Source of the DNA: an uncultured Ruminiclostridium sp.
GTDB taxonomy: Bacteria; Bacillota; Clostridia; Oscillospirales; Ruminococcaceae
Assembly: GCA_944386545.1 (NCBI GenBank)
Contig: CALXBK010000003.1
Coordinates: 41,436 to 105,435, forward strand
Length of the DNA stretch: 64,000 bases
Reading direction: 5' to 3'
The notes beneath the pieces are model-generated. The model was given only the letters and a program-made list of their open reading frames with translations. It was not told where the DNA came from and searched no databases. Shown piece after piece: positions 1 through 64,000 of this stretch (its first letter is position 1; each line of letters begins with the position of its first letter). A program made the translations under genes and the position numbers.

Positions 1-287
1 TTGCGCTTGTGTTCCAGCTTGTGGATTTCCGCCATCCTCCTACTGCGGACGATATAATGATGATAAACTACCTTATCGACAACGAAGTGCCGTTTGCGGT
101 TGTGCTGACAAAGGCTGACAAGCTCACGAAAAATCAGCGCAGAGAGCGCAGAGAAAAGCTGATGACGGAGCTTCCTTGCGCCGAGGATATTCACATCATT
201 GAAGCCTCCGCCGAAAAGGGCGACGGCATTGACGAGATAAGGGCAATTATCGAGGAAATAGCCGCAGAAAACGGTGAAACGCAATGA
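1..287 (+). CDS. engB: Ribosome-biogenesis GTPase EngB/YsxC, C-terminal part (5' end lies outside the window)
   Basis: The frame is open from the window edge. The translation contains the G4 motif region VVLTKADKL and an EngB-like tail. The 'M' at position 9 in the track is an internal GTG (Val). Confidence 0.8.
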   Translation, partial: ALVFQLVDFRHPPTADDIMMINYLIDNEVPFAVVLTKADKLTKNQRRERREKLMTELPCAEDIHIIEASAEKGDGIDEIRAIIEEIAAENGETQ

Positions 288-1306
288 CGGATATATACTC
301 ACTCACGCCGGCAGCGGCTGAGGAATACTTTGCACGGCATGGCTTCAGCGCCAAAGCCGTGCGGAATATTTTTACCGATCTTTACAGAAACGGCGCGGAG
401 CATTTTTCCGCATTTTCCGCTACCTGTGCAAGGCTTCGGGAGACGCTTGAGGAGGAATTTTACTTTGAGAGTATCACCCTTGCGGATATTCTGCAAAACG
501 AGAATACGGTAAAATATCTGTTTAAGCTTTCGGACGGCTGTTTTATCGAAACGGTGCTGATGAAGCAGAAATACGGCGGGAGCGTGTGCATATCAACTCA
601 ATGCGGCTGTAACATGGGCTGTGCGTTCTGCTCCAGCGGAAGGCTCAGAAAACAGCGCAATTTAACGGCGGGCGAGATGGTTTTACAGGTGCTGTACGCC
701 ATGCGGCACGGCGGGGTTAAGATTACCAACATTACCGTAATGGGCATAGGCGAGCCGCTTGACAATTTTGACAATCTCTGCGGCTTTCTGGATATAGCTT
801 CTCACCCCTTCGGGCTTGAAATCGGCTCAAAGCATATAACGGTGTCCACCTGCGGAATAGTGCCGAAAATACCGCTTCTTGCAAAAAGGGAAAATCCCTG
901 TCACCTTGCAATAAGCCTGCACGCCCCCGACGACGAGCTGAGAAACCGCCTTATGCCGATAAACCGCAGCTATTCCCTCAGCGAGGTAATAAAAGCCGCA
1001 GGGCAATATGCCGATACAGCCGCGCGCAAGGTGCTGGTTGAATATATAATGCTGGACGGTATAAACGACAGCAGGGAGCAGGCAGGACAGCTTGCAGGGC
1101 TTATAGGAAATTCAAGGCTGATGGTAAATCTCATTCCGTACAACTCCTCCCCCGACGGAGAGTTTAAGCGTAGCGGCGAAAGAGCAGTCGCAGAATTTTA
1201 CGACGAGCTTAAAAAGCGGGGTATCAGCGTTACCAAAAGAAAGGAATTTGGCGGCAGGCTCAACGCCGCCTGCGGACAGCTCAGAAGCGACGCAATGAGG
1301 AAATGA
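284..1306 (+). CDS. rlmN: 23S rRNA/tRNA m2A methyltransferase RlmN (radical SAM, RlmN/Cfr family)
   Basis: Carries the radical-SAM cluster motif CGCNMGCAFCSSG and the GIGEPL and LHAP motifs, at the right length (340 aa). Its ATG overlaps the engB stop (ATGA). Confidence 0.9.
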   Translation: MTDIYSLTPAAAEEYFARHGFSAKAVRNIFTDLYRNGAEHFSAFSATCARLRETLEEEFYFESITLADILQNENTVKYLFKLSDGCFIETVLMKQKYGGSVCISTQCGCNMGCAFCSSGRLRKQRNLTAGEMVLQVLYAMRHGGVKITNITVMGIGEPLDNFDNLCGFLDIASHPFGLEIGSKHITVSTCGIVPKIPLLAKRENPCHLAISLHAPDDELRNRLMPINRSYSLSEVIKAAGQYADTAARKVLVEYIMLDGINDSREQAGQLAGLIGNSRLMVNLIPYNSSPDGEFKRSGERAVAEFYDELKKRGISVTKRKEFGGRLNAACGQLRSDAMRK

Positions 1307-1309
1307 AAT

Positions 1310-2422
1310 ATGAAATTTTACTGTGAACTTAAAAAGATGGTTGACAATTCATACGATATTGAAACGGGACACGGCTTATGCGATGTACTGATAAAGGATT
1401 TGCAGGAAGGTCTTGCAGGCAGGGTAAAGCAATTTGCCGTTGTTACCGATGACAACGTGGAAAAGCTGTATGCCGAGCCTATTCTTGACAAGTTGTTTGC
1501 TGCGGGCTTTTCCGCTGATATGTTTGTAATCCCGGCGGGAGAAAAGTCCAAAACAAGAAAGATGAAGGAGTTTTTAGAGGACTCCATGCTTGAAAAGGGT
1601 TACAGGCGGGACTGCTGTGTAATTGCAGTGGGCGGCGGCGTTGTAAGCGACCTTGCCGGCTTTACCGCAGGCACTTTCGGCAGGGGCGTACCGTTTATAA
1701 ATTACGCCACCACCTTGCTTGCGGCGGCTGACGCTTCTGTGGGCGGAAAGACTGCGGTTGACACTCCGCTTGCAACCAATCTTATAGGTATGTTCAATCA
1801 GCCGAAAAAGGTGTACATCGACATTGACGCCTGGAAAACGCTCCCCGAAAATCAGATTTCAAGCGGTCTTGCCGAAACGATAAAGCACGCCTGTCTTGCC
1901 GATGAGGAGCTGTTTTGCTATCTTGAGGAGAATATCGAAAGGGTGTTTTCCTTTGACCGCGAGGTATGCGAATACATCGCACAGAAAAACTGTACGATAA
2001 AATACAGAGTGGTTATGAGCGACGAGCGTGAAAGCGGTCTGCGCGAGGTGCTGAACTTAGGGCACACCGTCGGCAGAGCCATTGAAACGGTGAGCGATTA
2101 CAGACTGCTTCACGGCGAGGCGGTAAGCATAGGACTTATAGCGCAGTGTTTGCTCGGCAACCGTCACGGCTTTATCTCAAAGGAGAATACAAGGCGTGTA
2201 GCTGACCTTTGCCGCCGCGCAAGGCTCCCTGTTGAAATTCCCGATTATATCAGCAGAACAAAGCTCGTCAGAAAACTGTACACCGACAAAAAGGTGCGTG
2301 ACGGCAAGCTGAGATTTGTTTTCCAGAAGGAAATCGGAGAGATGATGTGCTTCGGTGAAAATCAGTACGGTCTGAATATCTCGGAAGATGAAATTGCCGA
2401 TGTGCTGTCAAAATGGGAATAA
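1310..2422 (+). CDS. aroB: 3-dehydroquinate synthase family protein (AroB-like sugar-phosphate cyclase)
   Basis: Motifs GGGVVSDLAGF, DASVGGKTAVD, NLGHTVGRAIE and HGEAVSIGL are typical of DHQS. No other aro genes are adjacent, so the exact substrate is not certain. Confidence 0.7.
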   Translation: MKFYCELKKMVDNSYDIETGHGLCDVLIKDLQEGLAGRVKQFAVVTDDNVEKLYAEPILDKLFAAGFSADMFVIPAGEKSKTRKMKEFLEDSMLEKGYRRDCCVIAVGGGVVSDLAGFTAGTFGRGVPFINYATTLLAAADASVGGKTAVDTPLATNLIGMFNQPKKVYIDIDAWKTLPENQISSGLAETIKHACLADEELFCYLEENIERVFSFDREVCEYIAQKNCTIKYRVVMSDERESGLREVLNLGHTVGRAIETVSDYRLLHGEAVSIGLIAQCLLGNRHGFISKENTRRVADLCRRARLPVEIPDYISRTKLVRKLYTDKKVRDGKLRFVFQKEIGEMMCFGENQYGLNISEDEIADVLSKWE

Positions 2423-2519
2423 ATAAAACCTTATGAATAAGCCAAAACGCCCCGATTTCAGGGCGTTTGAGACTTTAGACAAAATCCTCTTCGGAGGGCT
2501 TTGTTCATCCGAAGCAGCT

Positions 2520-2700
2520 TTGTACTGTGGCAACAAGGAACTATATAAAAAAAGGAAACCATCCGGCGACTTTTCGGAACAGCGAAGAGCATCATGGTTT
2601 CAGATATACACAATTGATAGGCAAGGCCAATGTGAAAATGAAAATCTCGTTTACTTTTGCGTGCCTAAATCTCGAAAAACTCGACCAAGGGGATAGAAAT
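2520..2700 (+). pseudogene. C-terminal remnant of an IS1182/IS5-type DDE transposase, frameshifted
   Basis: Frame 1 reads ..ELYKKRKP.. and then frame 2 reads ..EEHHGFRYTQLIGKANVKMKISFTFACLNLEKL. This resembles the conserved C-terminus of IS1182-family transposases as I recall it (..KRK..VE..F...KE.HG.RYT.YRGL.KV......L.FA.MNLKKLA). There is no N-terminal or catalytic part. Confidence 0.6.
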
Positions 2701-2770
2701 TCCACTACTCTAAAGGATTTTTTTCTGACTTTCACACATTCTTCAAAAATTTGAACTTAACAACGAGAAA

Positions 2771-2806
2771 AGCAGGTTGTTTCACTTGATACAACCTGCT
2801 TTGTCT
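2771..2806 (+). terminator. Rho-independent-like hairpin
   Basis: AGCAGGTTGT-ttcacttgat-ACAACCTGCT is a perfect 10-bp stem followed by TTTGTCT. Confidence 0.55.
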
Positions 2807-2815
2807 ACACTCTGA

Positions 2816-2843
2816 ACAGGGTATCCTATGGCGGATACCCTGT
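2816..2843. repeat. Palindromic element, copy A (ACAGGGTATCC-tatggc-GGATACCCTGT)
   Basis: It has an 11-bp perfect stem. The same 28-31 nt sequence occurs in inverted orientation at 9371-9398. Confidence 0.85.
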
Positions 2844-2850
2844 CTTTATC

Positions 2851-4524
2851 TTATCTGATTAATGAATTTCTGCCGGACTTGATTTCGTTAAGCTCTTTTA
2901 TTTCTCTTTTTACCGTTGGGGAAATCCGGGTGATTATCTCCATGTCGGGGCGTGCGGTATAATAGCCCTGAATGTAATCCACGCCCTTGAGAATTGCCAC
3001 CTTCATTTCCTCGTAGGTTTCAACGCCCTCGGCAAGGATTTTTATGTTGTTGAGCTTTGCAAATTCTATTATGCTGGTGAGGAAGTGCTGTTTCTTCATG
3101 TCGCTGTCGATTTTCTTGATAAGGCTTCTGTCTATCTTGATAATCTCAGGAGCAAGACTCAGCACCGCCGCAGTGTTGGAATATCCGCTTCCGTAGTCGT
3201 CTATCGCCACCTTACAGCCCTGCTCGCAGAAAAGTCCTCTCATAAGAGCAATTCGCTTGCCCGTAAGGTCTGACTGCTCGGTAAACTCAACCACAAGCTG
3301 AGAGATAAGCTCCTCGTACTTTTCGCAAAGCCGGCTAAAATCCCTTTCGCTTATGATGTGGTCGGGTATGGAATTTATAAATATCCTCTTACCGTCAAAC
3401 TGCCGCTGATTTTCCTTTACTATCCTCAGCACGTTTTCAAAGGTCAGCATTTCTATATCGTACAGCTTGCCCTGCTGTCTTGCGATGTCCAGAATTTCAA
3501 GCGGAGCACAGCCCTTGGGACGCATAAGCGCCTCATATGCGTATATGTTGCCCGTATCAACGGAAATAATGGGCTGGAAGCAGTAATCGAAATCGTTGCC
3601 GTTGATGAGGTGGGACAGCAGCTTTGAATTGTCGTATCTGCTGTTTTCCGCAACGAACGCCTTTTCGGAAAACTCCATGTCGATATTTCCCGATGATATT
3701 GCACTGAAAAGAGCGAAGTCGGCATAGTTTATCATCATGTCTATCGACTGTGCCTGCGTGGGATACCAGCAATAGCCCGATGTCAGCGAGAAGGAATCGC
3801 TTCTTGTCTGTATAATGTCACCGAACTCATCGGTAAGACGGCTATTTTTCACCGATTTGTACATAGCCTTGAGAGTTTCGGTAACTTCCTTTTTGGACAT
3901 CTGCTTAAAGAATACAAAAAAGTCCTTGTAGCTCTTTACGCCGATGATAATATTATCTCCTGCAAACCGCTTTATTGCGTTTGCCGCAGTTGCTATACAA
4001 AGGTTTGTCTTGCTGTAATTCAGCTCGCTGTCCATTCTTTCAAGGCCGTTGATGTGGATAGCCGCCATACAGCACCGCGCATTTGAGCCAAGCCTGTTCA
4101 GCTCCGCACGCACACACTTTATAAAATGATTTCTTGTGTTTATGCCGGTAAGCGGGTCTAACTCCGAGGGTGTGCTTTTGTTGATAGCGTCTTCGATAAT
4201 ATGCGTGACATTCTGAACAAAGCCGAGCAGGCAGTCAACGTCGTACTCTACCTTTATGCTTATGTACTCAATTTTTCCCTCGTGAAGCCTTTTGAAAACA
4301 TTCCTCTGTCCGTCAACGGGGTGCTCATTCAGAATGTCCAGCAATGAAAAGAACTGCTCCTTGGTAACTCCCTGCGGGGGTATATGAAGAATAGCGGCAG
4401 TATTTTTATCGTAATACGCCTCGGAGGAATTGTGAGGGAGCTTAAACGCACCTATGCCGGGAAAGTTTTTGAGAAAGATATTCCAGCTGTGAGTGATGTT
4501 GCCCTGTTCATCAAATAATCCCAT
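2851..4524 (-). CDS. c-di-GMP phosphodiesterase: EAL domain with an N-terminal degenerate GGDEF-like domain
   Basis: EAL-domain signatures are present (YEALMRP, DDYGSGYSN, KIDRSLI, LAEGVET). No GGDEF/GGEEF motif is visible in the N-terminal half. I set the start at MGLFDEQ (4524) because the upstream 'MYEKGGT' codons are themselves the SD (AAGGAGGG). Confidence 0.85.
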   Translation of the reverse strand: MGLFDEQGNITHSWNIFLKNFPGIGAFKLPHNSSEAYYDKNTAAILHIPPQGVTKEQFFSLLDILNEHPVDGQRNVFKRLHEGKIEYISIKVEYDVDCLLGFVQNVTHIIEDAINKSTPSELDPLTGINTRNHFIKCVRAELNRLGSNARCCMAAIHINGLERMDSELNYSKTNLCIATAANAIKRFAGDNIIIGVKSYKDFFVFFKQMSKKEVTETLKAMYKSVKNSRLTDEFGDIIQTRSDSFSLTSGYCWYPTQAQSIDMMINYADFALFSAISSGNIDMEFSEKAFVAENSRYDNSKLLSHLINGNDFDYCFQPIISVDTGNIYAYEALMRPKGCAPLEILDIARQQGKLYDIEMLTFENVLRIVKENQRQFDGKRIFINSIPDHIISERDFSRLCEKYEELISQLVVEFTEQSDLTGKRIALMRGLFCEQGCKVAIDDYGSGYSNTAAVLSLAPEIIKIDRSLIKKIDSDMKKQHFLTSIIEFAKLNNIKILAEGVETYEEMKVAILKGVDYIQGYYTARPDMEIITRISPTVKREIKELNEIKSGRNSLIR

Positions 4525-4629
4525 AGTCCCTCCTTTTTCATACACTATTATCTGTTCTAATTATACAGGTTTTGCACCGCCCTGTCAATCACATTTTCAG
4601 CAAAAATGGATACAGTACATTTTTCAGGA

Positions 4630-4667
4630 TAATAAAAAGGCTGTTCCGCTCTCAAACGAAACAGCCT
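4630..4667 (-). terminator. serA terminator
   Basis: On the minus strand AGGCTGTT-14 nt-AACAGCCT is followed by TTTTTATT. Confidence 0.6.
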
Positions 4668-4686
4668 GTGAATATTATCTTATAAA

Positions 4687-5853
4687 TCAGTGAGTAATAA
4701 CTCTAACAGAGATAACGCCGTCAACATCCTTTATCTTCTGAGCAACGCCGTCATAAGAGCCTTTAACGTCAAGCACGGTGTAAGCGTAATCCTTCTTGGA
4801 CCTACTCTCCATGTTGTCGATATTAAGACCTACCTCGGTAACGCAGGCGGTTGCCTTGGTGATAAAGCCCTCAATGTTCTTGTGGATAATGCATATCTTT
4901 GCGTCACCTGTGAGAGGCATTGAAACGTTGGGGAGGTTTACGCTGTTGAGGATATTGCCGTTTTCGATGTAGTCAATAACCTCATTAGCCGCCATAACCG
5001 CACAGTTGTCCTCGCTTTCGGGAGTAGAAGCGCCTAAGTGAGGCAGAGCCACAACGCCCTCTACACCGATAACCGTATCGCTGGGGAAGTCGGTTACATA
5101 AGCCGCCATGCCGCCGTTTGCAAGGGCGTCAACAACAGCCTGCTCATCTACAAGACCGCCTCTTGCGAAGTTTAAGATACGTACATTCTTCTTCATTGTA
5201 GCGATTGTCTGTGCGTTTATCATGTTTTTGGTTTCGGGTGTGAAGGGAACATGAATTGTGATATAATCGCAGGTTTCAAAGATTTCCTTGTTGCTCTTTA
5301 CATACTTAACCTTTTCCGAAAGGTGAAGCGCGCCCTGTACCGAAAGGAACGGATCTGCGCCGATAACCTCCATACCGAGCTCAGCGGCGGCGTTTGCAAC
5401 CAGAGCGCCGATAGCGCCCAGACCGATAACGCCCAGCTTCTTGCCGGCTATTTCCGGACCTACAAACTGGCTCTTGCCCTTTTCAACGAGCTTTCCTACC
5501 TCATCGCCCTTGCCCTTCAAGGTCTTTGCCCAGTCAATGGACTGTGTAACCTTACGGCTGGAAATGAGCATACCGAGAATTACAAGCTCCTTAACGGCGT
5601 TTGCGTTTGCGCCGGGAGTGTTGAATACCACGATACCCTGCTCGCTGCACTTGTCAACGGGAATGTTGTTTACGCCTGCGCCTGCACGTGCGATTGCAAG
5701 CAGGTCACTGCCTAATTCCATCTCGTGCATGGAAGCGGAACGAACGAGAATTGCGTCGGGATTTTCAATTTCATCGCCTACCGTGTACTTGCTTCTGTCG
5801 AATAAATCAGTACCGCAGGCGGCAATTTTATTTAAAGTTTTAATATTGTACAT
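4687..5853 (-). CDS. serA: D-3-phosphoglycerate dehydrogenase with C-terminal ACT domain
   Basis: Shows the 2-hydroxyacid dehydrogenase fold with NAD motif GVIGLGAIG and catalytic-region HLGAST. An ACT-like tail is present, and AAGGAG lies upstream of the ATG. Confidence 0.9.
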   Translation of the reverse strand: MYNIKTLNKIAACGTDLFDRSKYTVGDEIENPDAILVRSASMHEMELGSDLLAIARAGAGVNNIPVDKCSEQGIVVFNTPGANANAVKELVILGMLISSRKVTQSIDWAKTLKGKGDEVGKLVEKGKSQFVGPEIAGKKLGVIGLGAIGALVANAAAELGMEVIGADPFLSVQGALHLSEKVKYVKSNKEIFETCDYITIHVPFTPETKNMINAQTIATMKKNVRILNFARGGLVDEQAVVDALANGGMAAYVTDFPSDTVIGVEGVVALPHLGASTPESEDNCAVMAANEVIDYIENGNILNSVNLPNVSMPLTGDAKICIIHKNIEGFITKATACVTEVGLNIDNMESRSKKDYAYTVLDVKGSYDGVAQKIKDVDGVISVRVITH

Positions 5854-5909
5854 AGGTCTTATCTCCTTAGTGCCGGAGCCGCTTTGCGCACCGGCTTTAT
5901 ATCAGAATT

Positions 5910-6989
5910 TTATGCGTTTTCAGCCTCGAACTTCTTCATGAACTCAACGAGCTTTTCAACGCCCTCGATAGGCATTGCGTTGTAGATGGAAGCTCTCATG
6001 CCGCCGACGGTTCTGTGTCCCTTGAGGTTTTCAAAGCCTGCCGCCTTTGCTTCCTTTACAAACTTAGCGTCAAGCTCCTCGTTGCCGGTAACAAAGGGTA
6101 CGTTCATGAGAGAACGGTCCTTCTTTTCAACCGTGCCCTTGAACAGCTTTGACTGATCAAGGAAGTCGTAAAGAATTTTTGCCTTCTTCTCGTTGTGAAT
6201 TTTCATAGCCTCAAGACCGCCCATCTTCTTTATCCACTTGAATACCTTGCCGCAGATGTAAATGCCGTAGCAGGGAGGAGTGTTGTAAAGAGAATCGTTG
6301 TCAGCCTGCGTCTTCCACTTGAGCATTGTGGGAGTGCCGGGGAGAACATCGTCACGGATAAGGTCCTCACGGATAATTGCGATAACAACGCCCGCAGGTC
6401 CTACATTCTTCTGAACTCCGCCGTAGATAACGCCGTACTTGGTTACGTCAACGGGTTCGGACAGGAAACAGGAGGAAACGTCCGCTACAAGCTCCTTGCC
6501 CTTGGTGTTGGGAAGCTCCCAAAATTTTGTGCCGTAGATTGTATTGTTTTCGCAGATGTAAACATAGTCTGCGTCGTCGGGAATATCAAGATCCGAGCAG
6601 TCGGGGATATAGGAGAAGGTCTTGTCTGCGGAGGAAGCGACAGCTACTGCGTCACCGTAAATTTTAGCCTCTTGGTATGCCTTCTTTGCCCACTGGCCTG
6701 TGATTATGTAAGCCGCCTTCCTGTTCTTCATGAGGTTCATGGGAACTGCCGCAAACTGCTGAGAAGCGCCGCCCTGAAGGAAAAGCACCTTGTAGTTGTC
6801 GGGAATGTTCATAAGGTCGCGGAGATCCTGTTCAGCTTCCTTTATTATAGTATCGTATGCCTTTGAACGGTGGGACATCTCCATTACGGACATTCCTGTT
6901 CCCTTGTAATCAAGCATTTCGTCTGCCGCTTCTTTAAGCACTTCTTCGGGAAGCACTGCGGGACCTGCGCTGAAGTTGTAAACTCTCAT
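5910..6989 (-). CDS. serC: Phosphoserine aminotransferase
   Basis: Starts MRVYNFSAGPAVLP (classic SerC N-terminus), is 359 aa long, and lies directly upstream of serA. Confidence 0.93.
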   Translation of the reverse strand: MRVYNFSAGPAVLPEEVLKEAADEMLDYKGTGMSVMEMSHRSKAYDTIIKEAEQDLRDLMNIPDNYKVLFLQGGASQQFAAVPMNLMKNRKAAYIITGQWAKKAYQEAKIYGDAVAVASSADKTFSYIPDCSDLDIPDDADYVYICENNTIYGTKFWELPNTKGKELVADVSSCFLSEPVDVTKYGVIYGGVQKNVGPAGVVIAIIREDLIRDDVLPGTPTMLKWKTQADNDSLYNTPPCYGIYICGKVFKWIKKMGGLEAMKIHNEKKAKILYDFLDQSKLFKGTVEKKDRSLMNVPFVTGNEELDAKFVKEAKAAGFENLKGHRTVGGMRASIYNAMPIEGVEKLVEFMKKFEAENA

Positions 6990-7055
6990 TTCAAAAAGCC
7001 TCCATGTATTATTGTGTTATACGGTTTTGCGGCGTTAATCGCCTGCATACTCTTT

Positions 7056-7084
7056 ATTATACTATTATTTTGCTTTATTGTCAA
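7056..7084 (-). promoter_or_regulatory. Sigma-A promoter for serC-serA
   Basis: On the minus strand TTGACA-17 nt-TATAAT matches the consensus perfectly. Confidence 0.65.
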
Positions 7085-7248
7085 TCATTTTTCATACCTG
7101 AAAGAATGATCCATGGAAAAATTTATGCATACCGCAGTAAAAGTGGGTATAATTTCCGGTAAGACCATATCGACAAATAATAGAATGTACGATTTTTGCT
7201 AAATTTCACATAAAATTTTGGCATTTTCAATAAAAAATCACCTAATTA

Positions 7249-7277
7249 TTGAAATTACCGTGATAAGGTGATATAAT
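7249..7277 (+). promoter_or_regulatory. Sigma-A promoter for the chemoreceptor gene
   Basis: TTGAAA-17 nt-TATAAT sits about 45 nt upstream of the ATG at 7325. Confidence 0.6.
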
Positions 7278-7324
7278 AGACATGATAAAACCCGTACGGC
7301 GGGAACGGAAATGAGGAAAAATGC

Positions 7325-9322
7325 ATGAAATCAAAAACAAAACAGAAAACCATAGCCGGACGAATAATAAGGGCAATGACTTCGGTTACGATAGGCGCAC
7401 TTGCAATTGCAACCGTAACTGCTGTTGCGGCTATATATATCTCCGCAACAAGGCTGACTGAGCAGTCGTTTAATGAGACTGCCGAGCTTGCTGCGGCAAG
7501 AGTACAGTGGGAGCTTCAGTCCATGCTCAATATCTCCATTGAAATGGGCGCAGATTCCCAGATGTCCTCCATCGGCTTCAGCAAAGAGCAGCGTCAGGCA
7601 AGAGTGGATGAGGCGGTCAAGATCTTCGGACTTGACAGAGGTACGATTATTGCCGCTGACGGTACAGCGACAAACGGCAACAGCTATTCCGACAGAGAGT
7701 ATTTCCAGAGAGCGCTCAAGGGCCAAACAACCATTACAGAGCCGCTGATCGGAAAGACAACGGGTGAGCTCAGCACCATCATTGCCGCCCCTTTGTGGAA
7801 AAACGGCGAGATTGGCGGCACGGTTGACGGCTGTGTATACATAGTCCCCGACACCGAGTTTATGAACGACATTGTGCGTGACATTAATGTCAGCGCAAAC
7901 GGCAACGCTTATATCGTCGGCAAATCCGGCAAGATTATAGCTCATCCCGACACCCAGTCCGCAAAGAATCAGATCAATGTACAGGAGCTTGCCGAAAAGG
8001 ATCCTACTTATGCCTCTCTTGCAGAGCAGCATGCAAAAATGGTCGACGGCAACAGCGGCTTCGGTACTTTCTCAAACGCCGGAATTGATTATTTCATAGG
8101 CTACGCTCCCATTGAAGGAACAGACGGCTGGACAGTTGTAATAACTGCTCCGAAGGATGATTTCACCGGTACGGCGAACGATTCGTTTCTTGTGCTTTGC
8201 ATAATTTCGATTGCCGCGGCTATCCTTGCAGTTATTACCGCGACGCTCATCGGCAAGAGAATAGGCGCTCCCATAAAGCTTTGCGCACAGCGCATTGAAA
8301 AGCTCGCAGAGGGCGACCTCACAAGCGAAGTGCCTGTTATCAATACAAAGGATGAAACCAAAATTCTTGCCCGCTCAACCCAGGTTGTAGTTGAAGAGCA
8401 GAAGAAGATGATCAACGATATCGGTTACATTCTGAGCAGTATGGCAGAGGGCAACTTTGCAGTTGACAGCGCCGATGCCAAGAACCTTTACAAAGGCGAC
8501 TACAAGGTGCTTATTGACGCCGTTATAGACATCAACCGCAAGCTAAATGACACCCTCACTCAGATTAATATTGCAGGCGAGCAGGTTTCAAGCGGTTCCG
8601 AACAGGTATCCGCAGGCGCTCAGTCGCTTGCACAGGGCGCAACAGAGCAGGCGGCTTCCGTTGAAGAGCTTGCAGGCGCAATTCACAATATTTCCGACCG
8701 CATCGAAGCTACCGCAAACGAGTGCAGAAACGGTAACGAGCTTGTAAACGAAACCTCCGAGTACTTTGAAGCGGCAAACGAAAAGATGCGCAGCCTGACA
8801 AAGGCAATGCAGGAGATAAACGACGCCTCTACCGAGATAGGCAAGATTATTCAGACTATCGAGGATATTGCCTTCCAGACCAACATTCTTGCGCTTAACG
8901 CCGCAGTAGAGGCGGCAAGAGTAGGCGAAGCGGGCAAGGGCTTTGCAGTTGTAGCAGACGAGGTGCGTAACCTTGCCGGCAAGTCCGCAGAGGCGGCGCA
9001 TGACACTACCGTGCTTATCGAAAGAGCAGTACAGGCGGTTGAAAACGGCAGCAACATAACCCTCGAAACCGCCGACGCAGTAAATCAGGTTGAGGCAAGA
9101 CTTGACGGCGTAAGCAATGTTGTAAAGAAGATTGCCGCCGCAAGCAACGAGCAGGCAGATATGGTAAAGCAGGTAAATACCGGAGTAGAGCAGATTTCCA
9201 ACGTAGTGCAGACAAACTCCGCTACCGCAGAAGAAAGCGCGGCGGCGTCCGAGGAGCTTTCCGCACAGGCGCTTATGCTCCAGAAGCTCGTCGGAAGCTT
9301 TACCTTCAGAGAGGGAGAATAA
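7325..9322 (+). CDS. Methyl-accepting chemotaxis protein (dCache-type sensor, HAMP, MCP signalling domain)
   Basis: It has an N-terminal TM, a periplasmic Cache-like region, a second TM and a HAMP region. The highly conserved MCP hairpin tip is present ([37 protein letters not shown]). Confidence 0.93.
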
Positions 9323-9334
9323 TCTCAAAATCAC

Positions 9335-9361
9335 AAAGCCGCACAGAAATGTGCGGCTTTC
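9335..9361 (+). terminator. MCP terminator
   Basis: AAAGCCGCACA-gaaa-TGTGCGGCTTT is an 11-bp stem with a GNRA loop. Confidence 0.7.
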
Positions 9362-9370
9362 AGATTGTAG

Positions 9371-9398
9371 ACAGGGTATCCGCCATAGGATACCCTGT
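9371..9398. repeat. Palindromic element, copy B (ACAGGGTATCC-gccata-GGATACCCTGT)
   Basis: It is the reverse complement of copy A, including the loop. The shared core AGACAGGGTATCCGCCATAGGATACCCTGTT is 31 nt. Confidence 0.85.
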
Positions 9399-9405
9399 TT
9401 TACGG

Positions 9406-9939
9406 TTATGATTTTTTCTTTTTAAAGATAAACAGCTTGCTGAAAATGTAATTCAGCACAAGCACGACAATGTTTGAAAAGACCTTGGCGCAAAATTCGT
9501 AAAAGCCGTTTTGTATATTCGGCAGATTTACAAGCAGATACATAAGAATTATATCTACAAACAACGTAAAAAGCCTTGCAGCATAGAAGGAAACGCCCTC
9601 AAGCGCAATTTTGCAAAAGCCCCTTGCCCTGCTTTTAAACACAAACAGTCGGTTTGTGACAAAAGCGAAGGTGACGGAGATAATCCACGAGATGACATTC
9701 GGCAGTACGGTGGAGGAATCTCCTTCTCCGAAGGTAAGGCGGTACATCCATTTTAAAAAATCGGGCGCGGCGTTTTCGTCGGGGAAAGCAAGCCTTGCGA
9801 CAAAATAGGTGACTATTGAAACGAGAGTAGTAAGCGCACCGAAAATAACATACAGGATAATTTCACGGTACTGCTTGAAAAGCTCGCCCCATTTTGACGG
9901 GTGCAAGCAAAGCGAAAGCAGTTCTTTTATTTTTGACAT
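9406..9939 (-). CDS. GtrA-family membrane protein
   Basis: Four predicted TM segments and the GtrA-like motif FVTNRLFVFKS. Confidence 0.7.
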   Translation of the reverse strand: MSKIKELLSLCLHPSKWGELFKQYREIILYVIFGALTTLVSIVTYFVARLAFPDENAAPDFLKWMYRLTFGEGDSSTVLPNVISWIISVTFAFVTNRLFVFKSRARGFCKIALEGVSFYAARLFTLFVDIILMYLLVNLPNIQNGFYEFCAKVFSNIVVLVLNYIFSKLFIFKKKKS

Positions 9940-9942
9940 GGT

Positions 9943-10380
9943 TTATTCTTCAAATAAGCCTTCGTCTGCGCTGTAAGCTTGTTCTCCCTCATGACCGTGC
10001 AGATTTGCTCCGACCATATCCCTGCCTCTTACCAGGTACTTGTCGCGCTCTGATTTTACCGCTTCGTCAAGAATCCTTTTGACCTCTCTCGGCTTTTTTA
10101 TTGATATGAGCTTCTTTTCGGGAGTGTCGCAATCCCTTGCGGTAACGGTAATCGTGCCGCAGCCAACCATGCGCTGACCGAGAGTAAAGGTCATGGTTTT
10201 ATCGGTTATCTTGTAAAGCTCGATTTCGTCCTCCTTTATATTCAAAAAGCCTATTTTGGTATAAAGCATATTATCCGTGAGAATGTATCTTGTAAAGGAT
10301 ATGGGCAAACCGAGTATACATTTTTTGCCCGTCCAGATTACGTTTCCGTAATCTCTTTGCAGTTTTGCCATATTAGCCAT
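9943..10380 (-). CDS. PH-domain (bPH/YdbS-like) protein
   Basis: The pattern ..YILTDNMLYTKIGFLNIKEDEIELYKITD..TFTLGQRMVGCGTITV is typical of bacterial PH-domain proteins. I set the start at MANMAKL, because the upstream part of the ORF contains a GC hairpin and no SD. Confidence 0.55.
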   Translation of the reverse strand: MANMAKLQRDYGNVIWTGKKCILGLPISFTRYILTDNMLYTKIGFLNIKEDEIELYKITDKTMTFTLGQRMVGCGTITVTARDCDTPEKKLISIKKPREVKRILDEAVKSERDKYLVRGRDMVGANLHGHEGEQAYSADEGLFEE

Positions 10381-10575
10381 GATTATTCCTTTCCGCAGGG
10401 CTTTTGCCCTGCTCTTTTTCATACCCTTATTTTATCACAACAGACGTGTTAAATCAAGATATTTTAAAAAATTTGTAAAGCCCCTGAGCTTTTGTGAGGT
10501 TGACATCGGTACGTTTTGCTTATATAATAGTATGTATCAAAAGCCATTAGGGTGTGCAAAAGAAAGGACATCACA

Positions 10576-11229
10576 ATGAGAATTTCCGCTTTACTTTTTG
10601 ATTTGGACGGGACGCTTTTAAATACAATAGACGACCTTGCAGACAGTGCAAATTATGTGCTTGATAAGCTCGGCTTTCCGCTTCACACGACACAGCAGTA
10701 CAAATATTTTGTCGGAAACGGCATACCGAAGCTGATAGAACGCTGTCTGCCCCATGATAAGCAAGAATATAAGGAGCAGGCGCTGAAGATGTTTATTGAG
10801 CATTATGCCTTGCACAGCGAGGACAAGACCGCACCCTACGACGGAATTAAGCCCATGCTTGAAAGGGCGTGCGAGATGGGCTTTAAGCTCGGAGTTATCA
10901 CCAACAAACAGCACAAAATAGCAAAAGAGGTGATAGCTCACTATTTCCCCGAAATTCGCTTTGATTATGTAAGAGGGCTTGACGACAGCATTAAGGCAAA
11001 GCCGGATCCCGCGGGTGCTCTTGAAGCGGCGGAAATGATGGGCGTCGCTCCCGAAAATGTGCTTTACATAGGGGACAGCTCAGTGGATATGCAGACGGCT
11101 GAAAACGCAGGCTTTACCTCCTGCGGGGTGCTGTGGGGCTTCCGTACAAGAGAGGAGCTTTGCGAAAGCGGCGCTGATTTTATAGTCAGCGCTCCCGATG
11201 AAATACTTAAGACAGCAGGTGAAATATGA
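10576..11229 (+). CDS. HAD-superfamily hydrolase (phosphoglycolate phosphatase-like)
   Basis: HAD motif I FDLDGTL, motif II ITNK and motif IV GDSSVD are present. The start was moved to the ATG preceded by AAGGA. Confidence 0.8.
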   Translation: MRISALLFDLDGTLLNTIDDLADSANYVLDKLGFPLHTTQQYKYFVGNGIPKLIERCLPHDKQEYKEQALKMFIEHYALHSEDKTAPYDGIKPMLERACEMGFKLGVITNKQHKIAKEVIAHYFPEIRFDYVRGLDDSIKAKPDPAGALEAAEMMGVAPENVLYIGDSSVDMQTAENAGFTSCGVLWGFRTREELCESGADFIVSAPDEILKTAGEI

Positions 11230-11735
11230 AAAAGCAATTTCTTGAAATAGGAAAAATAGTAGCCGTGCAAGGGCTTAAGGGGGAGGTGCGAGTTCAGTAT
11301 TACTGTGACAGCGCCGAGGTGATATGCGGCTTTGAAAGGCTCTTTTTGGGAAAGGAAAAGCAGGAGCTTGCCCTTGCAAGAGCCTATCCTCACAAGACGC
11401 TTGTAATACTCAAATTTAAAAATATAGATACCATAGAGCAGGCAAAGCCGCTTGTCGGAAAAATGCTGTATATGAACAGAGAGGACGCCGAGCTTAAGCA
11501 GGGCGTGTACTTTATACAGGATATAATCGGTCTTGAGGTAAGAAACGCCGATACAAGCGAGGTTTACGGCAAGGTAGAGGAAATTTATCAGAACGGTGCG
11601 GCAGACGTTTATTCCATAAGAACCGAGGACGGCAGACAGCTTATGTTCCCGTCAATCCCTCAGGTGCTTATCAAAACCGACATTGACGGCGGATATATTC
11701 TTATAAGACCGCTTGACGGACTTTTTGAGGTGTAA
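11226..11735 (+). CDS. rimM: 16S rRNA processing protein RimM
   Basis: Begins GKIVAVQGLKGEVRV and has a PRC-barrel C-terminus. It lies immediately upstream of trmD, which is the conserved order. Confidence 0.9.
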   Translation: MKKQFLEIGKIVAVQGLKGEVRVQYYCDSAEVICGFERLFLGKEKQELALARAYPHKTLVILKFKNIDTIEQAKPLVGKMLYMNREDAELKQGVYFIQDIIGLEVRNADTSEVYGKVEEIYQNGAADVYSIRTEDGRQLMFPSIPQVLIKTDIDGGYILIRPLDGLFEV

Positions 11736-11737
11736 AA

Positions 11738-12787
11738 ATGCGAATAGATATAGCAACGCTGTTTCCCGATATGTGCGAGGCGGTGCTCAGCGAGAGCATA
11801 GTAGGCAGAGCCAGAGCCGCAGGGCATATTGAGGTGCAATGCACCAACATAAGGGATTATGCCAACAACAAGCACAACCGCGTGGATGACAAGCCCTACG
11901 GCGGCGGCACGGGAATGGTAATGCAGGCACAGCCGATATACGACTGCATTACGGACATAAAAAACCGCACAAATTTAAAATCACGGCTTATATATGTTTC
12001 CCCAAAGGGCAAAATATTAACGCAACAGCTTGTCAGAGAGCTTTCGCAATGCGAACAGCTCATAATACTCTGCGGCCATTACGAGGGAGTTGACGACAGG
12101 GTGCTTGAGGAGCTTTGCGCTGAGGAAATCTCGGTGGGCGACTATGTGCTGACAGGCGGCGAGCTTCCCGCGCTTATCATTGCGGACAGCGTTGCAAGGC
12201 TTGTTCCGGGCGTCCTGCCCAATTCCGACGCATACAGTCTTGACAGTCACTACAACGGACTGCTCGAGCATCCTCAGTATTCCCGTCCCGAGGTGTGGAG
12301 GGGCAGAAAAGTACCCGAGGTACTGCTCAGCGGCGACCACGACAGCGTTCTTAAATGGCAGGAACAAGCCGCGTACGAAACAACGCTCAAAAAGCGTCCG
12401 GATTTGCTGTACAACCGCCGCAAAAACGGCAAGCCTTATGCAAAATACGTCAGAGTTACCGCCTTTGACAATAATAATACCGAGCATGAATTTCTCCCGT
12501 TTGTATTATTCACTTTAAAAAGCAGAAAGCTGACAAACAAGGACAAAAAGGATATAAAACGTCTGCTCCCGCTGATAGAAAGCCTTTGCAAAAAGTCCGC
12601 AAATGAGCTTGAAAACTGTAAAATCTATTATTTAAGCGAGGCGGCAGTGCCGATATTAGAGGCATTTGCACCTATTTTTGACATTTTTTCGTCACATTGC
12701 ATAAATTATCGTATGGAATTTTGCAACAACCCCCCTGCCTGTATTTATGAGGACGAATTGTACTACGCCGTTCCAAAAAATGAATAA
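11738..12787 (+). CDS. trmD: tRNA (guanine37-N1)-methyltransferase TrmD with a C-terminal extension of about 110 aa
   Basis: The TrmD core runs from MRIDIATLFPDM through DYVLTGGELPALI to LLSGDHDSVLKWQ and RPDLL, ending near residue 235. The ORF then continues for about 110 more residues of unrelated, AT-richer sequence. Confidence 0.88.
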   Translation: MRIDIATLFPDMCEAVLSESIVGRARAAGHIEVQCTNIRDYANNKHNRVDDKPYGGGTGMVMQAQPIYDCITDIKNRTNLKSRLIYVSPKGKILTQQLVRELSQCEQLIILCGHYEGVDDRVLEELCAEEISVGDYVLTGGELPALIIADSVARLVPGVLPNSDAYSLDSHYNGLLEHPQYSRPEVWRGRKVPEVLLSGDHDSVLKWQEQAAYETTLKKRPDLLYNRRKNGKPYAKYVRVTAFDNNNTEHEFLPFVLFTLKSRKLTNKDKKDIKRLLPLIESLCKKSANELENCKIYYLSEAAVPILEAFAPIFDIFSSHCINYRMEFCNNPPACIYEDELYYAVPKNE

Positions 12788-12994
12788 AATGCCTTGAAAA
12801 TATGTAAATTCCGACATTTTCCGACGTTTGAGATATAACACCGCCATGTAACCGTGTTGAAAACTCATGTCTATCTTGATTATTTTGTTGAAAGTTATTT
12901 GTGCTTTTTGCCTAAAAATTTAATTTTTGATTAAGACTTAATGAACAAAAGTACAGAATAACGGCAGAAAAATTGACAAAACGAAAAAACTTTG

Positions 12995-13023
12995 TTGACG
13001 AAATCAGCCCGTTTAGCTATACT
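12995..13023 (+). promoter_or_regulatory. Sigma-A promoter for ptsH
   Basis: TTGACG-17 nt-TATACT. Confidence 0.5.
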
Positions 13024-13107
13024 ATAGGTATAAGGCGAGCCGAGAAAATATTCGGTTGAGCTTGGCGGAAAAGGAAAAAGCAAACTATTTTACGGAGGTA
13101 GCTAATC

Positions 13108-13371
13108 ATGTTTGTAAAAGAAGTAAGCGTAAAGAATCAGGTTGGTCTTCACGCAAGACCTGCTACATTCTTCATCCAGAAGGCTAACGAATACAAGTCA
13201 TCCATCTGGGTTGAAAAGCAGGAAAGAAGAGTGAACGCAAAGAGCCTTTTAGGTATTCTTTCTCTCGGTATTGTCGGAGGAACTACTATCAGAATTATTG
13301 CTGACGGCTCTGACGAGCAGCTCGCAGTAGACGGACTCGTAAAGCTCGTTGAAAGCGGCTTTGCTGAATAA
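13108..13371 (+). CDS. ptsH: Phosphocarrier protein HPr
   Basis: Has the His15 motif GLHARPA and the Ser46 motif NAKSLLGILSLG, and is 87 aa long. Confidence 0.93.
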   Translation: MFVKEVSVKNQVGLHARPATFFIQKANEYKSSIWVEKQERRVNAKSLLGILSLGIVGGTTIRIIADGSDEQLAVDGLVKLVESGFAE

Positions 13372-13566
13372 TAAGACGCTTGCTTAATCAAGTATTGTAT
13401 ATCGAGAACAAAAGAAAACCATGACAAAGCGGCAGATTTGTGCCGTAGAAAAGTCGGGATTTTAAAATCTCCGACAATACAAAAAGAAAAAGACAAGCGG
13501 GGTTTTTGCCGACGGTAAAAATCCCGCAATATTTTTAAATTTACAGCGAAAGCCGAAAGGAAAACC

Positions 13567-14295
13567 ATGAAAAAGAAATTTACAGCCCTTTTTTTCTCTT
13601 TGCTTGCGGCAGTTCTTTTCACCGCCTGCAAGGCTGATTACTCGCACATTGAGGGCTATGACGATATTGTAAAGGCAAGAGAGCTTTATTCAGAGCTTTT
13701 TTCGGCGCATCTTACCGTCACCGACAAGCAGACGGATACGCTGACGCAGGAGCTTACCTTTATCTACAACTCCCAAAATCTCTCATACAGCTATTTCGGT
13801 ACGGACGGAAAGACGGAATACAACGAATATTACAACGATACACAGTACAGCTACACTTCTGACGGAAAATGGCTGACAATAAAAAGCGGTGAAGAAAACT
13901 ATCCCGTCTACTCCAAATCAAGCAGAATGTCCATGACCGACGAGGGTATGATTTTTCTTAAAGGCGAGAGCGTGACTGAGGCGACCGTCACAAACACCGA
14001 CGGCGGCAAGACCGTGAAATTTGTGTATGACGCGGCGGCGCTCAACGCCTCAATGGCAAATCAGCTCGGTCTTGTGGGAGAGCTTAAGAGCTTTGAAGTA
14101 ATCTACACGCTTGACAAAGACGGCTACTGCACCTCTATGGAGCAGATAGGCGTTGCCGAAAAGGACGACGCGGAAAGCAAGGTTGACTATCTGCTCGAAA
14201 TCGACCTTATGAACGATGTCGGAGAGATAGAGAAGCCGGAGGGATTAGAGAACGCTGCACAGGACGATACCGAAAGCAGGACGGAAAACGAATAA
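13567..14295 (+). CDS. Putative secreted lipoprotein of unknown function
   Basis: A signal peptide ends in the lipobox-like LFTAC. The protein has an acidic C-terminus. I recognised no family. Confidence 0.6.
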   Translation: MKKKFTALFFSLLAAVLFTACKADYSHIEGYDDIVKARELYSELFSAHLTVTDKQTDTLTQELTFIYNSQNLSYSYFGTDGKTEYNEYYNDTQYSYTSDGKWLTIKSGEENYPVYSKSSRMSMTDEGMIFLKGESVTEATVTNTDGGKTVKFVYDAAALNASMANQLGLVGELKSFEVIYTLDKDGYCTSMEQIGVAEKDDAESKVDYLLEIDLMNDVGEIEKPEGLENAAQDDTESRTENE

Positions 14296-14303
14296 ATATA
14301 AGA

Positions 14304-14337
14304 GGCGGAGAACAGTTAAAAATTTCTCCGCCTTTTT
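14304..14337. terminator. Bidirectional terminator hairpin
   Basis: GGCGGAGAA-11 nt-TTCTCCGCC is flanked by an A-rich stretch on the 5' side and T-runs on the 3' side. Confidence 0.6.
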
Positions 14338-14481
14338 ATTCAATAAGGGGCTTGCCCCGTCATTCAACGTGGCAAGCCGCAGCGAAGCTGCGATTCAGTT
14401 TCAGCCGGGGATTGAACCCCAACTGAAACTGAATATGGAATCCGCCGCCTTAGAGGCGGGGGACATCTTGCCTAAGTTATA
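14338..14481. repeat. 144-nt structured interspersed repeat, copy 1
   Basis: It matches 60916-61059 at 139 of 144 positions in direct orientation. It contains several nested hairpins. Its last 5 nt overlap the tsaD stop codon. Confidence 0.95.
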
Positions 14482-15484
14482 GTGTATGCAGCTTTCCCGT
14501 TGCAAAGCAATTTACCGACATATCCGAAGTATTTCCCGCAAGATATTCGTAATAGCCCTGACAGCCTATCATTGCCGCATTGTCGCCGCACAGCGAAATA
14601 TCCGGCATGAAAAATTCAAGACCGTGCTTTTTTGCCGCTTCGCTGAGCTTATCCCTGAGCTGAGAATTTGCCGCAACTCCTCCCGCAAGGGCGATTTTTT
14701 TATAGCCGAGATTAATCGCCGCCGAGATAAGCTTGTCGGTGAGAATAGAGGTTACGGTATCCTGAAAGCACGCCGCAAGGGAGTTTACATCGGTTTCCGT
14801 GCCCTTTTGCTCATTGTTGTGAAGCAGGTTTATTACCGCTGTTTTAAGTCCCGAAAAGCTGAAATCGTATTCATTTTTCGTATGGGGCTTTGGGAGCTTG
14901 TACCTGCTCTTGTCGCCCAGCCTTGCGGCTCTGTCGATATGCACGCCGCCCGGATAGCAAAAGCCCATTGCCCTTGCCGCCTTGTCAAAAGCCTCGCCTG
15001 CCGCATCGTCGGTGGTTCTGCCTACCGTTTCAAGCTCGGTATAGCTTTTTACCTTTACGATATGGCTGTGACCGCCCGATACCACAAGGCACAGATACGG
15101 CGGCTGCAAATCGGGGTGGGTGATGTAATTTGCCGCTATATGCCCCTTTATGTGATGTATCGCTATAAAAGGCTTATTTTGTGCGAGCGCCAGACCTTTT
15201 GCAAAGTTTACGCCCACAAGCAGTGCGCCGATAAGTCCCGGAGAATTTGTTGCCGCAAAGCCGTCAATATCCTCAAAGCCGAGCTTTGCCATTTCAAGAG
15301 CCTCCGAGGTAACTCCGACTATGTTTTCGCAATGTCTGCGTGAGGCTATTTCGGGGACAACACCGCCGTACAGCTTATGCTCGTTTATCTGTGTCGCGAT
15401 AACCGAGGACAGCACCGTTCTGCCGTCCTCGACGACAGCCGCCGCCGTTTCGTCACAGGAGCTTTCTATGGCTAAAATTTTCAT
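14477..15484 (-). CDS. tsaD: tRNA N6-adenosine threonylcarbamoyltransferase TsaD
   Basis: Starts MKILAIESSCDETAAAVV and carries the HHIKGHI metal-binding motif (the equivalent of the canonical HxxxH). Length 335 aa. Confidence 0.95.
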   Translation of the reverse strand: MKILAIESSCDETAAAVVEDGRTVLSSVIATQINEHKLYGGVVPEIASRRHCENIVGVTSEALEMAKLGFEDIDGFAATNSPGLIGALLVGVNFAKGLALAQNKPFIAIHHIKGHIAANYITHPDLQPPYLCLVVSGGHSHIVKVKSYTELETVGRTTDDAAGEAFDKAARAMGFCYPGGVHIDRAARLGDKSRYKLPKPHTKNEYDFSFSGLKTAVINLLHNNEQKGTETDVNSLAACFQDTVTSILTDKLISAAINLGYKKIALAGGVAANSQLRDKLSEAAKKHGLEFFMPDISLCGDNAAMIGCQGYYEYLAGNTSDMSVNCFATGKLHTL

Positions 15485-16524
15485 TCTTCCTCTGTTTCTT
15501 CCTCTGTTTCTTCTGCTGATTTTTCCTCGTAATAATCTATATCCTCGTCATACAGTCCGAAGCCAAGATCAGTCAGCTTTTTGGTATCTGCAAATCTGTA
15601 TTCTAAATTACAGTTAAAGGTGAGGGTAATAATTTCTTTGCCGTTATATTCAGCATAGCCGGCAAAGCAGAAGCCCGCTTCGTCCGTAAAGCCTATTTTC
15701 AGTCCGTATACATTATACGGAACTGTGGTGTCCTCAAGCAGTATGTTGCCGTTTTTCCAGCTGTGGGTATACCCCTGCTCGTCATAAACCACGGCAAGCG
15801 GCTGTGAGGTTATAGCTGTCATGGTGTCGCTTTTTGCCGCTTCTATCGAGATTTTGAGCATATCCATCGGCGTTGTATAGTGATTGTCGTTGTGATAGCC
15901 GTCGGGCACAACGAAATTAGAATTTGTTACACCGAGCTTCTTTGCATAATCATTCATAAGCACGGCAAAATACTCTACCGCCTCGGTATCGCTTATATCC
16001 TCGCCGTAAATTTTCCTCGCTACGTTTACCGCTATGCAGTATGCCGCGTCATTTCCCGACGGGGTGAGCATTGCGGTAAGGATTGCGTCTCTCTGATAGG
16101 TTTCGCCCCATGCTATCCACGCCATGCTGGAGTCGGGCTCGATAAGCCCTACCTCGCTTCCGACGGTATAGATATATTCGGGAGAGGTATAATTTATCGC
16201 TGTGAGTGCGGTTATCAGCTTTGTAAGGCTTGCGGGATAAACGCGCTCCTCGGCGTTTTTGGAATAGATTATCTCTTCTGCGGTAAGGTCATAGCATATC
16301 GCCGCATCACATTCTACAAAATCATCGCCGTAAACCACAGGCTCGGAGCTTTCTTCAGGCAGCGGGGTCTGCATAACCGTTGTCTGCTGAGTGGTACTCT
16401 GAGCATCGGAGGAAATATCAGAGCTATCCGTATCATTCCCCATTGTAAGGTCTACCGTACCGCACCCGCAAAGCATAAGCAACGGCAACAAGGCCGAAAA
16501 AGCGCGTACTATTTTTCTGCTCAT
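15481..16524 (-). CDS. D-alanyl-D-alanine carboxypeptidase (peptidase S11, low-molecular-weight PBP)
   Basis: Has a signal/lipobox LMLCGCG and the SxxK motif ASLTKLIT, with an S11-like layout and an acidic EETEEETEEE tail. Its stop overlaps the tsaD start. Confidence 0.8.
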   Translation of the reverse strand: MSRKIVRAFSALLPLLMLCGCGTVDLTMGNDTDSSDISSDAQSTTQQTTVMQTPLPEESSEPVVYGDDFVECDAAICYDLTAEEIIYSKNAEERVYPASLTKLITALTAINYTSPEYIYTVGSEVGLIEPDSSMAWIAWGETYQRDAILTAMLTPSGNDAAYCIAVNVARKIYGEDISDTEAVEYFAVLMNDYAKKLGVTNSNFVVPDGYHNDNHYTTPMDMLKISIEAAKSDTMTAITSQPLAVVYDEQGYTHSWKNGNILLEDTTVPYNVYGLKIGFTDEAGFCFAGYAEYNGKEIITLTFNCNLEYRFADTKKLTDLGFGLYDEDIDYYEEKSAEETEEETEEE

Positions 16525-17066
16525 TCTTCTTCCCCGTCTGAAGAATCGGGAGTAAAGTGAAGCTTTGCCGCCTGCTTTACCTTGTAGGGGAGATTTCCGA
16601 GTATCATCTGTGCCATGCGCTTGTCGGGATTGAAAATAAGCATGGTAAGACCGTGTGTATTATGCTTGCAGAGAAGATAGTAGTTGTTTACGCCCGTGCC
16701 GTCTGAGGCTATTACGGTAGCCTGTGCATTGTCGCCCTGTGTGCCGTCATAAAGTCCAAATTCCTCAGCAGTGTTCAGCTTTAAGGTGATAAGGCGTTTT
16801 CTTTTTCTCTTGCCTGATATTTTGTCAATGTCAAGGTCCTCGTTTGTAACTATGTATTCATACTCACAGCCAAACCCCGACATAAGCCATGCCAAGCCGA
16901 ATATAACGCCGACGGACAGCATTGTCAGCACCATAAAGCCCGTAAAGAACGACAGCCACATCAAAACCGTAGCGAGAGCAAGTCCGCCGAGAGCTATTGC
17001 TATTCTTTTAATCCAGTCTGCGCTTGTTGTTTCCTTTTTTACAAGCTGTTCTCCGAAAGTATCCAA
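16521..17066 (-). CDS. Membrane protein of unknown function (2 TM plus a soluble C-terminal domain)
   Basis: Two hydrophobic helices lie at about residues 20-65. It overlaps the downstream PBP gene by 4 nt (ATGA-type coupling). Confidence 0.55.
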   Translation of the reverse strand: MDTFGEQLVKKETTSADWIKRIAIALGGLALATVLMWLSFFTGFMVLTMLSVGVIFGLAWLMSGFGCEYEYIVTNEDLDIDKISGKRKRKRLITLKLNTAEEFGLYDGTQGDNAQATVIASDGTGVNNYYLLCKHNTHGLTMLIFNPDKRMAQMILGNLPYKVKQAAKLHFTPDSSDGEEE

Positions 17067-17190
17067 TGTTGCACCTCATTTATTATTTTATACAAGGATA
17101 AGCCCTTGCGTATTCTTATTAATTTTAACATATTTAAAGCGCTATTTCAAGGGTAATTTGATGAAAATTGTAAGGCGGCTCAATAGCTAT

Positions 17191-17221
17191 TGAGGCGGCT
17201 CAATAGCTTTGAGCCGCCTCA
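17191..17221 (-). terminator. Helicase-gene terminator with a duplicated arm
   Basis: TGAGGCGGCTCAA-tagct-TTGAGCCGCCTCA is a 13-bp stem. A second copy of AGGCGGCTCAATAGCT at 17173-17188 could form an alternative pairing. Confidence 0.6.
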
Positions 17222-17224
17222 GCT

Positions 17225-20200
17225 TTATTCTCCTAAAAGTCTGCAAAGCTTTTCAAGCTCTCCCGCGGGATTTTTCCACCAGTTACTGCTCCACATACGG
17301 TATACCCTCCAGCCTCTCGCTTCAAGGTATTTCTTTCTGTGGTAGTCGCGCTCCCTTGCCTTTTTACAGCCCTCGTACAGCTTGCTGTCGCACTCTATTC
17401 CGAGGATATATCTGCCGTCACGCTTTACGGCAAGGTCGATGCTGTAACCGCCTATTCCGACATTGCTGTCCACCTCATAGCCGCGCTGTACAAGCGCAGA
17501 GCGTATCTCGGCTTCAAGCTCTCCTGAAAGCTCTGTGGCCGCCGCCTTATCCTTTCCGTCGGTAAAGGAGAGCAGTACGCTCCTTGCGGTCTGCTTATCG
17601 CCGTTACTTATAGCAAAGGCATATTCGAGATACTTCTTTAAAATACGGGGACCGTCGTTTTTCATATCGTCCGTTTCAAGCTCGGAGGGGTTGAAGGATA
17701 CGACAATATGCACCTTTTTCTTTGCACGGCTCACCGCTACATTAAGACGGTTTTCGCCGCCCCTTTGGTTAAGCCAGCCAAAATTGCGCACAAGCTTTCC
17801 CTTTTCATTCTTTGCATAGCCGATAGAGAAGATTATTACATCTCTCTCGTCACCCTGTACGCTTTCGACATTCTTTACAAACATGCCTATATCCTCTCCG
17901 TCCTTGCGGCGGGCAACCTCTGCCGTTACCGCGGCGGCAAATTCAGCGTCCCTTGCACATTCTTCATCAATAAGGTCGTCTATAAGGTCGCGCTGATTTG
18001 AGTTGAAGGCGATAATACCGACTGTTTCGTTCTCACTGCGCTCTTTAAAGAATTGCTTCAGAAGCGTTACTATGTACTGCGCCTCTGCCATGTTGGTGCG
18101 GTTTTCCCAGACGGCGTTTTCGGTCTTATGCACCTCAATAGGCGGGCGCTTTGGCGTTTCGGTATTGGGAGAAACATACAGCCGTCCGCCGTAAAAGGCG
18201 TAATTTGAAAAGGCTATAAGCTCCTCGTATTTTGAACGGTAGTGGAAATTAAGCACTACATCCTTATATTTAAATCTTGCAAGGTCAAGCAGGCTCTCCT
18301 CCTCAAGTGCGGCATTTACCTCCTCGTCCTCGCCAAGCTCGGAGTCGTCAATTTCAAGCCTTCCCTGTCCGAGGGCGGAGGGACGGAGCTGTTTATGGTC
18401 GCCTGCGATGACTACCTTTTTACCGCGCAGGATAGAGGGCAGTCCCTTTTCGACATACATCTGAGAAGCCTCGTCAAATACCACTAAATCGAAAATTCCC
18501 GTCTGCAAGGGGATTATCTCCGATACCACCTCGGGGGTTAAAAGCCATATCTTCACGCTTCTGAAAAGCTCAAAATCAAACTTTCTGATAAACTTTGCAA
18601 CGCTCCACTTGCGCTTGCTTTCAAGCACACGCAGTATCTCTCCGTGTCGCTTAGAGGCGGTTATGCCGTTAAGCTCGCCGGACAGTATCCTGTCAAGCCT
18701 TGAGCGTGTAATTTTTTGCTTTTGGTCAATTTCCGCCGAGAGCTTTTCTATAATGGTATCGAACTCGTCAATACTGCGGATAAGCTCGCGGTTTTGCGCT
18801 TCAAACTGTCCTATGCGCTCATACATAAGGTGATTGAACAGCTCCGCATTTGCAACGGTAAAGGCGCAGGAAAGCCCGTTCTTTACATCAAGCACGGATT
18901 TGAGATAAATTTTCTGCTCGTCGCTAAGCGTATCGTAAAGCTGTTTGTTGTCACGGTATGCAAGATAAGAGCCTGTGCTTTTCTGCACCGCCTCCGCATT
19001 GCTTATAAGCAGCTCTCTTTCCGTCTTGCCGCCTTTGGTAAAATAGCGTGAAATTACCTCGTTTGCCGCTTTTTTAACCTTACCCTTGGTAAACAGCCTG
19101 ATAAAGATATTCTTTGCCTTCCATGCAGCTGCCTCGTTTTTTACTGTTTCAAGCGCAGCTTCAAGCTCTATCGTGTCAAATTCCGTCATATCGGGCTTGA
19201 ATGAAGAAAGCCATGGATATTCGGTATTTGCTTCAATGTAGCTTTGAAGGCGTTCGCCGTTTTTCTCGTTTGAAAAGACGTTTCTTGCTTCATACAGGGC
19301 GGGATATTTTACTCCCGACAGCAAGGCGTCACGCTTTTGCGCTATGAGGCGCGTTCTTGATTTTTGCTCCTCGTTTGTAAGATCCGGCTTGCGGCTGACA
19401 AGGTACATTTTGTACGGCTCGGTGCCGAGCTGTTCATCGTATGAATACAGCTTATCCGCTATTGTTCTGAGCCTTTGTACATCGCTGTCTATATCCTCGG
19501 AGAGCTTGTCGGTGCTTTCGGGCGTGCCCTGCGTTACATTGCCGAAGCCCACCATTTTTGAAAGCTGTTTATAAAACTGGTCCTTGTTTGACACGTCATC
19601 AATAAGCAGTGCGTACTGCGACAGCGTACCGAGCCTTGAATACACGACGTCAAGCGCAGTTTTCTTTTCGGATACCATCAGCACCGTCTTGTCGTTATTT
19701 ACAAATTCCGAGATAAGTCCCGTTATGGTCTGGGATTTTCCCGTGCCGGGAGGCCCCTGCATTACAAGCTCGTCAAGCTGCTCCGCCGCACACAGCACAG
19801 CCTCCTGCGAGCTGTTGAGGCTGTTTATGTAGGTAAGGTCCTTTTCGGATATTTCTCTGTCAAGGTCAAAGTCGCCCTGTTTTTGCACCTCAGGCTCGCT
19901 TTCTGCGTAAATGTCTATCTCGCCCGAATTTATCAGCAAATCGTTTAACAGCGTATTTATCCTGTTTGAAAGTATTATCCGGTCAAAATCCTTCTGAACG
20001 GAGCTTGAACGGATGGGGAATTTTCCGAGCACGGCGCAGGGCTCAAGGCACAGCCTGCCGGGGACAAGCTTGGGGAACTCGTCCGCCTTGTACTCGGTGA
20101 ATTTCTTCATCATTCTGTCGCCGTCCTCTATTGCAAGACCGTTCTCCTTATAGAACTCCAGAAGTGAAGTTATAAAGCTTTCACAGCTTATGTCATCGAC

Positions 20201-20971
20201 ATCGTCGTCGGGCAAGGGCTTTGTAATGCCGTTGAATTTGAAGTTTGCAAGAATGAGCGTTGTGTTGTATATAACATCTCTCGTGTCGTCAAGCTGTACG
20301 GTTATTTTGCCTGCCGTTCTCTCCGCCGTTACGGGGAAAAGGGCAAGAGGTGCGCGAACGTCAAAATCCTCGCCCGTCAGCTTGCCTATGACAAATGGAT
20401 AACCTATGTACAAATCATTCTGTCCCTTGTCGCGCAAATCCTTGTTTACCTCACGCAAAATCTGCACGATTTTGCGGTATATCTGCCATTCCTCGTCCGA
20501 CTGCGGGCGCTCGTCAAGGTTTGCAATATTGCATACCGTCACCTTCTTACCCGTGAAGATGATATTTTCCGCTACGGCAGGTCCGCTTGTGTAAAGGTCA
20601 AAGGAATACTTGCCCGCGGTTTTTGCCATGTAAAGCAGTCTGTTGCGGCGGTTTATGCTGACAAGCTTCTTTTCAAGCTCCTTGAGCGTCTTTGCAACCT
20701 CCGGCTTTATCGGCACCGTCTTTTCGGCAGGTACTGACTCGTACTTCAGAATTACGTTTAAAAATTCTTCGCCGTAGTTTTCAATAAAGGTCTTGCCTAT
20801 CCCTGTAATTCCTTCAAAGTCGCTTAGCTTTTTAGGGCAAAGCTCCGCAATTTCCTCCAGGGCTTCATCGGTGCATACCAATGGTGTTCTTCCCTCGGCG
20901 GTTTTTCTTGTATTTTTTATCGTTGCCCTAAGCCGATAAAGCTCGTCGTACATCTGCTTGTTTACAGCCAT
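17225..20971 (-). CDS. HRDC + DUF4011-like + Upf1/DNA2-like SF1 helicase + C-terminal Vsr/DUF559-like nuclease-fold protein
   Basis: Helicase motifs present: Walker A GPPGTGKSQT, Walker B VVFDEASQM and motif VI NVAVSRAKKKV. The N-terminus is HRDC-like (..ALEEIAELCPKKLSDFEGITGIG). The C-terminus (GYSIDLAV..ILGIECD..YL...GW.V.R.W) resembles restriction-endonuclease-like domains. I set the start at MAVNKQ after GAGGAG. Confidence 0.85.
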   Translation of the reverse strand: MAVNKQMYDELYRLRATIKNTRKTAEGRTPLVCTDEALEEIAELCPKKLSDFEGITGIGKTFIENYGEEFLNVILKYESVPAEKTVPIKPEVAKTLKELEKKLVSINRRNRLLYMAKTAGKYSFDLYTSGPAVAENIIFTGKKVTVCNIANLDERPQSDEEWQIYRKIVQILREVNKDLRDKGQNDLYIGYPFVIGKLTGEDFDVRAPLALFPVTAERTAGKITVQLDDTRDVIYNTTLILANFKFNGITKPLPDDDVDDISCESFITSLLEFYKENGLAIEDGDRMMKKFTEYKADEFPKLVPGRLCLEPCAVLGKFPIRSSSVQKDFDRIILSNRINTLLNDLLINSGEIDIYAESEPEVQKQGDFDLDREISEKDLTYINSLNSSQEAVLCAAEQLDELVMQGPPGTGKSQTITGLISEFVNNDKTVLMVSEKKTALDVVYSRLGTLSQYALLIDDVSNKDQFYKQLSKMVGFGNVTQGTPESTDKLSEDIDSDVQRLRTIADKLYSYDEQLGTEPYKMYLVSRKPDLTNEEQKSRTRLIAQKRDALLSGVKYPALYEARNVFSNEKNGERLQSYIEANTEYPWLSSFKPDMTEFDTIELEAALETVKNEAAAWKAKNIFIRLFTKGKVKKAANEVISRYFTKGGKTERELLISNAEAVQKSTGSYLAYRDNKQLYDTLSDEQKIYLKSVLDVKNGLSCAFTVANAELFNHLMYERIGQFEAQNRELIRSIDEFDTIIEKLSAEIDQKQKITRSRLDRILSGELNGITASKRHGEILRVLESKRKWSVAKFIRKFDFELFRSVKIWLLTPEVVSEIIPLQTGIFDLVVFDEASQMYVEKGLPSILRGKKVVIAGDHKQLRPSALGQGRLEIDDSELGEDEEVNAALEEESLLDLARFKYKDVVLNFHYRSKYEELIAFSNYAFYGGRLYVSPNTETPKRPPIEVHKTENAVWENRTNMAEAQYIVTLLKQFFKERSENETVGIIAFNSNQRDLIDDLIDEECARDAEFAAAVTAEVARRKDGEDIGMFVKNVESVQGDERDVIIFSIGYAKNEKGKLVRNFGWLNQRGGENRLNVAVSRAKKKVHIVVSFNPSELETDDMKNDGPRILKKYLEYAFAISNGDKQTARSVLLSFTDGKDKAAATELSGELEAEIRSALVQRGYEVDSNVGIGGYSIDLAVKRDGRYILGIECDSKLYEGCKKARERDYHRKKYLEARGWRVYRMWSSNWWKNPAGELEKLCRLLGE

Positions 20972-21081
20972 ACTGTTTCTCCTCAAATCAATTTTGTAAT
21001 ATACATTATATTACCGTTTTCGCCGATTGTCAATAATTTCGGTGAGCTAAAGCAAAACTCGACAAATTTATATGTGGTAAA

Positions 21082-21108
21082 CAAAAACCCCCGTTTTATA
21101 ACGGGGGT
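21082..21108 (-). terminator. Terminator of the ribosomal alpha operon
   Basis: On the minus strand ACCCCCGTT-ataa-AACGGGGGT is followed by TTTTTG. Confidence 0.8.
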
Positions 21109-21124
21109 AGGTGTGTACAGAATC

Positions 21125-21466
21125 TTATACCAGCTCGATAACAGCCATTTCAGCCGCGTCGCCTCTTCTGGGGCCTATTTTGATGATGCGGGTGTAGCCG
21201 CCGTTCCTATCGGCGTACTTGGGTGCAATGTCATCAAAGACCTTCTTAGCAACGTCTTCCTTGGTGATGTAGCTGAATACCTGACGCTTGGTGTGCAGTG
21301 TGCCGGCCTTACCTAAGGTAATCATCTTTTCAGCTTCGCTGCGAACTTCCTTTGCTCTGGAAACAGTGGTTATAATCTTGCCCTTTTCAAGAAGCAAGGT
21401 AACCATGCCTCTGAGCATAGCTTTTCTGTGATCGCTGGTTCTGCCCAGTTTTCTTGAACCTGCCAT
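21125..21466 (-). CDS. rplQ: 50S ribosomal protein L17
   Basis: The translation ([16 protein letters not shown]..) and its position after rpoA identify it. Confidence 0.97.
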
Positions 21467-21504
21467 TGGATATTTCTCCTTTCAGACAATATGAAAGTCA
21501 TTTG

Positions 21505-22464
21505 TCAGTTATTGTCGTCGTCGCTTGCAAGGTCAAAGCCCAGTGACTGAAGCTTCGCTCTTACTTCCTCGAACGACTTCTTGCCTAAGTTTCTGACCTT
21601 CATCATATCGTCCTGAGACTTATTGATAAGATCGTCCACCGTGTTGATGTTTGCTCTCTTAAGACAGTTGAAGGAACGAACGGAGAGGTCGAGATCGTCG
21701 ATAGTCATTTCAAGAATCTTGTCCTTGCCTGTTTCGCTCTTGTCAACCATCAGCTCGGGCTGCATAGCCTCATCTGAAAGCTCAACAAAAAGCTGGAGGT
21801 GGTCAGTCAGAATCTTAGCGGCGTAGGATACAGCCTCCTTAGCGGAGATTGTGCCGTCCGTCCAAACCTCAAGTATCAGCTTGTCGTAGTCGGTACGCTG
21901 TCCTACACGGGTATTCTCAACCGTATAATTCACCTTTAATACAGGTGTATAAATGCTGTCAACAGCAATAATGCCTATAACCGGCTGAAGCTGCTGCTTA
22001 TTCTTCTCAGCCGACACATAGCCTCTGCCCTTATCAAGAGTTATCTCCATGAAGAGCTTTGCTCCGGGACCGAGAGTTGCTATATGCATACCGGGATCGA
22101 GTATTTCTATCTCGCTGTCCGCCTTGATGTCGCCGGCGGTAAGCTCGCACTCGCCCTCAGCTTCGATATAAACTGTTTTCGGGCATTCGCCATACATTTT
22201 TGCAATGAGGCCTTTGATGTTGAGGATTATCTCAGTGACATCCTCTTTAACTCCGGGAATCGTGGAAAACTCGTGCTGTACGCCGTCAATCTTGATTGAC
22301 GTTACCGCAACGCCGGGAAGCGAGGAAAGAAGCACACGGCGCAGGCTGTTGCCGAGCGTGTTGCCGTATCCGCATTCCAGCGGCTCGAGCGTAAACATAC
22401 CATAGGTTCCGTCGGGCTTTAACTTTACGGTCTCAATTACAGGCTTTTCAATTTTCTCAAGCAT
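21505..22464 (-). CDS. rpoA: DNA-directed RNA polymerase alpha subunit
   Basis: N-terminal domain, insert and C-terminal-domain sequences are present (..LEPLERGYG-like [41 protein letters not shown]). I set the start at MLEKIEKP after GGAGGG. Confidence 0.97.
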
Positions 22465-22708
22465 TTGGTCTACCCTCCACAAGTTTGTCAGATTTTAAAT
22501 CGTTTTACCGATTTGCGAACGGGCTGTATTCGTGCGGGAGCTTTACAAAGCAAAGCCTCCCGACAAAACCGCCCAGTTAATTTTAAATCACGATTTGCGA
22601 AGCATTATTTTGCTTCTCATGCAGCCTTAAGCCGCACAATTGTGAATTAAAAATAACTGATATATGCCGTGACGGCACGGCATAAAAAGAGTGTGCTTTA
22701 TGTCGTGA

Positions 22709-23305
22709 TTATTTGGAGTACAACTCAATAACAAGATGTTCTTCAATCTCGTAGTCAAGCTCGCTTCTTTCAAATTCGCGAGTAACCTTGGCCGACATAG
22801 CTTCTTTATTTACGTCCAGCCATAACGGAATAAGTCTGCCGTTTGTCTGTTCTGCAATCTGTGCAAACTTAGCGCTCTTCTTGCTTGTTTCCTTAAGAGC
22901 GATAACATCGCCTGTCTTTACTCTGTAAGAGGGTACATCAACTCTCTTGCCGTTTACGGTAAAATGACCGTGAGTTACAAGCTGTCTTGCTTCTCTTCTT
23001 GTTACTGCCATTCCCATTCTGAAAACAACATTGTCAAGTCTGGATTCAAGAATCTTGATAAGGTTTTCACCTGCAACGCCGTCCATCTTTACAGCCATCT
23101 CATAGTAGTGATAGAACTGCTTTTCAAGTACGCCGTAGATGAATTTCAGCTTCTGCTTTTCCTTGAGCTGCATTCCGTATTCGGAAATCTTTTTTCTGTT
23201 GTTTGCATTAGCATGGCGGTTTGTTTCCTTGCTGTATCCCAATACCATGGGAGAAATGCCTAAAGCCTTACATCTCTTTAAGACCGGTTGTCTGTCTACT
23301 GCCAT
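22709..23305 (-). CDS. rpsD: 30S ribosomal protein S4
   Basis: The translation and its position in the alpha operon identify it. Confidence 0.97.
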   Translation of the reverse strand: MAVDRQPVLKRCKALGISPMVLGYSKETNRHANANNRKKISEYGMQLKEKQKLKFIYGVLEKQFYHYYEMAVKMDGVAGENLIKILESRLDNVVFRMGMAVTRREARQLVTHGHFTVNGKRVDVPSYRVKTGDVIALKETSKKSAKFAQIAEQTNGRLIPLWLDVNKEAMSAKVTREFERSELDYEIEEHLVIELYSK

Positions 23306-23393
23306 TTGTCAATACCTCCGTTTTTCAAATAAATATCGTTTCTGAAGAGCGTTCGCTCTTCCGCGACTCCGAGTAAACTACACTCGGTTTTGG

Positions 23394-23798
23394 TTATACA
23401 CGTCTTCTTTTGGGAGGACGGCATCCGTTGTGGGGGATGGGGGTTACATCCTTGATAAGTCTTACTTCAAGACCTGCTGCCTGTAAAGCTCTGATTGCTG
23501 CTTCACGGCCTGTGCCGGGGCCTTTAACGAAAACCTCTACGGTTTTAAGGCCATGCTCCATTGCAGCCTTAGCTGCTGTTTCAGCTGCGCTCTGTGCAGC
23601 GAAGGGCGTTGACTTTCTTGAGCCTCTGAAGCCCATTTCGCCGGCGGACGCCCATGATAAAGTGTTGCCCTGAAGGTCTGTAATCGTAACAATCGTGTTG
23701 TTGAATGTAGACTGGATATGAGCCGCACCGTTTTCAATGTTCTTGCGCTCACGGCGTCTGCGGATTACAGGCTTCTTGTTAGCGGTTGCCTTTGCCAT
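23394..23798 (-). CDS. rpsK: 30S ribosomal protein S11
   Basis: Translation (..[14 protein letters not shown]..) and gene order. Confidence 0.97.
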
Positions 23799-23825
23799 TG
23801 ATTTACCACCTTTCCTGAAGCAAAA

Positions 23826-24197
23826 TTACTTCTTCTTATTTGCGATGGTCTTCTTGGGACCTTTTCTTGTTCTTGCGTTTGTCTTTGTACGCTGACCGCG
23901 AACGGGGAGACCCTTGCGGTGACGAATTCCTCTGAAGCAGTTGATTTCAACAAGACGCTTGATGTTAAGAGCAACCTCTCTTCTGAGATCGCCTTCAACC
24001 TGAACGCCGAGCTTGTCGATAGCTTCACGGATCTTGGTTTCTTCGTCATCGGTAAGATCCTTGACTCTGGTGTCGGGGTTTACGCCTGCCTGTGCCAGAA
24101 TGTCGTTAGCTGTCTTTCTGCCTATACCGTAAACGTATGTCAAACCGATTTCGATACGCTTTTCCTTAGGCAGGTCGATACCAGCAATTCTTGCCAT
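23826..24197 (-). CDS. rpsM: 30S ribosomal protein S13
   Basis: Translation ([14 protein letters not shown]..) and gene order. Confidence 0.97.
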
Positions 24198-24223
24198 ATC
24201 TTTTTCCTCCTGTTATATGGGGC

Positions 24224-24337
24224 TTAACCCTGTCTCTGCTTGTGCTTAGGTTCCTGGCAAATTACCATAACCTTGCCCTTGCGCTTGATTACCTTGCACT
24301 TATCGCACATAGGCTTTACTGAAGGTCTAACTTTCAT
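24224..24337 (-). CDS. rpmJ: 50S ribosomal protein L36 (zinc-binding type)
   Basis: It is too short for the ORF track. My hand translation of the minus strand gives [37 protein letters not shown] (37 aa) between infA and rpsM. Confidence 0.93.
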
Positions 24338-24400
24338 TTTAATCATCCTTCCTGCGTGTTTGCCTTACGCAACGCTTTTGCATTGCGTCCTTTTATCGGA

Positions 24401-24619
24401 TTACTTGGCTCTCCATGTAATTCTGCCTTTGGTCAGATCATAGGGTGACATCTCGACAGTTACCTTATCACCGGGTAAGATACGAATGAAGTTCATTCGC
24501 AGCTTGCCGCTTACATGAGCCAATATTTTGTGTCCGTTTTCCAGCTCAACCTGAAACATTGCGTTGGGCAATGCTTCGATTATCTTGCCGGTTACTTCAA
24601 TTACGTCTTCTTTTGACAA
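24401..24619 (-). CDS. infA: Translation initiation factor IF-1
   Basis: The 72-aa translation (..[33 protein letters not shown]..) identifies it. Confidence 0.97.
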
Positions 24620-24621
24620 GC

Positions 24622-24894
24622 TCAGTCGCCCTCCTCGGTGAAGTCTGCTTCCGCATTGAATTTTGCCAAAGCAGCTCTTAGCTTTTTGTTAGTGATTTGC
24701 GAAACATCTATAACCGTGTTGGTCTTTCTCAGGTGAAGCGGGTTTTTCTTCTTGGGAGCTTCGACCCTGCGCGCTTTGCCGTCAGCAATGTACGCAAAAC
24801 CGCCTTCCTTTTTCATGACGGCGTAATAGCTTCCGCTGTCATGTCCCGCTATACTCTTTACGACCAGTCCTACCGAAATTGCTTCAGCGTTCAT
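24622..24894 (-). CDS. Small KOW-domain RNA-binding protein
   Basis: A 90-aa basic protein with a KOW-like N-terminus ([19 protein letters not shown]). It sits between map and infA, as is commonly seen in Clostridia. Confidence 0.6.
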
Positions 24895-24904
24895 GCTGCC
24901 TCCG

Positions 24905-25672
24905 TTATTTAGGATGATGCAGGGAGCTTTGCGTTAAAATCAGCGGCTCGCCTGTCGTTATTGCTACGGTGTGCTCAAAGTGAGCGCTGTAATTGCCGTT
25001 AGCCTCAACCACCGTCCATTTGTCGGGCAGTATTATTACCTCGGCCGTTGTTTCGTTTATCATAGGCTCTATGCAGATTGTCATACCGGGGACGAGTCTC
25101 GGTCCTCTGCCGGGCTTGCCGTAGTTTGGGACGTCCGGCGCCTCGTGCATATTGTGACCGATACCGTGGCCGATAAACTTACGCACCACATGGTAGCCTC
25201 TTTGCTCACAATAGGTCTGAACGGCATTGGAAATATCTCCGATACGGTTTCCCGCAACCGCCATTCTGATACCCTCGTACAGCGCCTGCTCGGTGACTTC
25301 AAGCAGCCTTTCGGCTCTCTCATCAACCTTTCCCACCTTGAAGGTGTAGGCGTTGTCGCCGTTGTACCCGTCGATTTCGGCGGTGACATCTACCGATACG
25401 ATGTCCCCCTCTTTGATTATCTTATTCTTGGAAGGGATACCGTGGATAAGCTCCGAGTTGAGGGAGATACAGGCACTGCCTGTAAATCCTCCGTAGCCGA
25501 GCGAGGAAGGAATTGCGCCCTTTGAAACGATAAAATCATGAATGATTTTATCAAGCTCCCAGGTGCTCATTCCGGGCTTTATTGCGTTGCCCGCAACAAT
25601 CAGCGCCTCGGCGGCTATCTCGTTTCCTTTTTTCATTATTTCAATTTCTTTTGCCGATTTAACCTGAATCAT
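24905..25672 (-). CDS. map: Type I methionine aminopeptidase
   Basis: Metal ligands occur in context (VSVDVTAEIDGYNGD, GHGIGHNMHE, IEPM, HFEHT). Confidence 0.95.
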   Translation of the reverse strand: MIQVKSAKEIEIMKKGNEIAAEALIVAGNAIKPGMSTWELDKIIHDFIVSKGAIPSSLGYGGFTGSACISLNSELIHGIPSKNKIIKEGDIVSVDVTAEIDGYNGDNAYTFKVGKVDERAERLLEVTEQALYEGIRMAVAGNRIGDISNAVQTYCEQRGYHVVRKFIGHGIGHNMHEAPDVPNYGKPGRGPRLVPGMTICIEPMINETTAEVIILPDKWTVVEANGNYSAHFEHTVAITTGEPLILTQSSLHHPK

Positions 25673-25675
25673 TAA

Positions 25676-26308
25676 TTATGCCTCTATTGCAGCAAGCGTC
25701 AGCTTTGAGGTTTCGGAGATTTCCTCCTGTCCCTCTACGGTAACGAGCTTGCCCTTGCTCATGTAGTAATCCTTGAGGGGAGCAGTCTTTTCATAGTAGG
25801 TCTTGAGCCTCGAAAGAACTGTTTCGGGCTTATCGTCAATACGCTGTACCACGTTTGCGCCGCAATGGTCGCACTTGCCCTCCTGCTTTGTGGGCTTGAA
25901 GTCAATGTGATAGGAAGCGCCGCAGCCCTCGCATACTCTTCTGCCGGAGAGTCTTGCGATTATCTTTTCATCGGGAACGGAAATTTCAACAACCTTGTCG
26001 ATGTTTACGCCCATTGCTTCAAGAGCCTCAGCCTGAGAAACAGTTCTCGGAAAGCCGTCGAGGATAAAGCCGTTCTTGGCGTCGTCCATAGCAATTCTGT
26101 CCTTTAAGATGCCGATTACAACATCATCGGGAACAAGGTCGCCTCTGTCCATACATTCCTTTGCGGCAAGTCCCGCAGGAGTGCCGTTCTTTACCGCTTC
26201 TCTGAGCATATTGCCCGTTGAGATGGCAGGGATTCCGAGCTTTTCGCATACGACCTCTGCCTGAGTTCCTTTACCCGCACCGGGTGCGCCTAAGAAAATA
26301 AGATTCAT
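25676..26308 (-). CDS. adk: Adenylate kinase (zinc-lid type)
   Basis: P-loop GAPGAGKGTQ and lid cysteines CEGCG..CDHCG. Confidence 0.96.
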   Translation of the reverse strand: MNLIFLGAPGAGKGTQAEVVCEKLGIPAISTGNMLREAVKNGTPAGLAAKECMDRGDLVPDDVVIGILKDRIAMDDAKNGFILDGFPRTVSQAEALEAMGVNIDKVVEISVPDEKIIARLSGRRVCEGCGASYHIDFKPTKQEGKCDHCGANVVQRIDDKPETVLSRLKTYYEKTAPLKDYYMSKGKLVTVEGQEEISETSKLTLAAIEA

Positions 26309-26323
26309 GGTTGCTCCTTTCTC

Positions 26324-27616
26324 TTATTCGAGGAAGCCCTTGTGATGACGCATCATCATCTGGCTTTCGAGTGCACGTACCGTTTCGAGAGCTACGCCGA
26401 CAACGATAAGAATCGTAGTGCCGCCCAGCGACAGACCGCTGAGTCCCGTAAGGTTCTGGAATATGATGGGGAATATTGCGATAATACCTAAGAAGATTGC
26501 ACCTACAAGGGTAATCTTCGACAGTGAATTGTGGATAAAATCCGATGTGGGCTTGCCCGGACGATAGCCGGGGATTGCGCCGTTGTTCTTCTTTAAATCA
26601 TTGGCAATCTGAACAGGATTATACTGCATTGCAATATAGAAGTAGTTGAAGCCGATGATAAGGAAGAAGTAAATTACCGCATAAACGATATTGTTTGAAC
26701 TGAACAAAGCGATAAAGTCGCTCCAGAATGCGTGCTGCGATGTAGGTGTCACACCGAAAAACCATCCGATTGTTGCGGGAAGCTGCATAATCGACATCGC
26801 GAAGATGATGGGCATTACGCCTGCCATCGCAACCTTAATCGGAATGTGGTTTGACTGACCGCCGTACATTTTTCTTCCGACGACTCTCTTTGCATACTGA
26901 ACGGGAATTCTTCTCTCCGCGTTTGTCATCAGTATTACAAATGCAATCATTACAACATAAATTACAAGAATAAGCGGAACGAAGAACCAGTTCCGGGGCT
27001 GAAGGCTTATCTGGTTTATCAGAGTGATAACCATATCCGGTACTCTTGCGATGATACCTGCAAAGAGTATCATGGAGATACCGTTGCCGATACCCTTCTG
27101 GCTTATCTGGTCGCCCAGCCATATAATCAGCGACGCACCCGCTACAAAGCAGGATACAATTGTTATCGCTGCAAGTATTCCGTCAAAGCCCTGTGTGTAG
27201 TAAACAGCTCCCGCGCCGCGCAGACCGATGTAGAATGCGATAGCCTGGAAAAGACCGATACCCAGAGCCACAAACTTTGTAATCTTGTTGATTTTCTTGC
27301 GTCCCTCTTCGCCCTCCTTGGACAGTCTTTCGAGCGGCGGAATAGCCACCGTCAGAAGCTGTACAATGATGGATGCGTTGATGTAGGGGGAGATTGACAT
27401 TGCGAGGAGCGTACCGTTACTCAGCGAGCCGCCCGTCATAACGTCAAGCGTTTCGAGAATAGTACCCTCGCCTATCAGAGTCTTTATCTCCGAGGGATCA
27501 AGGAACGGAACGAATATTGCGGAGCCGAAGCGGAAAATAAGAATGATGAGCAATGTATATAAGATCTTTTTGCGAAGTGCAGGGTCAGCCCATGCGTTCC
27601 TAAAGACTTGAAACAT
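26324..27616 (-). CDS. secY: Preprotein translocase subunit SecY
   Basis: A 430-aa, 10-TM protein with a SecY translation, at the conserved position between rplO and adk. Confidence 0.96.
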   Translation of the reverse strand: MFQVFRNAWADPALRKKILYTLLIILIFRFGSAIFVPFLDPSEIKTLIGEGTILETLDVMTGGSLSNGTLLAMSISPYINASIIVQLLTVAIPPLERLSKEGEEGRKKINKITKFVALGIGLFQAIAFYIGLRGAGAVYYTQGFDGILAAITIVSCFVAGASLIIWLGDQISQKGIGNGISMILFAGIIARVPDMVITLINQISLQPRNWFFVPLILVIYVVMIAFVILMTNAERRIPVQYAKRVVGRKMYGGQSNHIPIKVAMAGVMPIIFAMSIMQLPATIGWFFGVTPTSQHAFWSDFIALFSSNNIVYAVIYFFLIIGFNYFYIAMQYNPVQIANDLKKNNGAIPGYRPGKPTSDFIHNSLSKITLVGAIFLGIIAIFPIIFQNLTGLSGLSLGGTTILIVVGVALETVRALESQMMMRHHKGFLE

Positions 27617-28059
27617 TACAGCACCTCAGTCTTTCCGCCGGCATTTTCGATTTTTGCCTTAGCTGATTCAGAGAACTTTGCAGCCTTAACCGTAAAGCTC
27701 TTGGTAACCTCGCCGTCGCCCAGTACCTTAACTCCGTCGAGGAGCTTGGTTACAAGACCTGCGTTGATCATAGCCTCTGTATCAATTACAGCGCCGTTTT
27801 CAAAACGTGCTTCAAGGTCGGCAACATTTACCACTGTGTATTCAGTTGCAAAAATGTTGTTAAAGCCTCTCTTGGGGGTGCGTCTTGCGAGAGATGTCTG
27901 ACCGCCTTCAAAGCCCGGTCTTACACCGCCGCCGGAACGAGCCCACTGGCCCTTGTGTCCCTTGCCGGCAGTCTTGCCGTGACCGGAGCCGTGACCGCGT
28001 CCGATACGCTTTACATCCTTAGTTGCACCCTGTGCAGGGCATAATTCGTGTAGCTTCAA
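27616..28059 (-). CDS. rplO: 50S ribosomal protein L15
   Basis: Translation (..[19 protein letters not shown]..) and gene order. Confidence 0.97.
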
Positions 28060-28114
28060 TTGTTACACCTCCTATTTGTTAATGTGTTTTTTAACCTTCG
28101 TAAGGTGTAAGGAA

Positions 28115-28291
28115 TTATTCCTCAGTTACCTCAACTAAATATGAAATTTCTTTGATTTTGCCTCTTGTTGCGGCATTATCGGGCTGAACGGTTTCAGCGC
28201 CGATTTTACGCAGTCCCAGGGACTGTGCTGTCGCTATGTGGCTGTCCTTGCGTCCAACCAGCGACTTTACAAGCTTAATCTTTAAAGCCAT
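28115..28291 (-). CDS. rpmD: 50S ribosomal protein L30
   Basis: It is not in the ORF track. My hand translation gives MALKIKLVKSLVGRKDSHIATAQSLGLRKIGAETVQPDNAATRGKIKEISYLVEVTEE (58 aa) between rpsE and rplO. Confidence 0.92.
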   Translation of the reverse strand: MALKIKLVKSLVGRKDSHIATAQSLGLRKIGAETVQPDNAATRGKIKEISYLVEVTEE

Positions 28292-28322
28292 ATCGGTTTA
28301 CTTCCTTTCTCAGAGCAAAAGC

Positions 28323-28823
28323 TTAACCTAAGATTTCTTTTACGGTCTTGCCACGCAGCTGTGCAACCTGCTGTGCATCTCTGAGTGAGGTAAGACCTGC
28401 CATAGTAGCTCTTACTACATTGTAGGGATTGTTGGAACGAAGCGACTTTGTACGAATGTTCTTGATACCTGCCATTTCAACAACGGCACGAACCGTACCG
28501 CCGGAGATAACGCCGGTACCTTCGGGTGCGGGCTTCATCAGAACTGCGCCTGCGCCGAATTTTCCTACTACCTCGTGAGGGATTGTTGTACCCTTGAGAG
28601 ATATTTTAACGATGTTTTTCTTTGCGTCTTCAATGCCCTTGCGGATAGCATCGGGAACTTCGTTTGACTTGCCTGTACCGAAGCCTACAACGCCGTTGCC
28701 GTCGCCAACTACGACGAGTGCGGAAAACTTCATGATGCGTCCGCCCTTAACGGTCTTGGATACACGGTTGATGGCAACTACCTTTTCGGAAAGCTCGTAT
28801 TTGCTTGCATCTAAAAGTGCCAA
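28323..28823 (-). CDS. rpsE: 30S ribosomal protein S5
   Basis: Translation and gene order. Confidence 0.97.
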
Positions 28824-28883
28824 ATTCTTAATCCTCCTGTTTTACTATGGAGCCGTCCTTCGGGACAGCCCACGCCATTTCTC

Positions 28884-29243
28884 TTAGAAGTTGAGTCCGC
28901 CCTCGCGAGCGCCCTCGGCCAAGGCCGCAACTCTGCCGTGATATACGAAGCCGGAACGGTCGAATACTACGTCGCAGATGCCTGCTGCCTTTGCCTTTTC
29001 GGCAAGAGCAAGTCCTACCTTCTTAGCTGCCTGTGCGTTGCCGCCGAAGCCTTCAAAGCTCTTTTCCATTGTAGATGCGCTGCAAAGGGTTTTGCCTGCC
29101 TCATCATCAATGATCTGAGCGTAAATGTGCTTAGCGGAACGGAACACGCTGAGACGGGGACAAGCAGCAGTACCGCTTATCTTAGCACGAATGCGCTTGC
29201 GGCGCTTAATTCTGCTTTTCTTGCTGTCTATTACCTTAATCAT
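28884..29243 (-). CDS. rplR: 50S ribosomal protein L18
   Basis: Translation and gene order. Confidence 0.97.
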
Positions 29244-29264
29244 TTACTTAATTCACCCCTTGCT

Positions 29265-29810
29265 TTACTTCTTACCCTTACCTGCTTTACCCTCCTTGCG
29301 GCGGATAACTTCATCGGTATACTTGATACCCTTACCCTTGTAAGGCTCGGGAGGACGCTTGCTTCTTACCTCAGCCGCAAACTGTCCGACCTTCTGCTTG
29401 TCGATACCTGTGATGATTATCTTGTTAGGTGCGGGTGATTCAATCTTTATATCCTCAGTGTCGGATACGACTACCTGGTGAGAATAACCGAGGTTCATTA
29501 CAAGGTCCTTGCCCTGCTTCTGAACACGGTAACCTACGCCGTTTACATCCAGCTCCTTCTTGAAGCCGTTTGTAACGCCATCAATCATGTTAGCGATGAG
29601 AGTTCTTGTAAGGCCGTGCAGTGAACGGTTATCCTTTTCATCGTCGGGACGTGCTACTGTTACGACAGCGCCGTCAACGGTGATTTGCATAGAGGGCTTA
29701 AATTCTCTTGTGAGTGTGCCCTTAGGTCCCTTTACTGTTACTGTGGAACCGTCTACTTTAACTTCGACGCCGGCAGGAACAGTGATAGGAGCTTTACCTA
29801 TTCTTGACAT
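29265..29810 (-). CDS. rplF: 50S ribosomal protein L6
   Basis: Translation ([15 protein letters not shown]..) and gene order. Confidence 0.97.
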
Positions 29811-29826
29811 ATCTGTTCCTCCTTAA

Positions 29827-30225
29827 TTACCAAACGAAAGCGAGCACTTCGCCGCCAACGTTGTTTTTGCGTGCTTCTCTGTCTGTCATGATGCCCTTTG
29901 ATGTGGACACAATTGCAATGCCAAGGCCCTTCATAACCTTGGGCATATCCTTGCTGTTAGAGTAAATTCTGAGTCCGGGCTTGCTTACACGGCGTAAACC
30001 CGTAATGACCTGCGACTTATTCTCAGTATACTTCAAGGTGATTCTGATAACGCCCTGTTTGTCGTCTTCAATCACTCTGAAATTCTTAATGTAACCCTCA
30101 TCAACAAGTATCTGCGCAATCTGCTTCTTCATGTTAGAAGCAGGCACGTCAACTGTCGGATGCTTTGCAGAGTTAGCGTTACGAATTCTTGTCAGCATAT
30201 CTGCGATAGTATCGGTGATCTGCAT
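29827..30225 (-). CDS. rpsH: 30S ribosomal protein S8
   Basis: Translation (..[13 protein letters not shown]..) and gene order. Confidence 0.97.
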
Positions 30226-30259
30226 TACTTACTTCCTCCTTAAAAAATGTTCTGCCTTA

Positions 30260-30445
30260 TTACCAGCTGGATTTCTTTACGCCGGGGATCTGTCCTTTAT
30301 AAGCAAGCTCTCTAAAGCAAATTCTGCAAATGCCGAACTTACGCATATAAGCGTGAGGTCTGCCGCAGATTTTGCATCTGTTGTAAGAACGGGTAGAAAA
30401 CTTTGCAGGGCGCTGCTGTTTAGCAATCATTGATTTCTTTGCCAT
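30260..30445 (-). CDS. rpsN: 30S ribosomal protein S14, type Z (zinc-binding, 61 aa)
   Basis: Contains [21 protein letters not shown] with the CxxC..CxxC pattern. Confidence 0.96.
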
Positions 30446-30463
30446 AGTGTTTTGTTTCCTTTC

Positions 30464-31009
30464 TTACTTTGCGAACGGAGCGCCCATGAGAGAGAGCAGC
30501 TCTCTTGCTTCTTCGTCGGTCTTGGCAGTGGTTACAAAGTTGATGTCCATGCCTCTTACCTTATCAATCTTATCGTACTCGATTTCGGGGAAGATAAGCT
30601 GTTCCTTGATACCTGTGGAGTAGTTGCCTCTGCCGTCGAACGAGTTGGGGTTGATACCTCTGAAGTCACGTACACGGGGAAGCGCTACATTGAAAAATCT
30701 GTCGAGGAACTCGTACATCTTATCATCTCTGAGCGTTACCTTAACGCCGATTACCATACCTTCTCTGAGCTTGAAGTTAGCCACAGACTTCTTAGCACGG
30801 CAGATAACGGGCTTCTGACCTGTAATCTGCATAAGATCGCTCATGATAGCGTCAACTACCTTTGCGTTCTCCTTAGCCTCGCCGCAGCCGACATTGATGA
30901 TTATCTTGTCGAGCTTGGGAACCTGCATAATGCTTTTGTAGCCGAACTTCTTGAAAAGAGCAGGAGCAACCGTTTCTCTGTAATATGCTTTCATTCTTGT
31001 CATATTCAT
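30464..31009 (-). CDS. rplE: 50S ribosomal protein L5
   Basis: Translation and gene order. Confidence 0.97.
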
Positions 31010-31077
31010 TATTCTCCTTAACCGGCAGCAGCGGGAAGTTACTTTATCCTACCTTTCTGCCGTTATTGGGGCGCTGA

Positions 31078-31392
31078 TTAAAGCTCAGCGCCGCAGTGCT
31101 TGCAAACTCTTACTTTCTTGTCGCCCTTAACCTCATGACCTACTCTTGTAGGCTTGCTGCACTTGGGGCATACCGGCATAACCTTGCACGCATAGATAGG
31201 AGCTTCTGCCTTTACAAGGCCGCCCTGCTCACCCTGTCTTCTGGGCTTAACGTGCTTTGTTACGAGGTTTCTGCCTTCGATAATTACCTTCTTTTCCTTG
31301 GGGGATACTTCCAGAACCTTGCCCTGCTTGCCCTTGTCTTTGCCGGACATGATCTGAACGTTATCGCCTGTTTTAACGTGTAATGTGTTCAT
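31078..31392 (-). CDS. rplX: 50S ribosomal protein L24 with a C-terminal CxxC..CxxC zinc ribbon
   Basis: A KOW core plus the tail [18 protein letters not shown]. Confidence 0.96.
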
Positions 31393-31406
31393 TAGCGACC
31401 TCCGTA

Positions 31407-31775
31407 TTATAATACTTCGGGAGCGAGTGAAAGGATCTTCATGTAGTCCTTGTCACGCAGCTCTCTGGCTACGGGCCCAAAAATACGGGTACCTCTGGGG
31501 TTCTTGTCTTCTTTTATAATTACGGCAGCATTCTCGTCGAAACGGATATATGTGCCGTCATCACGTCTGATGCCTGTTGCGGAACGAACGATTACACACT
31601 TTACAACGTCGCCCTTCTTAACGGTTCCGCCGGGATTAGCCTTCTTTACGGAAGCTACCACTACATCGCCTATGTTAGCGTACTTTCTGCGTGTACCGCC
31701 CAGTACTCTGATGCACATAAGCTCTTTAGCGCCCGTGTTATCCGCAACCTTCATGCGTGTCTGCATCTGAATCAT
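31407..31775 (-). CDS. rplN: 50S ribosomal protein L14
   Basis: Translation ([17 protein letters not shown]..) and gene order. Confidence 0.97.
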
Positions 31776-31811
31776 GGATTTATTCTCCTTCCGATAAATT
31801 TAAAGCGGTGA

Positions 31812-32069
31812 TTACTTAGCCTTTTCGATGATGTTTACCAGGCGCCATCTCTTATCCTTGGAAAGAGGTCTGGTTTCCATAATCTCAACCGTGTCGCCGA
31901 TACCGCAGGAATTGTTTTCATCGTGCGCCTTAAGCTTGATTGTACGCTTGATGATTTTCTTGTAAAGAGGATGACGCACGTTGTCCTTGATAGCTACTAC
32001 GATGGTCTTATCCATCTTATCGCTTACAACCGTACCAACTCTGGTCTTTCTCAGATTTCTTTCGCTCAA
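31812..32069 (-). CDS. rpsQ: 30S ribosomal protein S17
   Basis: Translation and gene order. Confidence 0.97.
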
Positions 32070-32089
32070 AGTCTTGTCCTCCTCTTCTC

Positions 32090-32293
32090 TTACTTGTTGT
32101 CAGCAGCCAGCTCACGTTCGCGCTGGATTGTCTTGACAACTGCAATTTCCTTCTTCACTGCGCCAATTCTTGTAGGATTGTCGAGCTTGTTTACGGCGAG
32201 CTGAAAACGGAGGTTGAATAATTCCTGCTTAAGCTCTATAAGCTTCTTATCGAGCTCCACCTCGGATAACTCTCTGATTTCTTTAACCTTCAT
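32090..32293 (-). CDS. rpmC: 50S ribosomal protein L29
   Basis: Translation and gene order. Confidence 0.96.
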
Positions 32294-32715
32294 TACTGCT
32301 CACCTCCTGTTTCCTTGGTGACAAACTTGCACTTGATGGGGAGCTTGTGCATCGCAAGACGCATAGCTTCTCTTGCAGTTTCCTCGGGAACGCCGGCAAT
32401 CTCAAACATTACTCTGCCGGGCTTTACTACCGCTACCCAGTACTCGGGAGAACCTTTACCGGAACCCATTCGGGTTTCAGCGGGCTTCTCGGTGATGGGC
32501 TTGTCGGGGAATATCTTGATCCAAACCTGACCGCCACGCTTGATGTAACGAGTCATCGCAATACGGGCTGCCTCAATCTGGTTTGAGGTGATCCATGCGG
32601 GCTCAACAGCCTGAAGGCCGTACTCGCCATGGCTGACTACATTGCCGCGTGTTGCTTTACCGGTCATACGACCGCGCTGTACTCTTCTGTACTTTACTCT
32701 CTTCGGAAGCAGCAT
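32293..32715 (-). CDS. rplP: 50S ribosomal protein L16
   Basis: Translation ([15 protein letters not shown]..) and gene order. Confidence 0.97.
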
Positions 32716-33491
32716 TATTCGTTACCTCCCTCTTTTTTCTCCGCTCTTGCTCTGCGGGGTCTGTCGCCGTTTCTGCGGCGGGGCTTTTCTGTTCTCTGTG
32801 CGGGGATTTCACCCTTTAAAACTTCGCCCTTGTAAATCCAAACCTTAACGCCGATAACGCCGTAGGTTGTGTTTGCTCTTGCTACACCGTAGTCGATGTC
32901 GGCTCTGAGTGTCTGAAGGGGAATTGTACCCTCGTGGTAGCTCTCGCTGCCTGCGATTTCACGGCCGCCCAGACGTCCGCTTACCATTGTCTTGACGCCC
33001 TTAGCGCCGGATTTCATGGTTCTGCCGATGCAGGTCTTCATTGCTCTTCTGAAGGAAGCTCTCTGCTCAAGCTGAATTGCTATGTTCTCTGCAACCAGCT
33101 TTGCGTCCATATCGGGGTTCTTAACCTCAACGATGTTAAGGTTTACATCCTTGCCGCCTGCGACCTTGGAAATCTCGCCGCGAAGCTTTTCGATTTCAGC
33201 ACCCTTTGCGCCGATAAGCATACCGGGCTTAGCTGTGTGAATGTGAATTTTGATCTTACCGTCTGCGGTACGCTCAATCTCAACCCTTGCAATACCTGCC
33301 GCTCTTGAAAGCTGCTGGTCGGATCTCTCTCCGCTTGCTCTGGTGAGCATTCTCTTATTCATGATATAGTCACGGATTTTGTAGTCTTCAACGAGTGTAT
33401 CGCCAAAAGTCGCCTTGTCGGCAAACCAACGGGAATCCCAGTCTTTGATAATACCGACTCTGAGTCCGTGCGGATTAACTTTTTGTCCCAT
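32715..33491 (-). CDS. rpsC: 30S ribosomal protein S3 with a basic C-terminal extension
   Basis: Translation ([13 protein letters not shown]..) and gene order. Confidence 0.97.
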
Positions 33492-33502
33492 TGTGCTCCT
33501 CC

Positions 33503-33838
33503 TTATTCAGCTTCTTTTACAACCAGAACGATGTTGGAAGTTCTCTTGAGAATGCGATGTGCTCTTCCGTGATCCTTAGGTCTTATTCTCTTTAAAGTAA
33601 CGCCTGCGCCGACATGGCAGGTAGAAACGTAGCACTTGGAAACGTCCATGCCGTGGTTGTTCTCTGCGTTTGCCATTGCGGACTTGAGGAGCTTCTGTAA
33701 AGGCTCGCTCGCTGATTTGGATGTGTGCTTGAGGATCGCCATCGCCATATCGCAGGGCTTGTTTCTGATAAGATCAAGAACAATGCCGACCTTGCGGGGA
33801 GATATGCGAACCTGTCTGAGTTCTGCTCTTGCCTCCAT
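33503..33838 (-). CDS. rplV: 50S ribosomal protein L22
   Basis: Translation and gene order. Confidence 0.97.
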
Positions 33839-33851
33839 TGGTTACTCCTCC

Positions 33852-34124
33852 TTACTTAGTAGTCTTGCTGCCTGCGTGACCCTTGTAGGTTCTCGTAGGA
33901 GCAAATTCTCCCAGCTTGTGGCCTACCATATCCTCGGTCACATATACGGGAACGTGCTTTCTGCCGTCATGTACGGCAAACGTATGTCCGACGAAATCGG
34001 GGAAAATCGTGCTGGAACGGCTCCAGGTCTTGAGAACCTTCTTCTCGCCTGCTTCGTTCATGGCGAGCACTCTCTTCATGAGAGCTTCCTGCACGTAAGG
34101 TCCCTTCTTTATGCTTCTGCTCAT
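33852..34124 (-). CDS. rpsS: 30S ribosomal protein S19
   Basis: Translation begins [11 protein letters not shown]. The start was moved to this ATG, which follows AAAGGAA. Confidence 0.96.
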
Positions 34125-34236
34125 TGGTGAATTTCCTTTCAAGTGAATTGCAAGTTAATGTGCGGCGGGATTTTACTGCGTCGCAAACGCCGCACTTATT
34201 AACAATGACTTGTAATTTACAGCGATAAGAATTATC

Positions 34237-35070
34237 TTACTTGCTGTTTCTTCTCTTAACGATGAACTTATCGGTGCTCTTGCCAATCTTTCTCGTCTTG
34301 TAGCCGAGCGCGGGCTTACCCCAGGGGGTAACAGGTCCGGGACGGCCGACGGGCGACTTACCTTCACCACCGCCGTGGGGGTGATCGTTGGGGTTCATTA
34401 CAGAACCTCTTACGGTAGGTCTTACACCCTTGTGGCGCATACGGCCTGCCTTACCGTAGTTTACATTCTCGTGGTCAAGGTTGGAAACTACGCCGATTGT
34501 AGCCATACACTTATCGGAAACGTTTCTCAGCTCGCCGCTGGGAAGTCTTAAAAGTGCATATCCGTTTTCCTTAGCCATCAGCTGTGCCATGTTGCCTGCG
34601 GAACGAACGAGCTGACCGCCCTTGCCGGGGTAAAGCTCGATGTTGTGGATAACTGTACCTACGGGAATATCGGAGAGTGCAAGCGCGTTGCCGGGCTTGA
34701 TGTCTGCGTCAGCTCCGCTTCTTACCTTGTCGCCTACCTTCAGACCGTCGGGAGCGATGATGTATCTCTTCTCGCCGTCGGTGTACTGAACGAGTGCGAT
34801 GAATGCCGAACGGTTAGGATCGTATTCAAGAGTCATAACCTCTGCGTCCATACCTAACTTGTTTCTCTTAAAGTCGATTACGCGGTATTTTCTTCTCTGT
34901 GCGCCGCCCTTGTGTCTTACGGTAATTCTACCGTAGCTGTTACGGCCGGAATGCTTCTTGAGAGACTCAAGCAGGCTTTTTTCGGGTTCTACCTTTGACA
35001 GAACGCTGTAGTCTGTAACAGTCATGCCTCTGCGGCCGGGGGTGACAGGTTTATAAGTCTTTATAGCCAT
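34237..35070 (-). CDS. rplB: 50S ribosomal protein L2
   Basis: Translation and gene order. Confidence 0.97.
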
Positions 35071-35083
35071 TTATATCACTCCT

Positions 35084-35383
35084 TTATATCATTCCGTCGA
35101 AGAACTCGATTGTCTTGGAGCCTTCTGCAAGTGTTACGATTGCTTTCTTCCAGGAAGCGGTGTAACCCTCGTTGCGTCCCATTCTCTTCATAACGCCGCG
35201 GCAGTTGATGGTGTTTACCTTTGCTACCTTAACGCCGGGGAAGAGAGCCTCGACAGCCTTCGCGATTTCGATTTTGTTGGAATCCTTGGCAACTTCAAAT
35301 GTGTACTTGCCCTGAGTGAGCATCTCCATGCTTCTCTCTGTGATGATGGGCTTGATTATAATATCGTAAGCAAGCTTTGCCAT
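35084..35383 (-). CDS. rplW: 50S ribosomal protein L23
   Basis: Translation and gene order. Confidence 0.96.
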   Translation of the reverse strand: MAKLAYDIIIKPIITERSMEMLTQGKYTFEVAKDSNKIEIAKAVEALFPGVKVAKVNTINCRGVMKRMGRNEGYTASWKKAIVTLAEGSKTIEFFDGMI

Positions 35384-36003
35384 TATGCGTACACCTCCTC
35401 GATTGCTGCAACGGCATTCTTAACAACGATGAACTTGTTGTACTTTAAGATGTCGTATACGTTAAGAGTGTTTACCTGTGTAGTCTTTACACCAGGGATA
35501 TTAGCCGCACTCCTGATAACCTTATCGTCAACGGTGTCAAGAACGATGAGCGCCTTTTCTGCGCTGAGTGCCTTGAGCATATTAACGATGGTCTTTGTCT
35601 TGTACTCATCAGACTTGATAGCGTCAACTACTATCATGTCGTTGTCCAGCACCTTAGAAGAAAGTGCAGACTTGAGAGCCAATCTCTTTACCTTTTTATT
35701 CAAAGAGTAGCTGTAGCTTCTGGGCTTGGGACCTAAAGCGACGCCGCCGTGTCTCCACTGAGGCGCTCTGGTTGAGCCCTGTCTTGCGTGTCCCGTACCC
35801 TTCTGACGCCAAGGCTTTCTACCGCCGCCGCTTACCTCTGTTCTGGTAAGTGTCGACTGAGTACCCTGACGCTGATTAGCCAGGTAGTTTACTACTGCGG
35901 CGTGCATAACAACTGCGTTGGGCTCAATGCCGAACACTGCGTCGTTAAGCTCAAGGTCGGATACAACAGCGCCTGTCATATCATAAACTGATACTTTTGC
36001 CAT
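35383..36003 (-). CDS. rplD: 50S ribosomal protein L4
   Basis: Translation and gene order. Confidence 0.97.
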
Positions 36004-36017
36004 ATTAATCCTCCTTC

Positions 36018-36653
36018 TTACGCTTTCTTAACCGCATCGGTAATGCAAACCACTCCGCCCTTAGGACCGGGAACAGCACCCTTGATTGCGATAAGATTGT
36101 TTTCTGCATCAATTTTAACGATTACGAGATTTTGAACCGTTACGTTTTCACAGCCCATGTGACCTGCCATGCCCTTGCCCTTGAAAATTCTTGAAGGAGA
36201 GGAGCAAGCGCCCATAGAGCCTGCCTGTCTTACAACAGGGCCGGAACCGTGGGTTTCCTTGAGTCTGTGCTGGTTGTGACGCTTGATTGCGCCCTGGAAG
36301 CCCTTACCCTTGCTGATGCCGCTTACGTCGATTACATCGCCTGCCGCAAATGTGTCAGCCTTAATGATGTCGCCTACGTTTACGCCGCTGATGTCGTCAA
36401 GTCTGAACTCCTTGAGAGTTCTCTTGAAGGGGAGGTCGTTCTTTTTAAAGTGACCTGTCATGGGCTTGTTTACGTGCTTGGGAGATACATCTCCGAAGCC
36501 GAGCTGTACGGCCTCATAGCCGTCGTTATCAGCAGTCTTTACCTGTGTTACTACGCAGGGACCTGCTTCGATAACGGTAACGGGAACAACCTTTCCCGCC
36601 TCGTCGAAAATCTGAGTCATTCCGATTTTCTTTCCGATTAAACCCTTAGTCAT
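36018..36653 (-). CDS. rplC: 50S ribosomal protein L3
   Basis: Translation and gene order. Confidence 0.97.
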
Positions 36654-36777
36654 GGTTTAATTCCTCCTTTTGGTTATTGGTCGGTTTCCCGACGTGACCA
36701 CCGACGCCGATATTTCGGGTTGTTTCCGGCGCCGCCGGTTATTGGTTGACATAAAGCCAACATAACTTCGCTACGGA

Positions 36778-37089
36778 TTAAGCCTCCATAGTCATTTCCA
36801 CACCTGCGGGAAGCTCTAAGCTCTTTAATGCTTCAACCGTCTTGTTGGTGGGGCGGATTACGTCGATAAGACGCTTGTGAGTTCTCAGCTCGAACTGCTC
36901 ACGGCTGTCCTTGTAGTTGTGAACAGCTCTGAGGATTGTGATTACTTCTCTGTTGGTAGGAAGCGGGATAGGTCCTGCAACTCTTGAACCTGTGCGCTTT
37001 GCTGTTTCTACAATCTTTGCTGCAGCAGCGTCAACCAGAGTGTGCTCATAACCCTTGATCTTGATTCTCACTTTTTCCTTTACTGCCAT
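36778..37089 (-). CDS. rpsJ: 30S ribosomal protein S10
   Basis: Its translation identifies it, and it is the first gene of the cluster. Confidence 0.97.
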
Positions 37090-37363
37090 TTTCGTTTCTC
37101 CCTTCGTAATTTTTCGGGGGAATGATACGATTTAACAAACATACCGTGCCGGGTGTTTCATATCTTTGCAATATAAAACAGGATTTTTCCCAAGGGGGTA
37201 TTGGCTTCTGCCAACCCTTCCCGCAAACGGGAAGCAATCCTTCGTACAAGGCTATGCCAAACCGCTTTCGCCCATTCACTGGACATACTCCGCTCAAATT
37301 ACCGGCAAAGCCGCAACCTTGAGCATCACAGCATATCTTTGCAGTTTTCTGCGTTCGCACGCA
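37090..37363 (-). promoter_or_regulatory. Long structured 5' leader of the S10 operon (unclassified)
   Basis: About 270 nt lie between the predicted transcription start and the rpsJ ATG. Hairpins include GCGT-GCGA-ACGC, GCTCAA[..CGGC-ttt-GCCG..]TTGAGC, CTTCCCG-tttg-CGGGAAG and TTGGC-agaa-GCCAA. Internal direct repeats are TGCAAAGATATG (x2) and TACGAAGG (x2, the second copy at the SD). Confidence 0.5.
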
Positions 37364-37369
37364 AAATTT

Positions 37370-37398
37370 ATTATACATTATTGTAATGCGGAATACAA
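37370..37398 (-). promoter_or_regulatory. Sigma-A promoter of the S10-spc-alpha cluster
   Basis: On the minus strand TTGTAT-17 nt-TATAAT. Confidence 0.6.
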
Positions 37399-37528
37399 GC
37401 TTTTTTGAAAAATTTGTTGTAAAAATTTTAGGTGTTTTTAGGCTTTTATTTGTTTAATTTGCATAAATCGACCGTTTTTAAGCGCATCCACAGAAAAACA
37501 ACGGGGGAGAGCCTACTTCCAACAGTTT

Positions 37529-37563
37529 ACCAAAACAATAAGAGAGCGCCTCGAAACGCTCCC
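37529..37563 (-). terminator. Terminator of the G5/3D-domain gene
   Basis: On the minus strand GGGAGCG-tttcgagg-CGCTCTC is followed by TTATTGTTTTGG. Confidence 0.6.
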
Positions 37564-37606
37564 TTATTTCCACACTGTAAATTTCGATTGTAAGCGGCAG
37601 GATTAA

Positions 37607-38857
37607 TTAACCGTTGCCGACCTCTATTACATATATATCCACATACTGAAGTCCCCATGCACAAGCGTCAGCGTAATGCTCGGAAGTGCTTCCCATGTAG
37701 ACATCGACGGGAATACTGCCGTCCATCATTCCGTCGCCGGTATCTGCGGCAATCGCATAGCCGTAGCAGATGTTATCATTCTGTCCCACTATATACAGCT
37801 TAGAGCCGTAGGGAATGACATTGGGGTTTACTGCACAGGTGCCTATCTCGGCAAGTCTGCCGCTTGCGGTGCGCGCGCCCTCTCTTGCGGTGTAGGCTGT
37901 CGCCTTGCCGGATACGATGTACTCGTAATCAATAGGTCTGCCGTTTTCAAGCACGATGGAAGTATCATCTATCTTGCAGTAGGGAGTGACAATTGCCGCG
38001 CCTTCTGCAATAACCTCGTCAACCTTTTCGGTGACAACGGTAGTCTCTTTCTTTACATCGGTCTTTACACCGTCAATGTAGGTGGTGGTTGTGGTTGTTC
38101 TTATTCTTCCGTCAACGCCCTCGGTACGTACCTCGGAGTCGCCGATTGCAAGAATGTTTGTGGTAACGGTAGAGGTCTGATAGGGGATAACCTTGTCAAC
38201 CGACTTGGTCTTTATCTCAACTCTCGAAACCTTTATTTCGCAGGGCTCGGAAATTACCGCACCGAGCTCCTCGGAAACCATATCATCATTGTCAACGGTA
38301 ACGCCTGCTCTTTCAAGCAGTTCGGATACAGTGTTGTCAAGGCATTTAACGGTATGGGTTTTGCCGTCCGCCGTTATGCTGACATCAAAAGCCCTCGTAA
38401 CTGTGATTTTTTCGCCCTCTTTCACAACCTCGTCAAGTGCGGGGACAATTGTGTCATATTCGCCGTACTCAATGCCTGCCTGCTCAAGCAACTGTGCGGT
38501 TGTCAGGTCAACATTGTAAGCCGTTGCAGTTTCTTTTCCGTCTACCGTAACAGGAACCTCAAAGGCTCTGTCAATTTTAAGGGTAGCTGTAACGGAACTA
38601 TCAAAGCCGCTAAATTCAATCTTATCATAAGCTCCGATTTTGATATTGTTTTCTCTTAATATTTCATAAGGATCTGCGCTGACAGTGTAAACTGTTCGTT
38701 TTTCGTTTTCGTCTATAATCTGCACGTCATTTCTGAAATACAGCAGACCGGTCATCAGGAACACACCGAAGATACTGCCGAAGATAAGTACAATCTTCAA
38801 AAGGGCGTTCTTGGAAACCTTTACCGAAAAACCGGTATTTTTGAATCGTGGGAACAT
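37607..38857 (-). CDS. Cell-wall protein with DUF348 repeats, G5 domain and C-terminal 3D (RlpA/MltA-like) domain (YabE/RpfB-like)
   Basis: It has an N-terminal TM and repeated ubiquitin-like DUF348 segments (..TVSELLERAGV..). A G5-like region is present (..VTTNILAIGDSEVRTEGVDGRIRTT..), as is the 3D motif (GTCAVNPNVIPYGSKLYI..AADTG). I set the start at MFPRFKN after AAAGGCGGA. Confidence 0.8.
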   Translation of the reverse strand: MFPRFKNTGFSVKVSKNALLKIVLIFGSIFGVFLMTGLLYFRNDVQIIDENEKRTVYTVSADPYEILRENNIKIGAYDKIEFSGFDSSVTATLKIDRAFEVPVTVDGKETATAYNVDLTTAQLLEQAGIEYGEYDTIVPALDEVVKEGEKITVTRAFDVSITADGKTHTVKCLDNTVSELLERAGVTVDNDDMVSEELGAVISEPCEIKVSRVEIKTKSVDKVIPYQTSTVTTNILAIGDSEVRTEGVDGRIRTTTTTTYIDGVKTDVKKETTVVTEKVDEVIAEGAAIVTPYCKIDDTSIVLENGRPIDYEYIVSGKATAYTAREGARTASGRLAEIGTCAVNPNVIPYGSKLYIVGQNDNICYGYAIAADTGDGMMDGSIPVDVYMGSTSEHYADACAWGLQYVDIYVIEVGNG

Positions 38858-39041
38858 AATTCCGCCTTTCTCATTGTTCGTGTATCTTTTTGATTTCTTT
38901 CCGTTTTCCGTCGGCCAAAGTACATACCGCATATATAAATTATGGGCAGAGCTTTTTGCCATAGTCACATTATAATTTTCAATTTTGAAAATGTCAAATC
39001 AGTTTAGCGGCGCATTTTTGTTGAAAATAACCAAAAAATCC

Positions 39042-39085
39042 TTGTTACCGTTTTGTTACCATTTTGTTACCGTTTTGTAAACAGT
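39042..39085. repeat. Four phased 11-bp tandem repeats (TTGTTACCGTT / TTGTTACCATT / TTGTTACCGTT / TTGTAAACAGT)
   Basis: Read directly from the sequence. The period is one helical turn. They lie inside a 535-bp AT-rich spacer between sigF and the G5/3D gene. Confidence 0.85.
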
Positions 39086-39504
39086 TATTTTTTGGCATTT
39101 CTTAACTGATATTGTAATTTTATTTGGCAAACTTCCCAAAAATTGAATTTTAAATTTTGCGTTGATAATAAACAAAATTTTTTATAAAATTTTATAGTTT
39201 ATAGTCAATTTTACACATTGATAACAAATCAGTCGTTACATTAAAAATTACTAAAAACGTATAAAATCGCATATTGATGAGAAAAACGGAATGCGAGAAA
39301 AGCGACAAGGCTATGAGTGGGGAACGCCCTTTTTATATATTATAATAGTATAAGCCGCACGGTCAGCCCGCCTTACCGAATCAGCACATCAAATTACACA
39401 AAAAATCGATGTAAAGAGATTGTAAACAGGCTGTTTTTAACAACAAATGTTGAAAACGCCGTTGAAAATGTTAAAAATCCTGCTATATCATTTCATTTTA
39501 ACTC

Positions 39505-40170
39505 TCAGCAAAGCAGCTCCTCTTTGAGCAGGGAGAGGATTTTCTTTTCACGGCGGGAAACCTGCACCTGCGTCATTCCGAGAAGCTCAGCGGTTTTGCT
39601 CTGTGTCAGCTCCTCCGCGTACCTCAGATGAATAAGCTGTCTGTCCCTTCCCTCAAGTCGGGAAACAAGCTGTCGCAGGGCAATTTTTTCAGAGGCGCAA
39701 AGCTGGGGCGGCGGCACGGGAATATCAATGCTCCCCTCCAATTCATCGTCATCATCGTATGTGCTGAGAGAAACAGGCGGCAGTGAAGCACCGAGCGCAA
39801 GCCCTGCCTCCTCCACGGTAATGCCCATTTTATCGGCGAGTACGCTTAAGTGCGGCTCTTCTCCGTTTTTTATCATCTCGTCACGCAGACGGCAGAGCTT
39901 CAGCGACAGCTCTTTAAGACTGCGGCTGACCTTGACTGCGCCGCCGTCACGGAAAAGCTGTTTGATTTCTCCCATAATCACGGGTACGGCATAGGTGGAG
40001 AATTTAAGCCCTCTGCTCTCATCAAAGTTATTGCCCGCCTTGACAAGTCCGACGCACCCTGCGGAAAACAGCTCCTCGTACTCTATCCCTCTGTCCTTGA
40101 AGCGGGAGGCGATGGAATGTACCAGCGCAAAATGTTCTGTTATAAAGGAGTTATCCTTTTGTTCGCTCAT
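39505..40170 (-). CDS. sigF: Sporulation sigma factor SigF
   Basis: A sigma-70 family protein with regions 2-4 (..GLVKAGNNFD..; C-terminal HTH TAELLGMTQVQVSRREKKIL). It is the third gene of a spoIIA-type operon. Confidence 0.9.
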   Translation of the reverse strand: MSEQKDNSFITEHFALVHSIASRFKDRGIEYEELFSAGCVGLVKAGNNFDESRGLKFSTYAVPVIMGEIKQLFRDGGAVKVSRSLKELSLKLCRLRDEMIKNGEEPHLSVLADKMGITVEEAGLALGASLPPVSLSTYDDDDELEGSIDIPVPPPQLCASEKIALRQLVSRLEGRDRQLIHLRYAEELTQSKTAELLGMTQVQVSRREKKILSLLKEELLC

Positions 40171-40610
40171 GCTAATTCCTTTTTGTCAAGCCTTACCGTG
40201 AGAGTTACCGTTGTGCCTTTTCCGGGCGTTGAGGTAACCTTTAGCTTATCGCAGCAGCTCTCCATTACCGCAAAGCCGAGCCCCGCACGTTCTTCCTCGG
40301 GCTTTGAGGTGAAAAGCGGCGTCATTGCCTGCTTAATATCGTCAATTCCACAGCCCTTGTCCCGAATTTTTATGTACAGCGTATCGTCCTTTATTTTTGC
40401 GGTAATCTCCACAACTCCGACAACGGGACTGTCGGCGTAGGCGTGAACAATGCAGTTTGTAACCGCCTCGGACACCGCCGCCTTGATGTCTCCGATTTTA
40501 TCAACCGTGGGATCAAGCTGTGCGGCGAACGCAGACACCGCCGCCCTTGCAAAGCTCTCATTGCGGGAGAGTGCGGGCAGAGTTATTTTAAAATAGTTAT
40601 CGTGCTTCAT
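40167..40610 (-). CDS. spoIIAB: Anti-sigma F factor / serine kinase SpoIIAB
   Basis: HATPase_c motifs are present (AVSEAVTNCIVHAY, RDKGCGI, GLGFAV). It overlaps sigF by 4 nt. Confidence 0.92.
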   Translation of the reverse strand: MKHDNYFKITLPALSRNESFARAAVSAFAAQLDPTVDKIGDIKAAVSEAVTNCIVHAYADSPVVGVVEITAKIKDDTLYIKIRDKGCGIDDIKQAMTPLFTSKPEEERAGLGFAVMESCCDKLKVTSTPGKGTTVTLTVRLDKKELA

Positions 40611-40929
40611 TTTTGTTCTCCTTTTTTCCCTCTATGATAAGCGTTGACAATCCCGCAAGCGTAATTATCCTGCGGGCGCAGGGCGAGGGATTTTTTACTG
40701 CGACCGCCCCGCCGTAGCTTTCGGTTATGCGCTGTCTGCCGAGTATCAGACCTATACCGGAGCTGTCCATAAAGGTTACTCCCGACATATCGAAAATAAG
40801 CAAGGACGGAGTTTGCCTTTCAAGGGCAAAATCAATCTCCGTGCGTATCTGCGCCGCCGCATGATGGTCAATTTCTCCCGTTATCACTGCAACAATGCCG
40901 TTATCGCGGGAGATAAGCTCAACACTCAT
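40597..40929 (-). CDS. spoIIAA: Anti-sigma F factor antagonist SpoIIAA (STAS domain)
   Basis: A STAS fold with the phospho-serine region FMDSSGIG. The start is ambiguous between 40938 and 40929, and the second ATG has the better SD spacing. Confidence 0.9.
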   Translation of the reverse strand: MSVELISRDNGIVAVITGEIDHHAAAQIRTEIDFALERQTPSLLIFDMSGVTFMDSSGIGLILGRQRITESYGGAVAVKNPSPCARRIITLAGLSTLIIEGKKENKNEAR

Positions 40930-40998
40930 TTTTTTCATTCCTTTCGTTACAGCCTGTCCTGTTTATATAGTATAATAGCACCGCATTGCCGAAAATCC

Positions 40999-41005
40999 TG
41001 TCGAA
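40999..41005 (+). promoter_or_regulatory. Possible Spo0A box (TGTCGAA) upstream of spoIIAA
   Basis: An exact 0A-box heptamer lies about 65 nt upstream of the spoIIAA start. This is a single 7-mer, so chance cannot be excluded. Confidence 0.3.
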
Positions 41006-41119
41006 ATAAAAAAGCCGCCCGTGTATACGGACGACAAAATTCTATGTAATTCTTAAAGTAAAAAAAGCGGCGATATTCGGAATTTAAAGGCCGTGCCTTT
41101 AAATTCCGAGCGACATGCC

Positions 41120-41150
41120 AAAAAAATCCACCCCCGTTTTCACGGGGGTG
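41120..41150 (-). terminator. Flagellin terminator
   Basis: On the minus strand CACCCCCG-tgaaaa-CGGGGGTG is followed by GATTTTTTT. A second 13-bp hairpin (GGAATTTAAAGGC-cgt-GCCTTTAAATTCC) lies just beyond it, at about 41082-41110. Confidence 0.8.
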
Positions 41151-41223
41151 AACCTATCAAGTCATTAATTTAACATTAAGCCCTGAATATTAATCAGTAG
41201 TTTTACAACTTCAAGCAATCAGA

Positions 41224-42840
41224 TTACTGGAGAAGCTGGAGAACTGCCTGAGGCTGCTGGTTAGCCTGAGCGAGCATAGCCTGAGAAGCCTGCTGGAGAA
41301 TGTTGTACTTGGTGTAGTTAATCATCTCGGTAGCCATGTCTGTATCTCTGATCTGAGATTCAGCTGCTGTGAGGTTCTCGTTGGTTGTTGTCAGGTTATT
41401 AACAGTGTACTCAAGTCTGTTCTGAAGAGCACCAAGACCTGCTCTCTGCATGGAAACGGTCTTAACCGCATCGTCTACCATTTCGATAGCTCTGTTTGCA
41501 GCGTCCTGAGTAGAAACGTCTGCATTAGCTACGCCGATGGAAGAAGAAGACATATCATCAACAGAAAGGGTTACTCTCTGGTCTTCAACGCCGTTAGCGC
41601 CAATCTGGAAGGTAAGACCCTTGCCTGTGCTGCCTACGCTCTCTTTGCCAACGCCTGCGCCGTCAGTAATTGTAACTTCTACTTCTGTGGCGGCAACATT
41701 GAAGAGAACCTTGCCGTCTGTACTGCCGTCAGGATTCTGAGTATCGGTGAGCTTAACATCATAATCATAGCCAGCTTCCTTGAGGATAGCTTCAATATCA
41801 GCCTCGGTGTACTCAACACCTGTAGCGAGAGAAAGTGTAACCTCAGCACCTGCTGTATCAGTAGCCGCCGTTGTAACAGTAACACCCTCCTTACCTGCTG
41901 CAACGTTTGCATTAACGGTAATCTTAGAAGGCATCTTTGTAGAAACTGCTGTACCGTAAGTATTAGCTGTGAAAGTGATAGTATCAGAAGAACCGATTCC
42001 TGCACTTGTGCCGTTACCAACAATAGTAGCGAGAGAAGCTGTACCCGTTGCTCTTAAACCTGCAACTGTAGCACCTGTATCAGCAGTATCCGCAGTTACA
42101 ACACCGTTAGCAAGAGTAAGGGTGATTTCAGCGGGAGCGTTTGTAGCTGCCTTAACCTGTGTAGCATTCTCAATAAGAGTGTCAATCTGCTTCTGAGTAT
42201 AGGTTTCGCCTGCTGCGAGGTTAAGAGTAAGCTCTTTACCTTCATCATCCCAGATAGCGTTTTCGCCGCCCTTGCCTGATGCGTCTGTTGCTATCAAAAC
42301 TTTAACACCAACAACATTAGAAGTAAGAATGGAGCCCTTGAGAGCATCATCAGTTGTGCTAACTATACCGAACTTAGCGCCGAACTCATTGTTAGCGCCG
42401 CCGGTACCGAGAGAACCGTCGAGCAGCTTCATGCCGTTGTACTCGGTAGAAGAAGCAATTCTGTCGATTTCGCTCTTAAGAGCGTCAACCTCGAGCTGGA
42501 TAGCCTCACGGTCTGTTTCATCCTGGTATGTACCGTTAGCGGACTGAACTGCAAGCTCTCTCATTCTCTGGAGAATTGCGTGAGTTTCGTTCAAACCACC
42601 TTCAGCGGTCTGGATAAGGGAGATACCGTCGTTAGCATTCTTTGTAGCCTGAGAAAGACCACGGATCTGTGAACGCATCTTCTCGGAGATAGCAAGACCT
42701 GCGGCGTTGTCGCCTGCACGGTTGATCTGATAACCGGAAGACAGCTTTTCGGTAGCCTTCTTGGTACCGGAAACGTTCATCACCATCTTGTTGTTCGCAT
42801 TGATTGCGTTGAGGTTGTGTTGTACTACTAAACCTGCCAT
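41224..42840 (-). CDS. fliC: Flagellin (538 aa, large Thr/Ala/Gly-rich central variable domain)
   Basis: Conserved N-terminus (MAGLVVQHNLNAINANNKM..SSGYQINRAGDNAAGLAISEKMR) and C-terminus (..LQNRLEYTVNNL..DTDMATEM..ILQQASQAMLAQANQ). I set the start at MAGLVV after AAGGAGGAAAATACA. Confidence 0.95.
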   Translation of the reverse strand: MAGLVVQHNLNAINANNKMVMNVSGTKKATEKLSSGYQINRAGDNAAGLAISEKMRSQIRGLSQATKNANDGISLIQTAEGGLNETHAILQRMRELAVQSANGTYQDETDREAIQLEVDALKSEIDRIASSTEYNGMKLLDGSLGTGGANNEFGAKFGIVSTTDDALKGSILTSNVVGVKVLIATDASGKGGENAIWDDEGKELTLNLAAGETYTQKQIDTLIENATQVKAATNAPAEITLTLANGVVTADTADTGATVAGLRATGTASLATIVGNGTSAGIGSSDTITFTANTYGTAVSTKMPSKITVNANVAAGKEGVTVTTAATDTAGAEVTLSLATGVEYTEADIEAILKEAGYDYDVKLTDTQNPDGSTDGKVLFNVAATEVEVTITDGAGVGKESVGSTGKGLTFQIGANGVEDQRVTLSVDDMSSSSIGVANADVSTQDAANRAIEMVDDAVKTVSMQRAGLGALQNRLEYTVNNLTTTNENLTAAESQIRDTDMATEMINYTKYNILQQASQAMLAQANQQPQAVLQLLQ

Positions 42841-43010
42841 TGTATTTTCCTCCTTGAATATTCCTCCGAAATCCTTTCCGAAGGGTTGTACCCTTGTTAG
42901 GGATTTGTGTTGTGCCGGCTCCGTATTGCGCATTACAGAGCCGAGTGGTGTTCGTTTTGCAAAACACTCACGGCTTGCGCCGTAAAAGGCTTCTTGCCTT
43001 TACATAAGTT

Positions 43011-43037
43011 ATATCGGCACTCCCCCAAAAAACTTTA
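43011..43037 (-). promoter_or_regulatory. Sigma-D (sigma-28) promoter of the flagellin gene
   Basis: On the minus strand TAAA-15 nt-GCCGATAT is an exact match to the Bacillus-type sigma-D consensus. Confidence 0.8.
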
Positions 43038-43276
43038 GTAAAAAAATCAAAATTGTATATTTTTGCTGTAATAGGGTGCGCTTTTTTGTAGGTTTATACA
43101 ACAAACGCATTACTTTGTTACATTAACTGCCGTTAAATTTGGATTTCTGCGGAAAAACGGGAAGGAAAACGGCTAAAAACAGTCATATCCGCATTGCTTT
43201 ATACTATCTTAATATAAGGGGAGTTTTCGGCGCTTGAAATCCGTAACTTTAAAAAAAGGTAATTTTGCGGGAAATA

Positions 43277-43310
43277 TTTTTGCAAGTTTCATTTAATTAA
43301 CTTGCAAAAA
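43277..43310. promoter_or_regulatory. Perfect 12-bp inverted repeat (TTTTTGCAAGTT-10 nt-AACTTGCAAAAA) abutting the -35 of the glutamate synthase promoter
   Basis: Read directly from the sequence. It ends 4 nt before TTGACA. No transcription unit converges on it that it would need to terminate, so I call it a candidate operator. Confidence 0.45.
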
Positions 43311-43314
43311 TCTA

Positions 43315-43343
43315 TTGACAATTCGCTTAACCTATGGTATAAT
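43315..43343 (+). promoter_or_regulatory. Sigma-A promoter of the split glutamate synthase operon
   Basis: TTGACA-17 nt-TATAAT matches the consensus perfectly. A leader of about 205 nt follows. Confidence 0.7.
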
Positions 43344-43556
43344 ACACGGTGTAGTCAGTCAGACTACAGGCAATTCACGAAACAGGACCGTTTCAGATGA
43401 CCGTTTTACTGAATGTTTTAAAAACTTGGGTGCAGATTTTTACTTTAAATTACAGCCGAAAGGCTTGTAGCAAAACGGAGCTGTTGCCTGCATTTTTGTC
43501 TTTTGGGGACAAATGCGGGCAGGTCAAAAACTAATTTACCGAACAGGAGTGAGCTT

Positions 43557-44654
43557 ATGCTGGAAAAAGAAGGTCAGGTAAGAATACCTGCCGGATGTGC
43601 CATTTCGGGCTTTATCAGCAGGGACGGCAACCGAATATGCGGCGACAAAATCGTAAAATCCATCTCGTATATGCACGACAGATCCAACGGTCTGGGCGGC
43701 GGCTTTGCAGGCTACGGCATATATCCCGAATACAAGGAGCAGTACGCCTTCCACATTTTCTATGATTCAAACGAATCAAGAGTAGAAACCGAGAGATTTT
43801 TGGACAGGCACTTTGATGTGGTCAACCTTTCAAGAATACCCACAAGAAAGCATCCGAACATTACACACGAGCCGCTTATCTGGAGATACTTCGTCACTCC
43901 TCTCCCCACAAAGCTCGCGGAAAGCCAGCTTGACGAAAGAGAGTTTGCAGCGCAGTGCGTTATCAACATAAATGACAGAATTAAAGGCTCTTATGTCTTT
44001 TCAAGCGGAAAGAACATGGGCGTATTCAAAGCGGTCGGCTATCCCGAGGACGTCGGTGAGTTCTACCGTCTGGAGGAATATGCGGGCTATGCATGGACGG
44101 CTCACGGCAGATACCCCACAAACACACCGGGCTGGTGGGGCGGCGCACACCCGTTTGCTCTGCTTGATTACACAATAGTTCACAACGGAGAGATTTCCTC
44201 CTATGACGCGAACAGAAGATACATAGAAATGTTCGGCTACAAGTGCAATCTGCTCACCGATACCGAGGTTATCACCTACATCATAGATTACCTCAACAGA
44301 AAACTCAATATAGGCCTTGAGGATATTGCAAAAATTATCGCCGCACCGTTCTGGAGCGAGATAGAATCCGGCAGGTACAGCAACGAGGAAAGAGAAAAGC
44401 TGAAATATTTCAGAAATGTTTTCTCAAGCTTGCTTATCACAGGTCCTTTCTCCATAATACTCGGCTTTGAGGGAGGACTTATGGCGCTTAACGACAGACT
44501 TAAGCTGCGCTCGATGGTTGCCGCCGAAAAGGACGACATGGTTTACCTTGCGAGTGAGGAATGTGCGATAAGGGCAATCTGCCCCGAGCTTGACAGAATA
44601 TGGTCGCCCAGAGGCGGCGAGCCGGTAATCGTCAAGCTTAACGAGAAGAAGTAA
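43557..44654 (+). CDS. Class-II glutamine amidotransferase subunit of split (archaeal-type) glutamate synthase
   Basis: It is GltB-domain-1-like, with an N-terminal nucleophile context ..PAGCAISGF and ..HGRYPTNT... I set the start at the ATG after CAGGAG. Confidence 0.8.
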   Translation: MLEKEGQVRIPAGCAISGFISRDGNRICGDKIVKSISYMHDRSNGLGGGFAGYGIYPEYKEQYAFHIFYDSNESRVETERFLDRHFDVVNLSRIPTRKHPNITHEPLIWRYFVTPLPTKLAESQLDEREFAAQCVININDRIKGSYVFSSGKNMGVFKAVGYPEDVGEFYRLEEYAGYAWTAHGRYPTNTPGWWGGAHPFALLDYTIVHNGEISSYDANRRYIEMFGYKCNLLTDTEVITYIIDYLNRKLNIGLEDIAKIIAAPFWSEIESGRYSNEEREKLKYFRNVFSSLLITGPFSIILGFEGGLMALNDRLKLRSMVAAEKDDMVYLASEECAIRAICPELDRIWSPRGGEPVIVKLNEKK

Positions 44655-44668
44655 AGGAGCGTTAAAAA

Positions 44669-46174
44669 GTGGCACTTAATTATTTTCAGCCTTTATTCGA
44701 TGTTATCAGAGATAAAGATCGCTGTATCAAATGCCGTGCGTGCGAAAGGCAATGTGCAAACGAGGTTCATCACTACGACGCAGAGCTTGATAAGATGATT
44801 TCAAACAGCCAGACCTGCGTTGACTGCCAGAGATGCGTCTGCATTTGTCCCACAAGCGCGCTTAAAATAACAGACAACCCCAACAAGTTCAGAAACAACT
44901 CCAACTGGAGCCAGAGGGTAATGACCGAGGTTTACAAGCAGGCGGAAACGGGCGGCGTACTGCTCTGTGCAATGGGCAACCCCAAGGAATACCCCGTTTA
45001 CTGGGATAAAATCCTGCTCAACGCCTCGCAGGTGACAAACCCTCCCATAGACCCTTTGCGTGAGCCTATGGAAACGAGAGTTTTCTTGGGCAAAAAGCCG
45101 AGGAGCGTTACCTTTAAGGAGGACGGGAGCATTGACACAAAGATAACTCCCACACTTGAGCTTTCCACTCCCATTATGTTCTCGGCAATGTCCTACGGCT
45201 CAATCAGCCGCAACGCTCACGAGAGCCTTGCAAGAGCCGCTGCAGAGCTGGGCATTTACTACAATACGGGAGAGGGCGGTCTTCACAAGGATTTTTACAA
45301 GTACGGTCCGAATACAATAGTACAGGTGGCATCGGGGCGCTTCGGCGTATTCAAGGATTACCTTGAAACCGGCGCAGCGATAGAAATTAAGATGGGGCAG
45401 GGTGCAAAGCCCGGTATCGGCGGACATCTTCCCGGTGCGAAAATACTTGAAGATGTTTCTAAAACAAGAATGATTCCCATGGGTACGGACGCAATTTCTC
45501 CCGCGCCTCATCACGATATTTACTCCATAGAGGATTTAAGACAGCTTGTATTTTCGCTCAAAGAGGCGACAGAGTACAAAAAGCCGATAATAGTAAAGAT
45601 TGCGGCGGTGCACAACGTTGCGGCCATCGCATCGGGCATCGCCCGTTCGGGTGCGGATATTATTGCAATAGACGGTTACAGAGGCGGTACGGGTGCGGCT
45701 CCCACAAGAATAAGAGATAATGTGGGTATCCCAATTGAGCTTGCGCTCGCAAGCGTAGACCAAAGACTGCGTGACGAGGGAATAAGAAACGAGGTTTCCG
45801 TTGTAGTCGCAGGCTCGGTTCGTTCAAGCTCTGATGTCGTAAAGGCTATCGCACTCGGTGCGGACGCCTGCTACATAGGCACGGCGGCTCTGCTTGCGCT
45901 CGGCTGTCACCTTTGCAGAAGCTGTCAGACGGGCAAGTGTAACTGGGGTATCGCAACTCAGCGCCCCGACCTTGTAAAAAGACTTAACCCCAACATCGGC
46001 TATCATCGCCTTGTCAACCTTGTTCATGCGTGGGATCACGAAATCAAGGAAATGATAGGCGGCATGGGCATCAACTCAATAGAAGCGTTAAGAGGCAACC
46101 GCCTCATGCTCAGAGGTATCGGGCTAAACGAGAAGGAGCTGGAAATTCTCGGTATCCGGCACGCAGGACAATGA
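44669..46174 (+). CDS. Glutamate synthase FMN/Fe-S central domain subunit with N-terminal 2x[4Fe-4S] ferredoxin module
   Basis: Ferredoxin cysteine motifs CIKCRACERQC and CVDCQRCVCICP are present. GltS FMN-domain motifs are also present (KMGQGAKPGIGGHLPG, IAIDGYRGGTGAAP). It uses a GTG start after AAGGAG. Confidence 0.85.
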   Translation: MALNYFQPLFDVIRDKDRCIKCRACERQCANEVHHYDAELDKMISNSQTCVDCQRCVCICPTSALKITDNPNKFRNNSNWSQRVMTEVYKQAETGGVLLCAMGNPKEYPVYWDKILLNASQVTNPPIDPLREPMETRVFLGKKPRSVTFKEDGSIDTKITPTLELSTPIMFSAMSYGSISRNAHESLARAAAELGIYYNTGEGGLHKDFYKYGPNTIVQVASGRFGVFKDYLETGAAIEIKMGQGAKPGIGGHLPGAKILEDVSKTRMIPMGTDAISPAPHHDIYSIEDLRQLVFSLKEATEYKKPIIVKIAAVHNVAAIASGIARSGADIIAIDGYRGGTGAAPTRIRDNVGIPIELALASVDQRLRDEGIRNEVSVVVAGSVRSSSDVVKAIALGADACYIGTAALLALGCHLCRSCQTGKCNWGIATQRPDLVKRLNPNIGYHRLVNLVHAWDHEIKEMIGGMGINSIEALRGNRLMLRGIGLNEKELEILGIRHAGQ

Positions 46175-46194
46175 TGAAACGGGAGGGTACTTAA

Positions 46195-46629
46195 ATGAAA
46201 AAGGTTTATGTAAACGAAGAATGGTGTCTTGCGTGCCATCTGTGCGAATACTACTGCGCCGCCGCAAACAGCGGAGCGGAGAACATGATTAAGGCGTTCG
46301 CAAACGGCAAGAAGCCTATTTCCGCCATTCAGGTGGAGGAGAGCGACAGTATAAATTTTGCCGTGCAGTGCCGCCACTGCCCCGTTCCGCTTTGCGTAAA
46401 GAGCTGTATCACCGGTGCGCTTTCCGTAAAGGACGGAGTCGTTTCCTGCGACGAGAGCCGCTGTGTAGGCTGTTACACCTGTGTGCTTGCCTGCCCTTAC
46501 GGCTGTATTGTCACCTCGGAACAGTCAAAGGTTATTCGCAAGTGCGACTTATGCACCAAGAACAACAACGGCGATCCTGTCTGCGTAAAGGGCTGTCCCA
46601 ACAGGGCTATCGTCTTTGAGGAAAGATAA
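46195..46629 (+). CDS. 4Fe-4S dicluster protein
   Basis: Multiple CxxCxxCxxxCP-type motifs are present (CVGCYTCVLACP, CRHCPVPLCVKSC). Confidence 0.8.
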   Translation: MKKVYVNEEWCLACHLCEYYCAAANSGAENMIKAFANGKKPISAIQVEESDSINFAVQCRHCPVPLCVKSCITGALSVKDGVVSCDESRCVGCYTCVLACPYGCIVTSEQSKVIRKCDLCTKNNNGDPVCVKGCPNRAIVFEER

Positions 46630-46641
46630 GGGGGAGCGAAG

Positions 46642-47874
46642 ATGAAAAAGTATGTTATCATAGGAAACTCCGCCGCGGCTATCGGCGCAGTACAGGGAAT
46701 ACGCTCGGTTGATACCGAGGGTATGATTACCGTTATCAGCGACGAGCCGTACCACACCTATTCAAGACCGCTTATCAGCTACTGGCTTGAGGGAAAGGTT
46801 ACGGACGAAAAGATATATTACAGAGAGCCTGATTTTTACGAAAAAAACAACGTTATGACGATGTTCGGCACAAGAGCCGTTGCAATCGGCGGCGGCTATG
46901 TTACGCTTGCCAACGGCGGCAAGGTGCAGTATGACAAGCTCCTTGTAGCGACAGGCTCAAAGCCCTTTGTTCCTCCCATGGCGGGCCTTGAAGATGTAAA
47001 GGACAAATTCACCTTTATGACCTGGGACAGCGCAAAGGCAATAAAGGAAAAGGTTACAAGCGGCACTAAGGTGCTTATCATAGGTGCGGGACTTATCGGC
47101 TTGAAGTGCGCCGAGGCTCTTTATCACCTTGAAGCAGACATCACCGTGGTTGACCTTGCAGACAGAATTTTACCGAGTATTCTTGATGTGCGTGCAGGAC
47201 AGATTATGCAAAAGCATATCGAAAGCAAGGGCACAAAATTCATCTTAGGCACAAGCGTCGAGCAGTTTTCTGAGCACAGCGCAAAGCTGACAAACGGCGA
47301 TACGGTTGACTTTGACATTGTGGTAATTGCCGTGGGTGTACGCCCCAACACCGAGCTTGTAAGCGAGGCGGGCGGCAAGGTAGAAAAGGGTATTATCACC
47401 GACCTTACACAGAAAACGACTATCCCCGATGTTTATGCGGCAGGCGACTGCACGGTAAGCTATGATAGCTCGTCCGATACGCAGAAAATACTCGCACTTC
47501 TGCCCAATGCCTTTATGCAGGGCGAGGTTGCGGGAAAAAACATGGCGGGTGAGGAAACGGTTTACTTAAACGCAATCCCGATGAACGCAATAGGCTTCTA
47601 CGGACTTCACATAATCACTGCGGGAAGCTATGACGGACAGGCAGATGTTACCGAGAACGAGGAAAAGGAGCAGTACAAGAAGCTCGTGTTCAAGGACGGT
47701 CTGCTCAAGGGCTACATACTCATGGGAGATGTGGCGAGAGCAGGTATCTACACCTCGATGATAAGGGAGAGAATACCTCTTGAGGATGTGGATATTGAGC
47801 TACTCAGAACCCGTCCTCAGATGATGATGTTCGGCAAGGCGAGGCGAGATGAAAAGCTTGCGGGGAAAATGTAG
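46642..47874 (+). CDS. FAD/NAD(P)-dependent pyridine-nucleotide-disulfide-family oxidoreductase (probable electron-input subunit)
   Basis: Two Rossmann motifs (VIIGNSAAAIGA and LIIGAGLIGLKCAE), plus AAGDC. Confidence 0.8.
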   Translation: MKKYVIIGNSAAAIGAVQGIRSVDTEGMITVISDEPYHTYSRPLISYWLEGKVTDEKIYYREPDFYEKNNVMTMFGTRAVAIGGGYVTLANGGKVQYDKLLVATGSKPFVPPMAGLEDVKDKFTFMTWDSAKAIKEKVTSGTKVLIIGAGLIGLKCAEALYHLEADITVVDLADRILPSILDVRAGQIMQKHIESKGTKFILGTSVEQFSEHSAKLTNGDTVDFDIVVIAVGVRPNTELVSEAGGKVEKGIITDLTQKTTIPDVYAAGDCTVSYDSSSDTQKILALLPNAFMQGEVAGKNMAGEETVYLNAIPMNAIGFYGLHIITAGSYDGQADVTENEEKEQYKKLVFKDGLLKGYILMGDVARAGIYTSMIRERIPLEDVDIELLRTRPQMMMFGKARRDEKLAGKM

Positions 47875-47902
47875 TCAAGGCGGATAACGGAGGAATGTCA
47901 GT

Positions 47903-48625
47903 ATGATTATAAATGCAAACGAGGTCGGATATTACGATCTTAACAAGACAATAGTTGCAAGCACGGACACTGAAATCACCGTAAAGAATGCCATGGGACA
48001 GCGTTACATAGGCTGCGGCGTTGCAGGAAAGCGCATTACGGTGGAGGGTACTCCCGGAAACGCTCTGGGCGCATACCTTGACGGAAGCAGGATTGTCGTA
48101 TACGGAAACGGGCAGGACGCAATAGGCGACACCATGAACAACGGCGAGATAATCGTCCACGGAAGCTGCGGCGATACCACGGGCTACGCAATGCGCTCCG
48201 GCAAAATTTTTATCAAGGGCAACGCAGGCTACCGTGTAGGCATCCATATGAAGGAATATCACGAATTTTTCCCGAAAATCGTGATAGGCGGCAAGGTGGG
48301 AGATTTCCTCGGCGAATATCAGGCGGGCGGCATTATCATAGTGCTGGGCATAGGCTGTGACGGCAAGGCGCCGGTAGGCTCGTTCTGCGGCACGGGTATG
48401 CACGGCGGCAGGATGTTTATCCGCAGCGACGAGATTCCCGCAGGACTTCCCGTTCAGGTTTCCTGCACAGAGGCAACCGACGAGGATAAGGCTTCCATTG
48501 ATGAATATGTAGCGGAATTTGCAGAGAATTTCGGCTATGACAAGTCGGAGCTTTTAAGCGGTAAATTCTATAAGCTTACCCCCAACACGGCAAGCCCCTA
48601 CAAACAGCTTTACACGCACAACTGA
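47903..48625 (+). CDS. GXGXG-motif subunit (GltB C-terminal beta-helix domain)
   Basis: Repeated beta-helix turns are visible (GQRYIGCG.., VYGNGQDAIG, VHGSCGDTTG, IKGNAGYRVG). Confidence 0.85.
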   Translation: MIINANEVGYYDLNKTIVASTDTEITVKNAMGQRYIGCGVAGKRITVEGTPGNALGAYLDGSRIVVYGNGQDAIGDTMNNGEIIVHGSCGDTTGYAMRSGKIFIKGNAGYRVGIHMKEYHEFFPKIVIGGKVGDFLGEYQAGGIIIVLGIGCDGKAPVGSFCGTGMHGGRMFIRSDEIPAGLPVQVSCTEATDEDKASIDEYVAEFAENFGYDKSELLSGKFYKLTPNTASPYKQLYTHN

Positions 48626-48702
48626 TTTTCTTCGCCGCTTTGACGGAAAGGGCGGCGGGAAGAGGGAGCTTTACGACAACAGACATACGGTATGGTGGCA
48701 GA

Positions 48703-49281
48703 ATGAATGTTTTGATTGCAGGCAAAACCCCCGAGGTGTGCGAAAGCATATCTCAGCTCTTACAGGAGCTTGAATGTGAAAATATCAGCACCTTCACAAG
48801 CGGCACGATGGTAAGAGGAGTGAATATCGAACACTATGACAGCGTTGTTATCTCAACCCCTCTGTCCGACGAATTTGGTCTGGATCTCGTTGCGGATCTG
48901 GCGCGTGACGCAAGGTGCAGTATCGTTGTGCTGGCAAAGCGCGAGATAGCCGACGAGGTGCAGAAAAAGCTCAACTTTACAGGAGCGTTCGTGCTGTCAA
49001 GACCGTTTGGCAAAGCGGTGCTGATAAACACGATAAAGCTGTCGCAGGTTGCCCATGTGTCGATGGCAAAGTTAGAGGAAGAAAAGCGCCAATTGACACA
49101 GCAGATAAGCGACCTGAAGCTTATCAACCGTGCAAAGACAACGCTTATGGAATATCTTAATCTCTCGGAGGAGCAGGCTCACAGGCATATACAGAAACAA
49201 GCCATGGATTTAAGAAAAACCCAGAGAGCCATCGCCGAGGATATTTTAAAAACGTACAGCAATTCAAAGGAACAACAGTAA
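48703..49281 (+). CDS. ANTAR-domain RNA-binding regulator with a pseudo-receiver N-terminal domain
   Basis: The ANTAR helix region is LINRAKTTLMEYLNLSEEQAHRHIQKQAMDLRKTQRAIAEDIL. The N-terminal receiver-like fold lacks the acidic pocket (MNVLIAGKT.., ..VVISTPLSDE). I set the start at the ATG at 48703. Confidence 0.8.
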   Translation: MNVLIAGKTPEVCESISQLLQELECENISTFTSGTMVRGVNIEHYDSVVISTPLSDEFGLDLVADLARDARCSIVVLAKREIADEVQKKLNFTGAFVLSRPFGKAVLINTIKLSQVAHVSMAKLEEEKRQLTQQISDLKLINRAKTTLMEYLNLSEEQAHRHIQKQAMDLRKTQRAIAEDILKTYSNSKEQQ

Positions 49282-49363
49282 TACATGCGGCGAGCCGCAA
49301 TATACAGAAATATTTTCAACAAAGCAAATCCCCCGTTTCGTTATGAAGCGGGGGCTTGCTGTT

Positions 49364-50626
49364 TTATACAATGTAATACGCCCTTGCGCCGTGAGGCTCT
49401 ATGGTCGCTTTTAGTTCATTTGCATTGTCGGTGGTTTCCTTGCTCCACAGTTCCTTTATTTTTGCACTGCCGTAAAGTTCAAGGTCGGTAAGCGGAACGC
49501 TTATCTGCGAGCATTGCTCACCCGTGTTGAACAGCGCCGCATAAATGCCGCCGTCCGCACAGGAGGCAGTCCAGAGGATATGCTCGGTGCCGTTTATTTC
49601 ACGCCGCCACACCTGATGAGAATTTCTCGCTTTAAGGTGCATATTGAGAATATCCTCGTTTGTGATAAGGCTCATTGTAAAATCGTCAAAGGTGGTCATC
49701 TCGCCGCCGATAATAAGGGGAGAACGGAAAATGCACCACAGCGTCATCATAGTATATTGCTCAGGCTGGGTAAATTTTGTGCGGTTTGCCGTGTCGTAAT
49801 CCTGCAAAATTCCGCCGATGGGGAGCATATCAGCGTCCGGCCAGCCGCCCGCACCGGTGTGTGTACACCACTTTTCCGCACGGGAGAACATATCGTAAAG
49901 CAGCTCCCACTTATCCCAGAAATCGTCCGTTATTCTCCACATATTTGAAACCTGCTTGTAAAGCTCCGCCTTTTCAAGCAGCGCAGGTCCGGGAGAAAGG
50001 CTGAGCACCATATCCCTGCCGCAGCTTTTAAGGGAATTACTGAGCGTAATAAGCTCCTCTTGCTCGTGGGGGAGCTCTCTTGCTATATCGTCGCACTTGA
50101 TGAAGTCCACGCCCCAGGAAGCGTATAGCTCAAAAATGCTGTCGTAATATTCCCTTGCGCCGGGCTTTTTGGTATCAACGCCGTACATATCGGAGTTCCA
50201 GCGGCAGATGCTGTCCGTCTTTGCTATCTCGCGGGCAGTTTTGTCACACCCTTTGATTGCGGTATTTCTGTGTACCGCCCGGCGGGGTATTCCTCTCATT
50301 ATATGTATGCCGAATTTAAGCCCCAGAGAGTGAACATACTCTGCAAGCGGCGCAAAGCCTTTTCCCCCTGCCGACGAGGGAAAACGGTTTTCTGCGGGTA
50401 TAAGACGGGAATACTCGTCCATGCAAAGGTCTGCAAACGGCTCGTACTCGTGATTTTTTGCATTGGGTGCGCTCCACTGAATGTCAACGGTCACATATTC
50501 CCAGCCGTACTTTTTCAGGTGCTTTGCTATAAACTCCGCGTTTTTGCGTACAGTCTGCTCGTCTACCGCCGCGCCGTAGCAGTCCCAGCTGTTCCAGCCC
50601 ATAGGCGCTCTTTTTAAAATATCCAT
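49364..50626 (-). CDS. Alpha-galactosidase, glycoside hydrolase family 27-like
   Basis: The N-terminus PMGWNSWDCYG is a GH27 hallmark, and ..DFIKCDDI.. marks the catalytic region. Confidence 0.8.
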   Translation of the reverse strand: MDILKRAPMGWNSWDCYGAAVDEQTVRKNAEFIAKHLKKYGWEYVTVDIQWSAPNAKNHEYEPFADLCMDEYSRLIPAENRFPSSAGGKGFAPLAEYVHSLGLKFGIHIMRGIPRRAVHRNTAIKGCDKTAREIAKTDSICRWNSDMYGVDTKKPGAREYYDSIFELYASWGVDFIKCDDIARELPHEQEELITLSNSLKSCGRDMVLSLSPGPALLEKAELYKQVSNMWRITDDFWDKWELLYDMFSRAEKWCTHTGAGGWPDADMLPIGGILQDYDTANRTKFTQPEQYTMMTLWCIFRSPLIIGGEMTTFDDFTMSLITNEDILNMHLKARNSHQVWRREINGTEHILWTASCADGGIYAALFNTGEQCSQISVPLTDLELYGSAKIKELWSKETTDNANELKATIEPHGARAYYIV

Positions 50627-50703
50627 AAACTCTCCTTGATTATCATATTTTGCTTAAATATAGCACAGTAAAATGTGAATGTCAAGCAAAAATTAAAGCA
50701 AAG

Positions 50704-53265
50704 CTAAGAAAAGACTCCGAACTTGCTCCTTATTCTTATGCACCTGCATATCAGCGGCTCGCCTATTATCAGCAAAAACGCCGCAGACGAGCAGGCGTGA
50801 ATAACGTCAAGCGGAAGCCCCGCCATTACATAAGCCGCAACGGATTCAAGGCTTATCTGCGGAAGGTACATAAACGCCGAGGAAATGTTCATAATCCCGC
50901 CGTACAGCACGATTGCCGAGATAAAGGCATAAACGCTCATCAGCGCAAGATTGCCCCGATTCTTGAATATCACGCCCGCAAAAAAGCCGACCAGTCCCAT
51001 AGCGAGCATTTGCCAGGGCGTCCACATTCCTTGCCCGAACAGCATATTTGAAGCGAGCATACTTACCGCCCCTACCATAAAGCCGCTTTGCGCTCCGAGC
51101 GCCGCACCGCTTATTATGGCTATCGCCGCAACGGGCTTGAACTGCGGAAGCATGAAGAAAATCTGCCGTCCCGCAACTGCCGCCGCACACAGCGCCGCTA
51201 TCATCGCTATTTCAATCGCCTTTGGCTTTTTTTGCTCAAAGGAGATGAAAAATGCGGCTAAGCATTCAAGCAAAATCAGCACGGATATGATAAGGAGCTT
51301 TCTTTCTCCGCTTATATACATTGTGCCGAATACGGCGGTAAAGGGTATTGCAATCAGCGTTACAAAAGCCGCCGTAATATCCGATATGCGAGGCGGACGT
51401 TTTTGCCTGCCTTTAAAAGATTTAAAGGACGGAGCAGAGCCGAATATAAGCAGTATCACGGGCAGACAAAGCAGTATATACGGCAAAAAAGCGGGACTTG
51501 CGGGGAGCTTCAGCGGAGTTATCCCCGTGCTTAAAAGCAGTACCGCTGCAAGCGTTATCCCGCCCGAAATCAGGCACGCCTTACGAAGCGGCGGCAGCCT
51601 TTTCTTTTTTTCGGCAGCAGCTTTTGTGCCGCCGTTATATTTACCGTCTGAATATTTTTTAAAATCTGTCTTTTCGGGAGTGTACCCTGCCGTCTGCAAA
51701 AGCTGAGGGAGCTTATATACGCCCTCGACCTTGCCGCAGGCAATTTTTGCGCTGTCGGTGGTAAAAAATTCGTTTGCCTCAAAAAACCTTGCCGCAGGCA
51801 GGCTGACGGTTATCGCACCGTCAAACAGCAGCATACATTCGTCTGCATTTTCCGCGCAGAAGTCCATATCATGGCTTACAATCACAACGGTCTTATTTTC
51901 CGATTTAAGACAGGACAAAAGCTGTGACAGCTCCTGCTTTCTTGCGGCGTCCATGCCCTTTGTAGGCTCATCAAGCAGAAAAATATCCGCACCCTTTGCG
52001 TACAGCTTTGCTATTGCCGCACGCTGACGTTCTCCGCCCGACAAGTCAAGCGCATTGCGTGACAGAAGATGCGACAGCCCGAAAAGCTCCGCCGTTTTTT
52101 TGGTATCGGAGCTTACCGATAAAAGCTCCTCGTAAAGCGTATCATGGCAAAACAGCAAAGCGGGGTTCTGCGGCAGGTAGCCGACCGCCCCTGCAAGCTC
52201 CTTTTCGGTGTTTATTTTAATACTGCCTCTCTGGAGCTTTTCCGTCTTTGCAATAATCGACAGCAGGGTGGATTTTCCTGCCGCATTGCCACCCATTATC
52301 GCAGTTATACCTCCGTGTATTTTTAAAGAGAGGTTTTTCAGTATATCCTCTCCGTCCCTTTCATAGCGGAAAAATACGTTTTTAAGCTCCACTACGGTAT
52401 CGTTGCTTTCCAACGGTAAATCCTTATCAAACGGCTTAGCTCCCTCTTTTTCAATGTGCTGCGAGTACCAGTCCCTTGCAGAAGGTATATCAAAAAGCGG
52501 TGACGGATTATTTGCCGCCGCAGACAGCCTTACTCCTGCGGGCATTTCGCAAAGCATGGAATGAGCAGATTTTGCAAGGCAGGATACAAGCTTGGCCGCA
52601 GTGCCGTCGCAGAGTATTTCTCCTTTGTCAAGCAGTATCGCTCTTTTGCACACGCTAAGCAGTAAATTGAGGTGGTGCTCCGCTATCACGACCGTTACGC
52701 CAAGCTCTGAATTAATGCGGGAAAGCAAAGCGACAAACTCAGCCGAGGCTATCGGAGAAAGCTGGGACAGCGGCTCGTCAAGCAATATTATATCGGGCTT
52801 TGCAACCATCACGGAGGCTAAAGCTACCGTTTGCTTCTGCCCGCCCGAAAGCTGTGATATTTTACGGCTCATCAGCTGTTCCAGACCGAAAAACAGAGAA
52901 ATCTGCGCTATACGGCTTCTCATGCGGCTGTTGTCCATACCGACGCTTTCTGCGGCAAAGGCAAGCTCTGCGCCGACGGTATCGCATACGCACTGCTCGT
53001 CGGGGAGCTGGGACACAAACCCTATTTTTTCGGCGTTGTATTCGCCTTTTTGCGATTTTTCTCCGAAAAGAAATATCTCACCATCGTATTCTCCCGCCCC
53101 GGGCAACGCCTTTATACAGCCAAGCAGGGTGGATTTGCCGCTTCCGGAGCTTCCGCACAGGACGATAAATTCCCCCCTGTTAATATTAAGATTTATGCTT
53201 TTAAGGCTGTGGCTGTCGGTATCGGAATAGCGGTAACAAAAACCGTCAAGCCTTATTTGCTCCAT
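50704..53265 (-). CDS. ECF transporter triple fusion: EcfA + EcfA' ATPases + C-terminal S-component-like membrane domain
   Basis: Two ABC cassettes are present (GSSGSGKST/LSGGQKQ/ILLDEP and GGNAAGKST/LSGGERQ/FLLDEP). After a lysine-rich linker comes about 300 aa with at least 6 hydrophobic helices (..GQGMWTPWQMLAMGLVGFFAG..). Confidence 0.85.
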   Translation of the reverse strand: MEQIRLDGFCYRYSDTDSHSLKSINLNINRGEFIVLCGSSGSGKSTLLGCIKALPGAGEYDGEIFLFGEKSQKGEYNAEKIGFVSQLPDEQCVCDTVGAELAFAAESVGMDNSRMRSRIAQISLFFGLEQLMSRKISQLSGGQKQTVALASVMVAKPDIILLDEPLSQLSPIASAEFVALLSRINSELGVTVVIAEHHLNLLLSVCKRAILLDKGEILCDGTAAKLVSCLAKSAHSMLCEMPAGVRLSAAANNPSPLFDIPSARDWYSQHIEKEGAKPFDKDLPLESNDTVVELKNVFFRYERDGEDILKNLSLKIHGGITAIMGGNAAGKSTLLSIIAKTEKLQRGSIKINTEKELAGAVGYLPQNPALLFCHDTLYEELLSVSSDTKKTAELFGLSHLLSRNALDLSGGERQRAAIAKLYAKGADIFLLDEPTKGMDAARKQELSQLLSCLKSENKTVVIVSHDMDFCAENADECMLLFDGAITVSLPAARFFEANEFFTTDSAKIACGKVEGVYKLPQLLQTAGYTPEKTDFKKYSDGKYNGGTKAAAEKKKRLPPLRKACLISGGITLAAVLLLSTGITPLKLPASPAFLPYILLCLPVILLIFGSAPSFKSFKGRQKRPPRISDITAAFVTLIAIPFTAVFGTMYISGERKLLIISVLILLECLAAFFISFEQKKPKAIEIAMIAALCAAAVAGRQIFFMLPQFKPVAAIAIISGAALGAQSGFMVGAVSMLASNMLFGQGMWTPWQMLAMGLVGFFAGVIFKNRGNLALMSVYAFISAIVLYGGIMNISSAFMYLPQISLESVAAYVMAGLPLDVIHACSSAAFLLIIGEPLICRCIRIRSKFGVFS

Positions 53266-54127
53266 GGCTTCTCCTCCATTTTATTTCATCGTAAAGCGTT
53301 ATACCGCAGGGTATCAGACAAAATGCTCCCCACAGCAAAAGCGCTGGTATTCCCAAAGCGTCGGTATGCACTTTAAAGACGGGGTAATAGCCGTAGGAAA
53401 GCAGTCCCGTACAAAACGCCGATACCGTTGCCGCAACGCACAAAAGGGTAAGCGTGACAACGGCAAAATCCCTTTTTGTAAAGCGGTACACGCTGTAAAA
53501 GCTGCGCTTTGTACTGCCGTAGCCCCTGTACTTCATGCTTTGTGCGGTATATCCCGCATTTTCAAGAGAGGCGGAGAGTGCGACCGAGGTGATTTTAAGC
53601 ACAGCCCTGAGCTTATTTTTTACCCCCTTGCCGTTTATATCACAGCCGAGGAATTTCTGCGCCGCCGCAGTTTCCTTAAATCTCTTTGCAAAGTAAGGAA
53701 TAAACCGCATGGTCATTGAAATAAGCAGTCCCAGCGACGGGAACGTCCTGCCGAAAAGATACATAAGCTTATCCGAGCCAAAACAGCTTCCTGTTGTAAA
53801 TAGCCACAGCACAAGCGCTGTCATCATAAAAAAGGCAAACGCCGAATAAATCGCGGTTTCAAGCGTTACTGCGTTGCCGCACGACAGCCTTATCAGCACA
53901 GTCTGCCCCTCGTTATTGAAAAGGAGATTAACAGCCGTGCCGAAAATGCAGACAAGCACAGCCGACAGCACCGCCTTGCCGCTTATCTTTCCGCATTTTC
54001 CGAGCAGCACAAAAAGCAACGCCGAAAAAAAGGATATAAGCAGGACAAGCGGATGCTGTACCGCCGCAGTTATAATTATCACCGCCGCATAAAAGCAAAA
54101 AGCGGAAAAAGGGTGTAGCGCCTTCAT
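53246..54127 (-). CDS. ECF transporter transmembrane (T) component, EcfT/CbiQ family
   Basis: A multi-TM protein of 293 aa with an EcfT/CbiQ-like layout. Its stop overlaps the start of the ATPase gene by 20 nt. Confidence 0.8.
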   Translation of the reverse strand: MKALHPFSAFCFYAAVIIITAAVQHPLVLLISFFSALLFVLLGKCGKISGKAVLSAVLVCIFGTAVNLLFNNEGQTVLIRLSCGNAVTLETAIYSAFAFFMMTALVLWLFTTGSCFGSDKLMYLFGRTFPSLGLLISMTMRFIPYFAKRFKETAAAQKFLGCDINGKGVKNKLRAVLKITSVALSASLENAGYTAQSMKYRGYGSTKRSFYSVYRFTKRDFAVVTLTLLCVAATVSAFCTGLLSYGYYPVFKVHTDALGIPALLLWGAFCLIPCGITLYDEIKWRRSHGANKA

Positions 54128-54819
54128 TGATAATCAGCTCCGTAGTTGCAGGTATAGGTAAAGGTGATTTTATCGTTGTTTTGCGGCTTATAGGCGTCAC
54201 AGCTGACTGACAGCACCTCGCCGTTTACCGAAAACAGCCAGCCTGAGCCACTCCCGCAGTCAAACTCGTAAATGCCCGCAATGCCCTCGATATAACATAC
54301 CGAAAAGGCGGGAGATACGGAATATTCAAGCTGTATGTCATTTTCGCCGCACAGCCTTACAAGTATGTCAAAAACAGCGTCGCCCTCATCAAAGCCGACG
54401 GTATCATCAAAGATAACTCCGTTTTCGGGCAGTATTCCGAGCTTGTTTTTATCAAAGCCGTCAAGGTTGTCAAGTATTGTACCGCACTCTATGACAAAGT
54501 GACATTCCGAGTTATATCGGTGTATATCGTTTTGAACCGCCGGAGTTGTCGTTGTATCTGAAGCAGCGGTCTGCTCCGTTATTTCGGGTGCAGAGGTCTG
54601 CTCTGCCGTTTCGGGTGATGAGGTCTGCTCTGTCTGTATGTCAGCGGCAGAAGTCTGCTCCGTAATTGTTGCGGATGAATCGGGCGGCTGTACCCTGCTA
54701 TCGCTTGACGATGCGCCGTTATCTCCCGATGAGCTTAGCATAACCGCCGCTGTAAGAACGGCAATTATCAGAACAAATAACAGCAGTATATATTTGTATT
54801 TATCTAAAAAATGCTTCAT
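54124..54819 (-). CDS. Membrane-tethered DUF4430-domain protein (transcobalamin beta-domain-like)
   Basis: It has an N-terminal TM anchor and a low-complexity (T)EQTS-rich linker. The C-terminal DUF4430 signature is ..GSGSGWLFSVNGEVLSVSCDAYKPQNNDKITFTY. Confidence 0.8.
   Translation of the reverse strand: MKHFLDKYKYILLLFVLIIAVLTAAVMLSSSGDNGASSSDSRVQPPDSSATITEQTSAADIQTEQTSSPETAEQTSAPEITEQTAASDTTTTPAVQNDIHRYNSECHFVIECGTILDNLDGFDKNKLGILPENGVIFDDTVGFDEGDAVFDILVRLCGENDIQLEYSVSPAFSVCYIEGIAGIYEFDCGSGSGWLFSVNGEVLSVSCDAYKPQNNDKITFTYTCNYGADYQ
54566..54673. repeat. Imperfect ~27-nt tandem repeats (x4) encoding the EQTS-rich linker
   Basis: The (A/C)GGTCTGCTC core recurs three times at about 27-nt spacing, with a fourth degenerate copy (AAGTCTGCTC), inside the coding sequence. 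Confidence 0.6.
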
Positions 54820-54820
54820 A

Positions 54821-56770
54821 TTATTTCTTTCTTCGTTTTATAAAGGCTGTCAGCACAGCCGCCGCAGAGATTATAACGACAGCGCCGCAAGCCGTCCTTA
54901 CACCCGTGGGCGGATTTTCCTTATTGCCGCTGTCGCCCACGGTGCTGTCGGAAACGGTTATATCCATATCATAAAGTGAATTTCCGTCCTTGCTTAAATC
55001 ATACGCTGTCACAGCAAGCAATGCCTGCTGTGTGGCAAGGGCGTTTACCTCTCCGTTTTGCAGATGTGTAAAACCGCCCTCGGTATAGTAAGAGCAAAGC
55101 GATATAACGGGAGAGATACCGTTTTTGACAAAGCGTGCGTCATTCATATCGGCAGATACGGCAGACATCGCTATTATAAGCTGTGACAGGCTTTCGCTTC
55201 CCGTGGTATAGCGGCAGTTATCGTCAAGTCCGTTACTAAGCACCGCCAGCGCCGCTTCAACAGCTTCATTTGCCCTTTCGTTCTTCATATAGGGAGCAAG
55301 CGCCTGTACCGCCATTGCGGTAATGTCATAATCCGCCCTGTCGCCCATAAGCGCCCAGCCGCCGTCGGGAGTTCTGCAATCAAGCAAATCAGAAACCAGT
55401 TTTTCACGGCAGCCTGCGTTGTAATCGGTGCAGTCAAATGCGATAAGCGCAAAAATTTTCGCCATAAGTCCCTGCTTGTTTATAAAGTCATAATCGTCAA
55501 GACCTTTTAAGAGGTTGCGTCCTGCAACATCGGCAGGATTTTTGCCCATAGCGCAAAGTGCGATTATCACTCTTGCGTTGTCGGTCGCCTTGTGCGAAAT
55601 TCTGCCGTTTTCGATATTGAGAAGCGCCTTTTCAAGCTCGGAGTAATATTTTTCAGCCGTATTTTCGGGCAGTACGCCTGCTCTTGCAAGGGCTGTGATA
55701 TACCATTCTCCGCCTGTTTCGGCAAGGGGTACGATTTCGCTTTCAAGGGCGGCCTCGAGCATTTCTGCGTAAATCTCGCCAACGCGGCTTTCATCGGCAA
55801 GCAGCTTTATAATTTCGGCATATTTTTCTTCTGAATAAAACAGCGTCTGTGCGTTTGTCACCCTTGCTTTAAGCTCATCAAACAGCTCGTCATAAGCGTT
55901 TCTTGCCGCTGTTATCTTTTCACCGCTGTCGGCAGTCACCTCTCCGATTTGCGCTATAAGGGCAATCACATTGCTTACCCTTTTGCTGTCGGCGGCTGTA
56001 TCCTCTCCGTTATTATCGGAAACTGTTACCGTATAGATATTATCCCCGCCTACCGTTACGGTAATGACATCACCGTCGGAAAGCGTTTCGGGACGGGAGA
56101 TTTTAAGCGTTTTATCGCCTGTTGTGCTTTTTACTTCAAACGCCTTGTTGAGCGCTATGGGGCGGAATGTTACCTCGCTTGTCTTTTCGGGTATAACAAG
56201 GGTATATTCCTTTACATCTGCCGAAAATTCGGGAGAAAGCTCGCCGCCGCTTATCTCAAAATTTTTAAGGCTCTTGTCCGTGCCGCTCCAGTCATAACCG
56301 AGGTCTGCACCCCAGCTTAAGGAATACATCATTCTTATCTCGTCACCGTCGGCGAGCTTGCCGTTCTGTACGGTGTAGGCGGATAATGCTTCCGAGGTAA
56401 ACCAGTCGTTAAGCGTGCCCATCCAGCCGCTCATGTCGCCGCCGTCACCTGCGCCAAGTCCGCATAGCTCGGTTATATATCCCGTGTCTGCGCCTGTTAC
56501 GGTTTGTCCCGCCTGCGTGGCTGCGTCTGCAACAACATTCAGTCCGTTGCTGTCATCATCAAGAGTTACCCACTCGTCAACCTTTACGCCTGTCCAGAGC
56601 GGAGCGTTACCGTTTGTATCTGCGGTAAAGGTGCTGTTTTCGATTATTACACGCACCTTGCCTGCGTTATTCTCGGCAAACACCGAAACGCCGATGTAGG
56701 GCAGTGCGGCTGTCAGCAATGAAGCGGAGAGTACCGCCGCTGTCACCTTTTTTAAAATTTCCTTAATCAT
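54821..56770 (-). CDS. Sortase-anchored surface protein: signal peptide + DUF4430 + cadherin-like beta-sandwich + alpha/alpha-toroid (prenyltransferase/squalene-oxidase-repeat-like) domain
   Basis: Signal peptide: MIKEILKKVTAAVLSASLLTAALP. DUF4430: ..MSGWMGTLNDWF..KLADGDEIRMMYS. Cadherin-like domain: LKNFEISGGELSPEFSADVKEYTL. Toroid repeats: ..GGEWYITALARAG.., ..TPDGGWALMG..YDITAMAVQAL... C-terminal sorting signal: NPPTG, a hydrophobic stretch, then KRRKK. I set the start at the ATG at 56770 after AGGAGGAACAA. Confidence 0.8.
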   Translation of the reverse strand: MIKEILKKVTAAVLSASLLTAALPYIGVSVFAENNAGKVRVIIENSTFTADTNGNAPLWTGVKVDEWVTLDDDSNGLNVVADAATQAGQTVTGADTGYITELCGLGAGDGGDMSGWMGTLNDWFTSEALSAYTVQNGKLADGDEIRMMYSLSWGADLGYDWSGTDKSLKNFEISGGELSPEFSADVKEYTLVIPEKTSEVTFRPIALNKAFEVKSTTGDKTLKISRPETLSDGDVITVTVGGDNIYTVTVSDNNGEDTAADSKRVSNVIALIAQIGEVTADSGEKITAARNAYDELFDELKARVTNAQTLFYSEEKYAEIIKLLADESRVGEIYAEMLEAALESEIVPLAETGGEWYITALARAGVLPENTAEKYYSELEKALLNIENGRISHKATDNARVIIALCAMGKNPADVAGRNLLKGLDDYDFINKQGLMAKIFALIAFDCTDYNAGCREKLVSDLLDCRTPDGGWALMGDRADYDITAMAVQALAPYMKNERANEAVEAALAVLSNGLDDNCRYTTGSESLSQLIIAMSAVSADMNDARFVKNGISPVISLCSYYTEGGFTHLQNGEVNALATQQALLAVTAYDLSKDGNSLYDMDITVSDSTVGDSGNKENPPTGVRTACGAVVIISAAAVLTAFIKRRKK

Positions 56771-57005
56771 TTGTTCCTCCTGCTTGCTTTTCAAGTCTTT
56801 TTGCCTGTTTGCGCCTTTTTTCAGCCCGCTTTCTTTTAAGGCGGGATTTTTCCTTTGAGGAAATTTCGGGCGGCTCTTTAAGCCCCGCCGCCTCCAACGC
56901 TCTGGGCCACGGACCTAACTTTTGCTTTATAAAGCACGCCTCGTCCGGCTCAAAGTCAGAGCGCACAGGCAGTCGTCCCGTCTGCTCCCGTTTTTCCCTG
57001 AGCAT
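56763..57005 (-). CDS. Small basic protein with one 'homing-endonuclease-associated repeat'-like helix-turn motif; first ORF of the riboswitch-controlled operon
   Basis: The translation ..REKREQTGRLPVRSDFEPDEACFIKQKLGPWPRALEAAGL.. is followed by a Lys/Arg-rich tail. Its stop overlaps the next gene's start (ATGATTAA). The 5' end is uncertain (see findings). Confidence 0.5.
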   Translation of the reverse strand: MLREKREQTGRLPVRSDFEPDEACFIKQKLGPWPRALEAAGLKEPPEISSKEKSRLKRKRAEKRRKQAKRLEKQAGGTND

Positions 57006-57049
57006 AAAAACGGCTTTTTCGTATTTTTCGTCCGTGCTGTTCCCTCCCT

Positions 57050-57084
57050 TCAAAAATAAAGACCCACGCCTTAAAGCGTGGGTG
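57050..57084 (-). terminator. Riboswitch expression-platform terminator
   Basis: On the minus strand ACCCACGC-tttaag-GCGTGGGT is followed by CTTTATTTTTG. Confidence 0.75.
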
Positions 57085-57188
57085 TTACAACCGTTTTTGT
57101 ACAGCAAAGCCAAACCGTGCCCCGAAAAGCACAGTTTACTTTGAGTCAAAGCGGCTGTACATCTTCCTCGTCCAAGGCACATAACCGG

Positions 57189-57304
57189 AAAATACGGGGG
57201 TATTCTGACTTATGAGCGCTGCTCAATCACAGTAATGACGGTTGTTACGGATTTTCACCGTATTCCCTGTTACCTACCGGGCATAGCCTTTCGAGCCGTA
57301 TTTT
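57189..57304 (-). promoter_or_regulatory. Cobalamin (B12) riboswitch aptamer, compact form
   Basis: On the minus strand the P1 stem is AAATACGG...CCGTATTT. The conserved core AGGGAAUACGGUGAAAAUCCGUA, ..ACUGU.. and the B12 box AAGUCAGAAUACC are all present. Confidence 0.85.
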
Positions 57305-57324
57305 CTGATATTCAGTTTCTTTAG

Positions 57325-57353
57325 AGTGTAGCACATTTTTTTGAAAAAAGCAA
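57325..57353 (-). promoter_or_regulatory. Promoter of the riboswitch-controlled operon
   Basis: On the minus strand TTGCTT-17 nt-TACACT, with an extended -10 (TGcTACACT). Confidence 0.5.
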
Positions 57354-57383
57354 TAGCAACAGCGAAAAAAAATAATTTAACTG

Positions 57384-57412
57384 TTGATTTTTATAAAAAA
57401 TCCTGCTACAAT
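57384..57412 (+). promoter_or_regulatory. Promoter of the GH2 gene
   Basis: TTGATT-17 nt-TACAAT. Confidence 0.5.
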
Positions 57413-57453
57413 ATCAGTATGAAAACGATACCAAACCGAAAGGACGGCACACA

Positions 57454-60400
57454 GTGAAACATAACGGTACTATTTTATTCAACGACAACTGGCTTTTTGC
57501 GCTCACTGCGCCCGACAGTGATATTTCCGCGCTTGGAAACGCAAACTGGTATAATGTCAAACTTCCCGCAGACTGGCTTATAAACGATACCGCAAGGCTT
57601 TACGAATCGGGCTGCGGCTGGTATAAAAAAAGCTTTGCCGCTTCTGCCCCTGCTGAAAATGAGGCTTGCTTCATCTGCTTTGACGGCGTGTACATGGATA
57701 CAACCGTTTATGTCAACGGCAAAAAGGCGGGAGAATGGAAATACGGCTATACCTCCTTTTACTTTGACATAACACGGCTTGTTACAGACGGAGAGAACGA
57801 AATACTCGTCAGAGTAAACCACAAATCCCCAAACAGCCGCTGGTACAGCGGTGCGGGAATTTTCCGCAACGTGTACCTCAGGCGCACATCAGCCTGCCAT
57901 ATTCAGCAGGACGGAATTTACATCAGCACAAAGCGCAGAGCCTCAAAGGAGGACGAGCCTGCCGACAGATGGAAGGTATCGGTCGCCGTACAATTTAACC
58001 GCAATATCTGCGGCACGGCAATTTACACGGTTAAAAATCCCGATGGTACGGAGCTTTTATCGCTTGAATGCAGAATATGCGGCGACAGCGACAAGCAAAA
58101 GCTGTACCTTGCCGATCCTATGCTCTGGGATACCGAAAATCCGCACCTGTACGGTCTTGAGGTGGTTATCAAGGACGATACGGGCAAGGTGCTTGACAGC
58201 GCAAGCGATACATTCGGACTGAGAAAAGTGGAATTTACCAGAGATAAAAGGCTGCTCCTAAACGGCAAGTCCACCCCGATTAAGGGCGTTTGTATGCACC
58301 ATGATTTGGGTGCGCTGGGTGCGGCGGTAAATTACGACGCAACGCGCAGACAGCTTTGCATACTGAAGGAATACGGCGTAAATGCCGTGCGTACAAGCCA
58401 CAACCCTCCGTCAAGAGAGCTGCTGAAGCTTTGCGACGAGATGGGTATTCTTGTCAACGATGAAATCTTCGATATGTGGGAGATTGCAAAAACGGAGTAT
58501 GACTACGCCCGCTTTTTTGACAAGTGGTACAAGACTGATGTTGCCGCCTGGATAAAGCGCGACAGAAATCACCCCTGCGTAATAATGTGGAGCGTCGGCA
58601 ACGAAATCCCCGACACCCATAAGAGCCAAAGAGGCGCGGAGATTACAAGAAAGCTGAAAAACGCCGTGCTTGAATACGATCCCCTTAAAAACGCACATTG
58701 CACCATAGCGTCAAACTATATGCAGTGGGAAAATGCACAGAAGTGCGCCGACGAGCTGAAATTAGCAGGCTACAACTACGCCGAACGGCTTTATAAAGAG
58801 CACAGCGAGCAGTACCCCGACTGGTATATCTACGGAAGCGAAACCGCTTCAACGGTGCGTTCAAGAGGTATTTACCACTTCCCGTTTGACGCACCGAGGC
58901 TTGTCTGCGAGGATATGCAGTGCTCCGACCTTGGCAACTCGGTCGTAAACTGGGGCGCTTCTCCCGAACGCTCATTCATTGACGACAGGGACAGCGTTTC
59001 AATGGGACAGTTTGTATGGACGGGCTTTGACTATATCGGCGAGCCTACTCCGTACAGCACCAAAAACTCCTATTTCGGAATTGTGGATACGGCAGGCTTT
59101 GCAAAGGACGCCTTCTACTTCTACAAATCCGTATGGGACAGCAAGGCAGAGCCGTTTGTGCATATAGTTCCTACATACTGGGATTTTAACGACGGTCAGC
59201 TTATAGACGTCATCGTCTACACCAACACAAGCGCAGTAGGGCTGTTTGTCGATAATGAGCAGTACGGCGAAATCCGGCCCGTAAGCAGACAAAGCGGCGA
59301 AAATATTTTTGCGCATTTTATCGTTCCGTATAAAAAGGGCTCTGCGATAAAGGCAAGGGGCTATGACGAAAACGGCAGGGAAATTGCCTGCGATAAAAGA
59401 GAAAGCTACAAGGGCGAGCCTGTATGCCTTGTTTTAAAGCGTGATTATCCCGATGCCGACAAGGCTGTTGCGGCAGACGGCACTTCTTTGGTATTCTTTG
59501 AGATTACCGCCGAGGACGAAAACGGCAACGCAGTTCTTAACGCAAACAACAGAGTAAGGCTGACGGTAGGCGGCCCTGCAAGGCTTGTCGGACTTGACAA
59601 CGGCGACAGCACCGATTATGACAGCTACAAGGGCGACAACCGCAGACTGTTCTCAGGCAGACTGCTTGCAATAATTCAGACAACAGCAAAAGCGGGTACG
59701 GTCACGGTAAAGGCGGAAAGCATCGGTCTGACACCGGCAGAGGCCGCATTTGATACCGTACCCTGCGAAATACCTGAGGGCGTAAGCGTTGAAGCGGAAA
59801 ATCCCTTCCCCTCGGCGCAGACGGAATATACAAACGAAATTCCGATAAGAAAAATCGAGCTTTTCTGCGACGGCGGGAAAACGCTCACTCCCGAAAACAA
59901 GCTTGTAAAGGTAGGATACAAAATTCTGCCCGAAAACGCAACCTACAACGATATAGAATTTATCTGCATCAGTCAGACGGGCAACCAGACAAACAACGCC
60001 GCAGTAGCTTCATCCGACAAGGAAAGCGTAACGGTGGAGGGACTGGGCGACGGACAGTTCAGATTAAGAGCCTTTGCCAAAAACGGAAGCGATATTCCCA
60101 AGGTGCTGTCCGAGCTTGAAATGGAAGTGCAGGGCATGGGACAGGCGCAGAAAAATCCTTATGAATTTATTTCCGCGAGCCTGTACGATTATTCAAGCAA
60201 GCCCGTATCCGTTATTGAAAGAGGCGCTTTGGGCGGTTTTGACGGCAGAACAATAATCGGCTTTAAGTCGGTGGATTTCTCTCTTGCGGGAGCGCAGGGC
60301 GTTACGCTTTCAATCGGCAACTGCACAGGCTCTGACGTAAGAGTTGATATGTACCTCGACGCCCCCGACGGAGAACACGCAGGCAGCTTTGACTTTGCCG

Positions 60401-60903
60401 ACAACAACGGCTGGGACAGAGGCTATCCCGTTTCCTACTCTCTCCCCCGCATTATCAAGGGTATGCACGACATATTCTTTAAAATGGATATGGGCTGTAT
60501 CTTCAGCGGCATACAGTTTGAAGAATACGACAAGGCTTACAGCCGTATTTCCGCCGCAGACAACGACGGAGTTTACGGCGACGATTTCGCGGTAAACAAC
60601 GGCAGAGTAGAAAAGATAGGCAACAATGTTGTGCTTGAATTTAAATCAATGAATTTCAAGGATGGCACTGACAAAATAACCGTTGTCGGCAAAACTTCGC
60701 TTGACAGCTGTACCGTTCAGCTTCGCTTCACCGATGAAAACGGAGCTCAGACAGCGCAGGCGATAGAGTTCCCGCACAGCGAGGAATACACAGAGCACAG
60801 CTTCACTATCGAAAAGGTAAGCGGCAGACAGGACGTAAGCTTTATCTTCCTGCCTGGCTCAAAATTCGACTTTGACAGCTTTGAGTTCATACGCTGTGAA
60901 TAA
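57454..60903 (+). CDS. Glycoside hydrolase family 2 enzyme (beta-galactosidase-like) with C-terminal Ig-like and carbohydrate-binding-like domains
   Basis: The GH2 sugar-binding, Ig and TIM-barrel order is present, with VRTSHNPPS and NHPCVIMWSVGNEI (acid/base region). The protein is 1149 aa and uses a GTG start. Confidence 0.85.
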   Translation: MKHNGTILFNDNWLFALTAPDSDISALGNANWYNVKLPADWLINDTARLYESGCGWYKKSFAASAPAENEACFICFDGVYMDTTVYVNGKKAGEWKYGYTSFYFDITRLVTDGENEILVRVNHKSPNSRWYSGAGIFRNVYLRRTSACHIQQDGIYISTKRRASKEDEPADRWKVSVAVQFNRNICGTAIYTVKNPDGTELLSLECRICGDSDKQKLYLADPMLWDTENPHLYGLEVVIKDDTGKVLDSASDTFGLRKVEFTRDKRLLLNGKSTPIKGVCMHHDLGALGAAVNYDATRRQLCILKEYGVNAVRTSHNPPSRELLKLCDEMGILVNDEIFDMWEIAKTEYDYARFFDKWYKTDVAAWIKRDRNHPCVIMWSVGNEIPDTHKSQRGAEITRKLKNAVLEYDPLKNAHCTIASNYMQWENAQKCADELKLAGYNYAERLYKEHSEQYPDWYIYGSETASTVRSRGIYHFPFDAPRLVCEDMQCSDLGNSVVNWGASPERSFIDDRDSVSMGQFVWTGFDYIGEPTPYSTKNSYFGIVDTAGFAKDAFYFYKSVWDSKAEPFVHIVPTYWDFNDGQLIDVIVYTNTSAVGLFVDNEQYGEIRPVSRQSGENIFAHFIVPYKKGSAIKARGYDENGREIACDKRESYKGEPVCLVLKRDYPDADKAVAADGTSLVFFEITAEDENGNAVLNANNRVRLTVGGPARLVGLDNGDSTDYDSYKGDNRRLFSGRLLAIIQTTAKAGTVTVKAESIGLTPAEAAFDTVPCEIPEGVSVEAENPFPSAQTEYTNEIPIRKIELFCDGGKTLTPENKLVKVGYKILPENATYNDIEFICISQTGNQTNNAAVASSDKESVTVEGLGDGQFRLRAFAKNGSDIPKVLSELEMEVQGMGQAQKNPYEFISASLYDYSSKPVSVIERGALGGFDGRTIIGFKSVDFSLAGAQGVTLSIGNCTGSDVRVDMYLDAPDGEHAGSFDFADNNGWDRGYPVSYSLPRIIKGMHDIFFKMDMGCIFSGIQFEEYDKAYSRISAADNDGVYGDDFAVNNGRVEKIGNNVVLEFKSMNFKDGTDKITVVGKTSLDSCTVQLRFTDENGAQTAQAIEFPHSEEYTEHSFTIEKVSGRQDVSFIFLPGSKFDFDSFEFIRCE

Positions 60904-60915
60904 ATCAGGTAACGA

Positions 60916-61059
60916 ATTCAATAAGGGGCTTGCCCCGTCATTCAACGTGGCAAGCCGCAGCGAAGCTGCGATTCAGTTTAAGCTGGGAATTGAACCCCAA
61001 CCGAAACTGAATATGGAACCCGCCGCCTTAGAGGCGGGGGACATCTTGCCTAAGTTATA
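60916..61059. repeat. 144-nt structured interspersed repeat, copy 2
   Basis: It matches copy 1 at 139 of 144 positions in the same orientation. It starts 13 nt after the GH2 stop, upstream of the terminator hairpins at about 61066-61090 and 61158-61183. Confidence 0.95.
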
Positions 61060-61186
61060 TAAGAAAAGCTCGGTTTTAGCCGGGCTTTTGCTTTTCATTG
61101 AATTTTTCTGCATATTATGCGCTGTTTTTTCAGTTGAGAGTGAGATATAAATAATAAGCCCGGTTTTTATACCGAGCTTAAAATAT

Positions 61187-62368
61187 TTACTGAAAATTCT
61201 TTTTAATATCTTCACCGAACTGCTTTAGCTTATCGAAAAAGCCGCTTCTCTTTTCGTAATTTGAGGGGGTAAGCTCCCTTTCAAACGCTTGCAGGGCTTC
61301 CTTTTGCTTTTTACTCAGCTTGCGGGGCACTTCGATTGATACCTTTACCATCTGGTCGCCTCTGCCCTCACGCTGAAGCCGCTTTATTCCCTTGCCCTTA
61401 AGACGGAATACCGTTCCGGGCTGTGTGCCCTCGGGTACGGTGTATTCAACGTTTCCGTCAATGGTAGGTACGGTTACGGTGTCACCGAGCACCGCCTGAG
61501 CATAGGTAATGGGAATTTCGCACCATACGTCAAAGCCTCTACGCTCAAACAGCTTATCCTTGCGTACTGTGATGTGAACATTGAGGTCGCCGGACGGTCC
61601 GCCGTTCACGCCTGCGTTGCCCTGTCCCTGTACAAGCAGTATCTGTCCGTCGTCAACGCCCGCAGGTACTTTAATTACTACCTTCTTGCGGCGCTGAACA
61701 CGTCCGCCAGAGCAATCGGGACACGGTGTTTCTATAATCTTGCCCTTGCCGCCGCACTTAGAGCAGGTGCGGGTTGTTGTCATCATGCCGAGCATACTTC
61801 TTTGCTGTATCCTTACCTGACCTGAGCCGTGACATTCAGGGCAGGTTTTTGCGCTCGTACCCTTCTTTGCGCCGCTTCCCTGACAGCTTTCGCAGGTCTG
61901 CGCACGGGTTATCTCAACCTCATGCTCTATACCCTTGCACGCCTCCATAAAGGATATGTCAAGGTTTATGGAAATATCCGAGCCCTTTCTCGGAGCGTTG
62001 GGGTTAGCTCTGCGTGAGCCGCCCATTCCCGAACCGAAAATCGAATCGAAAATATCGCCTAAATCTATGCCGTCCGACGAAAAACCGCCAAAGCCGCCGA
62101 AGCCGCCGCCGAAGCCGCCTGCTCCTCCTCCGTATGAGGGATCTACTCCCGCATGGCCGAACTGGTCGTACTTTGCTCTTTTCTGCGGATCGGAAAGAAC
62201 GTCGTTTGCCTCGTTTATCTCCTTGAATTTTGCCTCGGCTTCGGGATTATCGGGGTTCAAGTCCGGGTGGTACTGCTTTGCCAGCTTTCGGTAAGCCTTT
62301 TTTATCTCGTCCTCGGAGGCTCCCTTCTGAAGCCCGAGCACCTCATAATAATCTCTTTTTTCCGCCAT
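61187..62368 (-). CDS. dnaJ: Molecular chaperone DnaJ
   Basis: J domain ([11 protein letters not shown]), a G/F-rich region and four CxxCxGxG zinc-finger repeats. Confidence 0.96.
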
Positions 62369-62463
62369 GGTTTCACTACCTTTCCGACAGCATTATTCTG
62401 CCGAATATCAGCGAAATGAGCCGAGTAGGTATCGGCTCATTGCTGTTTTGGTTTATTGCTTTA

Positions 62464-64000
62464 TCAGTTAGCGTCGGTATAGTCGACATCAACGATATTG
62501 TCATCGTTTGAGCCGCCGTTTGCCGCGTTTGTACCCTCGCCCTGAACATTGGTCTGCGCACCCTGTGAAGCCGCCGCGCCCTGCTCCTTGTAAATTCTCT
62601 CGGCTACTGCATAGAACGCCTTCTGAAGCTCTTCCTGAGCATTCTTGATAGCGTCGTTGTCAGTACCCTTGAGCGCTTCCTTGAGAGCGTCAATCTTGGG
62701 GTTTACGCTGTTCTTTTCTTCCTCGGTTACCTTGTCGCCGAACTCGTTCATGGATTTTTCGGTCTGATATACCATCTGGTCTGCGGCATTTCTCAGCTCT
62801 ACTTCTTCCTTGCGCTTCTTATCCTCAGCCGCATAAGCCTCTGCTTCCTTTACCGCCTTGTCTATATCTTCCTTGCTCATGTTGGTGGAGGCGGTAATGC
62901 TGATATGCTGTTCCTTGCCCGTGCCGAGGTCCTTTGCGGATACGTTTACGATACCGTTTGCGTCGATGTCGAAGGTAACCTCAATCTGGGGGATGCCTCT
63001 GGGTGCGGGAGCAATGCCGTCAAGTCTGAACATGCCTATGGACTTGTTGTCCTTTGCAAATTCACGCTCGCCCTGGAGGATGTTGATGTCAACAGAGGGC
63101 TGGTTGTCGGAATAGGTTGAGAATATCTGGCTGTGCTTTGTAGGAATGGTCTTGTTTCTTTCAATCATTCTTGTGCATACGCCGCCTGCGGTTTCGATAC
63201 CGAGAGAAAGCGGAGTAACGTCAAGCAAAAGCAGTCCCGTTACCTCCTTGTTGAGAACGCCGCCCTGCAAAGCCGCACCCATGGCAACGCACTCGTCGGG
63301 GTTAATTCCCTTGAAGGGCTCCTTGCCGGTGTAGCTCTTTACAGCCTCCTGTACTGCGGGAATTCTGGTAGAGCCGCCTACCAAAAGCACCTTGTCAATC
63401 TCGCTCATAGAAAGGCCGGAGTCGCTGATAGCCTGCTTGAAAGGGATCATTGTCGCTTCTACAAGGTCTGCGGTAAGCTCGTTGAACTTAGCTCTTGTCA
63501 GCTGTACGTTCAAGTGCTTCGGACCTGTTGCGTCGGCTGTGATATAAGGAATATTGATGTTTACGGAGGGAGCGTTTGAAAGGGCAATCTTAGCCTTTTC
63601 AGACTCGTCCTTAAGTCTTTGCATAGCGAACTTGTCGTTTGTGAGGTCAATTCCGTCGCTCTTTTTAAATTCGCCTACCAAAAAGTCGATTATTCTCTGG
63701 TCAAAGTCGTCGCCGCCGAGTTTATTGTTGCCTGCCGTTGCAAGTACCTCCTGTACGCCGTCGCCGATTTCGATTACGGATACGTCGAATGTACCGCCGC
63801 CCAGATCATATACAACTATCTTCTGCTCGTTTTCCTTGTCGATACCGTATGCGAGAGCCGCCGCGGTAGGCTCGTTGATGATACGCTGAACGTTAAGTCC
63901 TGCAATCTGTCCTGCGTCCTTTGTGGCCTGACGCTGCGAGTCGGTGAAGTATGCGGGAACGGTGATAACCGCATCGGTTACCTTTTCGCCGAGATAGCCC
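62464..64000 (-). CDS. dnaK: Molecular chaperone DnaK (N-terminus beyond the window edge)
   Basis: The frame stays open up to position 64000. The minus strand upstream of the track's TTG 'M' reads ..[52 protein letters not shown]... Confidence 0.96.

Follow-up and report, generated by a model that had tools for sequence, protein, structure and literature searches.

A 144-nt sequence occurs twice in the stretch of DNA analysed here (the window; 64,000 nt, contig C3:41436-105435 of its genome), at 14338-14481 and at 60916-61059, and the locus raises the question of what kind of element this is and how it came to lie in both places. The original prediction described the two copies as each wedged between convergent genes, and it favored a DNA-level interspersed element of the MITE/REP/BIME type over a sense-specific sRNA. 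The pair itself is as described: the copies are in direct orientation, differ at 5 positions in an ungapped alignment over 144 nt and lie in unrelated contexts, with the similarity breaking off abruptly at either end. They are also strongly structured, each strand of the repeat folding better than shuffled sequences (z = -6.7 and -7.4).

Copy number and boundaries of the repeat

The BLAST search for copy number that the original prediction had proposed was run against the whole genome (G000; 1.99 Mb in 56 contigs). Hits of 100 nt or more numbered 78, were spread over 40 contigs and were for the most part 93-100% identical; about 30 short units, hereafter solos, were found besides. With several internal-deletion forms added, the total comes to ~110 copies, of which 78 are full or near-full, and the repeat occupies ~0.7% of the 2-Mb genome. 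It is a real, high-copy, non-coding mobile element. Most individual copies have 0-9 differences from the consensus, with two matching it completely and eleven departing from it once. A simple segmental duplication, the outcome that would have shown itself as only two copies with extended flanking homology, is excluded by the 78 copies and their unrelated flanks.

Alignment of 67 full copies with 40-nt flanks delimited a conserved block of 143 nt, TTCAAT...GTTATA (14339-14481 and 60917-61059 in the window); the base that precedes the block is not conserved among the 67 copies. Flank profiles of these copies and 31 solos showed AT-rich, unconserved surroundings with neither a target-site duplication nor terminal inverted repeats, and TTATA after every copy, full or solo. 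These profiles bear on a classical MITE spread by a DDE transposase, for example through the IS1-like element of this genome. In support of such an origin, an IS1-like transposase ORF lies at several contig ends, and module B (described below) has a weak terminal inverted repeat, AACgtGGCAAG / CTTGCCtaaGTT. However, target-site duplications are absent, the 5' flank is unconserved, and the apparent inverted repeat is the H2 stem, which covaries between subfamilies. A classical MITE, which is defined by terminal inverted repeats and target-site duplication, was therefore rejected, and we regard DDE-driven spread, together with segmental duplication, as extremely improbable. Apart from the repeat, this IS1-like ORF (184 aa; C1:162807-163361, C40:187-741 and contig ends of C43 and C13) was the one mobile element observed in several copies in the assembly.

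All 69 placed copies are intergenic: 20 lie in convergent, 13 in divergent and 36 in tandem gaps, the last group comprising 25 antisense and 11 sense copies. Some copies are thus wedged between convergent genes, as the original prediction had it, but these are only 20 of the 69, and the convergent setting is incidental. The flanks of the repeat were also not more terminator-like than random intergenic points, which argues against terminator targeting. Conspecific contigs from short-read metagenomes (L191, L192) start and end inside repeat copies. The repeat is a main cause of assembly breaks in such contigs, and recognizing it helps the assembly and annotation of gut Oscillospirales genomes. 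Two young copies on contig C2, at 10147-10289 (plus strand) and 11789-11931 (minus strand), with 1 and 0 differences from the consensus, respectively, are in inverted orientation on either side of a 1.5-kb segment; of the two divergent ORFs in this segment, each ends inside the TTATA end of a copy.

Modules, helices and distribution

The full element consists of a 24-nt module A and a 114-nt module B and is followed by TTATA. In copy 1, module A (TTCAAT-AAGGGGCTTGCCCC-GTCA) lies at 14339-14362 and module B (TTCAAC...CCTAAG) at 14363-14476. The element proper is 138 nt long (14339-14476), as delimited by the 67 aligned copies, the junction common to solo and full copies and the native tsaD stop codon discussed below. 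Its IS605-like 'top' strand is the minus strand of the window, on which copy 1 reads CTTAGGCAAG...CCCCTTATTGAA. Copy 2 (60917-61054, likewise minus) lies 13 nt past the stop of a plus-strand gene of 1149 aa and is flanked by TATAA at 61055-61059 on the minus strand.

At the ~30 solo sites module A stands alone before TTATA and module B is missing, so that the 29-nt solo unit, TTCAATAAGGGGCTTGCCCCGTCA-TTATA, joins the first 24 nt of the element directly to the last 5 nt. Module B without module A was found in one copy (C20:1393-1512). The combinations seen are A-TTATA, B-TTATA and A-B-TTATA, never A-TTATA-B-TTATA, and several copies with internal deletions retain both ends. Unusual arrangements were also noted. 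A 50-nt palindromic mini-variant at C11:165-214 is made up of module A, the first 12 nt of module B and an inverted module-A start (TTCAATAAGGGGCTTGTCCCGTCATTCAACGTGGCAAGCCCCTTATTGAA), and a copy at C8:477-637 carries a 17-nt AT-rich insertion (GGGTATTTTTTAAAATA) in the interval between H4 and H5. In the type III family of a second species of the genus (G147, L050:~1115-1150), a palindromic solo (TTAAAGTGCAGCTTGTTTAAGCTGCGCTTTAA) directly adjoins the TTATA end of a full copy.

Four helices, H2 to H5, were recognized within module B. In the folds, the 5' arm of H2 (GGCAAG, 14371-14376) pairs with the 3' arm (CTTGCC, 14467-14472) and has an alternative partner in the CTTGCC of the 5' hairpin; H2 is predicted to close a four-way junction formed by H2-H5. 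H3 is a short hairpin, CGCAGC-GAA-GCTGCG (14378-14392), also from the folds, and H4 is an 18-bp hairpin with the conserved loop motif GGATTnnA (14393-14434) that shows compensatory changes in subfamily cores. H5 (14441-14462, minus strand) reads CCCCCGCC-TCTAA-GGCGGCGGA with a bulged C and is a subterminal imperfect palindrome of the IS605 type (IPL-like). It is invariant across subfamilies, and directly 5' of its foot stands the predicted guide tetranucleotide (GL), ATGT, at 14463-14466 on the minus strand. In diverged copies, H3 and H4 are swapped for other hairpins in the same places. None of 200 shuffles was as stable as the repeat on either strand. Variation in the stems within the genome consists mainly of single stem-breaking changes, with G-T mismatches about as frequent as A-C mismatches and few compensatory changes, which indicates that individual copies are decaying neutrally.

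A whole-unit search of forty relatives gave weak matches in one only. The copy from that relative has the same four helices, with different sequences in H2, H3 and H4, and it leaves unchanged the H5 hairpin and its neighbours, a 25-mer (CCGCCGCCTTAGAGGCGGGGGACAT). When 401 genomes of the order were scanned with this 25-mer, allowing at most 2 mismatches, 63 copies were found in the present genome, 59 in the second species of the genus (G147), 11 in a member of another family (G242) and 1-2 in each of three further genomes of the same order; all remaining genomes of the 401 had 0 copies. The exact 25-mer is present in at least 97 stretches of species-representative genomes. Among the matches listed, the uncultured hosts belong to Oscillospiraceae, Ruminococcus and Clostridia and come from the gut of goat, deer, rabbit, chicken, mouse and human; the isolates are Guopingia tenuis NSJ-63 and Acetivibrio sp. 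MSJd-27. Related families, with the conserved module and the four-way junction, are found in many Oscillospirales genomes.

The subfamilies differ in their 5' modules and have a core in common, in which an H2 arm, H3, H4 (loop GGATTnnA), (A)TGGAAC, H5, ACAT, the other H2 arm, 2-6 nt and GTTATA follow one another. Per-sequence folds revealed at least nine distinct complementary pairs of H2 arms among the subfamilies, and an alignment of 15 subfamily cores revealed seven H4 pairs with compensatory changes. RNAalifold on a MAFFT alignment of the cores recovered H4 and H5 only, because sequence-based alignment misplaces H2 and H3; the covariation of these two helices is read from the per-sequence folds.

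The Rfam scan suggested in the original prediction gave no gathering-score hit for the repeat, only chance-level hits up to E 10. A blastn search of phage and plasmid collections gave no match, the exact repeat sequences were not found in the literature, and a keyword search there gave nothing relevant. Rfam, phage and plasmid records and the searchable literature thus gave no prior description of the repeat. With ~110 copies in both gene orientations, neutral decay and no Rfam match, the repeat behaves as the DNA-level interspersed element that had been proposed, and not as a sense-specific sRNA. Elsewhere in the window, a cobalamin riboswitch (Rfam RF00174, 46.7 bits) lies at 57178-57316 on the minus strand, upstream of an operon.

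Left end, guide and target site

The genome has one Y1 transposase gene, its sole PF01797 hit, located in a single-copy IS605 (tnpA and tnpB) on contig C13. The left end of this IS605 reads TTTAA-CTTCTTGCAGCAAAAAGT, followed by the hairpin CCCCTACC TCTAA GGTGGGGG. The minus strand of the repeat reads TATAA, CTTAGGCAAGATGT and then the hairpin CCCCCGCC-TCTAA-GGCGGCGGG. In a local alignment of the two, 24 of 30 nt are identical, with a score of 30 against 14.5 +/- 2.1 for shuffles, none of 500 of which scored as high; the plus strand of the repeat gave no match to the IS605 left end in the same alignment.

An IS605 with an 85% identical TnpA was found in six different insertion contexts and has clear ends. 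Its left end is TTTAA, CTGAAYTCGGCAAGAAGT and the hairpin CTCCCACC TCTAA GGTGGTGAG; its right end is GGGAAG, the hairpin CCCCCACC TCTAT AGGTGGGGG and a terminal AGGATGTCAC. Three more members of the TnpA clade have the same left-end layout. In these four further IS605s, TTTAA is followed by 18 nt ending in (GCA/GTA)AGAAGT and then by a hairpin with a C-rich first arm, TCTAA or TCAAA in the loop and a G-rich second arm that is bulged at the same position as in the repeat. One clade member has a hairpin stem (CCCCCGCC...GGCGGTGGG) that is almost the repeat's own. The outer stem H2 of the repeat corresponds to a CGGCAA...TTGCCG stem around the IS605 hairpin, and the GGCAAGA motif is likewise present, with the outer stem, in IS605 left ends. 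Together, the 24/30 alignment and the layout common to the clade identify the conserved module of the repeat as an IS605-type left end, and this comparison shows its homology with IS200/IS605 insertion sequences at that end.

The likeness extends to detail. A subterminal hairpin with a bulged base is found in IS608/IS605 of Helicobacter pylori and in the IS605 clade (L207-L213, L195, L217, L219 and the C13 element of this genome), as it is in the repeat. Part of the clade also has the lead-in GGCAAGA(A/T)GT and the TCTAA loop of the repeat: the full GGCAAGAAGT lead-in is found in the P0053-type and L195 elements, the L195 loop being TCAAA, and the remaining three clade elements read GCAAAAAGT, GCAAGAAGT or GTAAGAAGT at this position. 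Unlike IS608/IS605, the repeat has neither tnpA nor tnpB and measures 138 nt instead of ~1.8 kb, and its cut-to-hairpin spacing is ~14 nt, compared with 18-19 nt.

In IS608, the cleavage sites are recognized through base pairing with the four bases 5' of each hairpin and not by the protein (PMC3201880). The pairs are C1:G2, C2:G1 and C4:G4, with C3 an unpaired A, and the left site lies 19 nt 5' of its hairpin and the right site 10 nt 3' (PMC3201880). The autonomous IS605s obey this rule at both ends. On the left, the site TTAA lies 18 nt 5' of the hairpin and pairs with the guide AAGT (T:A, T:A, A:T); on the right, the site TCAC lies 10 nt 3' of the hairpin and pairs with the guide GAAG (T:A, C:G, C:G). 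At the left end of the repeat, the site is ATAA, 14 nt 5' of the hairpin, and ATGT pairs with this flanking ATAA at all three rule positions (A:T, T:A, A:T). The guide departs from that of the autonomous elements at one base (G2, A to T) and the target at one base as well (C1, T to A), the one change matching the other; ATGT/ATAA, set beside AAGT/TTAA, is the compensatory switch that the IS608 rule predicts. IS608/IS605 and the repeat have in common a 4-nt guide 5' of the hairpin foot, putative in the repeat, with pairing to the site of cleavage or the target (PMC3201880), as well as insertion 3' of the target. The family would be a natural example of guide-directed retargeting, which until now has been shown by engineering IS608.

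The 5-nt overlap of copy 1 with the tsaD stop codon, recorded in the original prediction, is real: on the minus strand tsaD ends ...CTG CAT ACA CTA TAA, and the next base is the start of the repeat. The host pentanucleotide TATAA (14477-14481, minus strand) thus consists of the end of the last Leu codon (CTA) and the TAA stop. Nearly all of the closest tsaD homologues from other species, at 75-82% identity, have a length of 335 aa, with 100% query coverage and the same end residue, and two of them at the DNA level read ...CTG CAT ATG CTT TGA and ...CTG CAT ATG CTG TAA, with no repeat after the stop. Since tsaD orthologues end at the same residue, the stop codon at copy 1 is native and TATAA predates the insertion. 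As judged from these gene ends, copy 1 inserted exactly 3' of a TATAA that belongs to the host and not to the element.

Because TATAA contains TAA, stop codons are frequently touched or overlapped by copies; at 14 of the 69 placed copies, an opposite-strand gene runs 5 or 10 nt into the TTATA end. Insertion 3' of TATAA on the sense strand of most genes leads to repeated landing on or just inside stop codons. The A-B-TTATA nesting also agrees with insertion and excision at the same junction 3' of TATAA. A search of other assemblies by way of the flanking proteins revealed neither an empty site nor an excision junction, and a 40-mer scan of JGI metagenome contigs gave no empty site. The conspecific metagenome contigs found via the flanking proteins were 100% identical, had the same insertions and broke inside the repeat; loci of other species were too diverged for an empty-site comparison.

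IS200/IS605 elements excise from and integrate into the lagging-strand template (PMC5027513). We called strands from GC skew in 20-kb intervals with an absolute skew of at least 0.03; 81% of ORFs were co-oriented with positive skew. The IS605-like (minus) strand of the repeat was on the G-rich strand, the lagging-strand template, in 49 of 61 copies (p = 2e-6), and when the local gene majority was used in place of skew, 33 of 44 copies lay the same way. The bias held in convergent gaps (14:4) and in divergent gaps (7:1). Its persistence in gaps whose flanking genes provide no directional cue means that orientation is tied to replication and not to transcription. Short loci of other species leaned weakly in the same direction (41:25; G147 11:7, others 30:18), which was not significant. 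A lagging-strand-template bias is thus common to the IS200/IS605 family (PMC5027513) and the repeat.

This bias also weighs on the reading that the repeats are a family of structured small RNAs or UTR elements, whose function lies in an RNA fold (four-way junction, T-loop-like hairpin) and whose copies grew in number by an unrelated process. In its favor, both strands fold very stably, and the subfamilies keep a four-helix architecture in which H4 shows compensatory changes and the arms of H2 and H3 differ yet stay complementary; many copies also lie within likely 3' or 5' UTRs. However, orientation tracks replication instead of transcription, copies are both sense and antisense to their neighbours, and stem-breaking changes accumulate without strand asymmetry. 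Moreover, Rfam gives no match, and the invariant parts are the ones that match a DNA transposase site. We consider an RNA function as the basis of the family very unlikely.

Right end, transposase and related elements

On the minus strand of the repeat, we found no right-end hairpin resembling the left one, whereas in the autonomous relatives, and in known IS200/IS605 elements as well, the right-end hairpin resembles the left. The ...ATGTCAC right terminus of the IS605 clade is also absent. In the repeat family of this genome the right end is GGGGCAAGCCCC followed by a terminal TTATTGAA, and other subfamilies have different hairpins; across subfamilies, a short subfamily-specific hairpin is followed by 7-10 nt ending in TTGAA, TTTAA or TTAAA. 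The A hairpin, H1b, H3 and H4 were each tried as the right-end palindrome, and none fits consistently across subfamilies. Likewise, no nearby tetranucleotide pairs consistently as a right-end guide under the IS608 rule.

The repeat is probably a non-autonomous IS200/IS605 derivative (PATE-like) that was spread as single-stranded DNA by a Y1 HUH transposase (TnpA) acting in trans, and peel-and-paste single-strand transposition of an IS605-derived miniature element is the most likely route. The active strand would be the minus strand of the window, and the element would start right after the host TATAA. About 14 nt inside would lie the IS605-type transposase-binding hairpin with the guide ATGT before it, and pairing of ATGT with the target ATAA would position the cut. 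The rest of the element would fold as the four-way junction (H2-H5), and its terminus would be a short unrelated hairpin, then TTATTGAA. An IS605-clade TnpA would be the mover and would also process the right end, although no right-end hairpin is recognizable there. Solos would be the remnants of a precise excision of module B, from the junction after TATAA to the one after the internal TTGAA (...GTTGAA).

The family poses the puzzle of how an end without a transposase hairpin is processed. A possible answer, which we hold to be doubtful, is an undescribed single-strand transposon architecture with one TnpA-binding hairpin, in which the H2-closed four-way DNA junction unites the cuts after TATAA and TTGAA, the target is changed through the guide bases and the A/B forms arise as products. 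If this is true, the junction would let a Y1 transposase process both ends without a right-end hairpin, and the single guide-base change would be a natural reprogramming of target choice. The modular A/B forms, with alternative internal and terminal right-end sites, would then be products of the same chemistry.

A tnpA of the matching clade is present in the genome. Its ORF of 133 aa is intact and has the motif DHVRILF, whereas the HUH motif in six TnpA homologues is H-V-H (DHVHILF), with one Y-V-H, so that the motif is mutated here. The accompanying tnpB has an in-frame TAA after residue 239. This single-copy IS605, outside the window at C13:~42400-44130 and with a right end ...AGTATGTCAC, looks like a relic. 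Among ~19 repeat-bearing genomes, the matching TnpA clade (at least 84% identity) is found only in this one and in G428, whose TnpA reads DYVHILF; the other Y1 genes of repeat-bearing genomes are of the IS200 type and ~23% identical. The high-copy genome G147 has no Y1 gene, and pooling all PF01797 clades showed no excess of Y1 genes in genomes with the repeat. The co-occurrence test is weak, since the majority of these assemblies are MAGs, from which insertion sequences are often lost.

A mover other than TnpA has to be considered at this point. The repeat could be a REP/BIME-like or other hairpin-directed element moved by a RAYT, an integron-like or Xer-type tyrosine recombinase or a phage or plasmid enzyme, its IS605 likeness being a captured or convergent module. 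The 29-nt solo hairpins do resemble REPs, the right end is not IS605-like, and the cognate TnpA is missing from most repeat-bearing assemblies. For an integron-like enzyme there is a further point of likeness. Integron attC sites have the inverse core RYYYAAC and the core GTTRRRY; the start of module B, ATTCAAC, fits the former, and the end of module B gives G followed by TT. GTTATA nevertheless mismatches GTTRRRY and the copies are dispersed and not arrayed, so that the attC reading, with only its RYYYAAC fit, was rejected. A REP/RAYT system, in which REPs of 20-40 nt flank a RAYT gene and are themselves the mobile or amplified unit, was rejected too, since there is no RAYT and the only PF01797 hit is the IS605 tnpA with tnpB alongside. 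No recombinase, nor any other gene family, recurs beside the copies in this genome or, in other genomes, at 90 loci. By contrast, two specific predictions of the IS200/IS605 reading were both borne out, namely the compensatory fit of guide and target and the bias in replication strand. A non-TnpA mover is therefore unlikely in our judgment. Two other sources were set aside on domain searches: a retroelement-derived repeat (retron- or group II-like), there being no reverse transcriptase (PF00078) hit in G000, G147 or G242, and an IS110-derived element, there being no DEDD transposase (PF01548) hit in G000 or G242.

As an IS200/IS605 derivative, the repeat belongs to a known kind, the non-autonomous elements derived from this family. 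The PATEs (palindrome-associated transposable elements) of haloarchaea and the cyanobacterial 'Nezha' are IS200-IS605-derived MITEs. Like them, the repeat is short and gene-less, lacks inverted repeats and target duplication, has an end from an IS200/IS605 element with a fixed short sequence 5' of it and is presumably mobilized by TnpA in trans. Unlike them, it is recognizably IS605-like at its left end only, the right-end hairpin being unrelated and subfamily-specific; its interior is the conserved four-way junction and it occurs in modular A, B and A+B forms. Its guide and target are also switched, ATGT/ATAA compared with AAGT/TTAA in the autonomous relatives. The repeat departs from this known kind in its one transposase-type hairpin, the conserved four-way junction, the switched guide and target and the modular A/B forms.

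The repeat resembles REPs and BIMEs in its dispersed, intergenic short hairpin units (the solos) and in the related enzyme class (Y1 HUH), but it has no RAYT gene and no GTAG-type REP head, and its solos belong to a larger element, as fragments or as partners. Thus the assignment to the MITE/REP/BIME type stands in so far as the repeat is a DNA-level mobile element; it lacks the inverted repeats and target duplication of classical MITEs and has no RAYT, and its left end is of the IS200/IS605 type. With the BOX, RUP, Correia and bcr1-type repeats it has in common a high copy number, intergenic location, modularity, strong folding and frequent co-transcription with neighbours. Those repeats are DDE-type MITEs with inverted repeats and target duplications, or their mechanism is not known, whereas for the present repeat a specific transposition chemistry is indicated.

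Other elements of the wider family were met in these searches. An IS605 of the same TnpA clade (88% identity) on a 33.9-kb Logan contig (L217, ERR14021357) lies between a T4-type portal gene and a thyX-like gene and hence probably inside a phage genome, a setting that offers a possible route of horizontal transposase spread. Another genome of the same genus (G017; L054, L058-L063) has seven copies of a 731-nt IS200 with tnpA only. Each copy stands directly after a terminator-like hairpin and T-run, and the end hairpins, CCACCGCTTGAAGCGGTGG and CCACGCGTTCAACGCGTGG, are unrelated to the repeat.

Follow-up and report, generated by a model that had tools for sequence, protein, structure and literature searches.

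The operon described here occupies positions 50704-57353, on the minus strand, of a 64,000-nucleotide window (the whole stretch of DNA that was analysed) from a gut Clostridium, and consists of a riboswitch and a terminator followed by five tightly coupled genes. In order of transcription, these encode a small HNH_repeat protein, a 649-aa surface protein, a 231-aa membrane-tethered DUF4430 protein, the T component (EcfT) of an ECF transporter and an 853-aa EcfA-EcfA'-S fusion. The original prediction, made from the letters alone, had counted six co-directional, coupled genes; co-direction and coupling stand, but the number does not, since only five genes lie within this interval. The gene that follows on this strand (49364-50626) encodes an alpha-galactosidase whose function is unrelated to the operon, and a promoter scan places a strong promoter-like site ahead of it (TTGACA-17-TATATT with TG, 50685-50657). 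All four junctions described earlier match the sequence exactly: the stop of the HNH_repeat gene and the start of the 649-aa gene overlap in ATGATTAA (56763-56770), the 649-aa and 231-aa genes are separated by a 1-nt gap (TAA-T-ATG, 54823-54817), the 231-aa and EcfT genes overlap by ATGA (54127-54124), and the overlap between the EcfT and EcfA-EcfA'-S genes measures 20 nt (53246-53265).

The leader carries a cobalamin riboswitch aptamer at 57178-57316 (minus strand), as had been proposed together with the Rfam search that would detect it. The match to RF00174 is significant and spans the full model (1-189), scoring 46.7 bits where the gathering cut-off is 31.5 (E 1.5e-8). Compared with the Rfam model the aptamer is shortened, with 8 nt in place of the model's 62-nt variable region. 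The intrinsic terminator expected ahead of the genes was also found, at 57052-57083 (minus strand), with a 9-bp stem (6 GC pairs) that is capped by a 4-nt loop and followed by the tail CTTTATTTTT; its hairpin, ACCCACGCC/GGCGTGGGT at 57083-57062, precedes a T-run and forms when the leader is folded to its minimum free energy (z = -4.3). By analogy with the usual terminator-type B12 riboswitches, bound B12 is predicted to favour the terminator, which would make the element an OFF switch. A promoter had been claimed as well. Read by eye, TTGCTT (57353-57348), 17 nt and an extended -10, TGcTACACT (57330-57325), form a promoter-like site at 57325-57353 (minus strand); a consensus match is thus present, albeit weak (3/6 at -35 and 4/6 at -10), but the site falls below the threshold of the promoter scanner and is absent from its output. 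Because of this score the site only weakly suggests a promoter, which would put the transcription start just 5' of the aptamer.

The first gene of the operon (56763-57053, minus strand), which the original prediction left undescribed, encodes a cytoplasmic protein of ~80-96 aa with a single HNH_repeat (PF18780, 28.8 bits) and a K/R-rich tail. Its length depends on the start chosen among an in-frame TTG (57053-57051), an ACG (57035-57033) situated six nt past the SD GGAGGG (57047-57042), and the first ATG (57005-57003). The family comprises at least 709 clusters; at least 19 of 80 related loci have the gene in first position, and the three family members that were probed all lie within the same five-gene operon. 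A search for a solved relative of the protein found none. The HNH_repeat protein is a conserved cytoplasmic component of the operon.

The transporter genes are those that had been predicted, namely EcfT (53246-54127, minus strand; PF02361 CbiQ, 33.3 bits) and a fusion of two ABC_tran domains with an S-component. The ATPase domains EcfA and EcfA' (51706-53265, minus strand) cover residues ~1-520 of the 853-aa fusion and match PF00005 twice (169 bits); the ECF ATPase models TIGR04520 (263 bits) and TIGR04521 (249 bits) both score under their equivalog cut-offs, as expected because the protein is a fusion. The membrane part (50704-51705, minus strand) contains four extra predicted transmembrane helices (~560-675) and then the S-component (~681-853; PF07155, 33 bits). 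To the claim of an ECF importer, the present analysis adds that the S domain is CbrT-like, its only significant match among PDB sequences being 6fnp_A (CbrT), with E 1.3e-7 over 13-177 of 182 residues.

CbrT is a proven S-component for B12 and cobinamide; the ECF-CbrT transporter of Lactobacillus delbrueckii (PDB 6FNP; Santos et al. 2018, PMC5997447), encoded in the cluster nrdJ-cbrS-cbrT-pduO, carries cobalamin and cobinamide, with hemin being no competitor, and needs no extracytoplasmic partner for its activity in liposomes or E. coli (PMC5997447). The S domains of the two systems align almost from end to end; both systems also have EcfT, a pair of EcfA-type ATPase domains and the same predicted substrates, cobalamin and cobinamide, which are assigned here on the basis of CbrT homology and the riboswitch. 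They differ in that CbrT is a solitary S-component on a general (group II) ECF module, whereas the module is dedicated here, with A, A' and S joined in one polypeptide bearing four extra transmembrane helices, under B12 riboswitch control and with two co-encoded extracytoplasmic proteins.

The smaller of these two proteins, encoded at 54124-54819 (minus strand), corresponds to the membrane-tethered DUF4430 protein on an EQTS linker that had been proposed. A single N-terminal transmembrane helix (11-29) is followed by a linker of ~70 aa, rich in S/T/A/Q/E and carrying an (E)QTS repeat according to hydropathy and composition, and by a transcobalamin (TC)-beta-like domain (~104-231; PF14478, 66 bits) with conserved cysteines. 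The AF2 model (pLDDT 91.6, pTM 0.86) retrieves with Foldseek the beta domains of transcobalamin, intrinsic factor (IF) and haptocorrin as its top 17 matches, then 3u7z, an uncharacterised bacterial DUF4430 structure, and then only matches with E > 0.1. Among the former are 5np4, the crystal structure of a lone beta domain with cyanocobalamin, and 5no0, on whose beta domain the DUF4430 model gives a TM of 0.76. The kinship of DUF4430 with the beta domain of B12 carriers, invoked at the outset, is therefore recovered from the stand-alone model.

The 649-aa protein (54821-56770, minus strand), analysed by Pfam, AF2, Foldseek and hhalign, contains every part attributed to it: a signal peptide (1-32, with likely cleavage at VFA|E), a DUF4430/TC-beta-like domain (~38-150), a cadherin-like Ig sandwich (~168-258; 24.6 bits, cut-off 24.2), a helical stalk (259-343), an alpha/alpha toroid (355-593), a disordered spacer and a sorting signal in which NPPTG (619-623) precedes a hydrophobic segment and KRRKK. 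By Pfam the DUF4430 domain reaches 23.6 bits, just below the cut-off of 23.8, and by hhalign its match to the stand-alone DUF4430 family has a probability of 99.1% (E 1.4e-18), so that both extracytoplasmic proteins carry this domain as claimed. NF033846 scores 18.7 bits, under its cut-off. The AF2 model of the whole protein has a mean pLDDT of 87.3 and a pTM of only 0.59. Surface anchors vary among the homologues (dockerin, SLH, CW_binding_2 or NPxTG), which fits an extracellular job.

The original prediction saw in the toroid the alpha half of a transcobalamin-like site. Structure comparison is in line with this idea: transcobalamin comes out on top of the Foldseek search, and the toroid superposes on its alpha domain with a TM of 0.50 (normalised to transcobalamin; E 7e-5). 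Specificity is lacking, however, since class II terpene cyclases and prenyltransferases fit equally well, the sequence profile is squalene-hopene-cyclase (SHC)-like (E 2e-13) with no transcobalamin among its matches, and Pfam finds no PF01122 in either the 649-aa or the 231-aa protein; these features are counted against corrinoid capture, as is the order beta...alpha of the domains, the reverse of that in transcobalamin. The toroid could then be an enzyme, a binder of something other than corrinoids (terpenoid, lipid or cell-wall component) or have a role like that of the alpha2-macroglobulin TED, leaving B12 to the DUF4430 proteins. The profile matches both squalene-hopene cyclase and drimenyl-PP synthase (E about 1e-13), and a conserved D-x-D-[IM]-T-A of the toroid family, whose second Asp (D482) is the single invariant column among 43 aligned homologues, aligns with DVDDTA of SHC. 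We nevertheless consider such a role improbable, given the loss of the third Asp of DxDD, an extracellular site without an obvious isoprenoid diphosphate substrate, the control by a B12 riboswitch, a DUF4430 domain fused or adjacent to the toroid, and transcobalamin as the best structural match.

The survey of this gene set behind B12 riboswitches that had been proposed shows it to recur across Clostridia, Ruminococcus bromii being among the carriers. Of 80 related loci, 42 have the riboswitch 5' of the operon, in every case on the strand of the genes and usually 110-300 nt from the first one; it is also present in 3/3 further loci. Among loci with enough downstream sequence, the order toroid protein, DUF4430, EcfT, AA', S is kept in 33 of 54; the position of EcfT 3' of the DUF4430 gene and the EcfA-EcfA'-S fusion are likewise kept in related loci. 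As 32 of 75 related toroid ORFs are devoid of a fused DUF4430 and the separate gene is found downstream in these 33 of 54 loci, the toroid may have its true beta partner in the product of that gene. Counted against a corrinoid importer with surface capture proteins is the absence of a nearby ECF module or riboswitch, within the sequence available, for ~40% of the related toroid proteins. The surface proteins could instead hoard corrinoids (competitive sequestration or storage) or strip them from host or dietary binders, with the ECF importer working independently, as ECF-CbrT does in liposomes and E. coli; the diversity of surface tethers and the toroid homologues without an adjacent ECF module point in this direction. 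This division of labour seems rather unlikely in view of the tight translational coupling and conserved order with the ECF genes, and of a membrane-tethered DUF4430 whose long linker resembles that of a shuttle.

The relay architecture had been presented as uncharacterised in Firmicutes, which is overstated. The same parts list is already found in Lactobacillus sakei lsa1836-1840 (Verplaetse et al., bioRxiv 10.1101/864751), which encodes the ECF components S, AA' and T with a secreted beta-like protein and a secreted toroid (GGTase/transcobalamin-alpha-like), and whose authors proposed the same alpha/beta capture and hand-off to the S-component, for heme. In L. sakei alpha and beta are separate proteins, whereas the present operon joins a beta domain and the toroid in a single multidomain protein with a sortase anchor, tethers another beta domain to the membrane, links AA' and S in one chain and starts with a small HNH_repeat gene. 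Counted against a corrinoid ligand is the heme uptake reported for lsa1836-1840 (10.1101/864751), the only cluster of this composition to have been studied by experiment: the deletion mutant accumulated heme poorly and was complemented in trans, and heme was modelled between the two transcobalamin-like proteins. The paper mentions no riboswitch, whereas a cobalamin riboswitch governs the present operon and its relatives, and the S domain is CbrT-like; import of heme or another tetrapyrrole is thus very improbable here.

Three other known systems invite comparison. Mammalian transcobalamin, intrinsic factor and haptocorrin (PF01122 plus a DUF4430 beta domain) share the beta-domain fold and an alpha domain on which the toroid superposes, but they are soluble, whereas the 649-aa protein is cell-anchored, places beta first, separates it from alpha by an Ig-like domain and a helical stalk of 85 residues, and has an SHC/prenyltransferase-like toroid without PF01122. 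Bacteroides BtuG/BtuH and BtuB (PMC8941943) follow the same logic, in that B12 uptake loci encode surface-exposed corrinoid binders that supply a membrane transporter, but form a non-homologous, Gram-negative, TonB-dependent outer-membrane system. In the Gram-positive Isd/NEAT relay, sortase-anchored wall proteins hand a tetrapyrrole to an ABC-type importer; the ligand differs, the importer here is of the ECF type rather than a type II ABC transporter with a lipoprotein binder, Pfam finds no NEAT domain in the operon proteins, and no dedicated sortase is encoded within the 64-kb window.

Taken as a whole, the original reading is partly supported. Those of its proposed computational checks that were run all gave a favourable result. 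The gene set occurs widely, and earlier publications had foreshadowed part of it. Under corrinoid scarcity, the riboswitch would leave the terminator unformed, a direction suggested by analogy, and the five translationally coupled genes would be expressed. EcfT and EcfA-EcfA'-S would form a transporter whose CbrT-like S domain moves cobalamin or cobinamide inward at the expense of ATP. The 649-aa protein would be secreted and joined to peptidoglycan by sortase via NPPTG, its Ig-like domain and stalk keeping DUF4430 and toroid away from the membrane, while the 231-aa protein would present a second DUF4430 on its flexible ~70-residue linker from a one-helix anchor. A corrinoid may be clamped between toroid and DUF4430, in the way transcobalamin uses its alpha and beta domains, and then handed inward to the S domain, with the tethered DUF4430 either pairing with the toroid as its beta half or serving as a shuttle. 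The evidence is good for the regulation and the type of transporter, and capture and relay by the surface proteins are what we infer; the operon is probably a B12-repressed, dedicated (group I) corrinoid importer of the ECF-CbrT type equipped with an extracytoplasmic capture module.

The feature on the minus strand at 50704-57353 is real and coherent, and comprises a leader followed by five genes encoding, in this order, a small HNH_repeat protein, a 649-aa surface protein, a 231-aa DUF4430 protein, EcfT and an 853-aa EcfA-EcfA'-S fusion. The original prediction, in which corrinoids are captured at the surface and relayed to an ECF importer, is partly supported: the regulatory and transporter parts are solid and very probably constitute a B12-regulated CbrT-type corrinoid importer, while capture and relay by the surface proteins is plausible.

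The leader holds the predicted cobalamin riboswitch at 57178-57316(-), which scores 46.7 bits with RF00174 (gathering score 31.5, E 1.5e-8), spans the full aptamer (model positions 1-189) and is the sole cobalamin riboswitch found by Rfam in the whole window. About 95 nt downstream of the aptamer lies the intrinsic terminator that had also been proposed, a 9-bp GC-rich hairpin followed by CTTTATTTTT (57083-57052); the hairpin is present in the minimum-free-energy fold of the leader (z = -4.3 versus shuffles) and, with its U-tract, provides the riboswitch with an expression platform. The promoter fared less well: the candidate TTGCTT-17-TGcTACACT (57353-57325) can be read from the sequence, but it matches the consensus weakly and falls below the scanner's threshold.

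The gene junctions are exactly those described originally, namely ATGATTAA (56763-56770), a single-nucleotide gap (54820), ATGA (54127-54124) and an overlap of 20 nt (53246-53265), and the five genes (not six, as first counted) are translationally coupled. The neighbouring downstream alpha-galactosidase gene (Melibiase_2, 49364-50626(-)) was considered as an operon member and rejected, given its unrelated function and its own strong promoter-like site, a near-consensus TTGACA-17-TATATT with upstream TG at 50657-50685(-). Downstream of the 853-aa gene, no clear terminator was detected. The divergent gene at 57454-60903(+) encodes a 1149-aa GH2-family glycosidase according to the Pfam listing of the identical contig L001. 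Pfam families of B12 metabolism are absent from the flanks, which carry GH2, alpha-galactosidase, ANTAR regulator and glutamate synthase genes.

The membrane part is the best defined. EcfT matches PF02361 at 33.3 bits, above the 25-bit cut-off. The Pfam name of this family, 'CbiQ', is generic for T components; a cobalt (CbiMNQO) transporter, raised by that name, was rejected, there being no CbiM or CbiN and the S domain being CbrT-like. In the 853-aa fusion, two ABC ATPase domains are followed by four additional predicted transmembrane helices and then by the S-component. The ATPase domains correspond to two PF00005 stretches and are of EcfA type, with TIGR04520 and TIGR04521 as best NCBIfam matches, below the equivalog cut-offs. 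The extra helices (residues ~560-675, 51240-51590(-)) separate the second ATPase domain from the CbrT-like core and, being even in number, would leave the S domain in its normal topology. This AA'-S fusion is conserved in related operons, where its products measure 875-884 aa. The only significant solved relative of the S domain is 6FNP chain A (E 1.3e-7, residues 13-177 of 182), the ECF-CbrT of Lactobacillus delbrueckii, which takes up cobalamin and cobinamide in an ATP-dependent manner and for which hemin is no competitor (PMC5997447). Because CbrT is the sole solved relative of the S domain, and in view of the riboswitch, assignment of the membrane part as a corrinoid importer is well supported at the level of homology. 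A different substrate, heme, has been reported for a similar cluster of L. sakei, where it was assigned from a deletion mutant and where the cluster is auto-annotated as cobalamin transport (Verplaetse et al., 10.1101/864751). Compared by that paper's description, lsa1836-1840 has S, AA', T, secreted transcobalamin-beta-like and secreted toroid proteins in common with the window; against heme as substrate here count the riboswitch, the CbrT homology and the non-competition of hemin in ECF-CbrT.

The 231-aa protein is, as predicted, a membrane-tethered DUF4430 protein: one N-terminal transmembrane helix and a Ser/Thr/Gln/Glu-rich linker of ~70 residues precede a DUF4430 domain scoring 66 bits with PF14478 (gathering threshold 23.8). 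When a model of this stand-alone domain (pLDDT 91.6, pTM 0.86) is searched against the PDB with Foldseek, each of the first 17 matches is a beta domain of a mammalian B12 carrier, whether transcobalamin, intrinsic factor or haptocorrin (E 1e-5 to 1e-4), with a TM score of 0.74-0.76 against the isolated human beta domain; 5np4, among the matches, was crystallised with cyanocobalamin. Next after these carriers comes 3u7z, an uncharacterised DUF4430 structure from R. gnavus, beyond which no match lies below E 0.1. The match to B12-carrier beta domains is a specific result. The DUF4430-family sequence profile matches only low-complexity linkers in the PDB, and the relation to transcobalamin is therefore visible just at the level of fold and Pfam. 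The stand-alone domain (54127-54537(-)) also contains five or six conserved cysteines (C12, C18, C94, C113, C130, domain numbering; alignment A4) that are missing from the toroid-fused DUF4430 and might serve as disulfides, as a metal site or as a cobalt ligand; 3u7z, the sole bacterial DUF4430 structure, is titled 'putative metal binding protein'.

The 649-aa protein, modelled with AF2 from 43 homologues (mean pLDDT 87.3, pTM 0.59), consists from N- to C-terminus of a signal peptide, a beta domain (~38-150), a cadherin-like sandwich (24.6 versus 24.2 bits), a helical stalk of 85 residues, the alpha/alpha toroid (355-593) and a disordered spacer, after which come NPPTG, a hydrophobic segment and KRRKK. 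The DUF4430 assignment of its beta domain stands: the Pfam score of 23.6 bits is just under the 23.8 gathering threshold, and profile-profile comparison (hhalign) of this family with the stand-alone DUF4430 family is firm (99.1%, E 1.4e-18). The same holds for the secretion and anchoring signals, with a signal-peptide helix at 2-22, a VFA|E site and a sorting signal of NPPTG, 18 hydrophobic residues and KRRKK; NF033846 (Rumino_NPXTG) scores 18.7, below its cut-off of 23.5. Neither a sortase gene nor further sortase substrates were found in the window, where one TLxTC match sits in an implausible ORF.

The proposal that the toroid represents a transcobalamin-like alpha half is less secure than originally stated. 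The best Foldseek match of the 649-aa model is indeed transcobalamin (7qbe_C, E 7.4e-5, TM 0.50 over 303 columns), but drimenyl-diphosphate synthase, other class II terpene cyclases and prenyltransferases trail it by a factor of only a few (E about 1e-4). By sequence, neither the 649-aa nor the 231-aa protein matches any PDB chain significantly, and PF01122 (Cobalamin_bind) has no match in either at E <= 0.01; the toroid-family profile retrieves squalene-hopene cyclase and relatives at about 1e-13 and no chain of transcobalamin, intrinsic factor or haptocorrin. The modelled likeness of the toroid to the transcobalamin alpha domain thus appears less specific than that of DUF4430 to the beta domains, and its cyclase-like sequence raises the less likely alternative of a role unrelated to corrinoids, against which the structural search, headed by transcobalamin, has to be weighed. 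The two architectures also differ in order: alpha is N-terminal and beta C-terminal in transcobalamin, whereas the model of the 649-aa protein runs beta, Ig-like, stalk, alpha. Within the toroid, the motif D480-x-D482-[I/M]-T-A (55318-55332(-), residues 480-484; D-Y-D-I-T-A in the window) aligns with the catalytic DVDDTA of squalene-hopene cyclase. In place of the third Asp of DxDD, the family has I or M throughout, and D482 is the single invariant column among the 43 aligned homologues. The catalytic DxDD of class II terpene cyclases and squalene-hopene cyclase is therefore absent, and the protein is extracellular; because of this location, the residues of the motif would contact a ligand and not serve catalysis.

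Relatives of the toroid protein occur in at least 591 species-representative genomes, as found by a scan of one genome per species with a 14-sequence alignment (the 43-sequence alignment being too divergent). The best 80 of these are nearly all from Clostridia (Ruminococcus, Oscillospiraceae, Acutalibacteraceae, Lachnospiraceae) and include the cultured Ruminococcus bromii ATCC 27255, whose toroid protein is apparently dockerin-bearing on a crude motif match. In the survey of this gene set behind B12 riboswitches across Clostridia that the original prediction had called for, Rfam places RF00174 upstream on the same strand in seven of eight loci examined, and a covariance model derived from eight aptamers linked to such operons detects one in 42 of the 80 loci, always on the gene strand and usually 110-300 nt upstream of the first operon gene. 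The R. bromii aptamer (locus L053, 7720-7858(+)) is missed by Rfam at the gathering threshold and scores 87.7 bits with the eight-aptamer model. This short riboswitch subclass, with the variable region reduced to ~8 nt, is probably under-annotated because it reaches just 33-54 bits with RF00174. By tblastn with the proteins of the window, 33 of the 54 loci that offer 7 kb or more of downstream sequence keep the gene order toroid protein-DUF4430-EcfT-A-A'-S, and the cassette is co-inherited with B12 riboswitches. In four loci (L012, L022, L046 and L057), DUF4430-EcfT-AA'-S and the toroid gene are on opposite strands and diverge.

Other parts of the cassette are more variable. Surface tethers of the toroid homologues include dockerin, SLH, CW_binding_2 and NPxTG, and the fused N-terminal DUF4430 is absent from 32 of 75 toroid ORFs, although ten of these 32 are truncated at the end of a contig. 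Much more constant than this fused copy is the separate DUF4430 gene, which lies downstream in 33 of the 54 loci with enough sequence. What stays constant is therefore a core of toroid protein, separate DUF4430 protein, EcfT and AA'-S, and the copy fused to the toroid in the window may be an extra site and not an obligatory beta half.

The first gene (56763-57053(-)), missing from the original description, encodes a protein with a single HNH_repeat (PF18780, 28.8 bits), a tail rich in lysine and arginine, and no signal peptide. It heads the operon in at least 19 loci, and its family counts at least 709 clusters with the almost invariant core CFIKQKLGPWPRALEAAGLK. All three family members chosen for their long contigs lie within the same five-gene operon behind a riboswitch, AA'-S fusion included, and the protein appears dedicated to this operon type; its profile finds no relative in the PDB. 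In the window, the gene lacks a canonical start codon at the position where homologues begin. A strong Shine-Dalgarno sequence, GGAGGG (57047-57042), is followed six nt on by ACG (57035-57033), and the nearest in-frame canonical starts are TTG at 57053-57051, within the terminator U-tract, and ATG at 57005-57003, which would cost the protein its first conserved helix. The gene may use a non-canonical ACG start or be decaying.

Taken as a mechanism, B12 would switch the operon off. At the surface, the wall-anchored 649-aa protein would capture the ligand, toroid and DUF4430 domain clamping a corrinoid much as transcobalamin does with its alpha and beta domains; the DUF4430 tethered to the membrane, with its flexible linker, could then complete the site or carry the ligand to the S domain, and the ECF module would import it. 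Corrinoid capture by the surface proteins is modestly favoured, and the order of hand-off is speculative. The binders might instead sequester B12, or strip other carriers of it, without relaying it, a possibility with which the partner-independence of ECF-CbrT in vitro is in keeping; the relay, for its part, has been proposed for L. sakei, as capture between transcobalamin-alpha-like and beta-like proteins followed by transfer to the S-component (Verplaetse et al., 10.1101/864751).

The claim that such a relay is uncharacterised in Firmicutes needs qualification accordingly, as the same hand-off was put forward by the L. sakei authors, albeit for heme; what stands is that literature and PDB (to April 2026) yielded no bacterial DUF4430 or toroid protein bound to a corrinoid. 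Nor did the literature yield anything on transcobalamin-like proteins with a riboswitch, or on dockerins in connection with B12 and riboswitches. Annotation already includes an extracytoplasmic accessory protein for transporters of the CbrT type, and L. delbrueckii cbrT sits in an nrdJ-cbrS-cbrT-pduO cluster (PMC5997447). The system is ECF-CbrT with accessory transcobalamin-like proteins and not categorically new. New with respect to these precedents are the explicit control by riboswitches throughout a large family in Clostridia, the joining of DUF4430 and toroid in one multidomain protein that is wall-anchored or bears a dockerin, an AA'-S fusion that carries extra helices, and the conserved small HNH_repeat gene.

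Competition for scarce corrinoids among Gram-positive gut anaerobes is not well understood. In a 2019 survey of gut genomes, identifying the B12 transport systems of many of these genomes was termed 'an open problem' (PMC6593275). In a broader and tentative reading, slightly less likely than not, gut and rumen Clostridia, including the keystone starch degrader R. bromii, might capture corrinoids with a split or permuted transcobalamin, in which a toroid and a DUF4430 clamp, placed at the cell wall or, via dockerins, at the cellulosome or amylosome, feed a fused ECF-CbrT. The small HNH_repeat protein would then be a new cytoplasmic component, e.g. a regulator or receiver, and the whole a Gram-positive counterpart of BtuG/BtuH and plausibly a prokaryotic ancestor of the mammalian B12 carriers. 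If the surface proteins do bind corrinoids, the cassette would be equivalent to the BtuG/BtuH capture layer of Bacteroides, DUF4430 and many 'prenyltransferase-like' surface or dockerin proteins would gain a function, a bacterial origin would be suggested for the two-domain design of transcobalamin, and the heme assignment in L. sakei would be due for re-examination. For the question of how abundant Gram-positive anaerobes of the gut obtain B12, the cassette provides an answer that can be tested directly.
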